The translations under genes were made by a program, and so were the position numbers. The notes below the pieces were generated by a model, which worked only from the letters and a program-made list of their open reading frames with translations, ran no database searches and was not told the DNA's origin. Below are positions 1 through 64,000 of a stretch of DNA of 64,000 bases, piece by piece. How positions within the stretch are numbered: the first letter of the stretch is position 1; every line of letters starts with the position of its first letter. This stretch comes from an uncultured Clostridia bacterium (GTDB taxonomy: Bacteria; Bacillota_I; Bacilli_A; RF39; UBA660): positions 95,086 to 159,085 of the forward strand of contig CAOJDX010000001.1 in NCBI GenBank assembly GCA_948433435.1. Direction: 5' to 3'.

Positions 1-1657
1 GATTTGGTAAGTCCATTTGTATAATAGCTGGTATAGTAGTTGCATCTCCAACTATCAATGCTTCTCCAGCTGATAATGTGGGAAGTCCCTCAACTAATGA
101 ACTATTATTGTCCGGCAATAATCTCTTAACACAATTCTGATCGTTGAAATTTGTTAGTCTTAAAACCACAAAATTATTACATTGGGAAAAAATAGTTTCT
201 GAAACTTCAGATGGTCTTTGACTAACTACCATTAAACTTAATCCATATTTTCTTCCTTCCTTTGCAATCCTTTCAATAGACCTTTTTGCCGCATTGTACT
301 CACTCCCACCTACCTTAGGAATATAATTATGCGCTTCCTCACAAACAATCATAAATGGAATATCATTTAATTCATTATGAGCATGTTTATTTTTTGAATA
401 GTGAAAAGCAAAGTCAAATATTAAGCGTGACACTAAACTAACTGTAATACTTAATACTTCAAAAGGAATACCACTTAAATCGATAATTGATACATTGGAC
501 TTATCAATATAACCAATAAATTGTTTTAATATTTCTGGAAAATCTCCTGTTTTATATTCTGTACCATCTGATTTTTTTGGTGATGTAATAAAGTCTAATC
601 TTTTATCGCTTAGTTTTGTTTCTATTCTTGTAAGAAATCTTTCGAATTCCCCATTAAAAGGGCCATTACTTGCTTTAGTAGCACCAGCAGTAGAAGATGG
701 AATAAAATCAAATTTTTTATTCAAATATTCTTTAATATCTTCTATCAAATTCCCTTCTTTTGTCTTAGGTTTCCCATATTCGTTATCTAATTTACTTATT
801 ACCTCATTATTTAAATTATAAATAAAATTATATACCTCTCCAATCGAAAAATAAACTGGCATATCGTATGTTACTTTTTTATCTGGATTATGCTTTTCTT
901 TACTTAATATAACGGCACGTTTGAATTGTGAAATTTGATTATGAGAATTCATTTCGTTACTTTCTATAAAAAGGGACTCTAATTCTTCTGAATTCATTAA
1001 CCAATATGGAATACACATTTTTTCTACATCTAATATATTTAAATGAAAATTTTGCTCATCACCTAAAGAAAAAGCATTTTTATACTCAGAATGAATATCA
1101 AAGATTATTATATGAGAATTTTTTTGATTGTCCTTATTTTTATTGGTCGCATTACTTATACCACATACTTCCTGTATCATTTTAGCAACAGCACAAGATT
1201 TTCCGCTACCAGTTGATCCAACCACACCAATATGCTTACTAAAAAAAGCATTTCCATTAACATAGTAACTAACATCGTTATTATGTGACAATCTTCCCAT
1301 ATAATATGATGCAGTTTCTGTTGGTGAGAATATTTTATCAACTATATCAGAACTAGTAATATAAACTGGTTCTGTTGGTGAAGGAATATTTATACTTCCT
1401 TGTTTAAATATTACATTACTATCATCTTTAGTATAAGATCCAATAGGCTGAGTCTCAATATAATATTGTATATCATCTCCATCGATAGTCTTTATATTTA
1501 ATATAGTAGCTAAAATATAATTCAAATTTCCTTCTTGAATTGTAAGATATTTCCCTACTTTCAAACTTTCTTTATTATCCTCAAACGATTCTACATCATT
1601 TAATTTTATTTTTATTAATGCACCTGTGCTCTCCAACACTTTACCTATTTCTATCAT
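1..1657 (-). CDS. HerA-like ATPase (DUF87/FtsK-HerA superfamily), defense-associated. The gene runs off the window start, so the C-terminus is truncated.
   Basis: Minus-strand translation starts MIEIGKVLEST at 1657 with an AGGAGGA RBS overlapping the upstream stop. Walker A reads VVGSTGSGKS and Walker B reads FMIVCEEAHNYIP, after a HerA-like N-terminal barrel region. The reading frame is still open at position 1. Confidence 0.75.
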   Translation of the reverse strand, partial: MIEIGKVLESTGALIKIKLNDVESFEDNKESLKVGKYLTIQEGNLNYILATILNIKTIDGDDIQYYIETQPIGSYTKDDSNVIFKQGSINIPSPTEPVYITSSDIVDKIFSPTETASYYMGRLSHNNDVSYYVNGNAFFSKHIGVVGSTGSGKSCAVAKMIQEVCGISNATNKNKDNQKNSHIIIFDIHSEYKNAFSLGDEQNFHLNILDVEKMCIPYWLMNSEELESLFIESNEMNSHNQISQFKRAVILSKEKHNPDKKVTYDMPVYFSIGEVYNFIYNLNNEVISKLDNEYGKPKTKEGNLIEDIKEYLNKKFDFIPSSTAGATKASNGPFNGEFERFLTRIETKLSDKRLDFITSPKKSDGTEYKTGDFPEILKQFIGYIDKSNVSIIDLSGIPFEVLSITVSLVSRLIFDFAFHYSKNKHAHNELNDIPFMIVCEEAHNYIPKVGGSEYNAAKRSIERIAKEGRKYGLSLMVVSQRPSEVSETIFSQCNNFVVLRLTNFNDQNCVKRLLPDNNSSLVEGLPTLSAGEALIVGDATTIPAIIQMDLPN

Positions 1658-1659
1658 TA

Positions 1660-2934
1660 TTATCCTCCTAAATAAAATACATCCATTAAATCCTTTGAAC
1701 TTAATTTATTAACATTAATAGTATTAATTCCAGAATCATCATAATTTTCTATATCCACATCCCCAATAGTAATCAAGTCATCTGGTCTTCGTGGTACATT
1801 TGTTGTCAAATACGAATCAATATCATTATTCCTCATACAAATCTTTAGTTTATTTTCTGAACATCCAAACAATTTATCTATATAAAATTTTCTTCCTGCT
1901 TCACCGTTTTCAAATTCTATTTTATAGGCACTGAATAACAAACTCTGCAATTCTAAATAATTATCTTCATTATCTGTTTCTATAATGAACATAGGAAAAT
2001 AATTAAGTTTTTTCTTACTACAATACTTCTTTAAATACTCCTTAATAAAAAATGCAATTTCTGAAACACGATATCTAGATATATTTACAATTATAACTCT
2101 AAAACTATAATTGCTTTGCAATCTAACTCTTAAACTCTTTTTAATTTCTTCTTTGTATTTTTTTAAATCACATAACTTACTTAACCATTTTGTATAAAGT
2201 AATTCTTTAATTGAATATACCTCATTCTTGAATAAATTACAATCAATAGTTCTTTGTTGCTCATCATCATTAGCACTTAATTCTGCTACTTTTTGAAAAA
2301 AGTTCGGATAAATAATATTCTCTACTTCTTCTTCAGTATATCCATCATTACGAATTTTTTGTTTTATTGTTTCAACTAACAATTCCATTTTAGGTGCCGC
2401 TATCACTTGTGTTTTTTCAATAAAGCTATCTTTGCTAAATTTTAATAACGAATCGCCATTAACATTAATATAATTTGTTATTTCCACAATGTCATCATTT
2501 GTTAATTTGGATTTCTTACATAGTTTTTCGATTTCTTCGGGTAATTCAAATATTTGATGAAAATACTTTTTCACATATTCCTTGTTTTTTGTACTCAATA
2601 TGTCATTTAAAACATCAACTGTAAACTCAATATTATTTTCTTTGGTCACACCATTATAATGAATATATAACTTAAAATTAACATTTTCATATTTCATGTG
2701 TGAAATAATCATATCGAAAATGGGTTTAGCTAAAATACTTGGTGTTACATTTTGCGTCGATTCAAAATACTTACACTGAATAGCTGTTATATTATCTTCT
2801 CGAATAACATCTATATCTTCTATACAGCCTTCTAAAGTTATTTTTGTTCCTGGTGAAGCATTCAACACCTCTAAGATACTTTTATTATGCTGATAATTAA
2901 AACCTTCAATTGTCTGTGTAGCTGTTCTATCCAA
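1660..2934 (-). CDS. DUF4297-like protein, a PD-(D/E)xK nuclease-like partner of HerA
   Basis: A 424-aa ORF with a TTG start at 2934 preceded by an AGGAGGT RBS. The N-terminal motif ...EDIDVIRED...AIQCKY is consistent with a restriction-endonuclease-like fold. It is immediately upstream of, and translationally coupled to, the HerA-like ATPase, which is the known DUF4297-HerA arrangement. Confidence 0.6.
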   Translation of the reverse strand: MDRTATQTIEGFNYQHNKSILEVLNASPGTKITLEGCIEDIDVIREDNITAIQCKYFESTQNVTPSILAKPIFDMIISHMKYENVNFKLYIHYNGVTKENNIEFTVDVLNDILSTKNKEYVKKYFHQIFELPEEIEKLCKKSKLTNDDIVEITNYINVNGDSLLKFSKDSFIEKTQVIAAPKMELLVETIKQKIRNDGYTEEEVENIIYPNFFQKVAELSANDDEQQRTIDCNLFKNEVYSIKELLYTKWLSKLCDLKKYKEEIKKSLRVRLQSNYSFRVIIVNISRYRVSEIAFFIKEYLKKYCSKKKLNYFPMFIIETDNEDNYLELQSLLFSAYKIEFENGEAGRKFYIDKLFGCSENKLKICMRNNDIDSYLTTNVPRRPDDLITIGDVDIENYDDSGINTINVNKLSSKDLMDVFYLGG

Positions 2935-3065
2935 GTTAATACCTCCTATTAAGCAAAAAAATATCTTAATAATAAGATATTTTGATAACTTAATTATACT
3001 ACTTATTTAATCTTTTTCAAAATAAAAATACACTGTTAAAAAACTTATATTTTTCTATGAGGGTT

Positions 3066-3290
3066 AAATGTCGTAATCACCTCTTAAATTCCTATAATAA
3101 AATTCACTAAATTTACTATATTTTTATGATTTTTTAGTATTTTCACTGTTTTTTAGTAAAAATATGCAAGATCTAAAATCGCTCAATCCTTTTATTTATA
3201 AGGGTTTGCTAGAGGTGTTAAATAAATCGTAATCAACCAGTTTATGTTTGTCGTATTTTGTCGATTATTTTCCATCTTTATCACTTCCTT
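3066..3290 (-). repeat. Copy A of a ~225-bp diverged direct repeat, lying in the leader region upstream of the DUF4297-HerA operon
   Basis: It aligns with 5056..5280 through shared blocks aatgtcgtaatcacct, aaatatgcaagat, ttatttataa, aatcgtaatcaaccagtt, ttgtcgattatt and tcacttcctt. It contains two copies of a G(G/T)TGATTACGA motif. Confidence 0.7.
3192..3275 (-). CDS. Conserved short leader ORF inside repeat copy A (MENNRQNTTNINWLITIYLTPLANPYK)
   Basis: An AAGGAAGTGA RBS sits 6 nt upstream of the ATG. A paralogous peptide, MNNNNRQKTKINWLITI, is encoded at the same position in copy B. Confidence 0.25.
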   Translation of the reverse strand: MENNRQNTTNINWLITIYLTPLANPYK

Positions 3291-3824
3291 TTATTTTGTT
3301 TTACTATAATATTCAACTCCAGAATATGTTCCATCTTTATTTAATCTTCTATTTGCAATATAACCATCCTTATTGAACCCTGCTTTTTCCATTACTTTAG
3401 ATGATTGTTTATTTAATTCATTACAAGAACATTCTACCAAATAATAACCACTATCAAGTAAATAATCAGATACCACTTTTAATGCTTCGCTAGCATATCC
3501 ATTGCCCCAATAATCATATCTAACAACATATCCAACATTACAATAATTATGTTTTTTATTTACTGTATTTACTGAAATATTTCCAATTGTTATATTATTC
3601 TCTTTTAAAACAATTGACCATCTTTCATATTTAGATTCTTCTACTTCACTCATGCAATTTCTAATATATTCAAGTTCCTCATCTTTTGTTAAATTAGGAA
3701 ACGGGATATATGTATGCAATCTATCATCATGTAATATTTCATAAAAAGCATCAATATCACTTTCGTTATATCTTCTTAGAATTAACCTCTCTGTCTCTAT
3801 TTTAGGACTTAACATATTTCTCAC
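3291..3824 (-). CDS. GNAT family N-acetyltransferase (RimJ/RimL-like)
   Basis: 177 aa. It has the ETERLILRRY...DIDAFYEI N-terminal signature and a GNAT core (WGNGYASEAL). Confidence 0.8.
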   Translation of the reverse strand: MRNMLSPKIETERLILRRYNESDIDAFYEILHDDRLHTYIPFPNLTKDEELEYIRNCMSEVEESKYERWSIVLKENNITIGNISVNTVNKKHNYCNVGYVVRYDYWGNGYASEALKVVSDYLLDSGYYLVECSCNELNKQSSKVMEKAGFNKDGYIANRRLNKDGTYSGVEYYSKTK

Positions 3825-3834
3825 TACTCCTTTT

Positions 3835-4176
3835 TTATCTATATAAATTTTTCAATACATTAGTAAGACAATCTTCTGCAGTTTTATCTGTGTCAGAGAA
3901 TCTCATTCTAACTAATTTCCCCTTTACCTTAAATATATATGGATTTTTTACTTTAGTCAAAAAATCTAATATTCTTTCGTTACTTGATTTTCTTCTATCT
4001 ATTTTTATAAAACTTATTTCGTCTACATCATCTAGCGTTACATCTTCCAGTTCCATGCTTTTACATCTTTCTAATTTTTCTTTAATTTCTTCAATATTAT
4101 ATTTATCCATAAAATCACACTCCAAATTAATTATATATTCAAATGTAATTAATGTTAAATGTGTGAATTTACTCAT
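3835..4176 (-). CDS. hypothetical protein (the true start may be the internal MDKYNIEE)
   Basis: The ORF is 113 aa and has no recognisable motif. It overlaps the upstream Bro-N gene by 8 nt, and its stop lies 10 nt upstream of the GNAT gene. Confidence 0.4.
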   Translation of the reverse strand: MSKFTHLTLITFEYIINLECDFMDKYNIEEIKEKLERCKSMELEDVTLDDVDEISFIKIDRRKSSNERILDFLTKVKNPYIFKVKGKLVRMRFSDTDKTAEDCLTNVLKNLYR

Positions 4177-5029
4177 TAACTTTACTCTCTATTTTTTGTT
4201 GGTCATCAACATATTGATAATTCAATGCGTTGGTTTTAGAGATTGCAGATTTTTTTGTTTCCTTTTCATATAAATCTCTAGCACCTTTAGCAACTCCTCC
4301 ACCTCTTTTGGCAACTCTCAAATTTTCTTTTAAACCTTGTGGATGTTCCTCTTTTGCGATATCTCGTGTTGCAATCTCTCCTATATTTGTAAGTGCTACT
4401 TCTATATCTGTCATATTATCTCTTAAAGATTCTTTTCTAAGTCCTTTAAATTCTTTATATTCACTTGCTTTCATTCCAGACCAACCTTTATAAATTTCGT
4501 TTGTAAGCAAGGCATATTCCATTGGTTTGGTTATGCCTCTTTCTTTCCAAATATCTGTAAGTTTAAATCTATCTACAATTCCTGTTAATCTAGCCTTAAT
4601 CCATTCATCAGAATATCCTTTACTACGATAATAATTAACTGCACGATTTATAGCAATTTCAGGATCAAATACTTCATCAATTCTCTCACTACCAAGATTT
4701 GCTAGCCATAATTTAAAAGGTTCTGCCTTTGGACTTGGAACTGATTCGATAAGTCTTAGAATTCCTTTCGTATCAAGCACATCTTGATTATAAAATTTAC
4801 CATCTTTTGATTTTAATTTCAGTTGTCCGATTCTTTCGGACAACTCACTTCCCTCATTTTCTAATTTTTTCTTTAAATCGTTCCAATATTTACGTGGTCT
4901 ATCTGATTTAGTTAAAGCAACAATAACATCAACCACACTAAAAAAGTATTCTTCCTTATCACTATCCCATATACTTCTTATTTCCATATCTTCAAATATA
5001 TTTGATATCGTCTCTAACTTATTATTCAA
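4169..5029 (-). CDS. Bro-N domain protein (DinD / phage antirepressor-like)
   Basis: 286 aa with a TTG start. The N-terminal segment IRSIWDSDKEEYFFSVVDVIVALT...PRKYWNDLKKKL...KGILRLIESVPSPKAEPFKLWLA matches the Bro-N/DinD family. Confidence 0.7.
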   Translation of the reverse strand: MNNKLETISNIFEDMEIRSIWDSDKEEYFFSVVDVIVALTKSDRPRKYWNDLKKKLENEGSELSERIGQLKLKSKDGKFYNQDVLDTKGILRLIESVPSPKAEPFKLWLANLGSERIDEVFDPEIAINRAVNYYRSKGYSDEWIKARLTGIVDRFKLTDIWKERGITKPMEYALLTNEIYKGWSGMKASEYKEFKGLRKESLRDNMTDIEVALTNIGEIATRDIAKEEHPQGLKENLRVAKRGGGVAKGARDLYEKETKKSAISKTNALNYQYVDDQQKIESKVNE

Positions 5030-5055
5030 ATTAACACCTTCTTTCTTATGTTCTT

Positions 5056-5280
5056 AAATGTCGTAATCACCTTATTGATTCTTATTATAAATAACACTAA
5101 AATTACTATATTTTTAAGAATTTTTAGTGTTTTTAGCCCTTTTTTAATGAAAATATGCAAGATATAAATTAGAAAATTTCCCTTTATTTATAATAGTTTA
5201 AGAGTGTTCTTAATTAAATTGTAATCAACCAGTTGATTTTTGTTTTTTGTCGATTATTGTTATTCATTTTTTCACTTCCT
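5056..5280 (-). repeat. Copy B of the ~225-bp diverged direct repeat, in the leader upstream of the Bro-N gene
   Basis: It aligns to 3066..3290 with the same conserved blocks in the same order and orientation. Confidence 0.7.
5214..5267 (-). CDS. Short leader ORF inside repeat copy B (MNNNNRQKTKINWLITI)
   Basis: It has the same AAGGAAGTGA RBS as the copy-A peptide and shares its NNRQ...INWLITI core. Confidence 0.2.
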   Translation of the reverse strand: MNNNNRQKTKINWLITI

Positions 5281-5289
5281 TTATTTATT

Positions 5290-5460
5290 ATACAACTTTT
5301 TGATTGCATCACTTTTGAATAAGAACCATCTAGATATTTTCTTATCAAACAATTTATATTTTTCACTTACCTCATCTATATTTAAATATATCTTTCTATT
5401 ATTGTTATTTCTTAAATACCATTTCAACAAATAAGTACCTATTCCCTTTTTTATTAATTT
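5290..5460 (-). pseudogene. GNAT acetyltransferase C-terminal remnant (decayed)
   Basis: The minus-strand translation KKGIGTYLLKWYLRNNNNRKIYLNIDEVSEKYKLFDKKISRWF resembles a GNAT motif A/B region. It has no N-terminal half or start codon. It abuts repeat copy B exactly as the intact GNAT abuts copy A. Confidence 0.4.
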
Positions 5461-6094
5461 CTCCTTTATTTATAGAGCTTTAAGTATGATTGTCTTTATA
5501 TGCCTATACCTCAATTGATTGTCGTTTTTTGCCCATATCCTTTGATATTTATAATAAAGGTTTCAAGTTCTCTAACATTGTTCAAAGTTTTTTAATAATC
5601 TAAAATACTATCATATTCTGTTAATTTTACTGATAATTCCATTCACTTTTTTTACAGCAATATTAGGATATCTTGGGTGAATATAGTTTACTATAATATT
5701 TTTTAATAATTTTTCTTTCATATTTATTACATAATTTGGGTTAAATATATATTAGGGTATTTTTTTATAGATTTCAATTAAATTTTTATGATATATTTTG
5801 ACCATATTCCATAATCCAGTAAACAAGAATAAAACATATATATAAAGTATTCACATGACTTATATATTATATTAGCTGGATACTATACTAGCTATTTCTT
5901 TTTTTGACTTAAAATAATCATTTAATGTCTTAACAATTTTAACATATTGGTGATAATCTATAATTTCTTCTTCTATCGTTTTAATCAGCACTACTTTCTA
6001 TCATATATTTTTTAGTTTTTAGTTTTCTTTATTTTATTATTATTTTCTATTTTAGTTATTTCTGTAAAAGAAAATCTATATTATTCCTTTATCA

Positions 6095-6535
6095 TTAGAA
6101 TTTTTTTCTCAAAAAATTATCTATAGTCCCTGGAGGACAATCTTCAAAAGTGGCATACACTTCATATCCCATTTTTTCATAAAATTCTTTTGCCTGAAAA
6201 TCCCAAGTTTCCATCCTAATACCTATTAATTCTTTCTTTTTGGCCAATTTTTCCATCTCATTTATTAATCTTGTTCCAATATTTTTCCCTCTATACTCTT
6301 TATCAATATATAATAAGTCTAAAAAATACCAATTATATTTGATAAAACCTATTGCTCCACCAATTATCTGATTACTATCATAAACTATAAAATTATACTC
6401 TTGTTCAAAATATTCATCTTGATTTTGTGCTGATTTAGTATTTAACCATTTACAGTGCTTTCTATTAAAAGCAGATAATTTTTGGTCTATTATTTCTTTA
6501 ATTTTTTTGTCATTGTTATTTTTTATTATTATCAT
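6095..6535 (-). CDS. GNAT family N-acetyltransferase
   Basis: 146 aa. It has the motif YRGKNIGTRLINEMEKLAKKK...GYEVYATF. Confidence 0.8.
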   Translation of the reverse strand: MIIIKNNNDKKIKEIIDQKLSAFNRKHCKWLNTKSAQNQDEYFEQEYNFIVYDSNQIIGGAIGFIKYNWYFLDLLYIDKEYRGKNIGTRLINEMEKLAKKKELIGIRMETWDFQAKEFYEKMGYEVYATFEDCPPGTIDNFLRKKF

Positions 6536-6715
6536 CTAATCACATCCTAGTATTGTTTTAATCAAAATTGTAAACTCTTATTTCTATAAACCACTATATG
6601 AATTGGATTAGTTGCCAATTTATTCTAAATTGTATACTGATTGCCATATATTGTATCAGTTCATTAGAATGATTTTCTCTTTTTAATATGTTATTTCGGG
6701 TAATAATTAAAATTA

Positions 6716-7238
6716 TTAATATCTTTTACCAATTCTAGAAAAAGGTAAAATTGTATATTGAGCTCTACCTATTATATTTTTCTTTTGAATAAAACCTAGC
6801 ATTCTACTATCTACTGAATTTGTTCTGTTATCTCCTAGAACAAAGTAATGATCTTTTGGAACAGTTAAACTTCCTAAGTCTTTAATATTAAAGTCTGTCG
6901 TTTTCTTATGACTGAAATTTTCCTTTATTTTCTTTCCATTTAAATACAAAATATTATTTCGATATTCTATTTTATCTCCTGGAAGTCCAATAATTCTTTT
7001 AATAATATACTCATTTTTAGCAATAGTTTCTGATTTAGGTACATCTACTACTACAATATCAAATCTTTCTATTTCTTTAAAGTGATATATTATTTTATTC
7101 AAAATCATAATATCTTTATCATGTAGTGTACTATACATAGATGATCCATTTACCCTAATCGGAGAAATTATATAAGATTTTATTAAAATTACTATTATAA
7201 TTAATATAAGGTATTATTTCCTTTATAGTCTGTTTCAT
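6716..7238 (-). pseudogene. lepB: signal peptidase I (LepB, S26) with an apparent +1 frameshift near the 5' end
   Basis: The annotated 140-aa ORF begins at the Met of the catalytic SM motif and contains the VLGDNRTNSVDSR box. Upstream in another frame lies a TM helix plus IISPIRVNGSSM. A separate frame encodes MKQTIKEII starting at 7238, with the frames switching around 7208-7216. Confidence 0.55.
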
Positions 7239-7242
7239 TTTG

Positions 7243-7277
7243 GCACCAAAACAAAAAATAAGGGTTTGGCCCTTATT
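7243..7277 (-). terminator. hairpin and T-run between rplS and lepB (terminator or attenuator)
   Basis: The minus strand reads AAATAAGGG-CCAAA-CCCTTATTT followed by TTTGTTTT, and the hairpin overlaps the rplS stop codon. Confidence 0.45.
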
Positions 7278-7626
7278 TTTGTCCTCTTTCTTTAATTCTG
7301 TATTGACCAACTTTGTCTCTTAAGAATGTAAGTTTGGCACGTCTTACTTTACCTTTACGTACTACAGTAATACCAGCAATCTTTGGTGAATGAATTGGGA
7401 ATGTTCTTTCTACTCCAACTCCAGAAGACATTTTTCTAACTGTGAATGTTTCAGAAACACTTCCATTACGACGGGCTACTACGATACCTTCATATGCTTG
7501 GATACGTTCTTTTCCACCCTCCACAATTTTATAATCCACTTTTACTGTATCACCAACACGAAATTCTGGAATATTTGGATTAATTTGATTTTGATTAATT
7601 TTGTCAATTAAATTCATGAGATTCAT
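7273..7626 (-). CDS. rplS: 50S ribosomal protein L19
   Basis: 117 aa, with [29 protein letters not shown] matching the L19 consensus. Confidence 0.9.
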
Positions 7627-7759
7627 CCTTTCTAATATAAAATTTTAAAGAGATCTTAAATAAACTTTAGCGGATCACTTCTTTTGACGTTTTTAATTAT
7701 AACATAAGGTAACATCATTGTAAATTGTTTTTATCTTTTTTCTAATTTTTCTTTTGCAG

Positions 7760-8203
7760 TTATCTAGTACGATTTACACTTTTTTCATTTCTGATATAAA
7801 ACAATTCTGTTTGTTTTTTTTGAGCCTCTTTTTGAAGAAACTTAAGTTCTATAGCCATTTTTTCTAATTCTTTCTTTTTTAGATATTTCCGATAGTCCTT
7901 TTTTATCATATCCTTAAATTTTTGAATTTCAGTTAAAACCTCATTCATTGTTGTTCCTGGATCTTCTTCACTTATAAAAAGATCTGTTAATTTTTTTATT
8001 AGCTTTTGATATTTTTTTAATACTATTTTTGAAACAAATGGTGAAGCAAATTTTTTATTTATGATGATAATCTTAGTAATATTATTTCCATCTATTATAA
8101 ATTTATTTGATTTAGTTGGTAAAAGGAAACCTTCTATTGTTGAATAATTTAATATTTTGGTTTCTTTCTTTTCTTTTTTTACTATATATTTCATCTTTGT
8201 CAT
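7760..8203 (-). CDS. hypothetical lysine-rich protein
   Basis: 147 aa. It overlaps the trmD stop by 4 nt and lies between trmD and rplS. Confidence 0.4.
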   Translation of the reverse strand: MTKMKYIVKKEKKETKILNYSTIEGFLLPTKSNKFIIDGNNITKIIIINKKFASPFVSKIVLKKYQKLIKKLTDLFISEEDPGTTMNEVLTEIQKFKDMIKKDYRKYLKKKELEKMAIELKFLQKEAQKKQTELFYIRNEKSVNRTR

Positions 8204-8889
8204 CTACTTTCTTTTTGAACAATATTTTCTTCTAAAAGATCTGGTCTTCTTTCTTTGGTCTTTCTGATACTTTCTTTTAACCGATATTCTTCTATTTTCT
8301 TATGATCTCCACTTATTAGTACTTCAGGAACTTCCATATTATTATATATTCTTGGTTTAGTATAAGTTGGATAATCTAAAAGATTGTTATTAAATGACTC
8401 TTTTAAATGTGATTCTTCTTCAATAACTCCTTTCAATAGTCTTGTAATAGAATCCACTACAATCATGGCGGCATATTCTCCTCCTGTTAAAATATAATCA
8501 CCTATTGAAAGTTCTAAGTCAGCGAGTGAGCGAATTCTCTCATCAAATCCTTCATAATGGCCACAAATTAAAATTAAATGCTTTTTTTGAGAGAGATCAT
8601 AGGCCATTTGCTGTTTATAAGTTTTTCCATCAGGAGTTAATAAAATTACCATACTGTTTTCTGTTTTTAAGCTATTTACACAATCAAATATTGGTTGGCA
8701 GGTAAGAACCATTCCTTCTCCGCCACCATAAGGAGTATCATCTACTTTATGATGCTTATCTTTAGAAAAGACTCTAAAGTCGTGAATATTTATTTCTACT
8801 ATTGATTTTTCTTGAGCTCTTTTTATAATTGATTCTGTGAAAACAGACTGAAACATATCAGGAAAAAGAGTTAAAATATCTATTTTCAT
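8200..8889 (-). CDS. trmD: tRNA (guanine37-N1)-methyltransferase
   Basis: It begins MKIDILTLFPDMF and contains YGGGEGMVL. Confidence 0.9.
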   Translation of the reverse strand: MKIDILTLFPDMFQSVFTESIIKRAQEKSIVEINIHDFRVFSKDKHHKVDDTPYGGGEGMVLTCQPIFDCVNSLKTENSMVILLTPDGKTYKQQMAYDLSQKKHLILICGHYEGFDERIRSLADLELSIGDYILTGGEYAAMIVVDSITRLLKGVIEEESHLKESFNNNLLDYPTYTKPRIYNNMEVPEVLISGDHKKIEEYRLKESIRKTKERRPDLLEENIVQKESR

Positions 8890-8944
8890 GATTATCCTCT
8901 TTTCTTTTTTAGTTTAAAAATGTTATAGAAAAATATGTTAATTC

Positions 8945-9433
8945 TTAGTTGATCATTCCTTCTATTATTTGAACATAAATTTTATGTTTTATTTTGTCTA
9001 TTTTTTCAATATAGGGACTATTTAAAGGAATTAATACTTCTTGATTTTTAATATTTAATCGTAGAATTTTATTAGTAGCACTAGCGAAAAAAATTTCTTT
9101 TATTATACCCTCCCCTATATTAGTAATAACGTTGTAAGTAATCAATTCTTCATCTAAAATTTCATTTTCGTCTAAATTTAAACTTTCTTTATCTATATAA
9201 ACTTTTTTCTTTAATAAAAATTGAACTTCGTTAATGTCTTTATAATGATCAAGAGTTATCATCTCATAAATCTTGTGATGTCGGTAAGAGTTTATCTTGT
9301 ATTCCTTTTCGTCAATTAATAAGGTATTATCTTTTCTAAAAACTTTATTTTTAAAAGGAAAATCCGAAATTATTTTTAGTTCTCCTTTAATTCCATGGGT
9401 TGACACAATTTTACCAATATAAATTTTTTTCAT
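8945..9433 (-). CDS. rimM: 16S rRNA processing protein RimM
   Basis: Its N-terminus reads IGKIVSTHGIKGELKI, and it sits upstream of trmD. Confidence 0.8.
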   Translation of the reverse strand: MKKIYIGKIVSTHGIKGELKIISDFPFKNKVFRKDNTLLIDEKEYKINSYRHHKIYEMITLDHYKDINEVQFLLKKKVYIDKESLNLDENEILDEELITYNVITNIGEGIIKEIFFASATNKILRLNIKNQEVLIPLNSPYIEKIDKIKHKIYVQIIEGMIN

Positions 9434-9436
9434 CTA

Positions 9437-10183
9437 CTATCTTCCTAACTCATATAAAAGAATCGATGTTGCAATTGCAACGTTTAGGCTTTCGACGTTG
9501 GCATTTAAGTTAATATATAAATTTTTGTCACACATATTACTAATGGAATTTCTCACTCCATTTCCTTCATTTCCAACTACCAAAGCATATCTTATTTTAT
9601 CCTTTTCTGCTAAGCTTCTGACATCACTTCCATGACCTACCAAAGTACCATAAACCGGAATTTCTTCTTGGTGAAGCTGTTCTATAGTGCTTTCTAAATC
9701 TTTTTTTATAATATTAATATGAAAAAACATTCCTTGAGTTGCTCGTATCGTTTTTGGATTATATAAATCTACAGTATTTTCTGATAGAACGATTGTATCA
9801 ATATTAAAAGCAACTGCACTGCGAATAATTGTTCCTAAATTCCCAGGATCCTGAATATTATCTATCAAAAGAATCTTATTCTTTAATTCTTCTTTTTCTT
9901 CCTGTTTATGACACAAAGCCATAATTGTTTGCGGTGTTTCTACAGTCGATATTTTAGTAATAATTTCCATTGGAAGATAGACAATATTTTTAATATCCAA
10001 TGGGAATACTTCCTCTTTTTCTAAAATTAATTCATCGATTAGTCCATTTTTGTAAGCTTCTAATACTAAGTGAGCTCCTTCTACAATGAATTGTCCTGTT
10101 TTATCACGATATTTCTTATCTTTTAATTTTATATATTTTCTCACTTTATCATTTTCTAAACTTGTTATTAGCATAATACTCAT
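9437..10183 (-). CDS. TrmH/SpoU family RNA 2'-O-methyltransferase
   Basis: It has the SpoU MTase core (IDNIQDPGNLGTIIRSA, ALVVGNEGNG). Confidence 0.75.
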   Translation of the reverse strand: MSIMLITSLENDKVRKYIKLKDKKYRDKTGQFIVEGAHLVLEAYKNGLIDELILEKEEVFPLDIKNIVYLPMEIITKISTVETPQTIMALCHKQEEKEELKNKILLIDNIQDPGNLGTIIRSAVAFNIDTIVLSENTVDLYNPKTIRATQGMFFHINIIKKDLESTIEQLHQEEIPVYGTLVGHGSDVRSLAEKDKIRYALVVGNEGNGVRNSISNMCDKNLYINLNANVESLNVAIATSILLYELGR

Positions 10184-10245
10184 CCCTCACAAACAGATTA
10201 TATCATATTTTCATCATTTATGATATAGTTTATATGAGGTGTTGT

Positions 10246-10401
10246 ATGGAAAAAAGAAAACTAGAAGTATCCTATGATCATAGTAACGAAAGAGATAAAG
10301 GAAAAATGAATACTTATACTTTTATCATTCCTGGTAGTAATTTTAAAGATATTCATATTTCAGTTAAAAATGATAAAAAGAAAAAAGAGAAGAAAAAATA
10401 A
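10246..10401 (+). CDS. possible small lysine-rich protein (51 aa)
   Basis: The ATG is preceded by a GAGGTG RBS in an otherwise empty intergenic region. Confidence 0.2.
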   Translation: MEKRKLEVSYDHSNERDKGKMNTYTFIIPGSNFKDIHISVKNDKKKKEKKK

Positions 10402-10403
10402 AT

Positions 10404-11057
10404 TTAAAATTCTTTCATCTCTTTTTTTATTTGTTTATAATCGGGACAGTTTTCGGCTACTAAAGACCAAAAGCTTGTTGAGTGATTAGCATGTATTAAA
10501 TGAGATAGTTCATGAATAATTACATAATCTAAGTATTTTTCTTCTCTTTTCATTAATTCCAAATTCAATGTGATAACTTTAGTTTTTGTATTACATACTC
10601 CCCATCTAGTGGTCATTTTTCTAATTCTAAGAGCTGGATAGGGAATTTTTTTGGAAAATTGATGATACATTTTGTCTAAATGTTCCTGAAAAATATTTTT
10701 TGCTTGTTTTTTATACCATTTATCTAGATCGAACTCTTTATTCAAAAATACTTTTCCATTTCCAAAGGAAATATCACAATATTCAGTATACACAATATCA
10801 TAATTCTTTCCTAAATAATAAAAATGGTTATTATTCTCTATTTTTCTTTTTTCTTTTTCAAGCATTTTAATAATAGAGGAGTAATTTTTTTCTAATAAAT
10901 TTTTAATATATTTTTCTGTTGTCAAAATATTTGTTGTAATATAAATTTTTAAATCTGGCTTGATTCTAATGTAAGTATTTTTATTACCTCTTTTTTTTTC
11001 TATCACGATCTCATATTCTTCATTGTCTACTTTAAGTTTCATCTTACCACCAAACAT
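10404..11057 (-). CDS. YgjP-like metal-dependent hydrolase (DUF45 / M48-like)
   Basis: It has WGVCNTKTKVITLNLELM and an HELSHLIHANH zinc motif. Confidence 0.7.
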   Translation of the reverse strand: MFGGKMKLKVDNEEYEIVIEKKRGNKNTYIRIKPDLKIYITTNILTTEKYIKNLLEKNYSSIIKMLEKEKRKIENNNHFYYLGKNYDIVYTEYCDISFGNGKVFLNKEFDLDKWYKKQAKNIFQEHLDKMYHQFSKKIPYPALRIRKMTTRWGVCNTKTKVITLNLELMKREEKYLDYVIIHELSHLIHANHSTSFWSLVAENCPDYKQIKKEMKEF

Positions 11058-11256
11058 ATTATATAAAATTCAAAGAAAAAAGGAAAGCCTAAATATTGAA
11101 ATGTAACTCTTATACTTTTAAGTTCATTTTATACTTTGATTCTAATCTAATTATGACTAATAAAGGCATAAAGAATAATATATGATGTATTCTTTTTGCT
11201 AAGAAAATATAGAATGAAGTTCTACAAAATAAGGCTTAAGTATTCTTAAAGAATCA

Positions 11257-13659
11257 TTATTTATCTCTTAAAACTGCATGACATTTTTGGGTTACATCAT
11301 TAATAATCTTATTAAACTGCACCATAACTTCTTCATCAGTTAAAGTACGACTAGGATCATTAAAAGTTAAATTAAAGGCAAGGGACTTTTCGTCTTCCAA
11401 AATATTTTCTCCAATATAAACATCAAATACTTTTATATTGGTTAATAATCTACCTCCACTTTTTCTAATTTGATCAATTAAAATTTGGGCTGGAACATCT
11501 TTCTTAATAATGAAAGCGACATCTTTTTCTATTTCTGGATACTTAGGAGCTGCTTTGTATTTAAGAGGTTTAGTTTCTTTCATTAAAGCATTCATAGAAA
11601 ATTCTGCTATATAAACATTATCCTTTAAATTTTTAGGATGAATGCGACCAATGACTCCAATTTCTTTTCTATCAAGCAATATTTTTGCTGACATACCAGG
11701 ATGCATATCAGGAAGATCTCCTTTTTCGAAGGTATATCGATTTCTAAACCCTAAATAATCTAAGATATTTTCAACAATCCCTTTTACTACATAAAAATCT
11801 ACCTTCAGATTATTATTCTGCCATGAGCTTCCATAATAATTTCCAGCCATTAAAATAGTGATTTTACTTTCTTCTATATAACTAGAATCGTAATATGTCT
11901 TACTAATTTCATATAGGAATATATCTTTTACTTTTCTAGCTTTATTATATTCATAAACTTTTATTAAACTGGGAATCAAACTAGTCCTGATAACTGATTT
12001 ATCAATACTCATAGGATTCGGTAAAACAATATTCTTTTTTTGCTCATAATTGAATGTTTTAGCCATATCTGGACTGGTTAATGTGTAAGTTTTTGTTTCG
12101 TTTAAACCTAGGCTTCTTAATCTTTTAGAAATTATTTTTCGATATTTTACGTCTCCTACATATTGTCCTTGTCTAATTGGTACAGTAGGAAGAGTGGAAA
12201 CTAAATTATGATAGCCATATAGTCTTCCTATTTCTTCAGCTATATCATTAACATTAGGATCAATATCTAACCTTCTATTGGGAATTGTAACAATAAATTT
12301 ATTATTTTCTATATGATAGGGAAAATCCAATCTTTGTAGTTCGATTTTCATATCATCCTCACTAATGGTAATACCAAGCATTTTGTTAATATCTTCTGGA
12401 ATAAATTCGACTATTTTAGGCTGTTTATCTAGTGTATCATAAGCAATAGTCCCAGAAAGCACTTTGGCATTGGCATACTTTTGCAATAAATGACAGGCTC
12501 TGTTAATAGCTTTTTCAGTGTATTCGTAATTTAGTCCTTTTCCATATCTAACAGAAGCTTCACTTCGAAGGTCTAAATTAGTAGCAGTATAGCGTATACT
12601 AACTGGATCAAATATAGCGCTTTCAATTAAAATATTTTTAGTATTTTCATCTACTTCTGTGTTTTCTCCACCCATGACTCCTGCAATACAAACTGGCTTT
12701 TTGGAATCAGTAATGACAATATCATTAGGTGTCAGAATACGTTCCTTTCCATCAAGGGTCGTTATTTTTTCCTTTTCGTTGGCATCTCTTACTAAAATAT
12801 GGTTTCCTAATTTATCTTTATCAAAGAAGTGAAGTGGTTGACCATATTCAAGCATTACATAATTTGAAATATCAACTACATTATTAATTGAGCGCATACC
12901 TGCTTCTGTTAATCTTTTTTTAATAAATTCAGGAGAAGGTCCTATTTCGATATTTGTAACCATTTTGGCTAAATAATAAGGACATTTAGATGTTTCTACC
13001 TTTAGAGTAAAATGATTAGTAATATGATCTTCTACTTCACTATAATCAGCAATTGGTAAAGTTACTTTACGATTTAATATTGCTGCTATTTCATAAGCAA
13101 AACCAATGTGGTAATAACAATCATTATTACGGTGTTTATGAATGTCTAATTCATATAATGTTCCTGCAAATCCTAAATATTCTAGAGGGTCTTTCCCTAC
13201 TGGAGCTTGATTATTCAATTCATGAATACCCTTATTATAGTTCTCTTCAGTTTTTTCTTCTAAGCCGAGCTCAAATAAAGCACAGATCATGCCATTAGAT
13301 TCTACTCCTCGAATTTTACTTTTTTTAATTTCAAAATCACCAGGAAGAATTGCTCCTACAAGAGCAACAATAACTTTAATGCCACTTCTCACATTAGGTG
13401 CTCCACACACAATTTGTTTCACTGTGTCATTGCCTATATTTACCTGACAAATATGTAAATGATCACTATCAGGGTGGTCAGTACATTCTATAACTTCTCC
13501 AATTACCAAATGGTCTATGTGGTTGGTAATTACTTTTTCTATATTGATCCCTGCTTTAGTAATTTTTATAGCTAATTCAGCTAAGTCTTGATCACTAATA
13601 TCAATATATTCTTTTACCCATTCTAAACTAATCATTTTATTCAGCTTCCTTTCTGTCAA
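11257..13659 (-). CDS. pheT: phenylalanine--tRNA ligase beta subunit
   Basis: 800 aa, and its start overlaps the pheS stop. Confidence 0.9.
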   Translation of the reverse strand: MTERKLNKMISLEWVKEYIDISDQDLAELAIKITKAGINIEKVITNHIDHLVIGEVIECTDHPDSDHLHICQVNIGNDTVKQIVCGAPNVRSGIKVIVALVGAILPGDFEIKKSKIRGVESNGMICALFELGLEEKTEENYNKGIHELNNQAPVGKDPLEYLGFAGTLYELDIHKHRNNDCYYHIGFAYEIAAILNRKVTLPIADYSEVEDHITNHFTLKVETSKCPYYLAKMVTNIEIGPSPEFIKKRLTEAGMRSINNVVDISNYVMLEYGQPLHFFDKDKLGNHILVRDANEKEKITTLDGKERILTPNDIVITDSKKPVCIAGVMGGENTEVDENTKNILIESAIFDPVSIRYTATNLDLRSEASVRYGKGLNYEYTEKAINRACHLLQKYANAKVLSGTIAYDTLDKQPKIVEFIPEDINKMLGITISEDDMKIELQRLDFPYHIENNKFIVTIPNRRLDIDPNVNDIAEEIGRLYGYHNLVSTLPTVPIRQGQYVGDVKYRKIISKRLRSLGLNETKTYTLTSPDMAKTFNYEQKKNIVLPNPMSIDKSVIRTSLIPSLIKVYEYNKARKVKDIFLYEISKTYYDSSYIEESKITILMAGNYYGSSWQNNNLKVDFYVVKGIVENILDYLGFRNRYTFEKGDLPDMHPGMSAKILLDRKEIGVIGRIHPKNLKDNVYIAEFSMNALMKETKPLKYKAAPKYPEIEKDVAFIIKKDVPAQILIDQIRKSGGRLLTNIKVFDVYIGENILEDEKSLAFNLTFNDPSRTLTDEEVMVQFNKIINDVTQKCHAVLRDK

Positions 13660-14677
13660 ATACTTTACTTTCTCTTAAATCAGTATGATAAAATACACGA
13701 CAATCCTCTATATCATACTTAAGCATTGCCATACGTTCAGCTCCGAATCCAAAAGCAAAGCCGCTCCATATTTTAGGATCGTAACCACTCATTTTTAAAA
13801 CATTTGGATGAACAATTCCTGCTCCTGCAATAGTAATCCAACCAGTATGTTTACATATGTTACATCCTTTTCTTTTACAATTAAAACAACTAATGTCAAC
13901 TTCTACTGATGGTTCTGTGAATTGGTAGTAACTAGGACGAAAACGTGTTTCAATGTTTTCACCAAATAGTTTTTTTACAATAATGTCAATTGTTCCTTTT
14001 AAATCGGATAAACTAATATTCTTGTCTACTAGTAAACCTTCTATTTGCATGAATTGATGTGAATGAGTTGCATCATCATCATCTCTTCGATATGTTTTGC
14101 CTGGACAAATTACACGAATTGGAATTTCTCCTTTTCCTTTTAGCATTGTTCTTACTTGAACAGGAGAGGTTTGACTTCGTAGTAGAATCTCTTCTCCTTC
14201 TATATAAAAAGTATCTTGAGCATCTCTTGCTGGATGACCTTTGGGAATATTTAGCATTTCAAAGTTAAATTTATCTTCTTCTATTTCAGGTCCATCAACA
14301 ACATCATACCCCATAGACATCATGATTTGTTCTACTTCTTCGATTAGTTTTTCTAAAATGTTAGGGGAACCGTTCTTTATTTTAGTAGCTGGCAAACTGA
14401 TATCAATCGCTTCCTTGTTTAATTTTTCATTTAATAAAATGGTTTCAAATTCTTCCTTCTTTTGTTCGTAAAAATCAATAAATAAAGTTCTGGCTTCATT
14501 TACTTTTTGACCAAATTCTTTTTTTTCTTCTGATGGAACATTTCTAATTTCTTGGTTTAGTTCCGATATAATTCCTTTTTTTCCAAGATATTTTATTCTT
14601 AGCTCATTTAAACTATTTAGATCAGTGACTGTAGCTTTATCTTTTTCTATTAAATTTTTAACTTCTTCTATTTTCAT
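13637..14677 (-). CDS. pheS: phenylalanine--tRNA ligase alpha subunit
   Basis: 346 aa with class II aaRS motifs (FRPSYYQFTEPS, GFAFGFGAERMAML). Confidence 0.9.
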   Translation of the reverse strand: MKIEEVKNLIEKDKATVTDLNSLNELRIKYLGKKGIISELNQEIRNVPSEEKKEFGQKVNEARTLFIDFYEQKKEEFETILLNEKLNKEAIDISLPATKIKNGSPNILEKLIEEVEQIMMSMGYDVVDGPEIEEDKFNFEMLNIPKGHPARDAQDTFYIEGEEILLRSQTSPVQVRTMLKGKGEIPIRVICPGKTYRRDDDDATHSHQFMQIEGLLVDKNISLSDLKGTIDIIVKKLFGENIETRFRPSYYQFTEPSVEVDISCFNCKRKGCNICKHTGWITIAGAGIVHPNVLKMSGYDPKIWSGFAFGFGAERMAMLKYDIEDCRVFYHTDLRESKVFDRKEAE

Positions 14678-14689
14678 CCTAATATATCT

Positions 14690-14950
14690 CCTTTATTTTT
14701 TGTTCTTAGATTATTTTTCAAAAAAAGATAACTATATTTATAAGGACGAAAGCTCGCGGTACCACCTTATTTTATAGTTATCTTACTATACACTCTTCTC
14801 TTTTAACGCAAGATTACGCTTATTATTAATAAGAACTCCTAAGACGAATTCATAAACTATCTTTTCTTGTTTACACCTACCACAAGCTCTCTATAAAAGA
14901 ATCATTTATTACTACTTCTTGATCAACATTGTTATTTTGTATTATAACAT
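14690..14950 (-). ncRNA. T-box riboswitch leader of pheST
   Basis: The minus strand contains the T-box sequence AGGTGGTACCGCGAG (plus 14753..14768). A terminator hairpin (GATAACTATA...TATAGTTATC) follows, and then a T7 run. Confidence 0.75.
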
Positions 14951-14957
14951 ATCATTT

Positions 14958-15512
14958 TTAAACTGTCAGTAATTCTTTTTCTTTTTCTTTTAGCAAATCT
15001 TCTATTTTTTTATTATACTGATTTACTAAATCTTGAACCTCTTTTTCCATACCTTTAGAAATGTCTTCTGATACTTCACTTTTTTCAATCTTTTCCATAG
15101 CATCGTGTCTAATATTTCTGATACTTACCTTAGCTTCTTCACTAATTCCTTTTACTTGCTTAATTAATTCTTTACGCCTTTCTTCTGTAAGTGGAGGAAT
15201 AATAATTCGGATTGTTTCTCCATCATTAGTAGGATTATATCCTAAATTAGAAGCTACTATCGCTTTTTCCATACCTGCTAAACTTCCTTTATCAAAGGGT
15301 TTGATTAATAATTGATTTCCTTCAGGAACAGAAATCGTTCCTAATTGTTTTAAAGGAGTTAGGCTACCATAATAATCTACCATAACCCCATCTAAGCTAG
15401 AAGGATTTGCCCTACCTGTTCTTACTGTTGTAAATCTTTTTTCTAAATTTTCTACTGATTTTTCCATTTTTTGTTTTACTTCATTTTTAATATCAAAATC
15501 CATTTTTTTCAT
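14958..15512 (-). CDS. frr: ribosome recycling factor
   Basis: 184 aa, matching the RRF consensus (VRTGRANPSLLD...). Confidence 0.9.
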   Translation of the reverse strand: MKKMDFDIKNEVKQKMEKSVENLEKRFTTVRTGRANPSSLDGVMVDYYGSLTPLKQLGTISVPEGNQLLIKPFDKGSLAGMEKAIVASNLGYNPTNDGETIRIIIPPLTEERRKELIKQVKGISEEAKVSIRNIRHDAMEKIEKSEVSEDISKGMEKEVQDLVNQYNKKIEDLLKEKEKELLTV

Positions 15513-15877
15513 CTCTCCTTGTATTTATTATAATATATAATTTTTATAAAGAAAAGGAGTTTTGAGTAATTTATCAATCAGAATTCTTTTGCTATTATAC
15601 TTATAAATATCGAAAAAATAGCCTACTTTCTATTATTAATAAGCTAAGCAAAAGTACTTTATTGAATAGTAAGATATTTATCAATAGACTATTCTATAAA
15701 ATTTTATAAAGTTTCCATACTGTTTTTTGCTTGTTGTTTTTCTATATTCACTATTTTGTGGCTTTCATTATTTAATTCAGAAAGTTAAGCTAGCATTTTA
15801 AATAGAAATTAGTATTCTAGGAATAGATTTTTAAAATAAAAAATTCCTCTCTATATCGCTTAATAGGTAGGAAACAC

Positions 15878-16123
15878 TCAAGCATTTTCAAGTTGTAGTT
15901 TTTCTGTAAATATTTTTAATAATTGTTGTTTTAACTCAACATCATCCACTTCGGTTAATTTAATTTGCCCATTTTCTAGTTCTTCAATACAAAATTTCAT
16001 TTTTGTTTTATTTGTATAACCAACTAAATATACATAATTAATCTGATTATAAGTAATTGTATCTAAAACTACATATTCTTCATTATCTGAAAGAGTAATA
16101 AGCATTTGTTTTTCTAAAATCAT
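15878..16123 (-). CDS. DUF1292-like small protein
   Basis: 81 aa with an acidic EEYVVLDT...YVYLV pattern. Confidence 0.5.
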   Translation of the reverse strand: MILEKQMLITLSDNEEYVVLDTITYNQINYVYLVGYTNKTKMKFCIEELENGQIKLTEVDDVELKQQLLKIFTEKLQLENA

Positions 16124-16124
16124 G

Positions 16125-16455
16125 TTATTTTCTTTTAACCTTAGGCTTTTCTAAATCAGTTGGTTCAACAGAAATTTCATTATCCTCTAGCTCTGTTTGA
16201 TTTAATTTAGCTAGCTCTTCACGTGCAATTTCTTTCGTATATTCATTGTAGCAATATACTATAGTAGAGAATACTGCAATATATGATATTAGTGATTTTT
16301 CATATGAGCTCGATACATCAAATGCTAGCGTTTTTAATGCACAAAGCGCACTAGCAAGTAGATATTTGAAATTTTCAGATGAAATTTTTGATATTTTAGT
16401 AACGTAATATACTTTCTTTTGTTCAACTGTTATTTCTTTAGTAGGATTTATTCAT
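16125..16455 (-). other. Possible unannotated ~108-aa ORF that lacks a canonical start, probably through a frameshift in an A-run
   Basis: An open frame encodes NPTKEITVEQKKVYYVTKISK...ALCALKTLAFDVSS...KPKVKRK. It ends in TAACATG, overlapping the DUF1292 start. An RBS GGAGGA and two ATGs (MNKNE*, MNKSY*) lie just upstream in the other frame, and deleting one A in AATAAAT would fuse them to this frame. Confidence 0.25.
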
Positions 16456-16609
16456 TTTTATTCATGTAAATCCTCCTTGACAGATAAATGTTACTATGGC
16501 TTGTTCTTTAGATCAATGTAGAATGTTTCAGTCTATATTAAAAGAAAAAAACAAAAGCAAGTTGACCATGGTTTTAATTTGTGATAGTTTAGTAAAGAAA
16601 GGATGAAAT

Positions 16610-17212
16610 ATGAAAAGAAAAATTTTTTTGTTGGTGATGGTATCTCTATTATCTATTATTACCATTACTGGATGTAGTAAAAATGATGAAAAAAAGGAGA
16701 ATGATACTATGTTAAAAGGAAAACATCATGTAGAAATCAATATTAAAGATTATGGAACGATCAAAGTAGAACTTGATGCTGATGAAGCACCTATTACAGT
16801 AACAAATTTTGTTAATTTAGTAAAAGATGGCTTTTATGATGGATTAACTTTTCATCGAATTATAAAAGATTTTATGATTCAAGGAGGTGATCCTGAGGGT
16901 AATGGCACAGGTGGTTCTAGTGAAACAATCAAAGGAGAATTTTATAATAATGGTGTAGAAAATGAGATTTCTCACCTACGCGGAGTTATTTCTATGGCTA
17001 GAAGTCAGGATTATAACAGTGCTAGCAGTCAATTCTTTATCGTACATAAAGATAGTGTGTTTTTAGATGCTGAGTATGCAGCATTTGGAAAAGTAACAGA
17101 AGGTATGGATATCGTTGATCAGATATGTGATGAAGCTGAACCAATGGATGATAATGGATCAATTGGTAAAGAAAAACAACCAGTAATTGAGAGTATTAAA
17201 TATGTAGAATAA
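16610..17212 (+). CDS. ppiB: cyclophilin-type peptidyl-prolyl cis-trans isomerase lipoprotein
   Basis: It has a lipobox (ITITGCSK) and the cyclophilin core FHRIIKDFMIQGGDPEGNGTGG. Confidence 0.85.
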   Translation: MKRKIFLLVMVSLLSIITITGCSKNDEKKENDTMLKGKHHVEINIKDYGTIKVELDADEAPITVTNFVNLVKDGFYDGLTFHRIIKDFMIQGGDPEGNGTGGSSETIKGEFYNNGVENEISHLRGVISMARSQDYNSASSQFFIVHKDSVFLDAEYAAFGKVTEGMDIVDQICDEAEPMDDNGSIGKEKQPVIESIKYVE

Positions 17213-17232
17213 GAGCAAAAAGCTCTTTTTCT
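17213..17232 (+). terminator. rho-independent terminator after ppiB
   Basis: AGAGC-AAAA-GCTCT followed by TTTTT, immediately after the stop codon. A second hairpin, AATTCAG...CTGAATT, lies at 17244-17266. Confidence 0.55.
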
Positions 17233-17266
17233 TTAACTAAAAAAATTCAGACTACTAACTGAATTT

Positions 17267-17449
17267 TTATTTATTCTTCTGAAAAATTTTTTTATTTTCT
17301 TCCGTATTTCTTATAGGATAAGCAAATTTGAAAAGCGATATTTCACCAGATTGAATCTCTTGTGGCAACATAAGTTGATATCTAAACTTTTCTAAACTAA
17401 CTTTTCTTATTTCCTCTAATTGAATCGATTTCATCTTTATTTTTTTCAT
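17267..17449 (-). CDS. small hypothetical protein (60 aa)
   Basis: It is preceded by an AAGGAAGTG RBS and lies downstream of, and co-oriented with, the membrane protein gene. Confidence 0.3.
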   Translation of the reverse strand: MKKIKMKSIQLEEIRKVSLEKFRYQLMLPQEIQSGEISLFKFAYPIRNTEENKKIFQKNK

Positions 17450-17484
17450 CTTTTATTCACACTTCCTTAACAATTTTGTCTTAA

Positions 17485-18237
17485 TTAAATAAGAGAACAA
17501 ATAAGTACCCATATTACACCAAAAATGATTCCATAAATCGTTTGTTTTTTCTTAATGTTTTTTATTACTTTTCGATATAATTCATAAACAATAAAATAAA
17601 TAGCCATTCCCATGATTATAGAAAAGAAAATTCCACTAGTAATGGCACTGCTTATATTGATAATCATCATTAATATGGTACCTAGTAGGTTAGAAATACC
17701 AAGAAAAAAAATCAGTAATCCTTTGTACCACTTAGCAAAATTATCTTGATTCAATAAAATGTAAATTAAAAAAGTCAAAATAATATTTCTAATTGCTAAA
17801 TCGATCGTTAATTGTACTGTTTCGCTAGTACTAATTAATATTGTGTTATATAGTTCCATTCCAATGATAAAGTTATATAAAATGAAAATAATAGAACTCA
17901 TAACTGCTATATGTACATAATTTTTCTTTTGCTCTTTTTTTGTCAACTTATTATTATCATGTCCTGGCAGATAATGATCGATTACTCTCATTATAATGGC
18001 CCCTACTACTAGAAAAATAAAAAATAAATATAGATGTTTAAACCCTAAACAATTATATACTTCTGGAAATAGATAAAGCACTGATAACATAATCACAAAG
18101 GAAAATAGAACCGCTAAAATAAAATCTATTTTCTTACTTAGTTTTTTCTGTTCAAACAAATAAGTGCTAAAGCATCCTATTAACGTAAATATCAATAAAC
18201 CTAAACTTAATACTATACTACATACATTTTTACTCAT
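17485..18237 (-). CDS. polytopic membrane protein, possibly a ZIP-like metal permease
   Basis: 250 aa with about 8 predicted TM helices and an HYLPGHD segment. The family assignment is weak. Confidence 0.45.
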   Translation of the reverse strand: MSKNVCSIVLSLGLLIFTLIGCFSTYLFEQKKLSKKIDFILAVLFSFVIMLSVLYLFPEVYNCLGFKHLYLFFIFLVVGAIIMRVIDHYLPGHDNNKLTKKEQKKNYVHIAVMSSIIFILYNFIIGMELYNTILISTSETVQLTIDLAIRNIILTFLIYILLNQDNFAKWYKGLLIFFLGISNLLGTILMMIINISSAITSGIFFSIIMGMAIYFIVYELYRKVIKNIKKKQTIYGIIFGVIWVLICSLI

Positions 18238-18251
18238 ACTAACACCTTCTT

Positions 18252-19067
18252 TTATCTGAATATTATTGTCATAATAACTATTACTGCTAATAATATTCTA
18301 TAAATCATAAAGGCTTTAAAATCATGATGATCTAAATACTTTAATAAAAATTTAATACATAATAATCCTGTAATAAAGGCTGCTAATATTCCAATTAAGA
18401 AAACTCCTAGATTTGCTTGAATCATAAGCCATGTTGATTTTTTTAAAAGTTTAATAGCAACTGCTCCACAAACAACAGGCGCTGATAAAAAGAAGGAAAA
18501 TTTGGCCGCATCTTCTCTTTTGATTTCCAAAATTCTTCCACTGGCAATAGTAGTTCCACTTCTAGAAAAACCAGGAATAAGGGCAAATACTTGACTACAA
18601 CCTATTATTATGGAATCTTTTAGAGTAATGTCTAAAACATCTTTTTTACTCTTACTCATTTTATCAGCTAAATAAATAATAATTCCCATGAAAAATAAAC
18701 TAAGAGCAATTAAAAGATAATTTTTGCGAACAAGTTCATCGATTAAATCTTCGAATAGTACCCCTGCAATACCAGCAGGAATTGTAGCAATTACTAAATA
18801 CCACAGAAGTCTTCCCTGTTTATCCTTTACTCCTTTAGTGAGTCCATTTTTGATCATATTGAAGAAATCTTTATAAAAGAAAACTAAAATGGCTAGAAGC
18901 GTACCTAAGTGAAGAGCAATGTCGAAAGTTAACTCCATATTTTTGCCCATAAAACTACCTATTCCAAATAAATCTCTAAAAATAATTAAATGAGCACTAG
19001 ATGATATTGGTAAAAATTCTGCAATCCCCTGAATAATCCCCAAAATAATAATTGAAAGAAGTTCCAT
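18252..19067 (-). CDS. uppP: undecaprenyl-diphosphate phosphatase
   Basis: It has the BacA signature GIAEFLPISSSAHL ... PGFSRSG. Confidence 0.85.
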   Translation of the reverse strand: MELLSIIILGIIQGIAEFLPISSSAHLIIFRDLFGIGSFMGKNMELTFDIALHLGTLLAILVFFYKDFFNMIKNGLTKGVKDKQGRLLWYLVIATIPAGIAGVLFEDLIDELVRKNYLLIALSLFFMGIIIYLADKMSKSKKDVLDITLKDSIIIGCSQVFALIPGFSRSGTTIASGRILEIKREDAAKFSFFLSAPVVCGAVAIKLLKKSTWLMIQANLGVFLIGILAAFITGLLCIKFLLKYLDHHDFKAFMIYRILLAVIVIMTIIFR

Positions 19068-19069
19068 AC

Positions 19070-19909
19070 TTATTCATCTCCTAACTTATAACCTACTATA
19101 TTGCCTACTATAAATAAAAGGGTACCGACTAAAAGTTGAGGTATATTAAAATTATGTTCAAAAAGGCCTACAAATAAACTAATAACAGAAGATATTATAA
19201 AGCCTAAAATAGCATAATAAGTAATTACTTCGTGTTTTTTTAGTAAATATTCAATTAATTTGGCTATTAAAATAATTCCTATAATAATTCCTAGTCCAAA
19301 AGGAAGAAGAACTAGTAAATTATGAGTTAATAATTCAAAATTAGTAATATTACTAATTGTTTCTAAAATGGGTTTGTAAAAACCTAGTAGCATTAGGACA
19401 AAGCTACCACTAATTCCTGGAATAACCATAGTAGCGGCTGAAATTATTCCCACTATGAACAGCAAGAAAATTATTCCTAAATTTAAATTAGTTAAATCAA
19501 CTGCCCCTATTCCACTTTTTAAAAACGTTAATATGATGATAAAAGAAAAAGTAATTAGAAAAGCCATCATATGACTAAGTTGCATCTTTTGGTTGGATAC
19601 TTTTTTATATATTAGTGGTAGTCCCCCTACAATTAACCCGATAAAAAATAAAGTAGTAGGTATAGGAAACTTTCCTAATGAGTAATTAATCAATTTACTC
19701 ATAGCAAGAACTGAAATTACTGCCCCTATTCCTATTGGAATAATAAAGGATAAACTTTTCTTTAAATTACTAAAAATATGACTAATTGTATTAATTAACT
19801 CTTCATAGATTCCTAATGTAATCGCAAGTGTTCCTCCACTAACTCCTGGAATAATATTGGCTATTCCTAAGATGAACCCCTTGACTGCTAACATAAACTT
19901 TTCTTTCAT
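19070..19909 (-). CDS. DUF368 family membrane protein (PopT-like candidate polyprenyl-phosphate transporter)
   Basis: It has duplicated GVSGGT / GISGS motifs typical of DUF368, and it is immediately upstream of uppP. Confidence 0.75.
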   Translation of the reverse strand: MKEKFMLAVKGFILGIANIIPGVSGGTLAITLGIYEELINTISHIFSNLKKSLSFIIPIGIGAVISVLAMSKLINYSLGKFPIPTTLFFIGLIVGGLPLIYKKVSNQKMQLSHMMAFLITFSFIIILTFLKSGIGAVDLTNLNLGIIFLLFIVGIISAATMVIPGISGSFVLMLLGFYKPILETISNITNFELLTHNLLVLLPFGLGIIIGIILIAKLIEYLLKKHEVITYYAILGFIISSVISLFVGLFEHNFNIPQLLVGTLLFIVGNIVGYKLGDE

Positions 19910-19918
19910 ATTACTCTC

Positions 19919-21535
19919 CTAATTTTCTAATACATCCATTATAATTGGAACAACATTTTTCTTTCGTGATACACATTTTTCAATAAACATCCCTTCATTA
20001 CTTTCCTTTTCGTAGGCCATGTCCATGATGTTTTTTCCTTTTGTATTATAAAGGACATAACTACCATTTTGAATAATATCAGTGACATATAAAGCAACTA
20101 AAGCATAGTTGTTGGCTTCACTAACCTCATCTAATACTTTAATATATTCATCTTGTTGTTTTTTTATATCATCAAAGTTCATGGTAAAAAATTGACCAAT
20201 AGCAAAACTTTTTCCATTTACTGTAAATAATTTATAATCGTTATATAGAACATCTTCTGTACTCATTCCCTCAAGTGAAGTTCCTGCTTTTAATAATTCC
20301 ATTCCATATTTTTGATAGTCAACATCAGCTATTTTACTAAGTTCTAAGACTGCTTCTTTATCTTTTTCTGTAGCGGTTGGACTTTTTAAAATAAGGGTAT
20401 CCGATAAAACACCAGAAAGTAACATTCCTGCTATATTTTTAGGTATTTCGATATTTTTCTCTTTATATAATGAATATACAATAGTACAAGTAGAACCTAC
20501 TGCCATATTTCTAAAATTGATTGGTTGGTTAGTCGTAATACTACCTAAGTTATGATGATCAACAATTTCTAGTATTTCAGCTTCTTCTATACCATCAGCA
20601 CTTTGCAGTTTTTCGTTGTGATCCACTAAAATCACTTTTTTAGGATTTTTGCTGTTTAAATCTGTGATTCTTAAAAGTCCTAAACATTTGTTATTTTTGT
20701 CTACAACTGGATAGTTAGTATGACGAAGCTTTTCATTAATTTCTAAGACATCACCAACATAGTCGTTTTCTTCAAAGCTAGTAGGATTATAACTAGTAAT
20801 CATTGTTTTAATATAATTACTAAGCATGACTAACTTTGCGACATGAAAACTATCATATGCACTTACAATAATATTTACTTTATTTTTTTTGGCAAGATCA
20901 ATCTGTTCCTCAGCAATATCTTTATTGCCAGAAACAATAATTAATTTTACTCCTGAAGTAATAGCGTATTCAATAATATTATGCCTATTGCCAACAATTA
21001 AAATACTATTATGATCTAACTTTACTGTATCAATAAGTGTTTTACTTCGATAAGATGCCAAATAAATATTCCCTTGAATTTCTTCATCAAAGCGACATAC
21101 TTCTTTCCCTTCTAAGACTTGAAGTAAATTGTTGTATGATGTATATAGTTCATTGTCTTTGTCCTTAATAAACGAATGAATTAGATCCTTAATCGTAATT
21201 AATCCTGCAAAAGTTGAATCTTGCTTAACAATAGGAATTCCTGTTAGTCCTTCTTTTAACATATATTGGTATCCATTATAAATAGATTCATTTTCCTTTA
21301 AAATAAAGTCCTCATGATAATCAATATCTTTTAGCTGAAGTTTAACATCATTTAAGTATTCTGGTTTTTTAACATGAAAGAAGTCAAGAGCATAACTTGT
21401 TTCTTTATTGATTTCTCCAAGAACCCTAGGCTCGGTTGCCTCCCCTAATTGATTTTTTAAATAAGATAACGCGATACAACTAGTAACAGAGTCTGTATCT
21501 GGCTTCTTATGTCCAAATATAAATGTCTTTTCCAT
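19919..21535 (-). CDS. ppaC: manganese-dependent inorganic pyrophosphatase (family II, CBS-domain-containing)
   Basis: It has the DHH N-terminus (FGHKKPDTDSVTS), an internal CBS pair, and a DHHA2 C-terminus. Confidence 0.85.
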   Translation of the reverse strand: MEKTFIFGHKKPDTDSVTSCIALSYLKNQLGEATEPRVLGEINKETSYALDFFHVKKPEYLNDVKLQLKDIDYHEDFILKENESIYNGYQYMLKEGLTGIPIVKQDSTFAGLITIKDLIHSFIKDKDNELYTSYNNLLQVLEGKEVCRFDEEIQGNIYLASYRSKTLIDTVKLDHNSILIVGNRHNIIEYAITSGVKLIIVSGNKDIAEEQIDLAKKNKVNIIVSAYDSFHVAKLVMLSNYIKTMITSYNPTSFEENDYVGDVLEINEKLRHTNYPVVDKNNKCLGLLRITDLNSKNPKKVILVDHNEKLQSADGIEEAEILEIVDHHNLGSITTNQPINFRNMAVGSTCTIVYSLYKEKNIEIPKNIAGMLLSGVLSDTLILKSPTATEKDKEAVLELSKIADVDYQKYGMELLKAGTSLEGMSTEDVLYNDYKLFTVNGKSFAIGQFFTMNFDDIKKQQDEYIKVLDEVSEANNYALVALYVTDIIQNGSYVLYNTKGKNIMDMAYEKESNEGMFIEKCVSRKKNVVPIIMDVLEN

Positions 21536-21810
21536 AATATCCCTCTTTCTTCGTAAATTGTATCATAAATTTTACCTCTTGAAAAGAAAATCAAAAGTCA
21601 TTTTTGAAAATATAATTTATTAATCTGCAGTCAGATGAATACTATCATTATTGTTCTGATCATAAATTTTATCAAATATTGGTACTCTGATTCTAATAGC
21701 TTAAAAATTATTGAATTAAAATCTATATTTACGATCCATACTACTTAATTTTATCTTCGTACTTTAAAAAAGGTTTAAAGTTATGTTGATATAAAATAAT
21801 AAAAAAGAAG

Positions 21811-24800
21811 CTAGCATTTTCCTACTTCTTCTTTTAATTCTAGACTCTTAAATTTTTCATCAATAATGGAATACAGATATATAGAAACTTTTTTATGAGT
21901 AATTGTCTGAATATATTTTTTATATCCATTTAATTGATTAGCATAATACTCTTTTTCTATATCTTTTAATTTGTAATCAATAATAATGATTTCTTCTTGA
22001 TTTTCTATCATTAAATCAATTACTCCATGTAATTTTTTATCTTCTGTTATTGTCATAAATTCATATTCTTTATAAAATTTACTTTGTAAATTACTTTGAA
22101 TGATGTCACTTGTTAAAAATTTTTCTATTTTCCTTTTGATATAGTTATTTAAGTGCAAGCTATCTAAGTTAGGTTTTCTAAAGTCTAAATACTCTAGCAC
22201 TTGGTGAACTTGGGTTCCAATATCCAGTAATTCATTTTCTTCTTTGGTGATAATAGATCGGACTGCATTTGAAAAATGTTCCTCTAAAACTTCTTCATGA
22301 GAGAACTGAATCTCTTTAACCTCTAGTTCTGGACTATCTTGATCATCTATTTCAGTATTTTTAATTTTATATAAGTAGTCTTTACTATAGTAATTGTTTT
22401 CCACTTTTTCTATATAGGGAACTAATTTATTCCAAATACTTTTTAAGATACTATAAAATGATGTATATTTCATTCGAATAAAGGGAGCGATAACCTTATC
22501 ATCTATAGATTTGATCTCTTCTAATTCTGGACATACCAAAATAATGTGTTCTTTACAACGAGTCAAGGCTACATAAAACAAGCGAATTCTTTCACTAATT
22601 TCTTCTCTAGTATCTAGTCTCTTATAAAGAGTTTTTCGAATAGTATCTTTTCTTTCTTCTTCCATTTTGGGAATAATAATTCCATATTTCTGATTAAAAA
22701 TTACTGCTTCCTTTTGCTCTCGCATATTAAACCTATTTTGCAAGTCAGCAAAATAACAAATAGGAAATTCCAAACCTTTTGATTTATGAATACTCATCAT
22801 TTTTACAGAGTCTGTATCAGGAATACTACAATCATATTGAATATCAAAATCTTTTTCTATAACTCGATCTAAATAATACATAAATTCCTCAATATCACAA
22901 TCTTTTAACGATATAATCAAGTTATCCAAATACTCAATACATTTTTCGCACTTTATAATGTCAAGAGTAGTAAGAATTTTATCATAATAGTGATATTTCT
23001 TAAGTATCAAATGAAATATATCCCTAAGAGGTAAATTATCTATTTCTTCCTTTATATCAAGGGCTTTCTTGACAATTTCTGTACTTTTGAAACTCTTATC
23101 TTTAAAAATCATAAAAATATCATGATCACTATAGCGAAATAAAAAACTTCTAGCAAGAGATAAAAAATGATATCTGAAATCTGTTCCATAATCTTCATGA
23201 TAGACTGAAAGAACTAATTTAAACAAACTATGAAGTACTAAAAAGTCATCTGTATTATTAATTCTTTCTTCTCGATAAACAGTTAAAGGAATTCCTAAAT
23301 ATTCAAAGATTTTTTTGTATAAATCGAAGTTTTTCTTTTTATCCATTAAGATTACAAAATCACTATATGTAGCTTCTCTTAATATCTTTAAATCTTTGTC
23401 AAAAATTTGATAATGAGTCTTTATTTTATCTTGGATATCTCTCGCGATGATAAAGGCTTCTTGCTCTACATCAGTAATCTCTTTCTTTTTAGAGTATGTT
23501 TTTATGGATAAATTATAATTTTGAATAGTCTTTCCTTCCTCGTTATAACTAGTGTTTCCAAAAATTGCTTGGTGACTTTGCTGGTAATTGGCTCCTCCAA
23601 TATAATCATCCATAATATGATCAAAAATCATATTAATGTTGGCTAAAACTTCCCCTCTGCTTCTGAAATTCTTATTTAGATCAATTTTATATCCATTTTT
23701 TTCATCTTGAGTATAAAGATCATATTTATTTTTAAAAATATAAGGATTGGCATTACGAAAACGATAAATAGATTGTTTTATATCTCCTACCATATAAACA
23801 TTATGGTTACTAATTAATTGAATAAGTTCTTCTTGGGTATCACTGGTATCTTGATACTCATCAATTAAGATTTCTTTAAAAGTATTTTTTATCTCCTCTC
23901 TAATATTGTGGTTCTCCTTGACTAGTTTGATTGCCAAATGACTAATATCATTAAAGTCATATAAAGAGGCTTGTCTCTTCTTGTTCATAAATCTCTTATC
24001 TAATTCTAAAAGTATTTCTACCATGATTTTAGTATTACTAGCAGTGTCCATTAACTCTTCATACATTGTAGAGGTATTTTCACTTATACAAAGTTTTTTT
24101 AGCTCGTCTCTTAGTATTTTCAATTGTTCATGAATTTCTTTTTCTTCTTCACTATATCCATTTGATCTAGGAAGTTCTAATTGATTAAGGTTTTGATATA
24201 GTTCTTCATAGTTTTTACTATTCATAAAAGAAGTAGTTTTTTCTAATAAAGTCTTTAATTTTTTATCTTCTAATAAACTAGCCAATGTTGATGCAGTTTC
24301 TTGAAAGTTATGAAAAAGATCTTGGATGCATTCTAAATACTCGTTGATTAAATTTTCTAAGACCTCTTGACTATAGTACTTTTCTATATAGTGCTCTAAA
24401 AACTCTCTTCGATCATACTTTAATGACAATTTGTTGGAAAGAGACATTATTATTTCCATTACCTCTTGATCATCTTTTAAAGAGAAGTTTGAAATAAAAT
24501 TGATAAAATCTTCTCTTCCTTCTCGATAATATTCTCCCATAATTCCTTCTAAAATGTCTCTTTTTAGAATTTCTAACTGGACACCATCACTAATCCTAAT
24601 ATCTGAGGAAATGCCCAAAGTATAATAGTATTTTTTTACCATTGAAAGACTAAAACTATCAAATGTAGTTATATAAGCACCATCTAGTAATTCGACCTCT
24701 TCTTTTAAATTATTTTCGATTAATTTCCTGCGAATTCGATCTTTCATTTCTTGGGCTGCCGCCTTGGTGAAGGTTAAAATTAATAATTCACTTACATGAA

Positions 24801-24945
24801 TACCATTTTGAACTTTTCGCAATACCCTTTCTGATAAAACAGCAGTTTTCCCACTTCCTGCTCCCGCGGAGACAATAACATTATTACCTTCTATATTAAT
24901 TGCTTTTTGTTGTTCTTCTGTCCATCTATTTGCCATTTTATTCAT
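21811..24945 (-). CDS. addA: ATP-dependent helicase/nuclease subunit A
   Basis: It has a UvrD-like Walker A (AGAGSGKTAVL) and a C-terminal RecB-type nuclease motif (VIDLMIE...IIDYK). Confidence 0.85.
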   Translation of the reverse strand: MNKMANRWTEEQQKAINIEGNNVIVSAGAGSGKTAVLSERVLRKVQNGIHVSELLILTFTKAAAQEMKDRIRRKLIENNLKEEVELLDGAYITTFDSFSLSMVKKYYYTLGISSDIRISDGVQLEILKRDILEGIMGEYYREGREDFINFISNFSLKDDQEVMEIIMSLSNKLSLKYDRREFLEHYIEKYYSQEVLENLINEYLECIQDLFHNFQETASTLASLLEDKKLKTLLEKTTSFMNSKNYEELYQNLNQLELPRSNGYSEEEKEIHEQLKILRDELKKLCISENTSTMYEELMDTASNTKIMVEILLELDKRFMNKKRQASLYDFNDISHLAIKLVKENHNIREEIKNTFKEILIDEYQDTSDTQEELIQLISNHNVYMVGDIKQSIYRFRNANPYIFKNKYDLYTQDEKNGYKIDLNKNFRSRGEVLANINMIFDHIMDDYIGGANYQQSHQAIFGNTSYNEEGKTIQNYNLSIKTYSKKKEITDVEQEAFIIARDIQDKIKTHYQIFDKDLKILREATYSDFVILMDKKKNFDLYKKIFEYLGIPLTVYREERINNTDDFLVLHSLFKLVLSVYHEDYGTDFRYHFLSLARSFLFRYSDHDIFMIFKDKSFKSTEIVKKALDIKEEIDNLPLRDIFHLILKKYHYYDKILTTLDIIKCEKCIEYLDNLIISLKDCDIEEFMYYLDRVIEKDFDIQYDCSIPDTDSVKMMSIHKSKGLEFPICYFADLQNRFNMREQKEAVIFNQKYGIIIPKMEEERKDTIRKTLYKRLDTREEISERIRLFYVALTRCKEHIILVCPELEEIKSIDDKVIAPFIRMKYTSFYSILKSIWNKLVPYIEKVENNYYSKDYLYKIKNTEIDDQDSPELEVKEIQFSHEEVLEEHFSNAVRSIITKEENELLDIGTQVHQVLEYLDFRKPNLDSLHLNNYIKRKIEKFLTSDIIQSNLQSKFYKEYEFMTITEDKKLHGVIDLMIENQEEIIIIDYKLKDIEKEYYANQLNGYKKYIQTITHKKVSIYLYSIIDEKFKSLELKEEVGKC

Positions 24946-27268
24946 CTCCTACAAAACTTAAATCATCTACTTTTTCTAAATTAATATAATCTTCTTCTTT
25001 TACATAACATAAATTGCGATATTTGCAATATTTGCAGCTAACATTTTTAAATTCAATACGTTTAGGATCAATGGTAAAGTTAGCTGTTATTATCTTGGAA
25101 AGAGTCTCATAAATTATTTTTTCGGTATACTTAAAAACATTAAAATCCATATCTTTATCAATCAATTTGGTGTATCTAGAAAAACCTTTACTAGTCATTT
25201 TCATTGATTTAATTACTTTGCTGTCTGTATAGTCATGATCAAAATGTCCTAGTATTTCCTCATCATTCGTAGAATAACCTACTAATTTTAAACTATCTCG
25301 CATTTTTTCCAGGTAGCTCTTTCTGCCATCATAGGAAACATTTCCCATTAAAATTTTTTGAAAATACATACCTGTAAATATAGGATTTTCAAAAATATTA
25401 GATTTTTCAACTAAGTATAAATATGTTGCCAATTGCATTCCTATTCCGTATTTCATATAATTTAGATTGGCATCAAAACTTCCTGTTTTATAATCAACAA
25501 TCGCAAAATAAGTATCATTATACTTATTATAGTACATGATTTTGTCTATTTTACCAGTGAAATAAGCCTCTAATTCATTACACTTCAATGGAATTGTAAT
25601 ACTTTTCTCACCATAGCAATTTTTAAAATCAGTATACATCTTTTGTTCTTTAATTATTTCCAAAGTGTTTAGTAAATTTTTCTTCAATCGTTCCAAAAAG
25701 AAAAGCTCTTTTATTTCCAAATGTTTATCTTTAATATAGTCATTCCATGTCCTTTCAAAGTCAAAGTTATCAGTTAAAGAAAGTTCTAATACATGATGGA
25801 AAAGGTTTCCAATTAATGTTTGAAAAGTTTCACAAAATGGATCTAGTTTTAAAACATAGTTAATGTAATATTTAAATTTACATAAATTATAGGTGTTCAT
25901 ACTAGTATAGGATAGACCTAATTTTTCAAGGTAAGAAAGAAACTCTTCTTGTTTAATCCCTGTAAAAATATTAGAATATGTATTATATAAAAGTTTACTT
26001 CGATAAGTTTTATGAAGTGGTTTTAAATATTTGTGTTCTTCTTTAAATTTATAGTAATTATCTAAGTAAATAGAAAGCATTCTTAAATTATATTGATTAG
26101 AATATTGGAAACATTCAGTATCACATTTCATCACCTTCATATGGTAATCTTCAATAATGCTACTAGGGTAAAAGTGATCTTTAAAGCTGGTTTTTTTATA
26201 ACTTATATATAAATTTGGAATATTACTTAAATATTGTATTACCACTTCCTTTTCCCTTTTGTTTTTAAAGTGTGTAGAATAAAGTGGAACTTCCTTTTTG
26301 TCCTGATCGGTAAGATAGTCCTCGTCTTTATAATTATTAGGTAAAATTCCTTCATTAAAACCTAGAACAAAGACATGATCATCTTGACTATATTCTCTAT
26401 TAAATAGATCTCCAATATTAACGGCCTCTCGATAGTTTATGGAAGACAGATGAGTATTCTTAATTTTATCTTTCAAAAAGATCTTATAATTTGGATCATT
26501 TTTCATACTAAGTAAACTATTTTCAATAGTAATTAACTTATTTATTAACTCTATATTTTTAGAATTACTATCAGGAAGAAGACCTGTTAATAAGTATTTT
26601 TTTATTAGGATAGAACTATCTAATCTACTCATATTAGGAAGTTGTATGGGAAGATGAAACATTTGAAACATGCGTTCTGTTATATAGGTGTAATCTTCAT
26701 TTAAGTTAAGAAGATAGATATGATTTAATTTTACTCCCCTTTGATAAAGTTCCATAATCTTTTGAATAGTAAAAGTTACTTCTTCGTATATATCATTAGT
26801 CTCATAAACTGTAAAATTCTTGGGAATTATTTGTTTTGTAATTATAGCGGCATTTAACTCTTGAAAAATGTCTACTAAATATTTTTCTAAGTTAGGATAA
26901 TTTAAAACTTTAATAGTTTTTGTTTTTAGATAACTTGAAAATTGATTATTAAATTTTAAAAGATCGTTTTCTATTAATTGTCCTTTCATTTCCTTTAAAA
27001 AGTTTAGTTTTGTATTTTGGTAATTCTGATTCATATCAATAAAATACATATTCTCTAAATACATTTTACTAATATCTAAATTTACTTGATAGACATTCAT
27101 AAGATAAGATATAGCAGTATAATCATAGTGATAAAAGTAATTTGCTTTAAAGGTTTCTATATTCATAAATTTAATATTAATTAATTTCTTTTCTTTATGA
27201 ATTTTATCTAAAAGATAATTTTTCTCTTCATCAGGACAAATAAGTAATAAATTTTCTATATTATTCAT
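24938..27268 (-). CDS. addB: ATP-dependent helicase/nuclease subunit B (compact form)
   Basis: It is upstream of, and overlaps, addA. The C-terminal nuclease domain carries Fe-S cysteines (CKYCKYRNLC). Confidence 0.7.
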   Translation of the reverse strand: MNNIENLLLICPDEEKNYLLDKIHKEKKLINIKFMNIETFKANYFYHYDYTAISYLMNVYQVNLDISKMYLENMYFIDMNQNYQNTKLNFLKEMKGQLIENDLLKFNNQFSSYLKTKTIKVLNYPNLEKYLVDIFQELNAAIITKQIIPKNFTVYETNDIYEEVTFTIQKIMELYQRGVKLNHIYLLNLNEDYTYITERMFQMFHLPIQLPNMSRLDSSILIKKYLLTGLLPDSNSKNIELINKLITIENSLLSMKNDPNYKIFLKDKIKNTHLSSINYREAVNIGDLFNREYSQDDHVFVLGFNEGILPNNYKDEDYLTDQDKKEVPLYSTHFKNKREKEVVIQYLSNIPNLYISYKKTSFKDHFYPSSIIEDYHMKVMKCDTECFQYSNQYNLRMLSIYLDNYYKFKEEHKYLKPLHKTYRSKLLYNTYSNIFTGIKQEEFLSYLEKLGLSYTSMNTYNLCKFKYYINYVLKLDPFCETFQTLIGNLFHHVLELSLTDNFDFERTWNDYIKDKHLEIKELFFLERLKKNLLNTLEIIKEQKMYTDFKNCYGEKSITIPLKCNELEAYFTGKIDKIMYYNKYNDTYFAIVDYKTGSFDANLNYMKYGIGMQLATYLYLVEKSNIFENPIFTGMYFQKILMGNVSYDGRKSYLEKMRDSLKLVGYSTNDEEILGHFDHDYTDSKVIKSMKMTSKGFSRYTKLIDKDMDFNVFKYTEKIIYETLSKIITANFTIDPKRIEFKNVSCKYCKYRNLCYVKEEDYINLEKVDDLSFVGDE

Positions 27269-27401
27269 AAGATCACCTTCTTATTAACTATATCATTTTT
27301 GGTGATTATATTTCAATCGAACAAGAATCATTTTTGGTAAATGGAATATATAAAAGTTCTGGTTACACTTAAGTATTTAATGACTAGTACATCATAAATT
27401 A

Positions 27402-27830
27402 ATGGATACAAATTTGACAATTACAGTATTTAAAGATATAATAGCAACCAGCTTTGGAAGGGGGGTTACTATAATAGAGCAATACTTTACACAAAATATT
27501 TATGTAGGAATACGTAATGACCATATTGTTTGTCAAAAAGAAAATGGCCTATTTAAAGGTAAAACTAAAACAGAATACAGTAATTTTGACTATGCTGGTT
27601 TTGTAGAGACTCCGTTAGGGTTAAAATGCTTATCTAATAATAAAGTGTATCCTGTTGTATCTGAATATATTGATATACCAGAAGATTTTGCTTGTAATAT
27701 AGAGCCAATAATATTTTATATGGAAACAAATAAAATTCCACTAACAATGACAAAAAAGGAAATCCAAACTTTCGTAATGAATGTTTATATTCCAGAAAAA
27801 AAGGAACAATATTATCAAAAAATTAAATAA
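27402..27830 (+). CDS. hypothetical protein
   Basis: 142 aa, followed by a terminator hairpin. Confidence 0.4.
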   Translation: MDTNLTITVFKDIIATSFGRGVTIIEQYFTQNIYVGIRNDHIVCQKENGLFKGKTKTEYSNFDYAGFVETPLGLKCLSNNKVYPVVSEYIDIPEDFACNIEPIIFYMETNKIPLTMTKKEIQTFVMNVYIPEKKEQYYQKIK

Positions 27831-27855
27831 AATCGCAGTTTTGCGATTTTTATTT
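27829..27855 (+). terminator. rho-independent terminator
   Basis: AAAATCGCA-GTTT-TGCGATTTT followed by TATTT. Confidence 0.55.
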
Positions 27856-27893
27856 GTTGATTATTATTTTTTACCAATAAATTGGAATAAAAG

Positions 27894-28622
27894 TTACTTT
27901 TTAAAAATATTTTTTTCTCGCATTCTATTGCGATATTCTATTACTTCTTCTTTAAATATTTTAAATTCTTTTCTATTAATTTGGTCACTGTGTGGAAAAG
28001 CCTTTAATAGTCGAATAACAAAAAAGTTTTGTTTTCTTATTGCTTTTAATACTTCTTCTCTGGCCGCTTCTGTAGCATCTTGCCCTTGAAATTTGATTAA
28101 ATTACTACGAACATTAATTAATGTTATTGTAGTGAAACTTAAATCAGCAATAAAAATTATAAATAAAATACTTGCTATTACCTCTAAAACATTTTTATTT
28201 ATTAATGATAGGAAATCACAAATAAAAGGATATATTGTATAAATAACAATAAGTCCAGCTATTCCAAAAATCATTGAATTTTGTAGGCAGATTCTTCCAT
28301 TAAGATTAAACGATTCTTTACTATAATCCCACCATCTTACTTTAAAAATCTTTTCCATAATATAACTTGTAATATATTCAATAAAACTACATAAAATAAC
28401 AGTCATCCAAAAAAATACAAAAGGATCGTGTCTATATTTATATAAAAATGTTGCAACTAATATTGTTCCTGCTCCATATATGGGAATATATGGTCCGATT
28501 AGAAAACCTCTGTTTAAAATTATTTTTTTATTTTGAATAGAACAAAAGATAATTTCAATAAAGTAACCGATTATAGAAGCAATCAAAAATATCATAAAAT
28601 ACTGACTAAAAAGGTAAAACAT
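27894..28622 (-). CDS. membrane protein of the putative ABC-transporter type IV family (PF06541-like)
   Basis: It has a GPYIPIYGAGTIL motif and several TM helices. Confidence 0.5.
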   Translation of the reverse strand: MFYLFSQYFMIFLIASIIGYFIEIIFCSIQNKKIILNRGFLIGPYIPIYGAGTILVATFLYKYRHDPFVFFWMTVILCSFIEYITSYIMEKIFKVRWWDYSKESFNLNGRICLQNSMIFGIAGLIVIYTIYPFICDFLSLINKNVLEVIASILFIIFIADLSFTTITLINVRSNLIKFQGQDATEAAREEVLKAIRKQNFFVIRLLKAFPHSDQINRKEFKIFKEEVIEYRNRMREKNIFKK

Positions 28623-28772
28623 ATACTACCACCTTACTACTTTGTTTAATACTTTTATTTTATCATATTTATATTTTATCGAGAAGAAAAATATTTCAAA
28701 ATATAGGAAGAGTATCTTTAAGCAGTAGTATGATATAATAACAAGCATATTTGAAAGGAGAATATAATATAT

Positions 28773-29012
28773 ATGGAAAAACAAGAATTACAGCAAATTT
28801 ATGATTTGTGCAGTGATGAATGGGCTAGATATACTCTTGCTGGAGGGGTACAAGTCGATACAAAGTTACTAAGTATTATTACAAAATTAGAGGAAGAGAA
28901 AATCAAACAGAAGAAAGGAAAAAGGAGAAATATAGAAAAGATAAACAAACTACTACTATTTATGAAAAATTTGTACTTGTTCGATTGTTTCATAGGTTTA
29001 CAAATAGTATAA
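28773..29012 (+). CDS. small hypothetical protein
   Basis: 79 aa with a strong AAGGAGA RBS. Confidence 0.4.
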   Translation: MEKQELQQIYDLCSDEWARYTLAGGVQVDTKLLSIITKLEEEKIKQKKGKRRNIEKINKLLLFMKNLYLFDCFIGLQIV

Positions 29013-29076
29013 TATTTATAGGAAATACTAACTGTTGAGTACTTGCCAACTTCTTGAGGGAAGGAGGCATGATATT

Positions 29077-29166
29077 ATGAAGAAAAAGGATTTGCTAATC
29101 TCATTTCTAATACTAATTATCATTTTATTAATAGTCTCTATATTGATACTTATAATAAAAAAATAG
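29077..29166 (+). CDS. 29-aa hydrophobic peptide MKKKDLLISFLILIIILLIVSILILIIKK
   Basis: A GGAGG RBS lies 9 nt upstream. It is a single TM helix with cationic ends. It is flanked by TTGAGTACT / AGTACTCAA inverted repeats, and a terminator hairpin follows at ~29213-29250. Confidence 0.35.
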   Translation: MKKKDLLISFLILIIILLIVSILILIIKK

Positions 29167-29412
29167 TACTCAATCTGCAATAGATTAAGTACTGACCTAA
29201 TTATTTAGGGTAAGTACTCAACTCGCGAAAGTTCAGTATTTCCCTTTTTATTGTATGAGTTTTTCCTCATCTGTATACAATATACCATAAATTTGTTAAA
29301 ATTTCAATCACTTTGTTCATAGATACTCTCACCAAACTTTGAACTTTCTTTAGGTGTAAGTGAAATAAGATTAGATAGTAGTTTGTTTAACTGTATAAAG
29401 TGTTAGAAATGT

Positions 29413-30732
29413 TTATGGCTTTAATCTAGTAGGTCCTCTAAATAGAAATTGTGTCTCTTTGACACTTGGAATAGCTAATAATAACATAGTAAGGCGATCT
29501 ACTCCTATCGCAAAGCCACCATGTGGAGGACATCCATATTGAAAGAATTCTAAATAAAATTTAACATCCTCATCTAGACCTTTATTTTTGGCATTCTTAC
29601 AAATTTCTTCATAACGATGCTCCCTTTGAGCACCAGTAGTGATCTCTACTCCTTTCCAAATTAAATCGTATCCTTGAAGTTGACCATTTTTATCTCTCAT
29701 ATGATAAAATGCTCGTTTCTCTGCTGGGTAGTCTATTATAAACATAAATTCATGATTAAATTTTTCTTGTGCTAACTTATAAGTTAATCTTTCTGCTTCT
29801 GTTGTTAAATCAGTCTTTTCACTATCATCTACTACATAATTATATCTTTTTTCTAATTCCTTATAAACTTCCTTTAAAGTCATTGTAGGAAAAGGCAAAG
29901 TTGGTACAATTATTTCCTCTCCAAAGATCTCTTTTACTTGTTCTCCGTATTCTTCTTTTAATTTTGAAAGAGCATAAGTAAGCATTTCTGCCTCTAAATT
30001 CATCACATCTTGATAAGAATCAATGTAACTAAACTCTACGTCAAAACTTGTAAATTCTGTAGCATGACGCGAAGTATTGGAATTTTCTGCTCTAAAACTT
30101 GGAGCCACTTCAAATATTTTTTGAAATCCACTAGCCATTGCCATTTGCTTATAAAACTGAGGTGACTGAGCGAGATAAGCCTTATGATCAAAATACTTTA
30201 CTTCAAATACTTCAGCTCCACTTTCACTAGCTGTAGCAATAAATTTGGGAGTATGAATTTCTGTAAAGTTATTATGATATAAATATTCTCTCATATATCT
30301 AATAAACGATGATTGTACTTGAAATAGCAATACATTTTTATCACTTCTTAAATCAATAAAACGATAGTCTAATCTTGTATCTAGATTTACTCCTTCAAGA
30401 TTTTTATAATGAAAAGGTAACTCTTCTTTACTTCTACTTGTTATCTCTATTGTAGCTGGAATGATTTCCATCCCATTTAATTTAACTTTAGGTGAGTCCA
30501 TTAAATTTCCTGTAATCTTGACAGTGCTTTCTAAGGTTAAATTACTAATAAGATCTACCATTTCATGATTTTTCTCTTCACTTTTTTCAATCGTTATCTG
30601 AACTTTGCCAGTTGAATCACGAATGATTACAAATTGAACCCATTGTAAATCTCTAATGTTATCCACAAAACCACTTATAGTTACTTCTTCTCCTAAATGG
30701 TTTTTCAGTTCTTTTATACTTATGTTTTTCAT
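29413..30732 (-). CDS. aspS: short (archaeal/type-2-like) aspartate--tRNA ligase. Asparagine--tRNA ligase cannot be excluded from sequence alone.
   Basis: 439 aa of class IIb aaRS with FRAENSNTSRHATEFT and GGFAIGVDRLTMLL motifs. It sits downstream of hisS in the classic hisS-aspS operon. Confidence 0.6.
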   Translation of the reverse strand: MKNISIKELKNHLGEEVTISGFVDNIRDLQWVQFVIIRDSTGKVQITIEKSEEKNHEMVDLISNLTLESTVKITGNLMDSPKVKLNGMEIIPATIEITSRSKEELPFHYKNLEGVNLDTRLDYRFIDLRSDKNVLLFQVQSSFIRYMREYLYHNNFTEIHTPKFIATASESGAEVFEVKYFDHKAYLAQSPQFYKQMAMASGFQKIFEVAPSFRAENSNTSRHATEFTSFDVEFSYIDSYQDVMNLEAEMLTYALSKLKEEYGEQVKEIFGEEIIVPTLPFPTMTLKEVYKELEKRYNYVVDDSEKTDLTTEAERLTYKLAQEKFNHEFMFIIDYPAEKRAFYHMRDKNGQLQGYDLIWKGVEITTGAQREHRYEEICKNAKNKGLDEDVKFYLEFFQYGCPPHGGFAIGVDRLTMLLLAIPSVKETQFLFRGPTRLKP

Positions 30733-30760
30733 ATTTTCCCTACTTTCTTATTAATAATTC

Positions 30761-32101
30761 TTATTCATGGTCATCACTACAACAATCATCACAGTGACAT
30801 GATTCTTGCATTAAATCATCTATTTGAAAACTATCTTGTTCTGTTAAGTGCTCATCTAAATAGTATATTAGATATTCTACTTCAATTAGTTCCTCTTCCT
30901 TTGTCTTGTTATTCTTAATTTTTAGTTGTCCATTATTCAGATCCTCGCTGTTTAGGATAATTAAATATTTACTATTTAGTCTGTCAGCTTGTTTAAACTG
31001 AGCTTTTAAGCCTCTTTCTGTATATTCGGTATCACATATAAATCCAGCCATTCTAAGTTCTTGAGATAAATAAATTGCATATTTTTTTTCTTCTTCATTA
31101 ACATACATAATAAAGCAATCAAGATAATCTTTAATAGGTACTTTCACGTTTTGAGCTTGAAGTGCCATTATTACCCGATCAAGTCCTGTTGCAAAGCCAA
31201 TGCAGGCAGTATCTGGCCCATCTAATTGCTTTACTAACCCATTATATCTACCACCTCCACCAAGTGCTAGATTACTAACTCCTTCTGTATCTACTTTGAT
31301 TTCGAAAACTGTATGATTATAATAGTCAAGTCCTCGAACTATTTTAGGATTTACTTCATATTCTACCTCTAAAATATCTAAGTATTCTTTTACTTGATTA
31401 AATCTTTTTTGAGATTCTTCATTTAAATACTCAATCGTTGTAGGGGCATTTTTCATAATATCCTTTTCAGCATCTATTTTACAATCAAGAATTCTGAGAG
31501 GATTTTTGGTAATTCTTTCATTACAATCTTCACATAAATCTTTTAACTGTGGTTTAAAATAGTTTACTAAGGCTTCTCTGTAATTATCACGTGATTCTTT
31601 GTCACCTAGGGAATTAAGTTCAACTTTAATATTTTTTAGTCCTAACATTTTATAAATATTAACAGCAACAGAAATGATTTCAGCATCACTTAGTGGATCA
31701 TTACTGCCAAGAACTTCCATACCAAATTGAGTAAGTTCTCTTTCCCTACCAGCTTGTGGCCTTTCATAACGATACATTGTTCCATTATAGTAAACTTTGA
31801 CAGGTAAAGAATCTCCATACATTTTATGTTCGATAAAACTACGGACAATTCCAGCAGTTCCTTCTGGTCTTAGAGTCATTTTTCTGTCCCCACGATCCTT
31901 AAAATCATAGGTTTCTTTAGTAACAATATCAGTTGCTTCCCCTATTCCTCTATGAAATAATTCGCTGGCTTCAAAAATAGGAGTTCTCATATAATTATAG
32001 TGGTATTTCTCCATAACACTATCAATTACTTCTTCAACATACTTCCATATTTTTGCTTCTTTTCCATATAGATCATTTGTTCCTTTTGGCTTTGCTATCA
32101 T
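30761..32101 (-). CDS. hisS: histidine--tRNA ligase
   Basis: It has LGGGGRYNGL and other HisRS motifs, plus an unusual Cys/His-rich C-terminal tail. Confidence 0.9.
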   Translation of the reverse strand: MIAKPKGTNDLYGKEAKIWKYVEEVIDSVMEKYHYNYMRTPIFEASELFHRGIGEATDIVTKETYDFKDRGDRKMTLRPEGTAGIVRSFIEHKMYGDSLPVKVYYNGTMYRYERPQAGRERELTQFGMEVLGSNDPLSDAEIISVAVNIYKMLGLKNIKVELNSLGDKESRDNYREALVNYFKPQLKDLCEDCNERITKNPLRILDCKIDAEKDIMKNAPTTIEYLNEESQKRFNQVKEYLDILEVEYEVNPKIVRGLDYYNHTVFEIKVDTEGVSNLALGGGGRYNGLVKQLDGPDTACIGFATGLDRVIMALQAQNVKVPIKDYLDCFIMYVNEEEKKYAIYLSQELRMAGFICDTEYTERGLKAQFKQADRLNSKYLIILNSEDLNNGQLKIKNNKTKEEELIEVEYLIYYLDEHLTEQDSFQIDDLMQESCHCDDCCSDDHE

Positions 32102-32328
32102 TTGTTCCTCCTCAAAATAAAAAGATGGCCTATTTTAAGGGCGAGTATCCCCGCGGTGCCACCTTATTTGTTACTTATTTACTTTATCGCAGTCATACGC
32201 TTCTATTTATATATAAGTGTCTTCAGCTTTAACAATATCTTTCACCCATTCAATATTTCTCTAAAATCTAAAGCTTACTCTTCTTACATAGAAGATATTT
32301 TTATTATACAATATTTTCTGTTTATTAT
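32102..32328 (-). ncRNA. T-box riboswitch leader of hisS-aspS
   Basis: The minus strand contains AGGTGGCACCGCGGGG (plus 32149..32163) upstream of the hisS start. Confidence 0.65.
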
Positions 32329-33438
32329 CTATTGTTTTTTGATACTTTTTTCCAAAACTTTAATTATCTTACTGCTAGTAATATCTAATTCATTAAAAAC
32401 TTTTTTGTCGAATAAATCAAATTTTTTTTCTTTAAAATACAGGTAAGCATCTTTATGTTCTAAAAAATAAGAACTTAGTATTTGGCCATAACCATATTGC
32501 AAAGTATTAAATAAATCTAAATTGTTCAAAATGGACTCTTTAAATTGAAAACCATTAAGGTTACTATTAGAATACAAATTATTTATTTTATTTTGATTTA
32601 GATTACGATATTTATTATTTATTAAATAAGTATCAGGTAATTCACTTAGTAATAATATAGAAAAAATTTCTTTTAACATTTGTTTTAAATTTTTTCTTTG
32701 TATTTCTTTAACCTCTTTTGAATAGGTTTTATTCTTATATAAGAAATTATATAGTTCTTTTTCCCTATATAAAGAGTTTACTTCTTGATATATCGATTTT
32801 TCAAAATAATTTAGTCGCTTATTTTGAAAGATAGTCATGACATCTTCAATGTGACCTATTTCGTGTACTAATGCTCCTACACTTTCTATTCCATTACTTA
32901 AACCACTATGACTAATAAAAAATGTATTATGATAGTAATCAAAGATTGTCATACCTTTTATTTCTATATCCTGATGTTGACTAATGCTAATTATTCTATG
33001 TTTTTTTAACATATTGCGATATATTTTTAAAGATTCTTGACTATATATTTCATAATAAGTTAATAGAATTTCTCCTAATTCTTTTGGCGGATGATAAGAA
33101 ACTTGACTACTATCTTCCGTGTTATTCTCAATATCTTTTAAATAATTGAAAATTTCTTCAAGAAAACTATGGTGAAAATATTTATTTTGAATAAAATTTT
33201 GGTGAAAAAGATTTAATTTATGTTTTTGATCTTGTAATACTTTTTCGTTGAAATATGGATTTATTCTTTGCAATTTTGCAAAGTTAATATATTCCTCTGC
33301 AAATATAGAGACATAAAATTGATAAAGTGTAATTAGTGATATATAAATTAGTCTAGCCTCTTTTAGAGATTTAGCATGCTCATATTTTCTATACAATAAA
33401 TCTATTTGTTCTTCTAATTTTTTCTTTTCGTTATTCAT
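32329..33438 (-). CDS. HExxH zincin-like protein of unknown family, paralog 1
   Basis: 369 aa, predicted all-helical and cytoplasmic. It has a VHEIGHIED motif and is a tandem paralog of the upstream gene. Confidence 0.45.
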   Translation of the reverse strand: MNNEKKKLEEQIDLLYRKYEHAKSLKEARLIYISLITLYQFYVSIFAEEYINFAKLQRINPYFNEKVLQDQKHKLNLFHQNFIQNKYFHHSFLEEIFNYLKDIENNTEDSSQVSYHPPKELGEILLTYYEIYSQESLKIYRNMLKKHRIISISQHQDIEIKGMTIFDYYHNTFFISHSGLSNGIESVGALVHEIGHIEDVMTIFQNKRLNYFEKSIYQEVNSLYREKELYNFLYKNKTYSKEVKEIQRKNLKQMLKEIFSILLLSELPDTYLINNKYRNLNQNKINNLYSNSNLNGFQFKESILNNLDLFNTLQYGYGQILSSYFLEHKDAYLYFKEKKFDLFDKKVFNELDITSSKIIKVLEKSIKKQ

Positions 33439-33449
33439 TGTTAAACTAT

Positions 33450-34493
33450 CTATATTTTCCTATATTGCTTAACAACTTGATCAGTTACACCATGAATTGT
33501 AAGTCCAAAAGGTTTAAACTCTCCAGAATCACAAAATAAATTTTTTCGTGTATCTAGACTTTGAAAGAAGCCTTCTACCATAAGTTGCTTACTAGAAAGT
33601 AATATATCGCTGAAAATTTCACCATATATATAATTAGTTAAGTATATTAGTTGCTCAATATCTTCGGGAGTGGAACTATTATACAATTTTTTTAATGGCC
33701 CTAGAACACTAATTAGTTTCTCATAATTATAGTAATGCATATTAATTGCCTTTTCTTTTAATTCTGGTTTAGATAGCATGGCTGCTATAAAGTTTTTTTC
33801 TTCATATTTGGCTCCAACCTCAACAAAGTTATTACAACTTCTATATTGAAATAGGCGATGACTATTCTTTATTTTTAACCATTCTTTTAAATGTCTAATT
33901 TCATGAATTAAGGAAACGATCGTTTCTATACTATGATTATTGGATGTTAAAATATAAGATTTATTCAATGGTATAGAAGTTGTTACTAGGGCATCTAAAT
34001 AATCACTGAAGTCAGTGTCATATATTGATTTTTCTTGAATTAAATAATTAAAAAGCTCTAAACTTTCTAAATCATGTAGTTCCTCATAGTATTCTTTGAT
34101 AATCGTATACATTTCTTCCTCTGAGTAATCAGCTCTATTAATTAGATTATAGTTAATATCGACATGTTGTTTGGTATTATTAAGACTGCCTGATATTTCT
34201 TTAGAAAGCAAGTTAAGCATACCATAATTTCTATTCAAGTTTTTAATATTTTTTGAATAGTAACTTTTAATTTTTTGCATTGCTATATATTCACAAATTG
34301 GATTGATATTAATACTTTCTAATTCCTTATTATATTTTTCTATATTATTTGGTATAGCAATATTCTTATTTAGAAAATTAACAAAGGATAGACACTCTGC
34401 CAATCTATCTGGATTTTTTGACTGATTTAATTGTTTAATTCCCTCTTTTATATCATTTTGAATTAACTCAAAATCTTTTGTAAAAATTTTCAT
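33450..34493 (-). CDS. HExxH zincin-like protein of unknown family, paralog 2
   Basis: 347 aa with an IHEIRHLKEW motif and overall architecture similar to paralog 1. Confidence 0.45.
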   Translation of the reverse strand: MKIFTKDFELIQNDIKEGIKQLNQSKNPDRLAECLSFVNFLNKNIAIPNNIEKYNKELESININPICEYIAMQKIKSYYSKNIKNLNRNYGMLNLLSKEISGSLNNTKQHVDINYNLINRADYSEEEMYTIIKEYYEELHDLESLELFNYLIQEKSIYDTDFSDYLDALVTTSIPLNKSYILTSNNHSIETIVSLIHEIRHLKEWLKIKNSHRLFQYRSCNNFVEVGAKYEEKNFIAAMLSKPELKEKAINMHYYNYEKLISVLGPLKKLYNSSTPEDIEQLIYLTNYIYGEIFSDILLSSKQLMVEGFFQSLDTRKNLFCDSGEFKPFGLTIHGVTDQVVKQYRKI

Positions 34494-34568
34494 ATTATTT
34501 TCCCCCTTTAAATAAGCAATACATATTATACACTATTTTCCAAAAAAAAGAAAGCAATATTTGCTTTT

Positions 34569-35627
34569 TTACATTGCTTTTTTTAAATCTTCTACTTTTT
34601 CTTTTAAATCTCTTTTAAAAAAGTTATAAGTTGTTCTAATTAAGAGATATACTGGTAAGGAAGCAATAATTCCTATTACTCCTGCTAGTGTTCCACCCAC
34701 ACTAACAGCCATAATTGTAATTAAAGGATTAACATTGTTAGTTTTGCCATATACTCTAGGAGATATTAAATATCCATCAATTTGGGGGAAAATTACACAT
34801 ATAATCAAAGTTCCAAACAAAGTATAAGGGGCAGTTATGCTAGCTAAAACTAAAGCAATAAGATTAGTAATTAGTCCCCCAAAATAAGGAATTACTGTTG
34901 TGATACAAGCTAATATTCCTAAAATTAGCCAGTTTGGATGATTAACAATTTTAAAAAGAAGTGAATATTCAAAAAATTGAATAATCATAAATATAGTAAG
35001 TCCTTTAACATAGTTTCCGATTTCCATATCTAAACATTTTACATATTTAAATATTCTTTTTGAGGTTCTTTTTAAAAACCTTTTTAATCCGTTTCTCATG
35101 TTATCCATGTAAGCTAAAAAGTAAATGGAAGCGACAAATCCTACTATGATATTTCCAAGGGCTCCAACTGACTTTGAAACTATATCTATAGTTCCATCAC
35201 TAATAAATTTACCGATATTTTTAATTGCTGTATCTAAATAATCTTCAATATTCCCTTCAACTATACCTAAATTTAAATCAAATTTACTGCTAATCGTACT
35301 AGATATTTTAGTAAAGTTTTTAGAAAGTAAAATTAATTGATCATATAGTAATGGTAAAGTGGTAGCAACAATAAAGACAATTATTAGAATTGCTAAAAGG
35401 GTAATTAGTGTTACAGAAAGCCATTTAGGAAGTCCTTTATTTTGTAACCATTTTACTCCTGGACTTAAACTATAGGCAATCGTAAAAGCTATAATAAATG
35501 GTAATATGAGGCGAATAACTTCTCCAAATATATTATACCAAGTGCCAATATTAGTAATTGATATATATAACAGTAACATTAAAGCAGTGACATTAATCAA
35601 ACGATAATTTAATTTATTCTCCTTCAT
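34569..35627 (-). CDS. AI-2E family transporter (UPF0118)
   Basis: 352 aa with 8 TM helices and a PFIIAFTIAYSLSP motif. Confidence 0.8.
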   Translation of the reverse strand: MKENKLNYRLINVTALMLLLYISITNIGTWYNIFGEVIRLILPFIIAFTIAYSLSPGVKWLQNKGLPKWLSVTLITLLAILIIVFIVATTLPLLYDQLILLSKNFTKISSTISSKFDLNLGIVEGNIEDYLDTAIKNIGKFISDGTIDIVSKSVGALGNIIVGFVASIYFLAYMDNMRNGLKRFLKRTSKRIFKYVKCLDMEIGNYVKGLTIFMIIQFFEYSLLFKIVNHPNWLILGILACITTVIPYFGGLITNLIALVLASITAPYTLFGTLIICVIFPQIDGYLISPRVYGKTNNVNPLITIMAVSVGGTLAGVIGIIASLPVYLLIRTTYNFFKRDLKEKVEDLKKAM

Positions 35628-35633
35628 AAATAT

Positions 35634-36068
35634 CTACCTTTCTATAATAATAGATGTTGGGCCAACATTAGAAATATTCACCAACATATCTTCTCCGAAT
35701 ATTCCTGTTGCGATATTAGTATATGCTTCCAATTTTTTATTAAACAATAAATATAATTCTTTACTATATTTTCCACTTAAGGCTTTTACATAACTAGGTC
35801 TATTTCCTTTAGTTGTATCAGCATATAAAGTGAATTGAGAAATAGAAAGAATACTACCTCCATATTCTAATATAGATTTGTTCATTATATTATTTTCATC
35901 TGGAAATATTCTTAGGTTTACTATTTTTTTCACTATATAGTCAATAGTCTCTTCAGTATCATTTTCACAGAAGCCTACTAATACAACTAAGCCATGATCA
36001 ATTTCACCAACAATTTGATTTTTAACAAAAACACTAGCATAATTGCTTCTTTGAATTAATACTTTCAT
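35634..36068 (-). CDS. dtd: D-aminoacyl-tRNA deacylase
   Basis: It begins MKVLIQR with ...LVVLVGF and ends ...SNVGPTSIIIER. Confidence 0.85.
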   Translation of the reverse strand: MKVLIQRSNYASVFVKNQIVGEIDHGLVVLVGFCENDTEETIDYIVKKIVNLRIFPDENNIMNKSILEYGGSILSISQFTLYADTTKGNRPSYVKALSGKYSKELYLLFNKKLEAYTNIATGIFGEDMLVNISNVGPTSIIIER

Positions 36069-38227
36069 TATCTCATAAGCCTTTCTATTTTATCTATATA
36101 GGATTGCTTGTTTAATTCAGAAAATAGTTTATCTAATTGTTTTTTACTAGTTACATAACAACTAATTTGATAGATTGAACAACTAGAGCCACTAACACTT
36201 TTAATTTCATCAATTCCAACTCCTAGCATACTAGCTTTCTGAATAATATCTGCCATATAATTTTCATGCTCGTGACAATATACTAAAATCATTGATAAAT
36301 ACTTTTTATTATTAGAATTATTATTCCAATTCACCTCAATAATTCTATCATCCATCATTTCTAAATTATGACAAGTTACCCTATGAATACTAATTCCGTT
36401 TCCTTTGGTAATATAACCAATAATATCTTCTCCATAGACAGGATTACAGCAGTTAGCAAAATTAACTTTGACCTTATCAATTCCTGAGACAATAATATCT
36501 GTGTCAATATTTGGTTGAGTATTTATTACAATTGTTTTCTTTACAGGTGAATCCTCTTCTAATTTATAAATGACATTAATTACTGTTTTAGAAGAGTGCT
36601 TCCCATTACCTACATTTAAATAAACCTCATTGATATGATCTGTTTTGAATTCTTTTAGAAGTTTTTCAGTATTCTCCTTATTAAAAAATTCATTAATAGA
36701 AAGTTTCCTTTTTCTAAGTTCTTTTTCTAAAGCATCTTTACCTCTTTCAATGTAAATTTCTCTTTCACTTTTACTAAAGTAGCCTCTAATCTTATTTTTA
36801 GTGGCAGTGGATTTTACCATATTAATCCATTCTTTGGAAGGACTAGATGATTTGTTGGTAATAATTTTAATTATATCGTTATCATGAAGTTCATAATCTA
36901 GAGGAGCGATAGAATTATTAACAAGGGCTCCTACTGTTGTTTCACCTACTTCAGTGTGTATCTTATAAGCAAAATCTAAAGGAGTTGCCCCTTTAGGAAG
37001 TTCAAACACATCCCCTTTTGGTGAAAAGCAATAAATATTATTATTTAATACTTCTTCTTTAATACTATTTACAAAGTCTTCACTACTCATTTTATCATTT
37101 GATAAATCAATAATAGATTTAAAAAATTGTAATTTCTGTTCTGTACTAGATTGTAGATTTGCCTTGGTGGAAGACTGATTTTCTTTATAAGCCCAATGAG
37201 AAGCGATACCATTTTCAGCGATTTCATCCATTTCATGAGTACGAATTTGAATTTCAAATAAATATCCATCTATCCCAAAAACTGTAGTATGCAAAGACTG
37301 ATACATATTTGGTTTGGGCATTGCTATATAGTCTTTAAACCTTCTTGGCATTGGTTTATATTTTGAATGAATTAAACCTAGTGCTAAATAGCATTCCTGC
37401 TTCGTCTTTACTAATATCCTCATGGCTAATAAATCATATATTTCACCAAATTTTTTTCCTTTGTCTAATTTATTATAAATGCTATAGATACTTTTGCTGC
37501 GACCTTTCATTTCAAAGGTTATGTTATGTTCTGCCAGTAAACCTTTTACCTCTTCCATCATCTGTTGTACTGTTTGATCTCGTTCTAACTTCGTTTTATT
37601 TAATCTTTCAGCAATGTCATAAAATACATCAGGTTTAATGTATCGAAGAGCTAAATCTTCTAATTCACTTTTGATTTTGTGAATTCCTAAATGATGGGCA
37701 ATTGGGGCGAGTATTTCTAACGATTCATTCGCTTTTTTTACTCTTTTTTCATCTGGTAAAGCCCAAAGAGTGCGCATATTATGTAGACGATCAGCTAGTT
37801 TAACAATTATTACACGAACATCTTCACTCATTCCAACGATAATCTTTTTATAATATTCGATTAAATATTCATTTTCTGTAGAAAAATGCAATCTAGATAA
37901 TTTGGTAACTCCTTCCACTAGCCTAGTAACTTCTACTCCTACAATGTTTTCCATTTCTTCTTTTGTACAATCACAATCTTCTAAAACATCATGAAGAAGT
38001 CCAGCTTGGATTGTTGCACTATCAGCATACACAGTTGTTAGAATCTTAGCAACATTAAGTGGATGGATGATATAAGCCTCTCCACTCTTTCGATATTGTC
38101 CCTCATGTTTTTCAAGAGCTAACTGATAAGCTTTTTCAATTTTTTCTAATTCTTCTGTTGATGTAATGTAGTTTTTTACATCAGTCATTACATCAGTAAA
38201 AGTTATTTTATCTTTTGAATGTGACAT
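36068..38227 (-). CDS. relA: bifunctional (p)ppGpp synthetase/hydrolase
   Basis: It has the HD (HPLNVAKIL...HDVLED), synthetase, TGS and ACT domains. Confidence 0.9.
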   Translation of the reverse strand: MSHSKDKITFTDVMTDVKNYITSTEELEKIEKAYQLALEKHEGQYRKSGEAYIIHPLNVAKILTTVYADSATIQAGLLHDVLEDCDCTKEEMENIVGVEVTRLVEGVTKLSRLHFSTENEYLIEYYKKIIVGMSEDVRVIIVKLADRLHNMRTLWALPDEKRVKKANESLEILAPIAHHLGIHKIKSELEDLALRYIKPDVFYDIAERLNKTKLERDQTVQQMMEEVKGLLAEHNITFEMKGRSKSIYSIYNKLDKGKKFGEIYDLLAMRILVKTKQECYLALGLIHSKYKPMPRRFKDYIAMPKPNMYQSLHTTVFGIDGYLFEIQIRTHEMDEIAENGIASHWAYKENQSSTKANLQSSTEQKLQFFKSIIDLSNDKMSSEDFVNSIKEEVLNNNIYCFSPKGDVFELPKGATPLDFAYKIHTEVGETTVGALVNNSIAPLDYELHDNDIIKIITNKSSSPSKEWINMVKSTATKNKIRGYFSKSEREIYIERGKDALEKELRKRKLSINEFFNKENTEKLLKEFKTDHINEVYLNVGNGKHSSKTVINVIYKLEEDSPVKKTIVINTQPNIDTDIIVSGIDKVKVNFANCCNPVYGEDIIGYITKGNGISIHRVTCHNLEMMDDRIIEVNWNNNSNNKKYLSMILVYCHEHENYMADIIQKASMLGVGIDEIKSVSGSSCSIYQISCYVTSKKQLDKLFSELNKQSYIDKIERLMR

Positions 38228-38250
38228 AATATCACCCCTTTTTTATCCTA

Positions 38251-40554
38251 CTAACAATTAACCCCTTTAATCATTCTTTCTTCAATATCATCTTTATAAA
38301 CTTTTTTCTGTTTTCTTTTTTTGCCAATATTCTTTTTTTCTATCATTAAGAATAAAATTGTTGCTATAAAGATTGAAGAATAAGTACCACTAATTAAGCC
38401 AATTAGCATAGCAATATTAAAATTAAAAATTTCTTTACTTCCTAAGAAAATTAGGGTTAAAACTGGAATAATTGTAGTTATAGATGTCCAAATAGTTCTA
38501 GTAAATGTTTCACGAATACTAATATTTGTAATCTCTTCTAGTCTTTCTTTTGTAAGGTTTTTATCATTTGATTTTTCTATATTTTCTCTAATTCGATCAA
38601 AACAAACAATAGTGTCATTAATCGAGTAACCAATGATAGCAAGTACTGCTGCAATAAACATTGTAGATACTTCTAATCGAGTAATGGCAAAAATAGCAAA
38701 AATTATAAAGAGATCATGTAATAAGGCTATAACACTGGCTATTCCATAACTGAATTTGAATCTAAAAGAAATATATAGAATGATTCCTAATATGGCAATT
38801 AATACTGATAATAAAGCATTATTGATTAGTTGTTGTTTAACAACATTACTAACGACTCCAATATCTACTTTAGCATTATACTTATCAGTAAAATGATTTT
38901 TTACTTTTTTTACCTTGTTGGCATTTAATACATCACTAACCATAATATCAATATTTTCATGGTTAATTGTGATTTCTGTTTCTTTAAGATTTAACTCTTT
39001 TAGATCTTTTCTTATTGCTTCTTTAGTTAGTTTATTTTCGGTAACTAAAGTAATATCGCTACCCGCTTTGAAGTCAACTCCTAAATTAAATCCTTTGTTG
39101 CAAACGAAGAAAATTCCTCCTATTAATAGAATAAAACAAGATATTGCTATAAAGACTTTAGCAGGACGTAAAAAGTTTACATTTTTAAATGGGATTACTT
39201 TTATTTCTTCATTTTTTTCGACATTTGGGATATTTTCTTTTTTAACATGAATAAATAGATTAGTCTTATCACTAAAATAATTAGTATGGATAAAGGCCTT
39301 TAATATAAATCTAGTAATTATAATCATGGTTATAATCGTTACAAAAATAGTAATAATTAACATGGTGGCAAAACCTTTAACACTAGATTCTCCAAAAATA
39401 AACATAATAATGGCTACAAGTAAAGTGGTTACATTACTATCAAATATAGAAGAAAAACTTTCCTTGGAACCCATTTTAAAAGCTGTTTCTAAACTTCTTC
39501 CTTTATATAGCTCATCTTTAATACGAGAATAGGTAATTACATTAGCATCTATGGCCATTCCAATTCCAAGTACTAATGCAGCTATTCCAGGTAAGGTTAA
39601 AACACCTCCTATTAGCCAAAAGATAAAGAAGACTAATAAAGTGTACATGATCATCGTAATAGACGAGATAATTCCTGCAAAGTGATATATGAAAACAAGA
39701 ATCACGATAATACAAACTACTCCAATAATTCCTGCTATTAAAGTTTTTTGTAGTGTTTCATCACCGAAACTTGCCCCTACTGTTTTGCTAGATATTTCTG
39801 TTAGTTTTGATGGAAGACTACCAGAGTTAATTAAATCTACTAAGTTACTAACTTCATCTGCAGTAAAGTTTCCTTGAATAATTACATCACTAGCAAAACC
39901 TTGAGAAACTGTGGCAGCACTTAAGCAGTTAGAACCACTGGTTCCACAAGAATCCTTTTCAGCAGTATAACTATTTTTAGTTTTATCATAATCCAACCAG
40001 ATAACAATCATATTTTCTTTATAATCTTTTATGCGATTAGTAACAGCATAGAATTTATCTTTATCTTTGACACTAAGTAAAACAGCTGGATTTCCAGATG
40101 CATCTTCTGTTATTTTTGCTCCTCCACTGGCTAAAACATCACTTGTCATCAGCAAGTTGTCTTCAGTATCTCTAAATGATAAAGTAGCAACAGTGGCAAG
40201 TTGTCTGCGTGCTTCATCTTCATTTTGCACTCCAGCCAGTTTAACTCTTATTTTGTTATTTCCCTCAATAATAATCTCTGGTTCACTTACTCCTAAACCA
40301 TCAATTCTTTTACTTAAAGTTTTATAGGTACTAGTCATTTTTTCTTCAGTCATTTTAGAACCATCAATTGATTTTACTTCATATAGAACTTCAAAGCCTC
40401 CTTGTAGATCTAGTCCAAAATTTAAACTTTTAAATAAGGGTGGAAAACAAAATCCCATTGCTATAGTTAATATGATTAAAATTGTACATAAGGTAATGGT
40501 TTTCTTTTTTCCCTTTTGTTTTTTTTGTTCTTTTTTTTGTTCCATAACTTTCAC
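38251..40554 (-). CDS. secDF: protein translocase subunit SecDF (fused)
   Basis: 767 aa with 12 TM helices and a periplasmic-type loop. Confidence 0.9.
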   Translation of the reverse strand: MKVMEQKKEQKKQKGKKKTITLCTILIILTIAMGFCFPPLFKSLNFGLDLQGGFEVLYEVKSIDGSKMTEEKMTSTYKTLSKRIDGLGVSEPEIIIEGNNKIRVKLAGVQNEDEARRQLATVATLSFRDTEDNLLMTSDVLASGGAKITEDASGNPAVLLSVKDKDKFYAVTNRIKDYKENMIVIWLDYDKTKNSYTAEKDSCGTSGSNCLSAATVSQGFASDVIIQGNFTADEVSNLVDLINSGSLPSKLTEISSKTVGASFGDETLQKTLIAGIIGVVCIIVILVFIYHFAGIISSITMIMYTLLVFFIFWLIGGVLTLPGIAALVLGIGMAIDANVITYSRIKDELYKGRSLETAFKMGSKESFSSIFDSNVTTLLVAIIMFIFGESSVKGFATMLIITIFVTIITMIIITRFILKAFIHTNYFSDKTNLFIHVKKENIPNVEKNEEIKVIPFKNVNFLRPAKVFIAISCFILLIGGIFFVCNKGFNLGVDFKAGSDITLVTENKLTKEAIRKDLKELNLKETEITINHENIDIMVSDVLNANKVKKVKNHFTDKYNAKVDIGVVSNVVKQQLINNALLSVLIAILGIILYISFRFKFSYGIASVIALLHDLFIIFAIFAITRLEVSTMFIAAVLAIIGYSINDTIVCFDRIRENIEKSNDKNLTKERLEEITNISIRETFTRTIWTSITTIIPVLTLIFLGSKEIFNFNIAMLIGLISGTYSSIFIATILFLMIEKKNIGKKRKQKKVYKDDIEERMIKGVNC

Positions 40555-40610
40555 CTCTTTAAACGAACTAAAATTATTATACCTAAAAATTGCGAAAAAG
40601 TAAAAGATTT

Positions 40611-40644
40611 AAAGAAAAAAAGTAATAAACAAGAATGTTTATTA
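40611..40644 (-). terminator. hairpin and T-run after pilD
   Basis: TAATAAACA-TTCT-TGTTTATTA followed by a T-run on the minus strand. It overlaps the pilD stop. Confidence 0.45.
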
Positions 40645-41406
40645 CAAACCAAGAAAGTGTAGAAAGTCAAGAGTAGTAATTTTACTGAAAAAAAGTATAG
40701 CAAAAGCAATGATTAAAAAAGGCCCAAACGGAATCATATGTTCTTTGTTGGTAAGTAAAATAATAATTGCTATAGGCAAGGCAATGAGACTACCAATAAA
40801 GATCGTTAAAACTCCTAAAAGAGGTTCTAGCACTAAGCCAAAAACAAATAATATTTTTACATCACCTCCACCTAAACTCTCCTTTTTAAACATTTTTTCT
40901 CCTAACCACATAATAAAATACATGAGTGAAAACAAAAAGAGTCCTGTCACAATATGGGTACATGTAGCATTAAATCCTTTGTTTAAAAACTGAATTATCA
41001 TAAAGTAAAAAATAAAGAAAACAATTACTTCATCTGGAATAATATAATAAGTTAAATCGGTTACTAGAACAATCATTAAAATAGAAACTACTCCTAGAGC
41101 TATTAAAAGATTATAACTAAAACCAAAGCTGTAATAGCAAACAGAAAATAAAAGGCCTGTTATTAACTCTAATAAGGGCAACATAATCGGAATTTTTTCT
41201 TGGCAGTATCGACATCTCCCTAAATTTAATAAATAGGATAAGATAGGAATCATGTCATAAAACTTCAACCTCTTTTTACAACTATTACAATGCGAGTGAC
41301 TAGTTGTAAAATTTTCTTTTTTGGGAAGACGTTCTCCGATTACTGCAAAAAAGGAACCACAAACACTTCCTAAAATAAAAAAGAAAATTATATACAAAGT
41401 ATTCAT
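40642..41406 (-). CDS. pilD: prepilin peptidase (A24 family)
   Basis: It has an N-terminal CxxC...CxxC zinc knuckle (CNSCKKR...CRYCQEK) and polytopic membrane topology. Confidence 0.85.
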   Translation of the reverse strand: MNTLYIIFFFILGSVCGSFFAVIGERLPKKENFTTSHSHCNSCKKRLKFYDMIPILSYLLNLGRCRYCQEKIPIMLPLLELITGLLFSVCYYSFGFSYNLLIALGVVSILMIVLVTDLTYYIIPDEVIVFFIFYFMIIQFLNKGFNATCTHIVTGLFLFSLMYFIMWLGEKMFKKESLGGGDVKILFVFGLVLEPLLGVLTIFIGSLIALPIAIIILLTNKEHMIPFGPFLIIAFAILFFSKITTLDFLHFLGL

Positions 41407-41418
41407 AAAAATTCTCCT

Positions 41419-43257
41419 TTATTGTATTTGACTATATATATCAAACATTGGGGTCACAATAGATAGTAAAATCACACCAACTATGGCAGCTACTACTAAA
41501 ATCATAGCTGGTTCAATTAAACTTTTCATTTGATCTACCAATGATTTATGAAGTTGTTGATAATGTTGAGAAACTTTTTCCATCATCAGTCCTAATTGTC
41601 CTGTATTTTCTCCTGTTACTAACATATGATAAGCTACTGTAGGAAATGCCCAAACTCCTTTAAAAGAATTAGAAATACTCTCTCCTTTTGCTAGATTGGA
41701 CATAGTATGGGCAATAATTTCTTTATAAATTTCATTATTAGTAATTTGAGAAAGAATTTCCATACTATCTGTAATGAAAACACCATGATTAATTAAGGAA
41801 GAAAAAGTCTTAGTAAAGTTGTAGACTTCATTATAAATGACTATTTTCCCAAATCCAGGCAATTTCATTACTACTAATTGAACTGTTTTTCTAAAGGGCA
41901 TAATCTTTTTATAACACAAAAAGAAAGTAATAATAAAGATAATCATTCCTAGGATAATATAAACATAATATTTCCTCATAAAATTGGAGGCCTCAATAAC
42001 AGCTAGAGTTATTCCTGGAAGTGATGCTCCATTTGTCTCATACAAAGTGACAAATTGTGGAACAAGTTCAAGCAACATAAATACTAATACACCAATTGCC
42101 AAAATTAAAACGATAACTGGATAAGTCATAGCACTTTGCATAGCTTTTCTTGTTTGAATGATATCCTCATAGTAATCTGACATATCATCTAAAATTGTCG
42201 GAAGATCTCCTGTCATTTCAGCTGATTTTATCATACTAATTAAAAGTTTAGGAAAAGCTTTTCCTTGTTTTTCCATTGCTGTACTTAAATTATATCCTTT
42301 TAAAAGATCATATACTAATTTTTCGTAGGCATTCTTACTAGCTGCTGATCTAGCTTGCTTTGCCAGTATAGTGACTCCCTCTACTAGAGGAATACCAGCT
42401 TTAATATAAGTTGATAATTGTGTTAAATCAAAAGCCAAATCAGTGACTTTTACTTTTTTATCTAAAATAATCTCTATATCGTATTGTTTCCTAGGTTCTA
42501 CAACAATTTTAGTATATCCTTGAGCTTCTAAAAAGCGTTTACAATCTTCCATGCTCTCTGCATTAAAAAAACCTTTTGTTTTCTTACCATTTTCCATAAT
42601 AGCACGATATTTAAAAGGAAATAATGCTATTGCATCCTTGGTTGAAGTAGCTTGCTGTGACCCTACTCCTTTTAGATTATCCGTTGCGACTTGATCCAAG
42701 GTAATTTCTTCTTTTGGTTCTTTCTTTTTAAATAATTTACTTAAAAAACCCTTTTTTTTGACTTTGGCATATTTTCTTACAATATTTGTCAGTCTTCTCG
42801 AAAGATTATTATTTACCTCTCCTATACTAATTTCATTAATAATATCAGCAGGAATAACATTCCCAAGTTTTTTCATGGCATTGGTTAAAGAATCACCTTT
42901 ATATATAAAGTAAGCTAATCTAAAGTATATGCTTTTATTGGAACTTTTACATTCTTTTCCTATTCGAATGATGCTTTCTAAGGTAGATGAACCATATCTG
43001 ATATAATTAGCTAAATTTCCAAACTCTACTCCTATACTAGTCATATCCAACTTTTTATTTAGGTTAGGAACCCCTTCACCTTGTTTTAGAGGAATAACAT
43101 TGGCATTTTTGTAACCAATCATATCTAAAAAAAGTCTACATTCCTCCAAACTTTCTGCTATAAAAAAATCATTTACTTGCCTATTTTTTTCATCAAGAGC
43201 GCTATATTTAAATATATATAACGTAACTGAGTTATTATTCATGTTAAACACTCCCAA
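41419..43257 (-). CDS. pilC: type II secretion / type IV pilus platform protein (GspF/PilC family)
   Basis: 612 aa with two T2SF repeats and 3 TM segments. Confidence 0.8.
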   Translation of the reverse strand: MGVFNMNNNSVTLYIFKYSALDEKNRQVNDFFIAESLEECRLFLDMIGYKNANVIPLKQGEGVPNLNKKLDMTSIGVEFGNLANYIRYGSSTLESIIRIGKECKSSNKSIYFRLAYFIYKGDSLTNAMKKLGNVIPADIINEISIGEVNNNLSRRLTNIVRKYAKVKKKGFLSKLFKKKEPKEEITLDQVATDNLKGVGSQQATSTKDAIALFPFKYRAIMENGKKTKGFFNAESMEDCKRFLEAQGYTKIVVEPRKQYDIEIILDKKVKVTDLAFDLTQLSTYIKAGIPLVEGVTILAKQARSAASKNAYEKLVYDLLKGYNLSTAMEKQGKAFPKLLISMIKSAEMTGDLPTILDDMSDYYEDIIQTRKAMQSAMTYPVIVLILAIGVLVFMLLELVPQFVTLYETNGASLPGITLAVIEASNFMRKYYVYIILGMIIFIITFFLCYKKIMPFRKTVQLVVMKLPGFGKIVIYNEVYNFTKTFSSLINHGVFITDSMEILSQITNNEIYKEIIAHTMSNLAKGESISNSFKGVWAFPTVAYHMLVTGENTGQLGLMMEKVSQHYQQLHKSLVDQMKSLIEPAMILVVAAIVGVILLSIVTPMFDIYSQIQ

Positions 43258-43350
43258 TCTTATTCTAAATAAATTATAGCAAATTATTTATTAATTTTAA
43301 AGATAAACTTTTATTAATTTTATCATATACTAAAATAAAGAGGTGAAATT

Positions 43351-43680
43351 ATGTACAATAATCCTTTTATGTATGGACCTTATATGTCCAATTTGGCAAG
43401 ACCCGCTGTCTCTAGAGGACTATTAGGGGGATTAAAAAGTATGAATTGGGGTGGCCTTCTTTCCAATGCTCAAAAAACCTTAGGGGTTATTAATCAAACA
43501 ATTCCTATCGTTTATCAAGTAAAACCAATGATTAACAATGCCAGAACCATGTTTAAAATAGCTAATACATTAAAAGAAGATAAACCAGTAACAAATATTC
43601 CTAATAATAATATTCAAGAAACTGTTCCTAGTCAAAGTAGTTCTATTGAGGATAGTGGAAAACCTATATTTTTTATTTAA
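43351..43680 (+). CDS. YqfQ/VrrA-like protein
   Basis: The segment GLLSNAQKTLGVINQTIPIVYQVKPMINNARTMFKIANTL and the ...KPIFFI terminus resemble B. subtilis YqfQ. Confidence 0.5.
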   Translation: MYNNPFMYGPYMSNLARPAVSRGLLGGLKSMNWGGLLSNAQKTLGVINQTIPIVYQVKPMINNARTMFKIANTLKEDKPVTNIPNNNIQETVPSQSSSIEDSGKPIFFI

Positions 43681-43729
43681 AAACTGATAAGTTCCTTAAA
43701 CAGGGCCTATCAGTTTTTTAGTAATTTTA

Positions 43730-45112
43730 TTAATAATTTATATTGGATTTAGGAATCTCTATTACTGGTCGAAAATCACATAGGCCATTTTTAATCGACT
43801 TGAAGGCAAAAAGGGCCTTGTCACTTTCATAGTACATACCTAGATGCCAAACTTCTGCATCACTATTACTTTTTATAGTTTCTAGCCAATAACCTGAAGA
43901 ATTTACTGCAAATATTGTATTTTCAAATAAAAATGTACATGAGGAGTGATTAAACCATGTTGTTGGATCTCCTTCTTGAATATTACAATGTTCTATTTCT
44001 TGATGTGTCAATAATCTTACTGGACTATCATAAGTAAATTGATTATTAATAATAACTCCATTTTCATCCTTTATAACCCTATCCTTGTTTTTCAGTTTTA
44101 TATTAGTCCATTTTTTACTATATCCAAGCAATTCACTTTGGTACATAAAATTTGATGGACCATCAGTATTTTTATAAGTTAAATTCCAAGGAATTACTAC
44201 AAATTCTGTTCCACGGAAATTTTTACTATGAATCATTACAGCTGTATCATGACTTTCTTCTAAATCTGTTACATAATAAAATCTTTCAGTTTCACTATCA
44301 TAAATACCATCACCATTTACGTCGCAATCAAAAGCATCACCACTTGTTAGTATTCCTTTTGTTCCCAAATTGCCATATGTTATTATTGATGTTCCCTTTG
44401 AACCTGTTGTTGTGTATCCAACATCTGCACAGATTTGATTTTCTCCACACTCCTCTGTATGCAAGATAGTCGCTCTTCTACAAACCTCTTTAGGAGGTTC
44501 TGGTTCTTCGATATCACCTTCTTTACCATAAACATTGACTCTTACAGTAAAGCTTTTGGATTCACTACTTAATTCATAACTTGAATCTACCCACATTCTT
44601 AATCGGTAATAATAGGTTACTTTCTCACTAATACTTCCTACATCCATGACCATTTCTCCTGCTTTTGCTCCAAACTCATCATCAACATCTAATGGTGTAT
44701 AGGGACTTGGTTCTAATACTTCATCATTATAATTGGTACCATCCAAAGACTTTTGTAAATACAATCTAACATCTTCATTGCCCATAGTTGATGAGGAATC
44801 TTTTACCGCTGTTACTTCATAAGAAATGGGCATCTTTGGTCCTGTTTTAATATTAATCGTAAAATCAAAGACGTAGTTTTCATCACTTAATGTCTTCCCG
44901 ACTTCTTCTGTTATTGGGACTGCATTGTTAATGCTTATTTGATTATCCCCTTCTGTATAGATCATGGTAACAGCACTCGTTGTGATCGCATTTTCTGTTA
45001 CACCTGTTTTACTAAAAGTAAAGGCGGCATAACTTACTCCCACAATCATCACTACTAATAATAAAACTAAACCTACTGTGATTATTTCTTTATTTTTCTT
45101 CTTTTCTTCCAT
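43730..45112 (-). CDS. secreted or membrane-anchored Cys-rich protein of unknown function
   Basis: 460 aa with an N-terminal TM/signal anchor and a Cys-containing extracellular region. It has its own promoter containing a G9 tract. Confidence 0.5.
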   Translation of the reverse strand: MEEKKKNKEIITVGLVLLLVVMIVGVSYAAFTFSKTGVTENAITTSAVTMIYTEGDNQISINNAVPITEEVGKTLSDENYVFDFTINIKTGPKMPISYEVTAVKDSSSTMGNEDVRLYLQKSLDGTNYNDEVLEPSPYTPLDVDDEFGAKAGEMVMDVGSISEKVTYYYRLRMWVDSSYELSSESKSFTVRVNVYGKEGDIEEPEPPKEVCRRATILHTEECGENQICADVGYTTTGSKGTSIITYGNLGTKGILTSGDAFDCDVNGDGIYDSETERFYYVTDLEESHDTAVMIHSKNFRGTEFVVIPWNLTYKNTDGPSNFMYQSELLGYSKKWTNIKLKNKDRVIKDENGVIINNQFTYDSPVRLLTHQEIEHCNIQEGDPTTWFNHSSCTFLFENTIFAVNSSGYWLETIKSNSDAEVWHLGMYYESDKALFAFKSIKNGLCDFRPVIEIPKSNINY

Positions 45113-45145
45113 ACTTTTACTCCTTTATTCTATCTTTATATTTCT

Positions 45146-45175
45146 ATTCTACCCCCCCCCAGGTCATTTTGTCAA
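45146..45175 (-). promoter_or_regulatory. sigma-70-type promoter with a poly-G(9) tract in the 18-nt spacer (candidate phase-variation switch)
   Basis: The minus strand reads TTGACA-aaatgacctGGGGGGGGG-TAGAAT. An AAGGAG RBS lies 7 nt before the ATG at 45112. Confidence 0.5.
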
Positions 45176-45232
45176 AGGGGTATTTAATTACCTACTAAAA
45201 ACATAGAATTTTAGGTATTTACTTATAATAGA

Positions 45233-45272
45233 ATAAAGAAAAAATAAAAGGACCACTTCCTGTAAATTACAG
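45233..45272 (-). terminator. hairpin and T-run separating the 55-aa ORF from the surface-protein promoter
   Basis: CCTGT-AAATT-ACAGG followed by a T-rich run on the minus strand. Confidence 0.35.
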
Positions 45273-45341
45273 GTTGCAATCCTCTAATTAGATACTAATT
45301 ATAAACTATCTAACTTTTAAGGTTCATTTTGCATCTAAGCT

Positions 45342-45509
45342 CTATTCAAATTCTTCTAATGAATATGCTACTTTATAGGCCATATCTTTAGCCATATTTT
45401 TCATATCATGCATTGCATTAGGGTTTTTCTTTTTATACATCATCCATGCACTAACTCCCATTCCTGCAACTGCTAAAGCTCCAATTGCCATTTTACCTTT
45501 ATTTTTCAT
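45342..45509 (-). CDS. small membrane protein (55 aa) MKNKGKMAIGALAVAGMGVSAWMMYKKKNPNAMHDMKNMAKDMAYKVAYSLEEFE
   Basis: It has a GAGGTG RBS and one TM helix. It is below the ORF-track length cutoff. Confidence 0.3.
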   Translation of the reverse strand: MKNKGKMAIGALAVAGMGVSAWMMYKKKNPNAMHDMKNMAKDMAYKVAYSLEEFE

Positions 45510-45543
45510 TGTTTCACCTCACCAATATTATGAAGCAAATCTT

Positions 45544-47742
45544 TTATTTTATACCATCAATTAAAAAATCTTTAATACTTGTTCTTCTAATATCATTTAC
45601 TTTATTATTAATAGAAAGATCAAAAGCAGACATTTCCCCTATTAAAAACAATTTTTTCTTACATCTAGTAACGGCTGTATAAATAAGTCTTCGATAAAGC
45701 ATTTTATGAAAACTCTTAACAATAGGTAAGATGACCACATCAAACTCACTACCTTGTGCTTTATGAATAGATATGGCATAAGCCTTTTTGAAATTTAGAA
45801 AGTTAGTTGGGGTGTATTTTACTATATTACCATCAAAATCAATATATACTTCTTTTTTAGGTTTAGTCACAATCTTAGTAATAATTCCGATATCTCCATT
45901 ATAAACATTATCATCAGGCATATTGGTTAATTGAAGAACCTTATCTTGTTCACGATATAATTCTTCTCCTATTAATATTTCCTTTTTCGTGCTACTTTTT
46001 TTATTAAATACTTCTTGTAAATGAATATTAATGTTATCAATTCCATTAATTGTTTTGTACATAGGTGCTAAAATTTGAAAATCTTTATAGGAATAATCTA
46101 AGTAAGTTTTGCTAATTTCGTTGATTTTTTCCATAACATCATTCCCATTGCATTCGATAAAAGTTAAGTCTGCCTCTTTATTGAAAAGAGATTTTTCTAT
46201 TTCACCTTTTTTGATATCATAAGCAAGACTGATAATATTAGAACCTTCTTTTTGACGATACAAAGTATTTAATCTGCAAACATTTAATTTTTCACTATGG
46301 ATAAGATCTGCTAAAACTTGACCTGCCCCAACACTAGGAAGTTGATCTACATCACCAACTAAAATTATTTTAGTGTGAACACTCAAACCTTTCAATAAAT
46401 TACTAAATAGATAAGTATCAAGCATGCTGGCCTCATCAATCAGAACAAATTCTACACAACTTCTATTATATTCATTAACTTGAAATTTATTCGTATCTTT
46501 ATTCCATTTTAAAAAGCGATGAATAGTAGAACTTGGCAAGTTTGTAGCCTCACTCATTCTCTTAGCAGCTCTGCCTGTGGGTGCTAAAAGAGCAATTTTT
46601 TCTCGCAATTTTTCGTAATCTAATTGATTTGTATCTTTATAAAGCTCACATATAGCTCGCATAATTGTTGTCTTACCTGTTCCAGGTCCACCTGTAATAA
46701 TTAAAAAATTTTTCAAACAACTATTTTTTATTGCTTCTTCTTGATCAAGACTATAGTCTATTTGAAAGTAATCTTCTAATTTTTTAATATAGTGATCAAT
46801 ATCCTTAATTTTATTATCTTCTATATGTTGTAAAATATTTATACGATTTACAATTAGGCATTCACTATCATACATTTCCTTTAAATAAAACTTATCTTCT
46901 ATTTTAACTATTCTAATATCTTTTATTAATGCCTCGATTGCTTGTTGGAATAAATCAGTAGGAATTTCTTGTCCTAGAACTCTAGGGAGTAAAGAATAAA
47001 TTTCTTCTAAATAATAATAACTATGTCCATAACTATTACTAACCTCATTGATTATATAAATAATTGCGGCTTTTACTCTATTAGGATGATCTTTGGGTAA
47101 TTCATTATGAAGAGCAATATAATCTATTCTTTTAAATGAAAACTTATCGATATCATAAATAATTGTATAAAGATCATTTTCTATTACTTCCAAACTTCTA
47201 GAACGATATTTATTATAAATAAGCATTGCTTCTTTAGTGTTGAAGCCCAAATCCCCAAGTTTAATCACAATATCGTAACTTTCTTCGTAATCTATTAATT
47301 TATCATGTAAGTTACTAATATCCTTTGCTGTAATACCTGGTATTAATACTAGATTGTTAGGATTAGTAAGAATAGTATTTAATGTATCTTTTCCTAAAAC
47401 ATCAACAATTTTTTTTGCTTTGCCTTCCCCAATTCCTTTAAAAAGACCACTACTTAAGAATTCTACAATAGCATCTTTACTTTCTGGTTTACATCTTTCA
47501 TATCCTTCAGTTTGAAACTGCATACCATATTTACTATGCTCTATCATTTTTCCATTAAAAATATAAGTATCCATATCATTAAGCTCATGAAAATAACCTG
47601 TAAAAGTAACTGTTTTACCTACAAAATCTTCTAAATCATCACTACTACTTTCCACTTTGAAAAGACCGATAACGTAACCAGAACTAGCTTGGTAAATATT
47701 CCTTTTATATTTTCCTTTAATAAAACTAATCATTAACTTCAC
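45544..47742 (-). CDS. recD2: ATP-dependent RecD-like DNA helicase
   Basis: 732 aa with a SF1B Walker A (GGPGTGKTT) and a C-terminal SH3-like region. Confidence 0.85.
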   Translation of the reverse strand: MKLMISFIKGKYKRNIYQASSGYVIGLFKVESSSDDLEDFVGKTVTFTGYFHELNDMDTYIFNGKMIEHSKYGMQFQTEGYERCKPESKDAIVEFLSSGLFKGIGEGKAKKIVDVLGKDTLNTILTNPNNLVLIPGITAKDISNLHDKLIDYEESYDIVIKLGDLGFNTKEAMLIYNKYRSRSLEVIENDLYTIIYDIDKFSFKRIDYIALHNELPKDHPNRVKAAIIYIINEVSNSYGHSYYYLEEIYSLLPRVLGQEIPTDLFQQAIEALIKDIRIVKIEDKFYLKEMYDSECLIVNRINILQHIEDNKIKDIDHYIKKLEDYFQIDYSLDQEEAIKNSCLKNFLIITGGPGTGKTTIMRAICELYKDTNQLDYEKLREKIALLAPTGRAAKRMSEATNLPSSTIHRFLKWNKDTNKFQVNEYNRSCVEFVLIDEASMLDTYLFSNLLKGLSVHTKIILVGDVDQLPSVGAGQVLADLIHSEKLNVCRLNTLYRQKEGSNIISLAYDIKKGEIEKSLFNKEADLTFIECNGNDVMEKINEISKTYLDYSYKDFQILAPMYKTINGIDNINIHLQEVFNKKSSTKKEILIGEELYREQDKVLQLTNMPDDNVYNGDIGIITKIVTKPKKEVYIDFDGNIVKYTPTNFLNFKKAYAISIHKAQGSEFDVVILPIVKSFHKMLYRRLIYTAVTRCKKKLFLIGEMSAFDLSINNKVNDIRRTSIKDFLIDGIK

Positions 47743-49012
47743 CTAAAAGATAAGGATACTCCATAGCAGTAAGTTTTACATTTAGCATCTTATCACTTTC
47801 ATAAATTCCTTTGATTTTTATCTGTAGATAATTTCCTGTATGTCCATAAGTATAGTCTTTTTTTTGATTTTCAGTTAGTACAGATAAGTCTTTCCCGATA
47901 AATTTAGTCATATATTTTTTTTCTAGTTGACGACTAATTTCTAGTAATTTTCGTGCTCTTTCTTTCTTAATATTACCATCTATCTGTTCCATCTGAGCTG
48001 CTTTAGTATTATTTCTTAATGAATATGGAAAAACATGGATTTTTGAAAAGCCTATTTCATGTGCTGTTCTAATCGTTTCCTCAAAATCTTCCTCACTTTC
48101 TCCAGGATGTCCTACAATAATATCTGTTGTAATAGCAATATGAGGTCTAATTTTTCGAATTTGCTCTATTTTTTCTTTAAAATATTTTAAATCATATTTC
48201 CTGTTCATTACCTTTAAAACATGATTACTCCCTGCCTGTAGGGGTATATGCAAATGATCTACTATTATTGGACTTGTTTTTAAAATATCTAAAACCTCTT
48301 CTGTTAATTCGGTTACCTCAATAGAAGAAATTCTAAGCCTTTCAAGGCCTTTTATTTTAACTACTTCCTGTAAAAGTTCTGCAAAACTAGAGTGAATATC
48401 TACTCCATAATTTCCTGTATGAATACCTGTTAAAACAATTTCTTTATAGCCATTAGAGACTAATGCAGTACTTTCTTTTATTACTGTATTAAAATCTTTA
48501 CTCCGACATTTTCCTCTAACAAACGGTATGATGCAATAACTACAAAAATTTTCACACCCATCCTGAATCTTGACAAAGGCTCTGGTTCTTCCAACAAATT
48601 TTGTAATATACATATCTTCAAAAATAGTTTTTTCCTCCGAACTTATTTGGCGAATAGTTTTCTTTTTTGAAAAATATTCATCTAAAAGTTCTACAATCTT
48701 TGATTTATCTTTATTTCCCAGATAAATATCTACTCCATCTTCTACAAATTCCTGATGTCCTTCAATAAAACAACCCATAGCAACTACACAAGCACTACTA
48801 TTTCTTTTGATGGCATGCCTGATCATTTTACGAGATTTTATATCTGATTGATTAGTAACTGTGCAAGTATTAATGATATAAACATCACAAATATCTTCAA
48901 AATCTTTAATTTCATAATTATTTTTTTTTAGTAGGTCCATTACAAATAAAGACTCATAGGTATTTACTTTACATCCTAATGTACAAACTCCAACACTTTT
49001 CATATTTATCAC
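47726..49012 (-). CDS. mtaB: radical-SAM tRNA methylthiotransferase (MtaB-like)
   Basis: It has the N-terminal MTTase Cys triad, a radical SAM CxxxCxxC (CSYCIIPFVRG) and a TRAM-like C-terminus. Confidence 0.65.
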   Translation of the reverse strand: MINMKSVGVCTLGCKVNTYESLFVMDLLKKNNYEIKDFEDICDVYIINTCTVTNQSDIKSRKMIRHAIKRNSSACVVAMGCFIEGHQEFVEDGVDIYLGNKDKSKIVELLDEYFSKKKTIRQISSEEKTIFEDMYITKFVGRTRAFVKIQDGCENFCSYCIIPFVRGKCRSKDFNTVIKESTALVSNGYKEIVLTGIHTGNYGVDIHSSFAELLQEVVKIKGLERLRISSIEVTELTEEVLDILKTSPIIVDHLHIPLQAGSNHVLKVMNRKYDLKYFKEKIEQIRKIRPHIAITTDIIVGHPGESEEDFEETIRTAHEIGFSKIHVFPYSLRNNTKAAQMEQIDGNIKKERARKLLEISRQLEKKYMTKFIGKDLSVLTENQKKDYTYGHTGNYLQIKIKGIYESDKMLNVKLTAMEYPYLLGEVND

Positions 49013-49208
49013 TACTTTCTTCTTAATTTGAAATAATTTTAATTAGAAAATCCTTTTCACTAGTATAATCTATTTTACGCTCATAATGGCTATAAATAAC
49101 ATAGAAATTAAATTCTATTTTTCTCCTTTATTACTATAACATAAAACGAATGTTTGTCAAATGTTTTATTGGTATAACCGACGTCTTTACTATACAAAAA
49201 AAGCTAGA

Positions 49209-50339
49209 TTAATCTAGTTTCTTTTGTAACTCTTTTAGTGCAGCAATAAATTGATTAGTTTTGCGAATTTCAGCATCCAATTTATCATAATTTGCTGTAT
49301 TTTCTAATTCTAATTCTGTATTTCTATGAAAATCTGTTTTTTCCTTTTCAATTCCATATACAGGAGAAATAACAGGACTACTTTTAAACTTAGGTTCTTC
49401 AGCAATTGGTTTTAATTCACTGACAGAAGATATTTTTACTTGTTCAAAGCTATCTAGGGTTAATTGTTCAGGTTTATTAGAAGGGGTTGTATTCTCTTCC
49501 TGATTCATCATAATTACTTCTTGTTTTCTTTTTTCTAAATCAGCTAAACTAATTGGTTCATTCCCTTCATCCTGATATTGAGTCTCTTCGTTCTTTTCAT
49601 ACATTTCATTTGCTTTTTTCATTAGTTCATCTAGACTAATAATTGCAGTGTCTTCTTGCATTCTCTCAAATTCTGTTAACTCAATATTTTCTTCTTTTTC
49701 TTGTTCTAATTTTTCTGTTATTTCTGCTAATTGCTTTTTCGCTTCTTCCTGTTCAGGTTCAATACTTGTGTAAACGATTTTTTCTTTTTTCTCTTCTATT
49801 TTTGAACTTTCTTTTTCAACATTTTCTGGAACTTCTTCTATTTTTTCCAATGAATTTGGAGTAACAGGCATTATACTCTCTATATTTTGTTCTATAACCA
49901 TTGGTTTTTCTTCTATAATTTTAATTTCTGGTATATTATTTTCTACAACTGGGGTTTTCTCCTCCACCGAAGATATAACAGTATTAATAGGGACTATATT
50001 TTCTGGTTTCTGTTCTAAAGGCACCGTATTTTCTACTTTTATTTTCTGTTCTTCTACAACCGGAATAGGACCTGGGAGTGTTTCTTCCTTTGGCAAAGTG
50101 AGTACCTCTTTCATTGCCTCTCCTAATACTTCTTGATGATTATCTGTTGTGATTTTCATTTCTTCTTTCTTTACTTCTTCTACCAGTTTGTTTAATTCCA
50201 TAGTATTTTGTTTTTTCTTACGTTTATGCCCTGTATTTTTCATAAAACAAAACATTACATACAAAACACTAACTATTACTGCAATTATATATACAAGAAT
50301 AGCTTCTCTACTAACTAAAAAGCTAATTAATTCTTTCAT
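49209..50339 (-). CDS. membrane-anchored acidic low-complexity protein
   Basis: 376 aa with an N-terminal TM helix followed by a long Glu/Lys/Pro-rich region. Confidence 0.4.
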   Translation of the reverse strand: MKELISFLVSREAILVYIIAVIVSVLYVMFCFMKNTGHKRKKKQNTMELNKLVEEVKKEEMKITTDNHQEVLGEAMKEVLTLPKEETLPGPIPVVEEQKIKVENTVPLEQKPENIVPINTVISSVEEKTPVVENNIPEIKIIEEKPMVIEQNIESIMPVTPNSLEKIEEVPENVEKESSKIEEKKEKIVYTSIEPEQEEAKKQLAEITEKLEQEKEENIELTEFERMQEDTAIISLDELMKKANEMYEKNEETQYQDEGNEPISLADLEKRKQEVIMMNQEENTTPSNKPEQLTLDSFEQVKISSVSELKPIAEEPKFKSSPVISPVYGIEKEKTDFHRNTELELENTANYDKLDAEIRKTNQFIAALKELQKKLD

Positions 50340-50398
50340 TTACTACCACCTCTATTATCAGTTTAACACAACTTTCTTATCTTAGGAAAGGGAAAAAT

Positions 50399-52930
50399 TT
50401 ATTTTTTAAGTAGTTTACAACGAACAAATTTTTCATAAATAACAATTAAACTTAATAAAATCAAAGAAAGAAAAGAAATTATTTTTCCTACTTTTAACAA
50501 AGGGGCCTGGTAAATTAATTTAACATGATGATTCCCCTTTTTTATTTTAGTCCCTAAAAAACTAGTGTTTACTTTTTCAATTTTTTTCTTTTGACCATCT
50601 ATGTAAATTGTGAACCCTTCATCATAAGGAATACTAGTAAGAAGATAACCTGTATTACTTACTTCAATATTTCCTTCTATTGTATCTCCTTTGGTTTTAG
50701 TATAATTAAATTGGAAATGATCAATATTTTGATTTAAGTTGTTGAAATCTTTGATATCCATACTATACAATTCTACATCGCTTATTTGATAATTACCCTG
50801 ACCTATTTTAATATCATAGTCACTATTATCTGCCAATACATAATGAAAAGTATAGTTATTATTTTGATAGTTATATTCTTTAGAAGCACAACTTAACTTA
50901 TTTGTAATTCCATTAATTTTAATGAATCTATCGATTTGGTCACAACTACTCTTATTGTTTATTTTGAATTGTAAAAAAAGTATTTTATCTTTTAAATTGG
51001 TACTTTTAGCTATTTTAATATGAAGATCGTTGTTGCTTTTTATTATAGTTTGACCGTTCTCATGTTTGATCGCTTCATTTTCTATTTTCACATAATTATC
51101 TACTTTTTTAATTTTGGAGTCTATCTTGGTATTACTAGACTCTTCTGTAATTACTCCCTGTAATAAATATTCTAGATTATAAGGATAGGTATTTTTTTTA
51201 TATTCTTTTATATTGAAAATTTTATTTGTAGCATAAATTATTCCTCTATAATTAGGATTATAGTAAATATTCTTCTTAATTTTTTGATATCCAAGTAAAT
51301 TACTTTGTCCAATAATATATTTAATACCAAAATATGTATCATAAATAATATTATTACTACTGGTAAGCATTAATTTATTTCGGTTTGGTAATGCTACCTT
51401 TAGTTCTTGTTTTAAAAAATTCTGATAATTTTTATTTTCTAAGGAAGAATAAAGAGATGTTGTATAATATTTAGCAGAATGAATGCTGTTAGCATTTCTT
51501 AAAGAGTAATTCACTTCCTTCATCCGATAAATATCTTGGTCATTTTTGAGGATGTTCATAATTTCTTTTCTAGCATTATTTTCTTCGTGATATTCATAAG
51601 TTACAAATGTCTCAGTATAACTAGTAACAATATTTATTAGAAACAGAAAAACAATTAAATTGTTCAAATGAAATTTTTTCTGTTTTTTTGTTAAAAGGAA
51701 ATAAGTAAGCATAAAATCAATTATTAAGAAAGGAATAAAGGAATAATTGTCCTTTATAAATAGATTATATAAGAAAAAAAGACTAAATAAAATAAGCAAT
51801 AGTTTTGTTGGTTTCCTTTTTTCACTTTTCATAGCCTCTAAATAAAAACAAAGAACTAAAATAATTAAAGGAATAAAGGGAATGAGAATTTTACTTCTAA
51901 TATAGAGCTTGCCATTTAAAAAATACATGATAAAAGGAAAAAATATGGTAATTAATAAAACAATACTTAAAACTCTTTTACTGTTTTCTTTTTTCTTTTG
52001 AAAAGAAAAATAAATAAGACTGACAATGCTAATAATAGAAAGCCCTAGACCATAACTATCATATAGAATATTTTTAATACTAAAATTAGGAAGAATGATT
52101 TCAGATAATTGAATACTTGCTGTTGTCGTAGTTCTGCCAGTTTGAATTGCTTTAAGGGTTGGTAATAGCAAAATACAACTAATCCCAATAGCAAGTACAG
52201 CGCCAAGGGCCAACGGAAGTCCTTTTTTTAGATATTCCCCTAATTTGAATGAATAGTTTTTTAAATAATAATAAGTAAAATATAGTACTTCAACTAAAAT
52301 GGCTGGAATACTATAATAGTAACTAGTTAAAATCATTAAAGTATTTATTATGATAAAAAGAGAAATAGTTTGATTTTTAAAGTATTTTCTAATACAGAAT
52401 AGGCTAATGAATAAAAATGGTAAATAGTTTATAAACATATAATGTCGGTGAACATGGAATAATATTGGAGTAGATAACAAGAGAAAAAGACTTCCAAAAA
52501 AAGCAGTATTTTTCTTTACTTCTCCTTTAAAAAAGTGATAAGAAAGAACTCCTATACTCATATAAATTAAAATATTTAATACTTGCATATAATCAATCAT
52601 TTTTACAAATGGTACTAAGTAGCTAAATATAAGTAAAGGACTATATAAGCCATAATAAGAAAAATTATAAATATTTTGTCCTCCACCTAGTTGAAAAGCA
52701 AAACTTGGAAAGAAGTTTCCACTACTATAAAATAAAGTTCTAAAATATTCTGGAAATTTAATATGCTGATTATACCAGTCAACACTAGAGCCAAAATAAC
52801 TTCCTTTTTTCATCATACTTATTATAAATAAAAGAGCGAGAAAACATATTAAAATATATCGATAATCAAAATCTTTATTTTTTTGCATGTAACACCATCC
52901 TATTTTTAATACTTTTAGATTCTTTCTCAT
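50399..52930 (-). CDS. YfhO family membrane glycosyltransferase
   Basis: 843 aa. The N-terminal DWYNQHIKFPEYFRTLFYSSGNFFPSFAFQLGGGQNIY signature is present. Confidence 0.8.
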   Translation of the reverse strand: MRKNLKVLKIGWCYMQKNKDFDYRYILICFLALLFIISMMKKGSYFGSSVDWYNQHIKFPEYFRTLFYSSGNFFPSFAFQLGGGQNIYNFSYYGLYSPLLIFSYLVPFVKMIDYMQVLNILIYMSIGVLSYHFFKGEVKKNTAFFGSLFLLLSTPILFHVHRHYMFINYLPFLFISLFCIRKYFKNQTISLFIIINTLMILTSYYYSIPAILVEVLYFTYYYLKNYSFKLGEYLKKGLPLALGAVLAIGISCILLLPTLKAIQTGRTTTTASIQLSEIILPNFSIKNILYDSYGLGLSIISIVSLIYFSFQKKKENSKRVLSIVLLITIFFPFIMYFLNGKLYIRSKILIPFIPLIILVLCFYLEAMKSEKRKPTKLLLILFSLFFLYNLFIKDNYSFIPFLIIDFMLTYFLLTKKQKKFHLNNLIVFLFLINIVTSYTETFVTYEYHEENNARKEIMNILKNDQDIYRMKEVNYSLRNANSIHSAKYYTTSLYSSLENKNYQNFLKQELKVALPNRNKLMLTSSNNIIYDTYFGIKYIIGQSNLLGYQKIKKNIYYNPNYRGIIYATNKIFNIKEYKKNTYPYNLEYLLQGVITEESSNTKIDSKIKKVDNYVKIENEAIKHENGQTIIKSNNDLHIKIAKSTNLKDKILFLQFKINNKSSCDQIDRFIKINGITNKLSCASKEYNYQNNNYTFHYVLADNSDYDIKIGQGNYQISDVELYSMDIKDFNNLNQNIDHFQFNYTKTKGDTIEGNIEVSNTGYLLTSIPYDEGFTIYIDGQKKKIEKVNTSFLGTKIKKGNHHVKLIYQAPLLKVGKIISFLSLILLSLIVIYEKFVRCKLLKK

Positions 52931-52963
52931 ATATTATAGCAGATATTTAAATATTTAAAAAGG

Positions 52964-54265
52964 TTGATCAAAATGAAAGAAAAATTTATTAAATCAAGTA
53001 TTATTCTAATTATAGGTGGCTTTATTACTAAAGTTTTAGGAATTGTGAATAAAATCATGATGACTAGACTTTTAAAAACAGAGGGTTTGGGTCTTTATAT
53101 GTTAATTTTGCCAACTTTTTCTCTTTTTATTAATTTAGCTAGCTTTGGCTTTCCTATAGCTATTTCAAAATTGGTAGCAGAAGATGATAAAAATAATAAG
53201 AGATTAGTTTTTTCAGTGATTCCATTTAGTTTATTAATCAATGTTTTTCTAATTATTTTAATTATTCTTTTTGCTCCTTATTTGTCTCATTATTTATTAA
53301 AAGAAGATAAAGTATATTATGCAATTATTGCCATTTCTCTTGTTATTCCTTTTACCTCTATTTCGGCTATCTTAAGAAGTTATTTTTTTGGGAAAGAAAA
53401 GATGGTTCCTCATGTTTTATCTAACATTATAGAAGATATTGTCCGACTTTTCTTAATTATTTTAGGAGTTCCTATTTTCTTAGAGCATGGTATTGAATAT
53501 GCTATTTTCTATTTAATTGCCAGTAATGTGGTATCAGAATTAGCTTCTATTCTCATCTTATTTTTATTTTTGCCTAAAAATTTTAAATTAACGAAAAAAG
53601 ATATAAAACCTAGTCGAATTTATTTAAAAGATTCTTTAGAAATTAGTGTTCCTACGACTATTAGTCGCTTAATAGGTAGCTTTACTTACTTTTTGGAGCC
53701 AATCATCTTAACTAGTATTCTTCTTTATACAGGATATTCTAGAAATTATATTACTACAGAATATGGTATTATTAGTGGATATGTTATGCCAATGATTTTA
53801 CTACCTTCTTTTTTTAGTAACGCAATTAGTCAGGCTCTTCTACCCATTGTTAGTAAAAGTTATAAGAAAAAAAATTATCAATATACTAAGAAAAAAATCA
53901 AACAGGCAATTATGATTTCTTTAGCTATAGGAGGAGTCTTTACCATTTCCTTTATCATGATCCCAGAAAAAATTTTATCTCTTATTTATCATACCACTGA
54001 GGGAGCTGCTTATTTAAAATTTTTTGCTCCAATTTGTTTATTACAATATATTGTGGCTCCTCTTACTATGAGTTTAGATGCAATGGGAAAAAGTAAGGAT
54101 AATTTGGTAGTTACTATTGTTATCTCTATTATTCGAACGATAGCACTTCCCCTATTCGCCCTTTTTAAAATAGGTATCTGGGCTTTAATTCTTTCAACTA
54201 GTATTAATATTATTGTAGATACTGTAATGAGTTTAAAGAGAGTTAAAAGAGCTTTATCAGTGTAA
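52964..54265 (+). CDS. MOP-superfamily oligosaccharide flippase (polysaccharide biosynthesis protein)
   Basis: 433 aa with ~12 TM helices. It is divergent from the YfhO gene. Confidence 0.7.
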   Translation: MIKMKEKFIKSSIILIIGGFITKVLGIVNKIMMTRLLKTEGLGLYMLILPTFSLFINLASFGFPIAISKLVAEDDKNNKRLVFSVIPFSLLINVFLIILIILFAPYLSHYLLKEDKVYYAIIAISLVIPFTSISAILRSYFFGKEKMVPHVLSNIIEDIVRLFLIILGVPIFLEHGIEYAIFYLIASNVVSELASILILFLFLPKNFKLTKKDIKPSRIYLKDSLEISVPTTISRLIGSFTYFLEPIILTSILLYTGYSRNYITTEYGIISGYVMPMILLPSFFSNAISQALLPIVSKSYKKKNYQYTKKKIKQAIMISLAIGGVFTISFIMIPEKILSLIYHTTEGAAYLKFFAPICLLQYIVAPLTMSLDAMGKSKDNLVVTIVISIIRTIALPLFALFKIGIWALILSTSINIIVDTVMSLKRVKRALSV

Positions 54266-54353
54266 AGTTGTTCATTTTCTTTACTACCTTTCCATGAGGT
54301 ATTGAATAAAACTAGTTTTTTTGATAAAATAATTCTAGAAGGAGTGAGATGAA

Positions 54354-54713
54354 ATGCAAAATTATGGAATCAAACAAAGAGATATTGCTGTAAGCATTAT
54401 TTTGAGTATTGTAACATGTGGGATCTATGCAATTTACTGGTTTATTTGTGTTACTGATGATATGGGTAAATTAAGTAATGATTCTAGATTAAAGGGTGGT
54501 ACTTGTTTCTTACTTACTTTAGTAACCTGTGGAATCTATGAATTTTATTGGGCATACTTAATGGGTAAAGCAAGTTATAATGCTAAAACAGAAAGAAAGC
54601 TTCCAGCAAATGATAACTCTGTCATTTATTTGATTTTACAACTTTTTGGACTAGGAATCGTTGTTTATGCTCTAGCTCAAAATGACATAAATGATATGGT
54701 TCAAGCAAATTAA
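54354..54713 (+). CDS. DUF4234 membrane protein
   Basis: It has repeated TCGIYAIYW / TCGIYEFYW motifs. Confidence 0.55.
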   Translation: MQNYGIKQRDIAVSIILSIVTCGIYAIYWFICVTDDMGKLSNDSRLKGGTCFLLTLVTCGIYEFYWAYLMGKASYNAKTERKLPANDNSVIYLILQLFGLGIVVYALAQNDINDMVQAN

Positions 54714-54733
54714 AAGGAGGAGTCCTTTTTTTT

Positions 54734-55048
54734 ATGAATATTTTTAAATTTATTTATTGTCCTTTTTATAAAATTACTAACTTATATTGTCCTGGTTGTG
54801 GAATTACTAGAATGTGTCTTAGTATTTTTAAAGGTGATTTTTATCAAGCATTTCGATATAATCCCCTATTATTTATTTTGATTCCTATGGCGATCTTTTT
54901 GATGATTAACCATTTTATTTCATACAAGTTAATGAAAAAAAGTACCCAAGAAAAAATTTATCTTGTTCTGATTGTTATTTTAATCATTTTTGGTATTTTA
55001 AGAAATATTCCTTATTTTTCCTATTTACAACCCACTAAAATTCATTAA
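54734..55048 (+). CDS. DUF2752 membrane protein
   Basis: It has a CPGCGITR motif. Confidence 0.55.
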   Translation: MNIFKFIYCPFYKITNLYCPGCGITRMCLSIFKGDFYQAFRYNPLLFILIPMAIFLMINHFISYKLMKKSTQEKIYLVLIVILIIFGILRNIPYFSYLQPTKIH

Positions 55049-55098
55049 TTTCACTCATTATTCACAAATACTTGTTATAATTTAGATGAGGTGATAGA

Positions 55099-55773
55099 AT
55101 GAAACTTTTAATTGTCGATGATGAAAAAAATATTAGAGAAGTTATTAAAGAATATGCTAAAGCGGAAAATTATCTTGTAGATGAAGCATCTGATGGAAAA
55201 GAAGCCTTAGAAAAATTAGAAACTAATCATTATGATATTTTAATTTTGGATATTATGATGCCTGAAGTAGACGGTTTTACTTTATTGCAAAATTTGTCAA
55301 AAGAAAAAAGAATACCGACAATTATTTTGTCTGCTAGAGATGAGATATATGATAAACTTCAAGGGTTTGATCTAGGAATTGATGATTATGTGACAAAACC
55401 ATTTTCTCCAAAAGAATTAATCGCTAGAATAAAGGCACTAGCTGCTAGAAGTAAGAGAATGGAATTGACTACCTATGAGATAGATTCTTTGAAAATCAAT
55501 GTACCAGCCCATACTATAAAAATTGATCAAAAAAAAGTCGATGTAACTCCTAAGGAATTCGAAATTCTAGTTTATTTAATAGAAAATAAAAATATTGCTA
55601 TTTCAAGAGAACAACTTTTGAGGAAAATTTGGGGATATGATTTTTTTGGTGATGATCGAACAGTTGACACTCATATAAAAATGCTTAGAAATAATTTGGG
55701 AAAATATCGTTCTTATATTGAAACAATACGTGGAATAGGATATAAATTTAGTGATGAAAAAGAAACTGAATAA
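55099..55773 (+). CDS. OmpR-family response regulator
   Basis: It has a receiver domain (LIVDDE...DILILDIMMP) and a winged-helix domain. Confidence 0.85.
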   Translation: MKLLIVDDEKNIREVIKEYAKAENYLVDEASDGKEALEKLETNHYDILILDIMMPEVDGFTLLQNLSKEKRIPTIILSARDEIYDKLQGFDLGIDDYVTKPFSPKELIARIKALAARSKRMELTTYEIDSLKINVPAHTIKIDQKKVDVTPKEFEILVYLIENKNIAISREQLLRKIWGYDFFGDDRTVDTHIKMLRNNLGKYRSYIETIRGIGYKFSDEKETE

Positions 55774-57169
55774 AAATTCTCTTACCATTAAAATATGGAA
55801 ATATTTAGTGTTATTTTCGCTTATTATTTTAGCCTTTTTATGGTTCTTTCAAGTTATATTTTTGAATACCTATTATCGTCATGCAAAAAAAAGAGAACTG
55901 CAAAAAGTAGCTAATATATTGCGTTTTAACAAAAATAATGAGAATGTTTCCCTACTTCTTGATAATCTTGCTTATGATAAAGGTATTTGCATTGAGATAA
56001 CAGATCGAACCTCTTCTTCCCTACAGACTTCTTCCATTATTTCTAGTGGTTGTATGATTGATATCAAAAATAGCTATACTTATAAACAAGATTTTATTAT
56101 GAGTGATCAAAAAAATCAATTATATGAATTAGAAAATCCAAGATTTAAAAATAATACATTAATATATGCCGTAAAATTGAATGATAATTTATATGCTTTT
56201 ATCAATACCTCTATTGATCCTATGGATTCTACAACTCAAATACTAAAAAATCAACTACTTTATGTTACTGTCGGAGTATTTATTTTATCTTTTATTGTTG
56301 CCTATTTTATTTCCAAATATATTTCCAAACCAATTGTCAAAATCAATACTTCTGCAAAGGCTTTGGCAACTGGTAAATATGATGTTCATTTTGAAACAGA
56401 GGAAGATATTGAGGAAATTAATGAACTTGTAGAAACATTAAACTATACGAAAAATGAACTTAGTAAAACGGAAGAATTGAGACGTGATTTAATGGCGAAT
56501 GTTTCTCATGATTTAAAAACTCCTTTAACAATGATTAAGGCCTATGCAGAAATGGCTAGAGATTTAAATTATGGCAACAAACAAAAAAGACAAGATAATT
56601 TAAATATTATTATAGAAGAAACAGATCGTTTAACAGTTCTTGTAAATGATATCTTAACTCTTTCAAAAATGCAATCAGAAATTAGTCAATTATCTTTAGA
56701 GGAATTTGATTTAATTGAGTTAATTGATACTATTATTAAACGGTATCGTATTCTCCATGAACTAGAAAGATATACTTTTCAATTTGTCCATTCAAAAAAA
56801 AGAATTATGATTAGGGCTGATAGAAAAAAAATTGAACAAGTTATTTACAACTTAGTTAATAATGCGATTAATTATACAGGTAAGAATAACCTAGTTACAA
56901 TTAAAGTTCAAGAAAGAGAAAATATTCTAGTAGAAATTATAGATACAGGAAGTGGTATCAATGAAGAGGAAATAAAATATATTTGGGATAAATATTATAA
57001 GAATCAAAAAAAACATAAAAGAAACTTAGTTGGTACAGGTCTTGGCCTATCTATTGTAAAAAATATCTTAGAAGAACATCATTACTCTTATGGTGTGAAA
57101 TCTATTATAAATAAAGGGGCTACTTTCTATTTTGAAATACCAAAATTAAAAACTAATAGTGAAAAGTAA
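55751..57169 (+). CDS. sensor histidine kinase
   Basis: It has 2 TM helices, HAMP, an H-box (VSHDLKTPLT) and HATPase_c (GTGLGLSIV). It overlaps the response-regulator gene. Confidence 0.85.
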   Translation: MMKKKLNKNSLTIKIWKYLVLFSLIILAFLWFFQVIFLNTYYRHAKKRELQKVANILRFNKNNENVSLLLDNLAYDKGICIEITDRTSSSLQTSSIISSGCMIDIKNSYTYKQDFIMSDQKNQLYELENPRFKNNTLIYAVKLNDNLYAFINTSIDPMDSTTQILKNQLLYVTVGVFILSFIVAYFISKYISKPIVKINTSAKALATGKYDVHFETEEDIEEINELVETLNYTKNELSKTEELRRDLMANVSHDLKTPLTMIKAYAEMARDLNYGNKQKRQDNLNIIIEETDRLTVLVNDILTLSKMQSEISQLSLEEFDLIELIDTIIKRYRILHELERYTFQFVHSKKRIMIRADRKKIEQVIYNLVNNAINYTGKNNLVTIKVQERENILVEIIDTGSGINEEEIKYIWDKYYKNQKKHKRNLVGTGLGLSIVKNILEEHHYSYGVKSIINKGATFYFEIPKLKTNSEK

Positions 57170-57432
57170 AATTCCTATTAGTTTTTATTTTAGTCAAGAT
57201 TAATATGAACTATACGTACTGAAAAAGAAGAAGTATTATATACACATAATGAAGATACCTATATCATATGGGGAGGTATAATATATTCCTTCACAAGTTA
57301 TCCAAGAGTTTTTTTCTTGCAAAGTATTTTTTGTAAACTCCATATTTACTTTGAAAAAGGTAAGTAAAAGCTTCCCCTCCCTCAGATCACTTTATCAAGA
57401 AAGATTTCTAAGATACTGTTAAAAACATAAAA

Positions 57433-57458
57433 GAAAAAGTTAGAAATTTCTAACTTTC
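57433..57458. terminator. bidirectional terminator between the convergent histidine kinase and ABC genes
   Basis: A perfect palindrome AAAGTTAGAAATTTCTAACTTT that overlaps the ABC stop. Confidence 0.5.
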
Positions 57459-59822
57459 AAATTGTGAATTATATAAATCGGCATAAAAGCCTTTTTTCTT
57501 AATTAACTCATTATGATTTCCCTGTTCAATGATATTTCCATCCTTCATTACTAGAATTATATCAGCGTTTTTAATTGTAGATAGTCTATGAGCAATAATG
57601 AAACTTGTTTTTCCTTCTGTCAATTTATCCATTGCTTTTTGAACTAATTCTTCGGTTCTTGTATCTACTGAAGAAGTGGCTTCATCTAAAATTAAGAACG
57701 GAGCATTTTCAATCATACCACGAGCAATTGTTAATAACTGTTTTTGGCCAGCCGAAACGGCTTCATTATCCGATAATTCAAAATCTAAATCATTAGGTAA
57801 AGTCTTAACAAAATGATCAACTCCTACGGTTTCTAAAGCATTCCAAATCTCTTCATCTGTTACTGATTCTTTATTATATTTGATATTATCTCTAATTGTA
57901 CCATTAAACAACCATGTATCTTGTAAAACCATAACAAACAACTGATGAATATTTTCTCTTGTTAATTCTTTAATAGATATACCATCGATTTTGATATCAC
58001 CAGAATTAATATTGTAAAATTTCATTAATAAATTTACCATAGTTGTTTTTCCAGCACCAGTTGGTCCTACAATAGCAACTTTTTGTCCCTTTTTAACCTT
58101 GCAGTTAAAGTCTTTAATAACTACTTTATCTTCATTATAACCAAATTTTACATGAGAAAATTCAATATTTCCTTTAGCCTCCTGATTAGTTAAAACTTTC
58201 GTTAAGGCACTTTCATCTTCCATTTCCTCTTCTTCTAAAAATTCAAATACTCGCTCACTTGCAGCAGCTGTTGTTTGAAGTTGGGTCATTCCTTGAGCAA
58301 TTTGAGAAAGTGGATTAGTAAATAGTCTAACATAGATCATAAAAGCTACTATTACACCAAAAGTAATATTATTATTCATTACTAACAGAGCGCCCACAAT
58401 GCACACAGCAAGATAACTAAAATTTCCAATAAAAGCCATGATTGGTTGCATTAATCCAGATAGAAATTGACTTTTTCTATTACATTCATAGACATTATCA
58501 TTTAATTGATCAAAAATTTCAGAAGCTTCTTTTTCTCCATTATAGGCTTTTACTACATTATGTGAAGAATATATCTCCTCTATATGACCATTCAATTTTC
58601 CTAATTCTACTTGCCTTGCAGTAAAATATTTTTGTGATTTTCCTAAAATAATAAACATTAAGACAAAGCCTAGTAATGATGATAATATAGCAGTAATAGC
58701 CATAATCCAGTTAGTAGCAAACATCATTATAATAGAGCCTACAAATAAGGTAGTTGCTCCTACTAAAGAACCTAAACTTTGATACATAGATATTCCTATC
58801 GTATCAACATCATTTGTAACCCTAGATAAAATATCTCCATAACTATTTTGATCAAAATACTTTAAAGGTAACTTATTTAACTTAATTGAAATTTTTTGTC
58901 TTAATTCCTTAGCAAAGTTGTTGGCAACTGTTGCCATGATAAAACTTTGAATAAAATTAAATAATGCACTAATTAAGTAAAGAATTAATAAAAACAAACT
59001 AAGATTCTTAATATACTTAAAATCCATATTAGGTTCAATTAATTCCTTAATTGAATTAGGTAATTTATCTAGTTTTTTATAAATTTTAGTGGGATTTTTA
59101 AAATCTTTTGCTCCACTCATAGTAGATAAAAATTTAACTTTATCTTCTGTTGTAATCTCTTTATTATTTATTTTATAAGTTGGTAAAATAATCTTTTTAA
59201 TACTAGCTGGAATTTTTTCAATCATCTCAGTACTTTTGTTTTCACTATCCATTGTGCTAATCAAGTCAAGATATTTGATTTGATCCTCTGCTGTAATAAG
59301 AACGTCTTGATAAGTTTTATCGGCAAAAATAATATTCTTTGTACTAGGTGACAGTGAGGAGATTTTCTGAATTAGTTCTTGAGAATTATTCCTTGTAGCA
59401 CTAATTATTTCTCTAAACTTTATTTTTTCCTCTAGTGCTATTTCAGAAGATAATTGTATTTCTCTCATTTTTTCAGCATCTAGTTGTAAGTTAAAGATAT
59501 GTTGTGAGAGTTCTTGAAGATTTTCTTCTTTTAAATTATCTGTAATATTTTCTGATATCAATTTCAAATTTTTTTCATTAATAATCAGACCTGCAGAAAT
59601 TTTATCTGTTAAATCACTTAATTTATTAGGACCAATTATAGAGAAGACTGAACTTAGGGATGCTAATACTAAGGCAATAATGATTAAAGGAATAAAATGT
59701 TGTAAATACTGAATCATTTTTTTTACAGCTATTTTTAAATCCTTAGGCTTTTCAAAAGCACCTGGGCCTGGTCCATGTCTATGACGTGAATTTGAAGCTG
59801 TTTTATTTTCTGCATTACTCAT
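57450..59822 (-). CDS. ABC transporter permease/ATP-binding protein (exporter) with a large extracytoplasmic insertion
   Basis: 790 aa with a type I exporter TMD and NBD (GPTGAGKTT, LSAGQKQLL). About 230 residues lie between TM1 and TM2. Confidence 0.85.
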   Translation of the reverse strand: MSNAENKTASNSRHRHGPGPGAFEKPKDLKIAVKKMIQYLQHFIPLIIIALVLASLSSVFSIIGPNKLSDLTDKISAGLIINEKNLKLISENITDNLKEENLQELSQHIFNLQLDAEKMREIQLSSEIALEEKIKFREIISATRNNSQELIQKISSLSPSTKNIIFADKTYQDVLITAEDQIKYLDLISTMDSENKSTEMIEKIPASIKKIILPTYKINNKEITTEDKVKFLSTMSGAKDFKNPTKIYKKLDKLPNSIKELIEPNMDFKYIKNLSLFLLILYLISALFNFIQSFIMATVANNFAKELRQKISIKLNKLPLKYFDQNSYGDILSRVTNDVDTIGISMYQSLGSLVGATTLFVGSIIMMFATNWIMAITAILSSLLGFVLMFIILGKSQKYFTARQVELGKLNGHIEEIYSSHNVVKAYNGEKEASEIFDQLNDNVYECNRKSQFLSGLMQPIMAFIGNFSYLAVCIVGALLVMNNNITFGVIVAFMIYVRLFTNPLSQIAQGMTQLQTTAAASERVFEFLEEEEMEDESALTKVLTNQEAKGNIEFSHVKFGYNEDKVVIKDFNCKVKKGQKVAIVGPTGAGKTTMVNLLMKFYNINSGDIKIDGISIKELTRENIHQLFVMVLQDTWLFNGTIRDNIKYNKESVTDEEIWNALETVGVDHFVKTLPNDLDFELSDNEAVSAGQKQLLTIARGMIENAPFLILDEATSSVDTRTEELVQKAMDKLTEGKTSFIIAHRLSTIKNADIILVMKDGNIIEQGNHNELIKKKGFYADLYNSQFES

Positions 59823-61575
59823 GTTCTAATTCCTCCTTTGAAAGCTGTGAATAAGATATTTCCTTATAAACGTCGCAGTTTTTAAGTAATTCTTTATGTG
59901 TTCCCATTCCAACACAATTTCCGTCTTCTAAAACAATTATTTTATCGGCATTCATGATAGTACCTATTCTCTGAGCAACAATCAGACTAGTAGCATTTTT
60001 AGTATATTCCTTTAATTTAGTACGAAGCAGATAATCCGTTTTATAGTCAAGAGCACTGAAAGAATCATCAAATATATATATTTCAGGATCTCGAGCGATT
60101 GCCCTAGCAATTGCTAGTCTTTGTTTTTGACCACCAGATACATTAGTTCCTCCTTGAGCAATATTATGTTCATATTGATCAGGTATTTTTAGAACAAATT
60201 CTTCAGCTTGAGCAACCTTAATTGCCTCTTTAATTTTTTTATCTGTTATCTTTTCATTTCCTTTTCTTCCGTAACTAACATTAGCTTTAATACTCCCATT
60301 AAACATCACTGCTTTTTGGGGTACATATCCTAATTTATTATGTAGTTGTTCTAATGTATAGTCCTTTACATTAACATCATCAATTAAAACTTCCCCCTCT
60401 GTTACATCATAAAATCTGGGAACTAAATTGATCAAAGTACTTTTTCCACTTCCAGTTGAGCCAATAAAAGCGATAGTTTCTCCCATATTAGCAGTAAAGG
60501 AAATATCTTTTAAAATATATTCATCAGAATCTGGATACTTAAAGGAAACATTTTTAAATTCAACTTTTCCTTTTGTTTTTGTGTTTTTTTGCCCTTTTCC
60601 ATCAACTATCTTAGGTTCTGTATCTATCACCTCATTCATTCTTTCAGCTGATACAGCAGCTCTTGGATACATAATAAAAATCATTGCAAGCATTAAGAAA
60701 GACATGATAACTTGCATAGCATAAGATGAGAAAACAACCATGTCACTAAATAAACTTATTTTATCAGCGAATATTGCCTTACTAATTAAATTAGCTCCAA
60801 TAAAGTATATTCCTAATGTCAATAAATTCATAATTAAATACATAACAGGTGACATAATGGACATCATTTTTTGATTAAATAATTGGGTATTGGTTAATTG
60901 AGTATTTCCCTTTTCAAATTTTTCTTCTTGATATTTTTCGGCATTAAACGCACGAATTACTCGAATACCTGTTAAATTTTCACGGGTTAGTTCATTAATA
61001 TTATCGATTAATTTTTGAACAATTTTAAATTTAGGAAGAACTGTGATCATTAAAAGACCTACTGTTCCAATTAATATTAGAACGGCAACTCCTGTTAGAG
61101 CACTCCATTCCCAACTTTTATTTAATATTTTTAATATTGCCCAACAAGCAGTAATGGGCGCTTTAATCATCATTTGTAGTCCCATTGAAATAAACATTTG
61201 AATGTTGGTAATATCATTAGTGGTTCTAGTGATTAGACTACTGGTAGAAAACATTTTAATTTCTTCCATACTAAAACTTTCTACCTTTTCAAATATTTTT
61301 TGACGAATATTTTTAGAAAAAGTAGCAGAAATTAACGAAGCTAGGTAACCTACTATAATAGCAGAAAATAAACTTCCTCCAGCACATGCCAACATATAGC
61401 TGCCTTGTAGCAAAATGTCTTCTATTTTACTGCCTTCAGTTTGTACTAAAACTGTAATTTCTGACATATAATCTGGTAATTTTAAATCTAACCATACTTG
61501 AAAAACAATTAGAACTATACAAAACAAAATCAATAAAAGATCTTTTTTGGTAAATTTCTTTAATAATTTAAACAT
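59815..61575 (-). CDS. ABC transporter permease/ATP-binding protein (heterodimer partner)
   Basis: 586 aa with an NBD (GSTGSGKST, LSGGQKQRL). Confidence 0.85.
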   Translation of the reverse strand: MFKLLKKFTKKDLLLILFCIVLIVFQVWLDLKLPDYMSEITVLVQTEGSKIEDILLQGSYMLACAGGSLFSAIIVGYLASLISATFSKNIRQKIFEKVESFSMEEIKMFSTSSLITRTTNDITNIQMFISMGLQMMIKAPITACWAILKILNKSWEWSALTGVAVLILIGTVGLLMITVLPKFKIVQKLIDNINELTRENLTGIRVIRAFNAEKYQEEKFEKGNTQLTNTQLFNQKMMSIMSPVMYLIMNLLTLGIYFIGANLISKAIFADKISLFSDMVVFSSYAMQVIMSFLMLAMIFIMYPRAAVSAERMNEVIDTEPKIVDGKGQKNTKTKGKVEFKNVSFKYPDSDEYILKDISFTANMGETIAFIGSTGSGKSTLINLVPRFYDVTEGEVLIDDVNVKDYTLEQLHNKLGYVPQKAVMFNGSIKANVSYGRKGNEKITDKKIKEAIKVAQAEEFVLKIPDQYEHNIAQGGTNVSGGQKQRLAIARAIARDPEIYIFDDSFSALDYKTDYLLRTKLKEYTKNATSLIVAQRIGTIMNADKIIVLEDGNCVGMGTHKELLKNCDVYKEISYSQLSKEELEHE

Positions 61576-62028
61576 TTAATCATTCCCTTCTTTTAAATTT
61601 TCTTTAATTTGAGTAGTAACCTGTAAAAAGGTCTCTAAATCTTTTTTTGAAATTTTTTTTCGAATTATCTTTTCTATTTCCTGAAATCTTTTCTTCATTT
61701 CTTTATCTTTTTTGAGAGCAACTTCTGTAAGAATAATTTGCTTAATTCTAGCATCTTCAGCAACTTCTACTCTTCTAATGATATTATTTTTTTCCATAGT
61801 TTGTAAAATTCCTGAAATTGTTGATCTTCTAATATTTAATACATTTTCTAAATCTCGTTGATAAACTCTTTCCTTTCTATGTTCTAAAAGATAATTGATA
61901 ATTTTTACTTGTACAGGAGATAATGGTGATGGATTTTCTTTTTTAGTGTCGTATATTATTTTTTTGATCATTAGTCTATTTATTTCTTTTAGCTCAAATA
62001 AAATTGAATCTTTACTCACCTTTTTCAC
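61576..62028 (-). CDS. MarR family transcriptional regulator
   Basis: 150 aa with a winged HTH (LENVLNIRRSTISGILQTMEKNNII). It abuts the ABC genes. Confidence 0.8.
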   Translation of the reverse strand: MKKVSKDSILFELKEINRLMIKKIIYDTKKENPSPLSPVQVKIINYLLEHRKERVYQRDLENVLNIRRSTISGILQTMEKNNIIRRVEVAEDARIKQIILTEVALKKDKEMKKRFQEIEKIIRKKISKKDLETFLQVTTQIKENLKEGND

Positions 62029-62103
62029 CCACTTTATTTTTTTGTTAGCAGCCTAACAGAAATGATTATATAATAAAAATGGTCTTGTCGTCAACCATTT
62101 ATA

Positions 62104-62958
62104 TTATATTCTGTTATTTGCTTTTTGATTTCGAATTAACATTCCTGTTCCTAAGTGTAATTTTCTATCTTGTTCTAAATAGCCTTTTATTTTAGCTTGC
62201 AAAATTGTATTTTTTCTCTCTTCATTATTTATAATAAATTTGATAAAATCAGTAGCATTTTCTCGTAAACCAATTATCTCAAAATGCTTTTGAAATTTAA
62301 TAATATTACTATCTTCTGGTAATATTTCTAAAAGTTCAGGGCTTAAAAGCCAACTTTCTGTGTAATAAATAAGTTCTTCTGGTGGTAATTCTGGATAATA
62401 TCTTGCTAATACTTTATCTATTTGTTCTAGAGAATTCTGAACTTCTATATCATTTAATTGTGAACTTTTCGGAATATGGATTTTGATCAATTTTTTTGAA
62501 GCATGCTCTTCTAAAAATGGAGGAATGTAATGCATGACCTCATACTGAAGTACACCAAGTTCTATTAGATTCCCCCTAATTAATCTAGCTGACCATTGCA
62601 AATCGTCAAAAGTTATAATCTTTTTCATTAAAATAGTATATATCACATTAATTTGCTTTTCCATTTGATATAGATCAAAGTTTCTTCTCATCATATTTTG
62701 AAGATGAATAATATAACCAGTTAGGATAATTATGGGATTTAACTCTTTGACATTTCTTTCGTCATTATCATATTTCTTTATCTTTTTGTAATGATCAGTT
62801 TTATCAATATATAAAAGATGATGGAACTTAACAATTAAATTGTGTAATTGTTCATCTTGGTGAACTATTTCTAAGAGTGATAATATTTTATCTATTTTCT
62901 TGATATTATAAAATTTTAAAGCTTTTATCATATATTCTTTTTCTAAATATCTTTCCAT
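62104..62958 (-). CDS. hypothetical protein
   Basis: 284 aa with no clear motif. Confidence 0.4.
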   Translation of the reverse strand: MERYLEKEYMIKALKFYNIKKIDKILSLLEIVHQDEQLHNLIVKFHHLLYIDKTDHYKKIKKYDNDERNVKELNPIIILTGYIIHLQNMMRRNFDLYQMEKQINVIYTILMKKIITFDDLQWSARLIRGNLIELGVLQYEVMHYIPPFLEEHASKKLIKIHIPKSSQLNDIEVQNSLEQIDKVLARYYPELPPEELIYYTESWLLSPELLEILPEDSNIIKFQKHFEIIGLRENATDFIKFIINNEERKNTILQAKIKGYLEQDRKLHLGTGMLIRNQKANNRI

Positions 62959-63092
62959 ATTCTCATTCCTATTCCTCTCGTATAATTGATTTATATACTA
63001 CTATTAATTATATCTCTGTCTTATTTCTTATCAGTTTCCATAAAAATACTATAATGAAAAGCTTTGCTAAAACAAAATTTCTAATGTTCTAT

Positions 63093-64000
63093 TTATAGTT
63101 TTACTTCATCATTTAATTTTAAAAACACTAATGATTCAACATGATATGTTCTAGGAAACATATTGAATAGTTTTACGCTTTCAACTCGATAAATTTCTTT
63201 TAGTTCTTTTAAATCTCTAGCTAAAGTAATGGGGTCACAGGAAATATAAAGAATGTGAGTAGGTTTTAATTCTATTAAAACTTTTTTTGTTTTTGAGTCT
63301 AGTCCACTTCTTGGGGGATCTACTATAACCGTATCGAACTCTCTGGGTAACTTTTCTATAATATCTTCTACTTTGGAATGAATAAAGGAAATATTTTTAG
63401 CTCCATTTAGTACCTTATTATGATCAGCTGCTGCCACAGCTTCTTTTACTACTTCTACCCCTATTACTTCTTGAACATAAGGACAAATAGATATTCCAAT
63501 TGTTCCAACACCACAATATAAATCCAAGACTTTTCTAGCATGAATATTTTTGATGATATCAATAATTTCTTGATATAAACATTCAACAATTTCATCATTT
63601 ACTTGGAAAAATGAGCAGTGATTGATCTGAAATTTTTTGTCCATAATATAAGATGTGATATGATCCTGATTCATAGGAATTCCATTAATTATTAAACTAT
63701 CAGCTAAATTAAGAAAGCTAGCAGTATCTTTTACATTTCCTGTAATAGAAATCATCACTTCGTTAGTCTTATTACCTATTCTTAACATGATTTTAGAAAT
63801 GCCAGTTTCCTTTGTTAATAATACTTTTAACACTTCAACTATTTTATTCAGTTTATTATGAATAAGTTTACAATGAGCTACTTCTATTAAATCATTTGTT
63901 TTAGCTCTTAGGAGTCCTAGTTTATTTTTATTGACTGTAAACGTTACCTTATTCCGATAATGATTAGGACTTTTGGAAATGATTTGTAAATTATTTACTT
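63093..64000 (-). CDS. TrmA/RumA family RNA (uracil-5)-methyltransferase. The N-terminus lies beyond the window end.
   Basis: It has the motifs VDPPRSGL and ILYISCDPITLARD. The frame stays open upstream of the annotated Met through to position 64000. Confidence 0.75.
   Translation of the reverse strand, partial: VNNLQIISKSPNHYRNKVTFTVNKNKLGLLRAKTNDLIEVAHCKLIHNKLNKIVEVLKVLLTKETGISKIMLRIGNKTNEVMISITGNVKDTASFLNLADSLIINGIPMNQDHITSYIMDKKFQINHCSFFQVNDEIVECLYQEIIDIIKNIHARKVLDLYCGVGTIGISICPYVQEVIGVEVVKEAVAAADHNKVLNGAKNISFIHSKVEDIIEKLPREFDTVIVDPPRSGLDSKTKKVLIELKPTHILYISCDPITLARDLKELKEIYRVESVKLFNMFPRTYHVESLVFLKLNDEVKL

What the first reader, a model, noticed from the sequence alone, without database searches (positions are those of the whole stretch)
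1..2934. DUF4297 nuclease-like protein plus HerA-like ATPase two-gene defense module at the window edge
A 424-aa protein with a PD-(D/E)xK-like N-terminal motif (EDIDVIRED...AIQCK) is translationally coupled to a HerA/FtsK-type ATPase. The ATPase has an N-terminal barrel domain, a Walker A GSTGSGKS, and a Walker B IVCEEAH. This gene order and domain pairing match the DUF4297-HerA anti-phage system. It sits in an accessory island inserted beside the core lepB-rplS-trmD block. The HerA gene is truncated by the window start, so additional partner genes could lie just beyond position 1.
Basis: partly seen in the sequence, partly recalled or inferred. Interest (0 to 1): 0.6.

Follow-up and report, generated by a model that had tools for sequence, protein, structure and literature searches.

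The report
Known DUF4297–HerA anti-phage gene pair
This is an intact but ordinary copy of the already characterised DUF4297–HerA nuclease/ATPase anti-phage system; the less ordinary part is that it rides on a 6.3-kb serine-recombinase element inserted into the start of the essential ribosome-assembly gene rbgA/ylqF.

Summary
Window 1660–2934 (−) encodes a 424-aa DUF4297 protein. Two bases downstream, HerA starts at 1657 (−) and runs off the window after 552 of 587 codons.

Both proteins match the defence-specific DUF4297–HerA models: PADLOC 3e-32 and 1.7e-155, NCBIfam 3e-37 and 6e-181. Both match solved HerA–DUF4297 complexes (9C1M, 8ZIQ, 8XAV). HerA is 62% identical to the Bacillus protein; the nuclease only 29%.

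The residues mutated in published work are present: nuclease D40, Q53-x-K55 and E58; HerA K153, E440 and E441. An AlphaFold model (pLDDT 87) hits DUF4297 chains first, then LmuA, HamA and Cap4.

Identical metagenome contigs extend the locus. HerA ends 105 nt past the window edge, and no conserved third partner exists. The downstream genes (DUF4365, a 132-aa ORF, a CcrB-like serine recombinase) differ in relatives.

Verdict: new member of a known kind, low interest.

The by-product is more interesting. The pair is cargo of a 6,320-bp element inserted at the I-N-W codons of rbgA/ylqF. It is one cassette in tandem arrays found in 20 of 50 related metagenome loci.

The parts
1660..2934 (-). DUF4297 gene (424 aa, TTG start): N-terminal Cap4-like PD-(D/E)xK nuclease domain, helical linker and C-terminal oligomerisation domain
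   Evidence: ORF. PADLOC DUF4297 3e-32. NCBIfam DUF4297_antiphage 3e-37. PDB 8ZIQ_A, 9C1M_A and 8XAV_G. AlphaFold model pLDDT 86.8. Foldseek top hits are DUF4297 chains.
2767..2832 (-). Nuclease active-site segment E35-G36 … E39-D40 … Q53-C54-K55-Y56; E58 follows just after it at 2761–2763
   Evidence: These residues are invariant in 27 homologues. D40 and E58 correspond to D41 and E59, which were mutated in the Bacillus protein. The model places strands β2 at 41–44 and β3 at 49–56.
1..1657 (-). HerA ATPase gene, codons 1–552 of 587; the last 35 codons and the stop lie beyond window position 1
   Evidence: Translation. PADLOC HerA 1.7e-155, or 3.7e-165 for the full-length protein. 9C1M_M 3e-226, 62% identity. 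The full gene is present on identical contigs.
1196..1219 (-). HerA Walker A, G147-STGSGK153-S154
   Evidence: K153 aligns with K149 of Bacillus HerA, which was mutated in bioRxiv 2024.10.24.620088.
329..349 (-). HerA Walker B, I437-VCE440-E441-AH443
   Evidence: E440 and E441 align with E438 and E439 of Bacillus HerA.
1664..1669 (-). AGGAGG ribosome-binding site for HerA, inside the 3' end of the DUF4297 gene; the stop and the ATG are 2 nt apart
   Evidence: Read directly from the sequence. The same tight junction is seen in four related operons.
2993..3020 (-). Promoter-like site, TTGAAA-16-TATAAT (11 of 12 matches), 59 nt upstream of the TTG start
   Evidence: consensus match only. A TATAAT box occupies the same position in related operons.
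2955..2983 (-). Leader palindrome AAAATATCTTA-TTAT-TAAGATATTTT followed by a T-run, lying between the −10 box and the RBS (2942–2947)
   Evidence: An equivalent palindrome plus T-run, with changes that keep the two arms complementary, is present in L021, L102, L104 and L105. Its function was not tested.
3064..3236 (-). Conserved ~175-nt non-coding left end of the integrative element that carries the operon. It begins TTGATTACGATTTA and ends AGGTGATTACGACATTTAA.
   Evidence: Direct repeat with window 5054–5228. Thirty-two copies were aligned. The proximal and distal decamers co-vary between elements.
3237..3290 (-). Displaced remnant of an rbgA/ylqF 5' end (RBS, ATG at 3275–3273, codons MENNRQNTTNINW) ending at the recombination junction AAC-TG|G-TTGAT. 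This is the attL-type left boundary of the 6,320-bp element.
   Evidence: Four-way alignment. The live ylqF start MSENQDKVFGKTSINW|YPGHMAK is read.

Best explanation
Window 1–2934 (−) encodes a two-gene DUF4297–HerA (HerA-DUF) anti-phage operon. The host is an uncultured mouse-gut Bacilli bacterium.

By homology with the three solved systems, the mechanism is as follows. A HerA hexamer (HAS barrel, RecA-like ATPase, helix bundle and C-terminal hook) docks two stacked rings of six DUF4297 protomers through HAS-domain/CTD contacts. Assembly flattens the HerA ring, which places the arginine finger and switches on ATP hydrolysis. Assembly also drives the Cap4-like nuclease domains of the upper DUF4297 ring into clamp-shaped dimers. 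These dimers cut double-stranded DNA with Mg2+ and without sequence specificity. On infection, phage and host DNA are both degraded and the cell aborts the infection.

Shown here: the gene pair, its conserved architecture, homology to the characterised proteins, and conservation of the catalytic and ATPase residues. Also shown: the operon has its own promoter-like site and a weak hairpin plus T-run right after HerA, and it is cargo of a 6.3-kb serine-recombinase element.

Inferred from the literature: complex stoichiometry, nuclease activation by assembly, abortive infection, and inhibition of the nuclease by ATP. The infection trigger remains unknown.
For: **Defence-specific profiles.** PADLOC DUF4297 gives 3e-32. 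PADLOC HerA of the same system gives 1.7e-155, or 3.7e-165 for the full-length protein. NCBIfam DUF4297_antiphage gives 3e-37 and HerA_antiphage_2 gives 6e-181.

**Solved complexes.** HerA matches 9C1M_M at 3e-226 (62% identity), 8ZIQ_M at 8e-187 and 8XAU_A at 5e-119. DUF4297 matches 8ZIQ_A at 9e-37, 9C1M_A at 1e-34 (29% identity) and 8XAV_G at 2e-17.

**Structure.** The AlphaFold model (pLDDT 86.8) has the αβββαβ nuclease core. Foldseek ranks DUF4297 chains first (1e-30), then LmuA, HamA and Cap4.

**Residues.** E39, D40, Q53, C54 and K55 are invariant in 27 homologues. HerA K153, E440 and E441 equal the residues mutated in the Bacillus system.

**Conserved architecture.** Five independent relatives keep DUF4297 followed by HerA with a 1–2 nt gap or a 4-nt overlap, although their neighbours differ.

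**Intactness.** The exact protein is on 23 contigs from many samples.

**Published mechanism.** PMC11291478, bioRxiv 2024.10.24.620088 and PMC12198126.
Against: There is no experiment on this copy, and the host is uncultured.

Scores lie below NCBIfam's curated equivalog cut-offs: 128 against 300 bits for DUF4297, and 603 against 850 bits for HerA. This is therefore a divergent member.

Pfam PF14130 (DUF4297/Cap4_nuclease) gives no hit at E ≤ 1. The same is true of the experimentally characterised Bacillus protein, so this reflects the model's limited sensitivity.

Bacillus K61, one of three residues called catalytic in the preprint, is T60 here and is variable in the family.

Published work disagrees on the role of ATP. 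It is needed in vivo, yet it inhibits the nuclease in vitro. The trigger is unknown.
Confidence: 0.9

Rival explanations
1. The pair chiefly serves its mobile element rather than the host. A promiscuous nuclease/ATPase module could stabilise the 6.3-kb rbgA-inserted element, or exclude competing elements and plasmids. Anti-phage activity would then be secondary.
For: The operon is cargo of a serine-recombinase element. Relatives sit next to tyrosine integrases, a Mob relaxase, T4SS pilins or another serine recombinase. The published nuclease cuts any dsDNA, including plasmid DNA.
Against: Characterised homologues protect against phage in plaque assays. Carriage on mobile elements is usual for defence systems. 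Nothing here points to a toxin/antitoxin-like regulation.
Confidence: 0.08
2. A housekeeping HerA-type DNA end-resection or repair helicase with a nuclease partner, analogous to archaeal HerA–NurA.
For: HerA shares the RecA-like core with repair HerA: NCBIfam helicase_HerA 2e-38, PDB 4D2I 2e-22.
Against: Matches to defence HerA are more than 100 orders of magnitude better. The partner is DUF4297, not NurA. No Mre11 or Rad50 genes are nearby. The pair sits on a variable mobile element and occupies different loci in relatives.
Confidence: 0.01
3. The ATPase is a conjugative or DNA-translocation ATPase (VirB4/TraC/FtsK/TrwB type) belonging to the mobile element.
For: Weak sub-threshold hits only: FtsK_SpoIIIE 6.8e-5, TrwB_AAD_bind 1.7e-3 and plasmid TraB 3e-5. 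They are limited to the P-loop.
Against: All of these fall below the curated cut-offs. Full-length alignment to defence HerA runs from the HAS barrel to the C-terminal hook. The 6.3-kb element carries no other transfer genes.
Confidence: 0.005
4. A decaying or inactive copy, retained only because the element is young.
For: The start codon is TTG, and scores fall below the equivalog cut-offs.
Against: Both ORFs are full length and all catalytic residues are conserved. Non-ATG starts are shared by all five operons of the clade: TTG in four and GTG in one. This looks like a regulated feature rather than decay. The sequence is identical across many samples.
Confidence: 0.03

Closest known systems
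HerA–DUF4297 (HerA-DUF) of Bacillus sp. HMH5848, PDB 9C1M/9C1N/9C1X/9C5X (Rish et al., bioRxiv 2024.10.24.620088)
   Same: The gene pair and domain architecture are the same. HerA is 62% identical over 553 aligned columns, with the same Walker A, Walker B and EGRKYG segment. DUF4297 aligns end to end (residues 1–408) and shares the long helical linker that the ~400-aa relatives lack. D41 and E59 of the Bacillus protein equal D40 and E58 here.
   Different: The nuclease partner is only 29% identical. Bacillus K61 is T60 here. The host is an uncultured low-GC gut Bacilli bacterium. The operon is carried on a serine-recombinase element inserted in rbgA.
E. coli DUF4297–HerA, PDB 8XAU–8XAY and 8ZGI (An et al., Cell Res 2024, PMC11291478)
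   Same: The same system type: a 6:12 supramolecular nuclease/ATPase complex, a dsDNA nuclease and abortive infection. HerA matches at 5e-119 and the DUF4297 N-terminal domain at 2e-17.
   Different: It is much more distant. The C-terminal domain of DUF4297 is barely alignable by sequence (E = 9.5 for that stretch). Foldseek still aligns the crystal structure 8ZGI over the whole length (3e-12).
SIR2–HerA (Nezha) and other HerA-linked defence systems
   Same: A HerA hexamer acts as the assembly platform that activates a toxic effector.
   Different: The effector here is a Cap4-like nuclease, not SIR2. The HerA model of the SIR2 system scores far lower: PDLC02185 2.5e-49 against 1.7e-155, and PDB 8J4U 3e-24.
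Cap4 (CBASS), LmuA (Lamassu) and HamA (Hachiman) nuclease domains
   Same: The same PD-(D/E)xK 'Cap4 nuclease' fold. Foldseek gives 2e-7 for LmuA 9HR5 and 3e-4 for AbCap4 6VM6.
   Different: There is no SAVED/CARF sensor and no SMC or helicase partner. Activation is by HerA-driven oligomer remodelling.
SCCmec/Ccr cassette chromosome elements, and Tn5253-type ICEs that integrate in rbgA (comparison for the genomic context only)
   Same: The recombinase's best NCBIfam hit is CcrB (1e-26). As with SCC, elements with and without a recombinase pile up in tandem next to a conserved ribosome-related gene. The 5' end of rbgA is a documented attB for streptococcal ICEs (PMC8571831, PMC4701971).
   Different: The target is the 5' end of rbgA rather than the 3' end of rlmH. 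The streptococcal rbgA integrations use tyrosine integrases. The cassettes here are 0.4–6.3 kb, and each starts with a conserved ~185-nt module.

Membership tests
DUF4297–HerA (HerA-DUF) anti-phage system | Two adjacent, co-oriented genes in the order DUF4297 then HerA | tested here: met
   1660–2934 (−) is followed by 1657–1 (−) with a 2-nt gap. The same order and tight junction occur in five related loci.
DUF4297–HerA (HerA-DUF) anti-phage system | The effector is homologous to the DUF4297 proteins of the characterised systems | tested here: met
   PADLOC PDLC02187 3e-32 (residues 1–375). PDB 8ZIQ_A 9e-37, 9C1M_A 1e-34 and 8XAV_G 2e-17. Foldseek 9C1M_G 1e-30.
DUF4297–HerA (HerA-DUF) anti-phage system | N-terminal Cap4-like PD-(D/E)xK nuclease domain with an intact active site | tested here: met
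   The model shows the αβββαβ core. E39, D40, Q53 and K55 are invariant, and E58 is present. D40 and E58 equal the mutated D41 and E59. Bacillus K61 is not conserved (T60 here).
DUF4297–HerA (HerA-DUF) anti-phage system | C-terminal oligomerisation (CTD/'UFO') domain of DUF4297 | tested here: met
   Sequence alignment extends to residue 409–414 of 424. CTD-only chains 9C5X_A/G and 8ZIR_B align at target-normalised TM 0.71–0.75.
DUF4297–HerA (HerA-DUF) anti-phage system | HerA with HAS barrel, RecA-like core with Walker A/B and trans-acting R/K, helix-bundle insertion and C-terminal hook | tested here: met
   Full-length match to PDLC02188 (13–583 of 587) and to 9C1M_M (3–552). K153, E440, E441 and the EGRKYG segment are conserved. 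The 35 C-terminal residues come from identical contig L001.
DUF4297–HerA (HerA-DUF) anti-phage system | NCBIfam equivalog trusted cut-offs (NF042945, NF042944) | tested here: not met
   128 bits against a cut-off of 300, and 603 bits against 850. These are the best-scoring families by far, but this copy is a divergent member outside the strict equivalog.
DUF4297–HerA (HerA-DUF) anti-phage system | Pfam PF14130 (DUF4297 / Cap4_nuclease) domain hit | tested here: not met
   No hit at E ≤ 1. As a control, the characterised Bacillus DUF4297 (9C1M_A) also gives no hit, and other relatives are sub-threshold (1.4e-4 and 2e-3). This does not discriminate members of the HerA-associated clade.
DUF4297–HerA (HerA-DUF) anti-phage system | 6 HerA : 12 DUF4297 supramolecular complex, assembly-activated dsDNA nuclease and ATPase | not testable with these tools
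   Needs co-expression, mass photometry or cryo-EM, and nuclease and ATPase assays.
DUF4297–HerA (HerA-DUF) anti-phage system | Protection against phage (abortive infection) | not testable with these tools
   Needs phage challenge of a heterologous host.
   FtsK_SpoIIIE 22.8 bits (cut-off 24). TrwB 17.8 bits (cut-off 20.5). TraB 22.7 bits (cut-off 800).
Large serine recombinase integrative element (genomic context) | Resolvase, Recombinase and Zn-ribbon domains; element bounded by hybrid att sites with only a short common core | tested here: met
   Pfam finds all three domains. The junctions are ..AAC-TG-GTTGATTAC.. on the left and ..AAT-TG-GTATCC.. in ylqF. Recombination activity was not tested.

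The most novel reading that the evidence does not exclude
The DUF4297–HerA operon may be one cassette of an undescribed cassette-accretion system in gut Bacilli, similar to SCC elements or integrons.

In this reading, a CcrB-related large serine recombinase inserts small co-oriented elements (0.4–6.3 kb) at the TG of the Trp codon in the first conserved codons (I-N-W) of the essential GTPase gene rbgA/ylqF. Each insertion brings a new promoter, RBS and N-terminal codons for rbgA and leaves the previous ones behind as a remnant.

Every cassette begins with a conserved ~185-nt non-coding module. Its two directly repeated half-sites co-vary between elements, which would fit recombinase specificity classes. 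Cargo is mixed: defence candidates, GNATs, a β-lactamase, transporters and regulators.
Probability: 0.45. Interest if true: 0.6.

Novelty: new member of a known kind. Interest (0 to 1): 0.3.

Why it matters
For the finding as given, very little. DUF4297–HerA is in PADLOC and NCBIfam and has three sets of cryo-EM structures. This copy only extends the family to an uncultured low-GC mouse-gut Bacilli lineage.

Two points could interest specialists. First, the nuclease diverges about twice as fast as its HerA partner: 48–55% against 78–79% identity in the nearest relatives, and 29% against 62% to the Bacillus system. That pattern fits arms-race pressure on the effector or sensor surface. Second, the clade shares a leader palindrome plus T-run and a non-ATG start, which suggests tight control over how much of a toxic nuclease is made.

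The genomic context matters more. Tandem serine-recombinase cassettes that rewrite the 5' end of an essential gene would be a new route by which Firmicutes assemble accessory and defence islands, if confirmed. They would also supply a set of natural attB/attP pairs.

Tried and rejected
**Pfam on the 424-aa protein.** There was no PF14130 hit, only Mrr_cat_2 at E = 0.018. I rejected this as evidence against membership after the control.

**Rfam.** A permissive scan of window 1–8000 gave only a chance miRNA hit.

**Empty integration site in the same species.** I looked it up through the exact GNAT protein. All 23 contigs that extend far enough carry the island.

**IMG/VR.** A search for the cassette left-end motif found no matches.

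**Intrinsic terminators.** The scan after HerA and around the recombinase called none. The hairpin AAAAATGGAT-TTTTAAT-ATCCATTTTT plus T-run after HerA is readable, but it has only 2 G-C pairs.

**DUF4365 and the 132-aa ORF as third and fourth components.** I rejected this because they are absent downstream of HerA in L102, L104 and L105. They are also separated from HerA by 220 nt.

**The 260-nt repeat as a simple promoter duplication.** I rejected this after the four-way alignment and the metagenome junctions.

**A circular excised form in MAG contig L020.** I rejected this because the sequence after the junction is a different, third element. It is 82% identical to the window copy and is followed by a DUF6870 homologue and a metallophosphoesterase-like ORF.
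Full report
**What is in the sequence.**
On the minus strand, a 424-aa ORF runs from a TTG at 2934 to a TAA ending at 1660. Two bases later an ATG at 1657 opens a frame that stays open to window position 1, giving 552 codons. An AGGAGG at 1664–1669, inside the end of the first gene, serves the second. E39-D40-I-D42 and Q53-C-K55 are in the first protein. GSTGSGKS (147–154) and IVCEEAH (437–443) are in the second. The only refinement is that the genes are 2 nt apart rather than overlapping.

**Identity of the two proteins.**
- PADLOC's DUF4297 model matches residues 1–375 at 3e-32. PADLOC's HerA model of the same system matches at 1.7e-155, or 3.7e-165 once the full-length protein is used.
- NCBIfam gives DUF4297_antiphage at 3e-37 and HerA_antiphage_2 at 6e-181. 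Both are below the strict equivalog cut-offs: 128 against 300 bits and 603 against 850 bits.
- Against PDB sequences, HerA hits the HerA chains of all three solved HerA–DUF4297 systems: 9C1M_M 3e-226, 8ZIQ_M 8e-187 and 8XAU_A 5e-119. The 424-aa protein hits their DUF4297 chains: 8ZIQ_A 9e-37, 9C1M_A 1e-34 and 8XAV_G 2e-17.
- Identity to the Bacillus sp. HMH5848 pair is 62% for HerA and 29% for DUF4297.
- Transfer-ATPase families (FtsK, TrwB, TraB) reach only sub-threshold P-loop matches.

**The missing Pfam hit.**
Pfam PF14130 (DUF4297, now named Cap4_nuclease) does not hit the protein at E ≤ 1. As a control I scanned the experimentally characterised Bacillus DUF4297. It has no PF14130 hit either, and other family members score only 1.4e-4 and 2e-3, below the gathering score. 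The gap is a sensitivity limit of that model for the HerA-associated clade.

**Structure and residues.**
- I aligned 27 homologues. The set comprises about 28 sequences of 423–430 aa at 44–55% identity, then ~400-aa proteins at 24–29%. An exhaustive search found 444 representative clusters at E ≤ 1e-3.
- E35, G36, E39, D40, Q53, C54, K55 and Y56 are invariant.
- An AlphaFold2 model built on this alignment has mean pLDDT 86.8. It starts with α(5–25), β(31–34), β(41–44), β(49–56), α(65–81), β(85–92), which is the PD-(D/E)xK core. D40 sits at the start of β2 and Q53-x-K55 in β3.
- Foldseek against the PDB ranks DUF4297 chains first (9C1M_G 1e-30, 8ZIQ_A 6e-22, 8ZGI_A 3e-12). LmuA, HamA and AbCap4 follow.
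- The residues mutated by Rish et al. map as follows: DUF D41, E59 and K61 to D40, E58 and T60 here; HerA K149 and E438/E439 to K153 and E440/E441. Bacillus K61 is not conserved in the family, whereas Q-x-K is invariant.

**Beyond the window edge.**
The exact 424-aa protein is encoded on 23 public contigs. One of them, L001 (44.7 kb, Logan SRR27304137), is the reverse complement of window 1–12,929 at 99.95% identity.
- HerA is 587 aa and ends 105 nt beyond position 1. It is followed by a weak hairpin plus T-run that the terminator scan does not call.
- After a 220-nt gap come four further genes: a 320-aa DUF4365 protein (Pfam 9e-34; its N-terminus resembles Argonaute-associated REase domains, PADLOC 6e-16), a 132-aa ORF with no match, a 411-aa large serine recombinase (Resolvase, Recombinase and Zn-ribbon domains; best NCBIfam hit CcrB, 1e-26), and then the core genes ylqF/rbgA, rnhB and topA.
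- In relatives, the DUF4297–HerA pair is kept with the same tight junction but has different neighbours. These are recG (L021), tyrosine integrases and a Mob relaxase (L102), an MBOAT gene (L104), and T4SS pilins with a 511-aa serine recombinase (L105).

The system is therefore a self-contained two-gene module.

**Organism.**
A scan of GTDB species representatives found the identical HerA on a contig of 'uncultured Bacilli bacterium MGBC102946' (the prefix is that of the Mouse Gastrointestinal Bacteria Catalogue). A 79%-identical HerA lies in a second such MAG. GC content here is 24–32%.

**Mechanism.**
The mechanism rests on the literature for the homologues.
- HerA alone is a split-spiral hexamer with low activity. 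DUF4297 alone is a dimer or an open-ring dodecamer with low activity.
- Together they form a roughly 1-MDa complex of 6 HerA and 12 DUF4297. HAS-domain/CTD contacts flatten HerA and position the arginine finger.
- The same contacts drive the upper-ring nuclease domains into clamp-shaped dimers that degrade dsDNA non-specifically.
- Mutations in either the ATPase or the nuclease abolish defence, and infected cells lose their DNA (abortive infection). ATP at 0.5 mM inhibits the nuclease in vitro.

For the window copy only homology and residue conservation are shown. Everything else is inference.

**Features of this clade that I did not find described.**
- *Unequal divergence.* In four independent relatives DUF4297 is 48–55% identical to the window protein, while the adjacent HerA is 78–79% identical. 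The nuclease domain (53–62%) is the best-conserved part of DUF4297.
- *A shared leader.* All five operons have a TATAAT box, then a palindrome with the half-site (A/C/G)TATC(T/A)T and a T-run, then GGAGG and a non-ATG start (TTG four times, GTG once). The arm changes keep the arms complementary. That fits either an RNA hairpin at the 5' end of the mRNA or a DNA operator. The two cannot be separated here.

**Genomic context.**
A ~260-nt direct repeat (76% identity) lies upstream of the DUF4297 gene (window 3064–3323) and upstream of the Bro-N gene (window 5054–5315).
- *What the repeat contains.* Each copy starts with an RBS and a short ORF (MENNRQNTTNINW… and MNNNNRQKTKINW…) that mimics the start of ylqF (MSENQDKVFGKTSINW|YPGHMAK).
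- *The junction.* In a four-way alignment, MAG contig L020 is identical to L001 through ylqF codon W16. It then switches to the same conserved sequence that follows the two remnants (TTGATTACGATTTA…), whereas L001 continues into ylqF. The junction reads ATCAAC-TG-GTTGAT, a 6-bp inverted repeat around the TG of the Trp codon. NCBIfam's YlqF model begins exactly at I14, so only the non-conserved N-terminal extension is exchanged.
- *The elements.* The DUF4297–HerA operon lies on a 6,320-bp element (L001 9,699–16,018), with the recombinase gene last. The element's right end supplies the promoter-like TGATATAAT, the RBS and the first 16 codons of ylqF. A second element of 1,992 bp has no recombinase and lies just upstream (window 5228–3237). 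It carries Bro-N (PADLOC candidate PDC-S13, 1.6e-112), DUF6870 and a GNAT.
- *Related metagenome loci.* A YlqF search gave 80 loci at 47–71% identity. Some keep rplS–lepB–ylqF with only 0.45–0.8 kb between lepB and ylqF and no junction (L067, L073, L081). YlqF N-termini before the invariant INWYPGHM are hypervariable.
- *Extent of the arrays.* Twenty of the 50 loci with more than 1 kb of upstream sequence carry one to four full junction modules, always co-oriented with ylqF. They delimit 36 cassettes of 0.44–4.7 kb.
- *Cargo.* Cargo ORFs are almost all co-oriented and of mixed function: RhuM/PDC-S05, GNATs, AAA_21, KilA-N, YhcG nuclease, a β-lactamase, an ABC transporter, FUR, HxlR and rubrerythrin. 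Serine-recombinase homologues sit upstream of ylqF in five loci.
- *Co-varying half-sites.* Within the ~185-nt module, the decamer right after the junction and a second decamer ~175 nt downstream co-vary between elements. Mean identity is 7.6 of 10 within an element and 5.8 between elements, and no permutation out of 10,000 reached the observed value. The sequences are related, so this is not a true probability.
- *Prior knowledge.* The 5' end of rbgA is a known attB for streptococcal ICEs of the Tn5253/Tn5252 type, but those use tyrosine integrases. A limited literature search found no description of serine-recombinase cassette arrays at this site.

**Verdict.**
The finding is a correctly identified, intact and divergent member of the known DUF4297–HerA defence system. 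It is a new member of a known kind and of low intrinsic interest. The context is the part worth a follow-up: an SCC-like tandem cassette array at the first conserved codons of rbgA. It rests on sequence comparison only.

Noticed in passing
window 3064–3290 and 5054–5290 (− strand); L001 7,640–7,885, 9,634–9,878 and 15,927–16,018; L020 6,120–6,329: Tandem site-specific insertions at the I-N-W codons of rbgA/ylqF. Each junction keeps a remnant rbgA 5' end, followed by a conserved ~185-nt module with two co-varying half-sites. Twenty of 50 related metagenome loci carry 1–4 such cassettes (0.44–4.7 kb) with mixed cargo. The recombinase is CcrB-like.
   Followed up: partly
window 4169–5029 (−), 3835–4176 (−), 3291–3824 (−): A 1,992-bp cassette without a recombinase carries three genes. 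The Bro-N protein matches the PADLOC candidate single-gene defence system PDC-S13 at 1.6e-112. The other two are a DUF6870 protein and a RimJ/RimL-like GNAT.
   Followed up: partly
L001 13,262–14,627 (157–1,522 nt beyond window position 1): A DUF4365 protein (320 aa) and a 132-aa ORF with no match in Pfam, PADLOC or NCBIfam lie between HerA and the recombinase. The N-terminal PD-(D/E)xK-type domain of the DUF4365 protein resembles Argonaute-associated REase and PDC-M02A models. This may be a second defence module on the same element.
   Followed up: partly
window 7209/7210, inside lepB (6716–7310, −): The window has a 5-bp deletion relative to contigs L001–L003, which are otherwise 99.95% identical. 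It splits signal peptidase I into 51-aa and 140-aa ORFs. This is either a real frameshift or an assembly error. A single mismatch lies at window 5174.
   Followed up: partly
window 2955–2983 (−); L021 7,162–7,190; L102 ~1,760–1,786; L104 ~525–550; L105 ~7,952–7,975: A leader palindrome plus T-run lies between the −10 box and the RBS in all five DUF4297–HerA operons of this clade. The arm changes keep the arms complementary. All five operons use a non-ATG start (TTG four times, GTG once). It could be a 5' mRNA hairpin, an attenuator or an operator.
   Followed up: partly
window 1–2934 compared with L021, L102, L104, L105 and PDB 9C1M: The nuclease partner diverges far faster than HerA: 48–55% against 78–79% identity in close relatives, and 29% against 62% to the Bacillus system.
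   Followed up: partly
L020 1–74 and 6,120–7,588 (GTDB MAG MGBC102946 contig CAJTLA010000060.1): The species-representative MAG differs from the window lineage in two places. The sequence just upstream of the leader palindrome is unrelated to the window's promoter region. A further cassette (a DUF6870 homologue and a 271-aa metallophosphoesterase-like ORF) follows the recombinase instead of ylqF. This is either strain variation or a MAG mis-join.
   Followed up: no
L022–L101, ylqF starts: YlqF/RbgA N-termini before the invariant INWYPGHMAK range from MS to about 19 residues and are unrelated in sequence. This is consistent with repeated replacement of the gene's 5' end by inserted elements.
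   Followed up: partly

Follow-up and report, generated by a model that had tools for sequence, protein, structure and literature searches.

Two direct repeats very probably mark insertion junctions of small mobile cassettes stacked in the start of rbgA in uncultured gut Bacilli

Two diverged direct repeats, each opening with a short reading frame, bracket a small group of accessory genes in the window (the whole 64-kb stretch of DNA analyzed here), which raises the question of what such repeats represent. The first-pass annotation preferred a functional cis-regulatory module (an attenuator, a small RNA or an operator) and mentioned, as a further possibility, a recombination unit that shuffles cassettes. 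The preferred reading was left unsupported, the ORF being the duplicated 5' end of rbgA, whereas the second suggestion was upheld by empty and alternative sites, hundreds of junctions and an rbgA-proximal recombinase. We conclude that the repeats are very probably insertion junctions of small mobile cassettes stacked in the start of rbgA.

All coordinates refer to the plus strand, and the repeat features are read on the minus strand. Repeat A spans 3064-3290 and repeat B 5054-5281. A repeat search of the window showed that they are collinear and direct, with 80% identity between 3064-3154 and 5054-5144 and 73% between 3187-3279 and 5179-5271; in the global alignment, from the RBS to CATTTAA, 180 of the 231 columns were identical (77.9%), within the 75-80% estimated previously. 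The limits proposed at first (3066..3290 and 5056..5280) were correct in placement, with the exact boundaries about 2 nt off. An nhmmer profile built from the pair recovered the two copies (E = 1e-67 and 2e-63) and no third copy in the 64-kb window, the next match having an E value of 0.27. Similarity by chance is excluded.

The layout of the repeats agreed with the first-pass description. Repeat A directly abuts the stop codon (TAA, 3291-3293) of an intact GNAT gene and repeat B that of a decayed GNAT-like ORF (5281-5283). The RBS AAGGAAGTGA, at 3281-3290 in repeat A and 5272-5281 in repeat B, precedes a short ORF starting at 3275 (MENNRQNTTNINWLITIYL...) and 5267 (MNNNNRQKTKINWLITI*), respectively. 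Both copies contain the two conserved motifs, GGTTGATTAC(G/A)A and GGTGATTACGA, and end shortly before the next operon, with a gap of 129 nt to a DUF4297-like gene for repeat A and of 24 nt to a Bro-N gene for repeat B.

The origin of the short ORF can be traced by comparing strains. The host gene order in this lineage is rimM-trmD-rplS-lepB, with rbgA downstream, and three types can be distinguished among contigs from strains of one species whose RplS protein is identical and whose flanking genes agree. Loci L080, L081 and L085 are free of cassettes, with ..ATCAACTGGT|ATCCTGGTCATATGG (also given as ..CGACAAAAAACAACAATCAACTGGT|ATCCTGGTCATATGG) running straight into rbgA; L078 carries one different cassette of 1.34 kb at the identical base; and L071, which shares 99.93% identity with the window across 9 kb, and L077 carry both window modules. 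The presence of cassettes is thus polymorphic across strains, with a precise empty site, and all strains differ at the same base. In the empty-site strains, the "leader ORF" of repeat B is the true rbgA start. Furthermore, 21 rbgA genes start with AAGGAAGTGA..ATG..AATCGACAAAA..AAYTGG|TAYCCNGGNCAYATG, their homology to the repeats ending at TGGT, and partial profile matches (model positions 12-70) fall on genuine rbgA starts in L011, L024, L049 and L059.

Each repeat is a composite of approximately 50 nt with an RBS and the first 12-13 codons of rbgA (ylqF), a core TGGT, and a conserved arm of approximately 176 nt that constitutes the left end of the next cassette. Junction B (5054..5281), of the attL type, joins the old rbgA 5' end to the core and the left arm of cassette B. 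Its left part (5232..5281) comprises the RBS (5272-5281), the ATG (5265-5267) and 12 rbgA codons, the 13th codon, TGG, opening the core (5228-5231), which is common to the empty site and all junctions. A 1-nt difference separates this left part from the rbgA start that functions in the empty-site strains, and it is homologous to rbgA starts at 21 loci; before the insertion, it was the resident rbgA start.

Cassette B (3240..5227; 1,992 bp core to core) has a left arm of 178 nt counted from the core (5054-5231) and carries, on the minus strand and as assigned with Pfam, genes for a Bro-N protein (4169-5029) matching PADLOC PDC-S13 (1.6e-112), a DUF6870 protein (3835-4110) and a GNAT (3291-3824); no recombinase gene was detected in it with Pfam. 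Its right arm (3240-3290), with an RBS at 3281-3290 and an ATG at 3273-3275, is a replacement rbgA start. In junction A (3064..3290), this right arm is followed by the core, located by sequence comparison at 3236-3239, and by the 176-nt left arm of module A (3064-3239). Module A (1..3239), the rightmost in the window, is cut by the window edge and measures 6,320 bp core to core on L071. Its cargo is a DUF4297-HerA defense system, consisting of the DUF4297-like gene (1660-2934; PADLOC DUF4297, 3e-32) and a truncated HerA gene (1-1657; PADLOC HerA, 4e-165), both on the minus strand. Beyond the window, L071 continues with a DUF4365 gene, a gene for a 132-aa protein, a gene for a 411-aa large serine recombinase and a right arm, followed by rbgA. 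On the other side, between lepB and junction B, lies older decayed cassette material (5282..6535) that includes GNAT2 (6095-6535), debris and the decayed GNAT-like ORF (5281-5430; no detectable Pfam match), all three on the minus strand; this material, noncoding debris included, is also found in the empty-site strains. The window copy of lepB carries a 5-nt deletion.

The core occupies the center of the palindrome ATCAAC-TG-GTTGAT (6+2+6; 7+2+7 in L078) and, at the sequence level, resembles an att core, with a nonpalindromic central TG and inverted symmetry (AATCAAC-TG-GTTGATT). The crossover lies within the 4-nt core TGGT, the exchange point being placed there because of a C/T polymorphism to the left and a T/A divergence to the right. 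The left arm begins with TGGT|TGATTACGATTTA and finishes with AGGTGATTACGACATTTAA, spanning approximately 176 nt in every cassette. This distal 19-nt motif (3064..3082 in arm A; 5054..5072 in arm B, where 24 nt separate it from the start codon of Bro-N) is identical in repeats A and B, represents a second, direct copy of the core-adjacent half-site and is 80-99% conserved across 182 unique arms. Two other candidate features of the arm were rejected: a palindrome, ACACTAAAA..TTTTAGTGT, seen by eye in copy B is not kept in other copies, and ORFs of 44 and 39 aa in copy B, considered as a conserved ORF on either strand, run into stop codons in copy A.

To assess the generality of the junctions, further copies were sought, as the first-pass annotation had proposed, and proved to be plentiful. 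The exact distal 19-mer AGGTGATTACGACATTTAA was found at 70 loci from species-representative genomes, and 97 junctions were identified at 66 of 70 such loci, 40 of the 66 having lepB or rbgA within the 8-kb piece; another 188 junctions were found at 113 metagenome loci, including 8 junctions within 7 kb at L166. The junctions are mostly situated between lepB and rbgA, with 538 of the 568 genes at the genome loci pointing in the same direction. The cassettes have a median size of 1.85 kb (range 0.48-10.6 kb, n = 84), and the genes downstream of the junctions are mutually unrelated (Bro-N, RhuM, KilA-N, DUF1016, ParA, DUF4297 and single ORFs). The commonest cargo among the best 25 of 147 Pfam families is GNAT, with 10 of 140 cargo clusters, next to NUDIX, deaminase and UDG enzymes and, on the defense side, DUF4297-HerA, the AbiP2 and UG31 defense reverse transcriptases and the PADLOC candidates PDC-S06 and PDC-S13. 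The repeat had no BLASTN match in the phage and plasmid collections, the 19-mer had none in viral contigs, and no tRNA or tmRNA gene that could provide an alternative att site was found in the window. No earlier description emerged from literature searches on DUF6870, on RhuM together with DUF1016 and KilA-N, on ylqF combined with a serine integrase or on integron-like serine-recombinase arrays.

Individual modules were found in different company at different loci. Module A recurs in L013 (99.87% identity) with another cassette behind it, so that behind the identical recombinase and right arm lies rbgA in L071 but the arm of another cassette in L013, and a homologue of cassette B in L022 (85.8% identity) has a different neighboring module behind it. 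The right arms supply an RBS, an ATG and 12-16 rbgA codons, as far as the conserved Trp codon, and, in L071, L086, L013 and L166, also an extended -10 box; TTATGATATAAT is located between the recombinase stop codon and the rbgA RBS, and TGCTATAAT precedes the right arms in L166.

The candidate enzyme is the 411-aa protein encoded on L071 (14691-15926), which contains Resolvase, Recombinase and Zn_ribbon_recom domains and the gene for which stops 45 nt short of rbgA. Among proteins with solved structures, it is related to TnpX, the TP901-1 integrase and SPbeta SprA, TnpX being the best catalytic-domain match (1.9e-28). Modules whose recombinase is 74-100% identical (window/L071, L086 and L088) invariably have the standard arm at their left end; the L013 contig stops before the left arm. 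Recombinases with only 42% identity also occupy rbgA-adjacent arrays, and insertions at the same core distinguish strain L212 from L214. In L212, the own module of the 42%-identity recombinase has a different left junction, AACTGG|GAAAGCCC, and this enzyme therefore need not use the standard arm. At L090, the locus of a recombinase with 48% identity, no clear rbgA 5' duplicates were seen. Of the 20 genome loci covering rbgA, none had a recombinase gene directly upstream of this gene, so that most arrays have no enzyme nearby within the visible 8 kb.

Comparison of the loci shows how the arrays are built. Insertion at TGGT splits the resident rbgA start off its gene and leaves it behind as a short dead-end ORF, the "leader ORF" of the first-pass annotation, while the right arm of the incoming cassette, a mimic of the rbgA start of 50-110 nt sometimes preceded by an extended -10 promoter, restores rbgA; the cargo genes share the strand of the host operon. 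As the restored site can be hit again, cassettes stack, the newest presumably adjoining rbgA. Junction B consists of the old rbgA start and cassette B, and junction A of the right arm of cassette B and module A. The large serine recombinase at the rbgA-proximal end of module A would be the enzyme, cutting at the central dinucleotide inside TGGT, probably the TG in AATCAAC-TG-GTTGATT. Cassettes devoid of a recombinase, such as B, might be moved in trans by such an enzyme or be relics, and homologous recombination between conserved junctions may also reshuffle cassettes. Beyond its first ~25 nt, the arm probably contains accessory recombination sites and/or an outward promoter. Some points weigh against the mechanism. 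According to a preprint (bioRxiv 10.1101/2025.05.02.651858), serine integrases need sites of 40-50 bp, which the conserved arm of 176 nt far exceeds. The right arms of recombinase-less cassettes look like resident rbgA starts. A serine integrase that discriminates between attP and attB might reject the circle of a recombinase-less cassette as attP.

Extending this mechanism, we tentatively propose a gene-capture platform that resembles an integron but is based on a large serine recombinase. Whether supplied in cis or in trans, the enzyme would integrate and excise mini-cassettes of 0.5-10 kb that provide for their own expression, anti-phage systems included, at the rbgA start, with the 176-nt arm as the universal cassette site.

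It is possible, if rather doubtful, that the arm functions mainly as a shared promoter or operator under a common DNA-binding regulator, driving the cassette and, by read-through, rbgA, a role that would be compatible with one in recombination. Conservation across 182 arms extends to promoter-like blocks (TCTTGCAT, which resembles a -35 box, TAAAAT, and TAnnnT with AGGAAT behind it), the arm ends 17-40 nt ahead of the first start codon, the product of the first gene often contains a DNA-binding domain (Bro-N, KilA-N or RhuM), and the Bro-N gene of cassette B has no other obvious promoter. However, the promoter and terminator scan found neither a site common to both copies nor a terminator, with no conserved sigma-70 site at matching positions, and consensus promoter sites were not more numerous than in shuffled sequence (18 versus 21.4 +/- 4.3). 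Moreover, the candidate hexamers, in our reading, are spaced by 19 nt or irregularly, and module A has a promoter-like site of its own on the minus strand past the arm (2993-3020, 11/12 matches).

An unlikely but coherent alternative accepts the repeats as genuine insertion scars, possibly made by another recombinase, and attributes present shuffling to homologous recombination across the ~230-bp junctions or the lepB/rbgA flanks, for example, after DNA uptake, with the serine recombinase moving only its own module. Besides the scarcity of recombinase genes near most arrays, it would account for the mosaic junctions, such as that in which arm B, of the proximal type usual for RhuM, is followed by a Bro-N gene, and for the near identity of all L166 right arms to their own rbgA start, which suggests gene conversion. 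It also agrees with the failure to detect circles: a 23-mer specific for the attP joint of module A had no match in the metagenome contigs, and none of 120 metagenome loci had overlapping contig ends, both in assemblies that are poor for rare circles. Against this explanation, the breakpoints are exact to 4 nt across unrelated contexts and species, the same left arm occurs in cassettes with and without a recombinase, and the core palindrome, 6+2+6 in general and 7+2+7 in L078, is typical of a serine-recombinase site. Furthermore, the first junction cannot arise by homologous recombination.

Control of the downstream operon by a cis-regulatory RNA, that is, a leader peptide with an attenuator, a riboswitch or a small RNA, is highly improbable. 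Its appeal lies in the RBS and short ORF kept in both copies, followed by conserved noncoding blocks just before genes, and in an 8-bp pairing, UAAUCGAC/GUUGAUUA, that can be drawn by eye and is present in single-sequence folds. However, the short ORF is the start of rbgA and is functional as such in the empty-site strains, and its C-terminus and stop codon vary (17 versus 27 aa), since the end of a truncated rbgA start is set by any stop codon that the arm offers. Conservation is at the nucleotide level, wobble positions included, and the genes downstream of the junctions are unrelated. Covariation analysis of 44 unique arms with RNAalifold, one of the checks that the first-pass annotation had named, yielded a consensus structure of -1.36 kcal/mol with 9 pairs, none of them compensatory; single-sequence folds were no better than those of shuffled sequences (z = -1.34 and -0.67); and a scan of the region against Rfam 15, another of these checks, produced no match to a known leader, whether the gathering threshold or a limit of E <= 10 was applied, the only hits being chance matches to two eukaryotic families. 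Thus, the arm is not a structured RNA. The sole genuine Rfam match in the window is a T-box at 14739-14935.

It is scarcely conceivable that the repeats arose when a GNAT gene and its downstream region were recently duplicated in place and that they persist as a functionless relic, as the first-pass annotation allowed should copies exist nowhere else: a GNAT-type ORF, one intact and one decayed, does precede both copies, but the two genes differ, the intact one matching Acetyltransf_3 and the decayed one lacking any detectable Pfam match, GNAT is simply the commonest cargo, approximately 285 homologous junctions exist elsewhere, and arms A and B are closer to copies in other species (84-88% identity) than to each other (77.5%).

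If the repeats are insertion junctions of stacked cassettes, the closest analogues appear to be the SCC/SCCmec composite islands together with CIME accretion. As proposed for the present arrays, SCC cassettes are inserted by large serine recombinases (Ccr) at one end of the conserved housekeeping gene rlmH and stack in tandem, with direct repeats that include this gene end lying between them; one study also describes some cassettes without a recombinase, which are moved by the Ccr of a neighbor, and an enrichment in anti-phage defense (PMC11470126). In contrast, SCC elements target the 3' end of rlmH, and the cassettes described here the 5' end of rbgA, so that each must equip an essential gene with an RBS and a start codon and, in some cases, with a promoter. 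The present cassettes are also much smaller (down to 0.5 kb), with a much longer conserved junction (~230 nt) and a recombinase nearest to TnpX, the TP901-1 integrase and SprA among the solved structures compared, and they reside in uncultured gut Bacilli rather than in staphylococci. CIMEs, known from ICESt1/ICESt3 accretion in Streptococcus thermophilus, are flanked by attL and attR and devoid of integration and transfer genes, a definition that applies to cassette B, with only Bro-N, DUF6870 and GNAT genes between two junctions. However, CIMEs have been described as decayed ICEs or IMEs using tyrosine integrases at the 3' end of fda, whereas the present units are small, regular, often made of a single ORF and spread over many species, with no sign of a conjugative origin. 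Streptococcus ICEs also target the rbgA 5' end, leaving the RbgA N-terminus unchanged and sometimes replacing the upstream region (PMC4701971), but these elements are large and conjugative, use tyrosine integrases and have direct repeats of 12-54 bp, with neither cassette arrays nor a long conserved arm described.

The arrays resemble integrons in their small, often single-ORF cassettes of uniform orientation at one fixed chromosomal site and in their cargo spectrum (GNAT, NUDIX and defense); sedentary integrons also store anti-phage systems, according to a preprint (bioRxiv 10.1101/2024.07.02.601686). They differ in that an IntI-type tyrosine recombinase is absent from the lepB-topA locus, where the Pfam table lists only a serine recombinase, and in that attC sites are imperfect inverted repeats, whereas the internal repeats of the arm are direct and its single-stranded DNA fold (z = -0.67) forms no attC-type hairpin. 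In addition, insertion here occurs inside an essential gene, and the cassettes carry expression signals. Integrons are not known from Firmicutes. Clostridial Tn4451/TnpX-type elements, to which the catalytic-domain match with TnpX points, are small as well and depend on one large serine recombinase for their movement; Tn4451 itself is a mobilizable transposon that inserts at several sites and does not build stacked arrays in one essential gene.

Two exact motifs, TGGTTGATTACGATTTA and AGGTGATTACGACATTTAA, provide a diagnostic marker of a hotspot of cassette stacking that is widespread among little-known gut bacteria. This hotspot gathers anti-phage systems along with small nucleotide- and metabolite-modifying enzymes, and the junctions can be used for mining new defense genes. 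The hotspot would also supply a serine recombinase with a natural pair of sites, the target being conserved across many species, and it shows how insertion into the 5' end of an essential gene can proceed through a carried replacement promoter, RBS and N-terminus. For annotation, it cautions that short "leader ORFs" ahead of island genes can be insertion scars. If the proposed integron-like platform is real, uncultured Bacilli in the gut of humans, rodents, rabbits and ruminants would possess a cassette system analogous to integrons.

The first-pass annotation had described two diverged direct repeats on the minus strand, and the existence of this pair is confirmed. Repeats A (3064-3290) and B (5054-5281) are collinear; a repeat search of the window split them into one block of 80% identity and another of 73%, at a spacing of 1990-1992 nt, and global alignment gave 180 identical columns out of 231 (77.9%). 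When the window was scanned with a profile built from both, the two copies themselves scored E = 1e-67 and 2e-63, and no other match was better than E = 0.27. All other details of the description also held: each repeat begins after the stop of a GNAT-type ORF, carries AAGGAAGTGA with a short ORF and two GATTACGA motifs, and stops short of the next gene, by 129 nt and 24 nt, respectively.

Every gene of the locus lies on the minus strand (window G+C ~27%; genetic code 11 gives a clean reading), in the order rimM, trmD, a 147-aa gene, rplS, lepB (6716-7138), GNAT2 (6095-6535), debris that includes a decayed GNAT, repeat B, Bro-N (4169-5029), DUF6870 (3835-4110), GNAT (3291-3824), repeat A, a DUF4297-like gene (1660-2934) and HerA, which continues past the window edge. 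Compared with L071, a strain contig 99.93% identical to the window across 9 kb, the lepB region (~7200; 6716-7315) lacks 5 nt (TTACA). The loss, be it a genuine frameshift variant or an artefact of assembly, splits the 199-aa signal peptidase into ORFs of 51 and 140 aa and removes the N-terminal anchor. A T-box leader (14739-14935, minus strand; Rfam RF00230, 120 bits, E = 4.7e-26) sits upstream of pheS-pheT (13637-14677 and 11257-13659).

Copies in other genomes, for which the first-pass annotation had suggested a search, were found both in a collection with one genome per species and in metagenomes. In the former, the 19-mer AGGTGATTACGACATTTAA, which A and B share without mismatch, was present at 70 loci. 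All of these belong to MAGs from the gut of rabbit, mouse and other hosts, assigned to uncultured Bacilli, Tenericutes, Erysipelotrichaceae or Clostridia; the two-copy profile matched 66 of these loci 97 times, mostly at full length, with up to four matches per 8-kb piece, ~2 kb apart. A scan with the AAYTGGTTGATTACGATTTA core yielded at least 120 metagenome loci (human gut, rumen, ground squirrel), with 188 profile matches among those listed. The phage, plasmid and viral collections contained no match to the repeat. The surrounding genes follow a recurrent one-strand layout: rimM-trmD-rplS-lepB, cargo, a repeat, one of RhuM, Bro-N, KilA-N or DUF1016, then DUF6870, cargo and another repeat, continuing to ylqF/rbgA-rnhB-topA. 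Across the 66 loci, 538 of 568 genes are co-directional with the repeats, and lepB or rbgA lies within 8 kb in 40. The gene following the repeat encodes RhuM (26), Bro-N (19), KilA-N (9), DUF1016 (7), DUF6870 (6) or ParA (2).

The short ORF, previously read as a conserved leader peptide, has the sequence of the start of the essential gene rbgA. The consensus of 21 aligned rbgA starts, AAGGAAGTGAnnnnnATG..AATCGACAAAAT....AAATATMAAC TGG TAYCCNGGNCAYATGGC, coincides with the left portion of the repeats as far as TGG-T, beyond which the repeats read TGATTACGATTTA instead; at the protein level, RbgA has ..NINW/YPGHMAK, whereas the repeat ORFs have ..NINW/LITI (slashes mark the junction). At four loci (L011, L024, L049 and L059) the profile matched only in part, over the ribosome-binding site and first codons, and these matches fall on the true rbgA start. 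Each repeat is composite. The upstream unit contributes the left 50 nt, which are the resident rbgA start in B and, in A, the right arm of cassette B (the cassette end mimicking the rbgA start); the other 176-178 nt form the left arm of the unit downstream. The truncated rbgA frames stop soon inside the arm, at ATT TAA in B and at a conserved TATAAATAA in A, and a second, distal copy of GGTGATTACGAC is present within the 176-nt arm. The two units are cassette B (3240-5227; 1,992 bp core to core), carrying Bro-N, DUF6870 and GNAT, and module A, which starts at 3239 and exits the window (6,320 bp on L071). The core is flanked by a C/T polymorphism immediately to the left of TGG and a T/A divergence immediately to the right of TGGT, which confines the exchange point to these four bases. 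A perfect palindrome, ATCAAC-TG-GTTGAT, is centred on the core and is longer in strain contig L078 (AATCAAC-TG-GTTGATT).

Contigs encoding an identical RplS or DUF4297-like protein comprise several haplotypes with common flanks. In three contigs (L080, L081 and L085) the site is empty: the decayed GNAT and the left part of repeat B run directly into rbgA, ..AATAATCGACAAAAAACAACAATCAACTGGT/ATCCTGGTCATATGGCC. In L078, the left part of repeat B is followed by TGGT/TGATTACGA, opening a 1.34-kb cassette with an arm, DUF6870 and a deaminase-like gene, and then by a new rbgA start and, after that, TGGT/ATCCTGG. L071, of the window type, carries two modules, and its rbgA begins 45 nt past the recombinase gene with a further start variant, MSENQDKVFGKTSINW/YPGHM. 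These haplotypes, which belong to the species of the window itself, are direct proof that the repeats are insertion junctions. Separating GNAT2 from repeat B (5282-6094, minus strand) are ~800 nt of non-coding debris in which a GNAT-like ORF has decayed; the stretch is also carried by the empty-site strains and is probably an old cassette that lost its left arm.

The empty site and the identity with the rbgA start replace the main interpretation of the first-pass annotation, a cis-regulatory module, and we consider it very probable that the repeats are junctions of a serine-recombinase-linked system stacking cassettes at the start of rbgA. Homologous recombination between junctions probably contributes, since mosaic arms exist and the right arms of L166, a rumen contig, are homogenised to near identity with the rbgA start of their own genome, a uniformity that suggests gene conversion; however, it cannot produce junctions exact to 4 nt. 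The arm may also contain a promoter: conservation of TTGCAT and TAnnnT blocks extends over 182 arms, but a promoter scan yields no consistent site. The proposed structured RNA or leader is rejected, as the repeats have no Rfam match, 44 unique arms show neither consensus structure nor covariation, and the arms fold no better than shuffled sequence. Local duplication is likewise rejected, the arms being 77.5% identical to each other versus 84-88% to those of other species.

The DUF4297-HerA module (window 1-2934, minus strand, onward L071:10001-15926) has three further genes after HerA, which encode a DUF4365/restriction-endonuclease-like protein, a 132-aa protein and a large serine recombinase of 411 aa (L071:14691-15926), and forms one 6.3-kb unit. 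The recombinase has Resolvase, Recombinase and Zn_ribbon_recom domains, and among solved structures it comes closest to TnpX, TP901-1 integrase and SPbeta SprA/YokA. In L013, another species representative, the module recurs at 99.87% identity with recombinase and right arm unchanged; next comes TGGT/TGATTACGA from a further cassette, in place of rbgA. Homologues at 74-91% identity are common: P0013 (74%) lies directly before rbgA, downstream of an array that contains Bro-N and KilA-N modules as well as one made up of an arm, a 97-aa gene and PDC-S06, and P0006 (78%) closes a module of arm and AbiP2 defence reverse transcriptase. The very abundant P0113 (42%) likewise belongs to a cassette array adjoining rbgA, and strains L212 and L214 differ in their insertions at that rbgA core. 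The P0113 module in L212 has a left junction (5780-5888) unlike the others, AACTGG/GAAAGCCC; recombinase clades may differ in the arm used at one rbgA core. From linkage and site architecture, we infer that the serine recombinase would make the junctions. Within the 8-kb pieces covered, a neighbouring recombinase gene is absent from most arrays, including all 20 genome loci spanning rbgA, and metagenome contigs searched for the module A joint and overlapping ends contained no circular form. The conserved 176 nt exceed the 40-50 bp that suffice for serine integrases (bioRxiv 10.1101/2025.05.02.651858).

Cassettes bounded on both sides (n=84) have a median length of 1.85 kb (range 0.48-10.6 kb). 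Two very dense metagenome arrays, L166 (positions 1-9400; 8 junctions in 7 kb before rbgA) and L188 (5 junctions within 3 kb), consist mostly of single-ORF cassettes of 93-411 aa. Among 140 cluster representatives, the commonest cargo families are GNAT (10) and NUDIX (5), followed by Peptidase_S51, UDG, HAD, HD, SMC_N and dCMP deaminase. Recombinase-bearing modules carry the defence systems DUF4297-HerA, AbiP2, RT_UG31 and PDC-S06, and the window Bro-N protein matches PDC-S13, a PADLOC candidate for phage defence, along its entire length (E = 1.6e-112). Many cassettes have DUF6870 after Bro-N, RhuM, KilA-N or DUF1016; no mention of DUF6870 was found in the searched literature. ParA-ParB pairs follow some junctions (L017, L041, L062, L164, L188 and L214), a Mob_Pre relaxase is cargo in one array (L213:9528-10604), and L088 (15840-19236) has a recombinase-bearing array away from rbgA, with type IV secretion genes and an IS30-like gene as its neighbours; together, these hint at plasmid-like or conjugatively mobilised members.

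The closest analogue is the group of SCC/SCCmec composite islands. Their cassettes are inserted by serine recombinases at the end of a housekeeping gene and lie in tandem, those lacking a recombinase are moved by the enzyme of a neighbour, and the cargo includes defence genes (PMC11470126). In CIME accretion, elements keep attL/attR, lose integration and transfer genes, and new elements integrate alongside in tandem (PMC5704250). Streptococcus ICEs also insert in the rbgA 5' end, but with tyrosine integrases and 12-54-bp repeats (PMC4701971), and integrons share the array logic but differ in enzyme and site type. No prior description of this rbgA cassette system was found in the searchable literature. 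An extended -10 box, TTATGATATAAT, separates the stop codon of the recombinase gene from the ribosome-binding site of rbgA, with TGATATAAT as the candidate promoter before rbgA, and in L166 a T-run and TGCTATAAT precede the right arms. Given the -10 box and the L166 signals, the elements therefore supply expression signals for the essential rbgA.

Follow-up and report, generated by a model that had tools for sequence, protein, structure and literature searches.

The window, by which we mean the whole 64-kb stretch of DNA analysed here, carries on its minus strand a gene for a 460-aa protein, and the spacer between the -35 and -10 hexamers of its promoter-like site holds a run of nine G residues. 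The features of the locus are listed below in the direction of transcription of that gene.

45544-47742: recD2, upstream
45342-45509: 55-aa open reading frame (ORF), upstream of the promoter, between recD2 and the hairpin
45285-45233, minus strand: intrinsic-terminator-like hairpin with U-run (RNA fold dG -18.7 kcal/mol, z -2.95, then UUUAUUUUUU)
45176-45201, minus strand: AT-rich upstream part of a conserved cassette, tttttagtaggtaattaaatacccct (alignment; blastn homology starts at 45201)
45175-45170, minus strand: -35 hexamer TTGACA (sequence reading and promoter scan)
45169-45161, minus strand: non-repetitive half of the spacer, aaatgacct = AAATGACCT (sequence reading)
45160-45152, minus strand: G9 homopolymer GGGGGGGGG (C9 on the plus strand), a candidate slippage tract that abuts the -10 box
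45151-45146, minus strand: -10 hexamer TAGAAT (sequence reading and promoter scan)
45125-45120, minus strand: ribosome-binding site AAGGAG, 7 nt before the ATG at 45112
43730-45112, minus strand: ORF of 460 aa (ORF list)
44516-45112, minus strand: codons 1-199, with the signal or anchor peptide over about residues 1-29 (SYA/AF) and the N-terminal beta-sandwich domain, part of a 690-bp cassette
43730-44515, minus strand: codons 200-460 and stop, linker and C-terminal domain with 7 Cys (protein alignment, predicted structure)
43718-43679, both strands: bidirectional terminator hairpin (dG -16.9 kcal/mol, z -4.66) flanked by an A-run and a U-run
43351-43680, plus strand: yqfQ-like gene, convergent, downstream of the 460-aa gene
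41419-43257, minus strand: pilC/gspF, with its own promoter-like site
40642-41406, minus strand: prepilin peptidase gene (pilD), beyond pilC

Read along the minus strand, the promoter region runs cccctTTGACA, aaatgacct, GGGGGGGGG and TAGAATagaaatataaagatagaataAAGGAGtaaaagtATG. The TTGACA/TAGAAT pair matches the consensus at 11 of 12 positions with an 18-nt spacer, which makes it the top promoter-like site in a consensus scan of positions 43000-46000, and the scan returned it as the sole promoter-like minus-strand site of the intergenic region. From their sequence, we infer that the two hexamers constitute the active promoter of the 460-aa gene, of the sigma-A/sigma-70 type. An initial annotation of this DNA had described a near-consensus promoter, half of whose 18-nt spacer is G9, and the scan agrees with it; the promoter, spacer tract, AAGGAG site, exported protein and upstream terminator that it named are all present on re-reading. 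The AT-rich stretch at 45176-45201, which the alignment shows to be kept in the related contigs L082 and L083 and partly in L080, may be an UP-like element.

The hairpin at 45285-45233 was missed by a simple terminator scan and found by RNA folding. At this terminator-like structure the transcript of recD2 and the 55-aa ORF stops, which leaves the promoter insulated; with the second terminator at 43718-43679, the 460-aa gene is monocistronic and insulated on both sides. The initial annotation had assigned the promoter a dedicated terminator against recD2 at 45233-45272; the hairpin itself is there, extending over 45285-45233, but what directly precedes it is the 55-aa ORF and not recD2. The further statement that the gene is controlled solely through the spacer exceeds the evidence; the terminator insulates it from the 55-aa ORF and not from recD2 directly. 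Related copies of the promoter region in L080 and L082 are likewise preceded, in their sequence, by a hairpin and T-run.

The gene adjoins the type IV pilus gene pair without belonging to it. An operon with pilC and pilD was considered and rejected, because the convergent yqfQ-like gene and the bidirectional terminator stand between. The PilC/GspF homologue of the window (41419-43257, minus strand) is 612 aa long, about 200 aa above the usual PilC length, and has an N-terminal extension in which the cytoplasmic segment is present a second time (FKYSALDEKNRQVNDFFIAESLEECRLFLDMIGY and FKYRAIMENGKKTKGFFNAESMEDCKRFLEAQGY). Beside this pilC/gspF gene no gene for the PilB ATPase (pilB) was seen, and no prepilin-leader motif was found anywhere in the 64-kb window.

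The G9 run is the sole G or C homopolymer of at least 7 nt in the window, in which the next longest is 6 nt and the GC content is about 27% overall and 24-32% along its length. A zero-order model predicts 0.0003-0.004 runs of G9 or C9 and a first-order model 0.003-0.01, against the one observed; the run is far from chance, which confirms the view that it is strongly non-random in an AT-rich genome. Its length and lack of interruption place it within the range of simple-sequence repeats (G/C runs of about 7-8 or more, uninterrupted) that drive phase-variable promoters. Two other roles were dismissed: a single G9 run cannot form an intramolecular G-quadruplex, and a competence cin-box in the -10 region was dropped after GTAGAATA was compared by eye with TACGAATA on the basis of the familiar cin-box consensus, the match being poor and absent from the related modules.

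The 460-aa protein and its relatives

The N terminus of the protein (MEEKKKNKEIITVGLVLLLVVMIVGVSYA/AFTF) is charged, then hydrophobic, and ends in the small-residue motif SYA/AF. The predicted structure has a helix at residues 8-25 followed by beta strands, and the C-terminal domain is modelled with a pLDDT of about 90. The leader thus has the appearance of a Sec-type signal or anchor. It lacks a lipobox, the first Cys being residue 211, and all seven Cys fall within residues 211-445. Of the earlier description as a secreted Cys-rich protein, export is retained; 'Cys-rich' mildly overstates what is a moderate content confined to one part of the chain. Type IV pilin identity was rejected because the protein lacks the N_methyl motif and its leader is hydrophobic before SYA/AF; a search for the prepilin N-terminal motif (G-F-T-L-x-E; PF07963/TIGR02532) gave no match in it.

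Pfam and NCBIfam gave no significant match for the 460-aa protein, a profile search against PDB sequences returned nothing and Foldseek returned generic beta-sandwich matches only. No tandem repeats were noticed in the alignment, by inspection without a dedicated repeat search. Residues 1-199 are 80-87% identical to those of proteins with unrelated C-terminal parts (P0003, P0004, P0006 and P0011). The C-terminal domain (about residues 210-460, with all seven Cys), whose homologues end in GVRPxIEVxKxNIxY, recurs in hundreds of proteins, some of which begin with a genuine type IV pilin N_methyl motif. Such fusions of N_methyl and the C-terminal domain are P0110 and the protein of L038; the L067 protein also has a pilin N_methyl motif, and matches to DUF6273 were weak. 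Judged from these sequence features, the 460-aa protein is exported and modular, of the adhesin or fibre kind, and probably displayed at the cell surface.

Related cassettes and promoters

We fetched the contigs that carry the closest relatives of the N-terminal domain (L080, L081, L082, L083, L084 and L091). By blastn, a block of about 690 bp (window 45201-44515), which comprises the promoter, the 5' untranslated region (5'UTR) and codons 1-199, recurs at other genomic sites with an identity to the window of 92% in L080, 90% in L081 and 80% in L082/L083. Homology stops sharply at about codon 199, and the C-terminal domains beyond it are unrelated, a pattern that suggests cassette-type domain shuffling via the block. 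The copies lie after tgt in L080, after a recombinase gene in L081 and after rplM-rpsI in L082/L083, and none occupies the recD2-pilC site. Their promoters read as follows.

Window copy: -35 TTGACA, tract G9, spacer 18 nt
L080 copy: -35 TTGACA, tract G10, spacer 19 nt
L081 copy: -35 replaced, tract G12, no spacer
L082/L083 copies: -35 TTGATA, tract G5AG5, spacer 20 nt

The L082 and L083 copies are identical base for base and come from two independent samples. The -10 hexamer TAGAAT is invariant in all five aligned copies and the 5'UTR almost so. The -35 hexamer is TTGACA in L080, L067, L060 and L038, TTGATA in L082/L083 and TTGACG in L009, and the non-repetitive half of the spacer appears in related modules as aaattacct, aaaaagcct and aaagccttct.

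The initial annotation had raised the possibility that homologues carry tracts of different length, and repeat number does differ among these related sequences (G9, G10, G12 and G5AG5), the comparison being one between gene copies or genomes and not within one population or among one strain's isolates at one locus. The copies compared are paralogous or relocated and stand 8-20% substitutions apart. Assembly coverage is about 5x for L080 and about 12x for L081, at which their tract lengths could carry consensus errors of one base in either direction. The alignment of the window with L080 contains four other single-base indels, all non-coding and most at short runs; because other short non-coding runs carry such indels, the tract is not uniquely indel-prone in this comparison.

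The cassette is not always accompanied by the tract. L084 and L091 share it only from the 5'UTR on, below the -10 box, and have a different promoter with no G run, so that the promoter part can evidently be exchanged. The more distant relative in L085-L090 lies in an operon and has no G run. Nor does every member of the family have the tract, the promoters of P0008, P0009 and P0135 being without poly-G. Contigs of only about 1 kb carry many of the database relatives as short fragments, and assemblies may break at the multi-copy cassette block.

Two of these contig groups have further peculiarities. In L081 (1-3962), cassette homology ends exactly at the 5' edge of the G12 tract, and the DNA upstream encodes a sortase, a type IV secretion system (T4SS) coupling protein and a large serine recombinase (Resolvase and Zn_ribbon_recom) whose gene stops about 45 nt from the tract. 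It seems that the -35 half of this promoter was interrupted or replaced when an integrative conjugative element came in. In the P0135 gene (L085-L090), an in-frame TAG interrupts the signal peptide (MNEKNKKVFLILVFY*VIVLIIGVTYAAF) some 50 nt ahead of the GTG that was called as the start (for example, L085 1453-1500), so that the called protein is without its full leader. This TAG is identical in all six of the independent assemblies shown, the gene being present on 13 contigs, and could represent a nonsense OFF allele, read-through or recoding.

Members of the family are abundant in gut metagenome-assembled genomes (MAGs) labelled Bacilli, Tenericutes, Clostridium sp. CAG:433, Mycoplasma sp. 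CAG:877 and Coprobacillus sp. CAG:605; the best match among GTDB representatives has 42% identity, and the window's own species is not among them. We examined 771 kb of loci from this clade, which were picked for family genes and are not an unbiased genome survey (906 kb for all sequence taken together). Only five G or C runs of at least 7 nt occur in the 771 kb, all of them G on the strand of the family gene. Distant gut Bacilli MAGs share one layout, consisting of TTGACA, 9-10 nt, G6-G10 or an interrupted run, and TAnAnT, with spacers of 15-23 nt, upstream of genes for type IV pilins and other exported proteins. Gene assignments at the following module loci were made with Pfam and NCBIfam.

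L067: TTGACA-aaaaagcct-G9-TATACT, spacer 18; pilin-like protein with Gp10_C domain, whose locus also encodes pilB and minor pilins
L060: TTGACA-aaagccttct-G10-ATACT, spacer about 19; member of the C-domain family
L009: TTGACG-agagcctctt-GGAGGGAGGGGGG-TATACT, spacer 23; paralogue of the L060 gene in the same MAG
L038: TTGACA-taaaggcta-G6-TATACT, spacer 15; N_methyl pilin with C-domain
L012: G9-TATAAT; signal peptide and Gp10_C
L077: GGAGGGGGG-TATAAT; DUF6273-type protein
L018: TTTACA-N9-GGAGGGGG-TATAAT, spacer 17; DUF6273-type protein, paralogue in the MAG of L077

The 906 kb contain 21 G runs of at least 6 nt, and 9 of them directly adjoin a -10-like hexamer that precedes, by about 40-50 nt, a gene whose product has an export or pilin leader; a chance origin of the composite motif is essentially impossible at this base composition. 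Promoter spacers account for six of the eight runs of G7 or longer. The sampled loci of a single MAG (CAKPCA01) have three or more G runs of at least 6 nt. Pure tracts are 6, 9, 9, 9, 10, 10 and 12 nt long, interrupted versions are also present, and no uninterrupted tract gives the canonical 17-nt spacer.

Some G runs and their genes are of separate interest. The G9-promoter genes at L067 2067-2696 and L012 167-955 encode leader-bearing proteins with the C-terminal domain of phage baseplate Gp10 (PF21939; E 3e-16 and 2e-23, respectively). A phage receptor-binding-like domain is thus apparently displayed by a bacterium, in one case from a gene within a type IV pilus locus. The G9 run at L058 7919-7927 follows the first 15 codons of a short ORF (ATG...ATT AGG GGG GGG GCT TGA) whose frame closes right after it; this run, some 30 nt short of where the contig ends, may be a frameshift-type switch within a gene, caught in its OFF state. 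A G7 run at L026 9593-9599 takes the Shine-Dalgarno position (caaatGGGGGGGataaaaATG) below an ordinary TTGACT-17-TATAAT promoter, unlike the spacer tracts.

Wider searches returned little. JGI metagenomes scanned with the -10/5'UTR pattern and the N-domain protein, IMG/VR scanned with two patterns, and plasmid and phage collections searched by blastn gave no match. Exact-protein look-up of the window protein and its identical database copy P0001 found no contig, and the same was true of P0011, P0010, P0126 and P0123.

Proposed slippage and its alternatives

We propose, with a probability of roughly 0.6, that the G9 tract is a slippage (phase-variation) switch in the promoter spacer of an exported-protein gene. 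The tract would be a hypermutable simple-sequence repeat in the spacer of the only promoter that this monocistronic gene has, and slipped-strand mispairing at replication would add or remove G residues. The -35 to -10 distance would thereby shift, with G8 giving 17 nt, G9 (the state in the assembly) 18 nt and G10 19 nt; were promoter strength to follow spacing, expression would go up, down or off in individual lineages, stochastically and reversibly. Promoters of the sigma-A type tolerate spacers of 17±1 nt. The best spacing should come from G8, and from G10 upward a weak or silent promoter is expected; as G9 gives 18 nt, inside this range, the assembly probably represents an ON or intermediate state. 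The proposal presumes that slippage is frequent within the population and that a change in tract length would alter transcription. The scatter of pure lengths, the interrupted forms, the spacers of 15-23 nt and the confinement of long G runs to this position in very AT-rich genomes all fit slippage with occasional freezing by point mutation.

A more extended version of this idea is tentative, and we hold it somewhat less probable than its negation. It envisages a lineage-wide portable poly-G module, TTGACA-aaa.gcct-Gn-TAnAnT, on many stand-alone genes, each of which would switch independently to give combinatorial surface variation, together with domain shuffling through the 690-bp cassette. 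The lineage would be the uncultured AT-rich gut Bacilli (MAG labels Bacilli, Tenericutes, CAG:433, CAG:877 and CAG:605), and the targets would be type IV pilins and TasA-like or adhesin-like and phage-baseplate-like (Gp10_C) exported proteins. Such a system might be to cell-walled commensals what the Vlp system is to Mycoplasma.

The G tract could instead be a fixed promoter element, such as a spacer made rigid by an A-form-like structure or a site bound by a regulator common to these surface-protein genes, without high-frequency switching; the different lengths would then reflect slow divergence of paralogues, some of them with dead promoters. This is the strongest competitor, at odds that we judge clearly unfavourable. 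TTGACA-aaa.gcct-Gn-TAnAnT is kept in different genes and MAGs, and its G residues are in every case those of the sense strand, as a recognised sequence could be, the variation seen so far is between copies only, other short runs in the cassette also carry indels, and the interrupted G5AG5 is identical in two samples. Yet a fixed element should hold its length, and here spacers span 15-23 nt and pure tracts G6-G12. Long uninterrupted G runs are, moreover, otherwise absent from these genomes of 24-31% GC, and two accounts describe mononucleotide G runs of at least 8 as intrinsically unstable in bacteria studied so far (PMC6321876, PMC5953494).

It is improbable that the tract marks a hotspot for recombination or integration, either as the junction at which promoter modules are swapped or as the attachment site of an integrative element. 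Such a role would account for the end of cassette homology at the 5' edge of the G tract in L081, beside serine recombinase, T4SS and sortase genes, and for the exchangeable promoter part indicated by L084 and L091, whose homology begins downstream of the -10 box; in the integration version, the TTGACAaaatgacct half missing at L081 would sit at the far end of the element (contig NODE_1526, ERZ14864655). However, only a single element junction was seen, at one end, the remaining copies keep the -35, spacer and -10 intact, and the recurrent, exact placement against the -10 hexamer would be left unexplained. Finally, although homopolymers are error-prone and coverage is thin in the related contigs (L080 about 5x, L081 about 12x), an artefact of sequencing or assembly in the run or its length is highly implausible, given that separate assemblies, made from different samples in different studies, place the tract identically, and that it lies mid-contig in long contigs and belongs to a copy that is base-for-base the same in L082 and L083.

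If the tract switches, slippage would bring repeat-driven phase variation of pili and surface fibres to an abundant, never-cultured gut lineage. A G run of at least 6 nt abutting a -10 box would then be a simple mark by which the contingency loci of such MAGs could be catalogued, and the modular proteins encoded downstream would be flagged as structures likely to be exposed to the host, phages or the immune system. Assemblies of these genomes would, in that event, represent mixed ON/OFF populations.

Comparison with known switching systems

Full-text literature searches found no report of phase variation in this lineage. The mechanism that we propose is textbook; the case gains its value from the taxon, the recurrence across genes and the cassette architecture. 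Switching through the promoter spacer is established for poly-G in porA and TA repeats in hifA/B (PMC3899988), as well as for poly-A in the vlp promoters of Mycoplasma hyorhinis and TA in the vmm spacer of Mycoplasma mycoides (PMC10502178).

As in porA (poly-G) and opc (poly-C) of Neisseria meningitidis, a G/C tract lies between the -35 and -10 hexamers of a surface-protein gene, and in porA and opc one-base changes of the tract alter spacing and transcript level (PMC3899988). The host here differs in being an AT-rich, Gram-positive-type gut commensal known only from metagenomes. The promoter, which is known from sequence, also differs in that the tract directly abuts the -10 box and in that it belongs to a portable cassette common to several genes. 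In Haemophilus influenzae hifA/hifB, a spacer repeat controls a pilus or fimbrial gene (PMC3899988), and related modules here precede type IV pilin genes (L038 and L067); the repeat there is a dinucleotide in a bidirectional promoter, whereas ours is a mononucleotide run in a unidirectional one.

The poly-G phasomes of Campylobacter and Helicobacter, as portrayed in PMC6321876, resemble the present case in that G/C runs of at least 7-8 nt are rare and non-random in AT-rich genomes and form contingency loci, several per genome. Most tracts in Campylobacter are intragenic frameshift switches, in contrast to the predominance of promoter spacers among the longer runs here.

In M. hyorhinis vlp and M. 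mycoides vmm, as here, each gene of a multigene family is a separate transcription unit in a low-GC host related to Bacilli or Mollicutes (PMC10502178). The present tract is poly-G and that of vlp is poly-A, and the products lack the lipobox Cys of lipoproteins; with no Cys before residue 211, the 460-aa protein falls outside the Vlp-type lipoproteins, and the likeness lies in promoter logic and family architecture. Like the vlp genes, the family combines a conserved 5' block of promoter homopolymer and signal sequence with divergent and presumably surface-exposed C-terminal parts; in vlp, this block was reportedly described by Citti and Wise in 1995. The C-terminal parts here are folded domains instead of tandem repeats, and the copies are scattered, not clustered. 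By analogy, then, porA and hifA/B appear to be the closest functional counterparts of the promoter described here, and M. hyorhinis vlp, with the M. mycoides vmm spacer repeat as a further example, the closest counterpart in family architecture.
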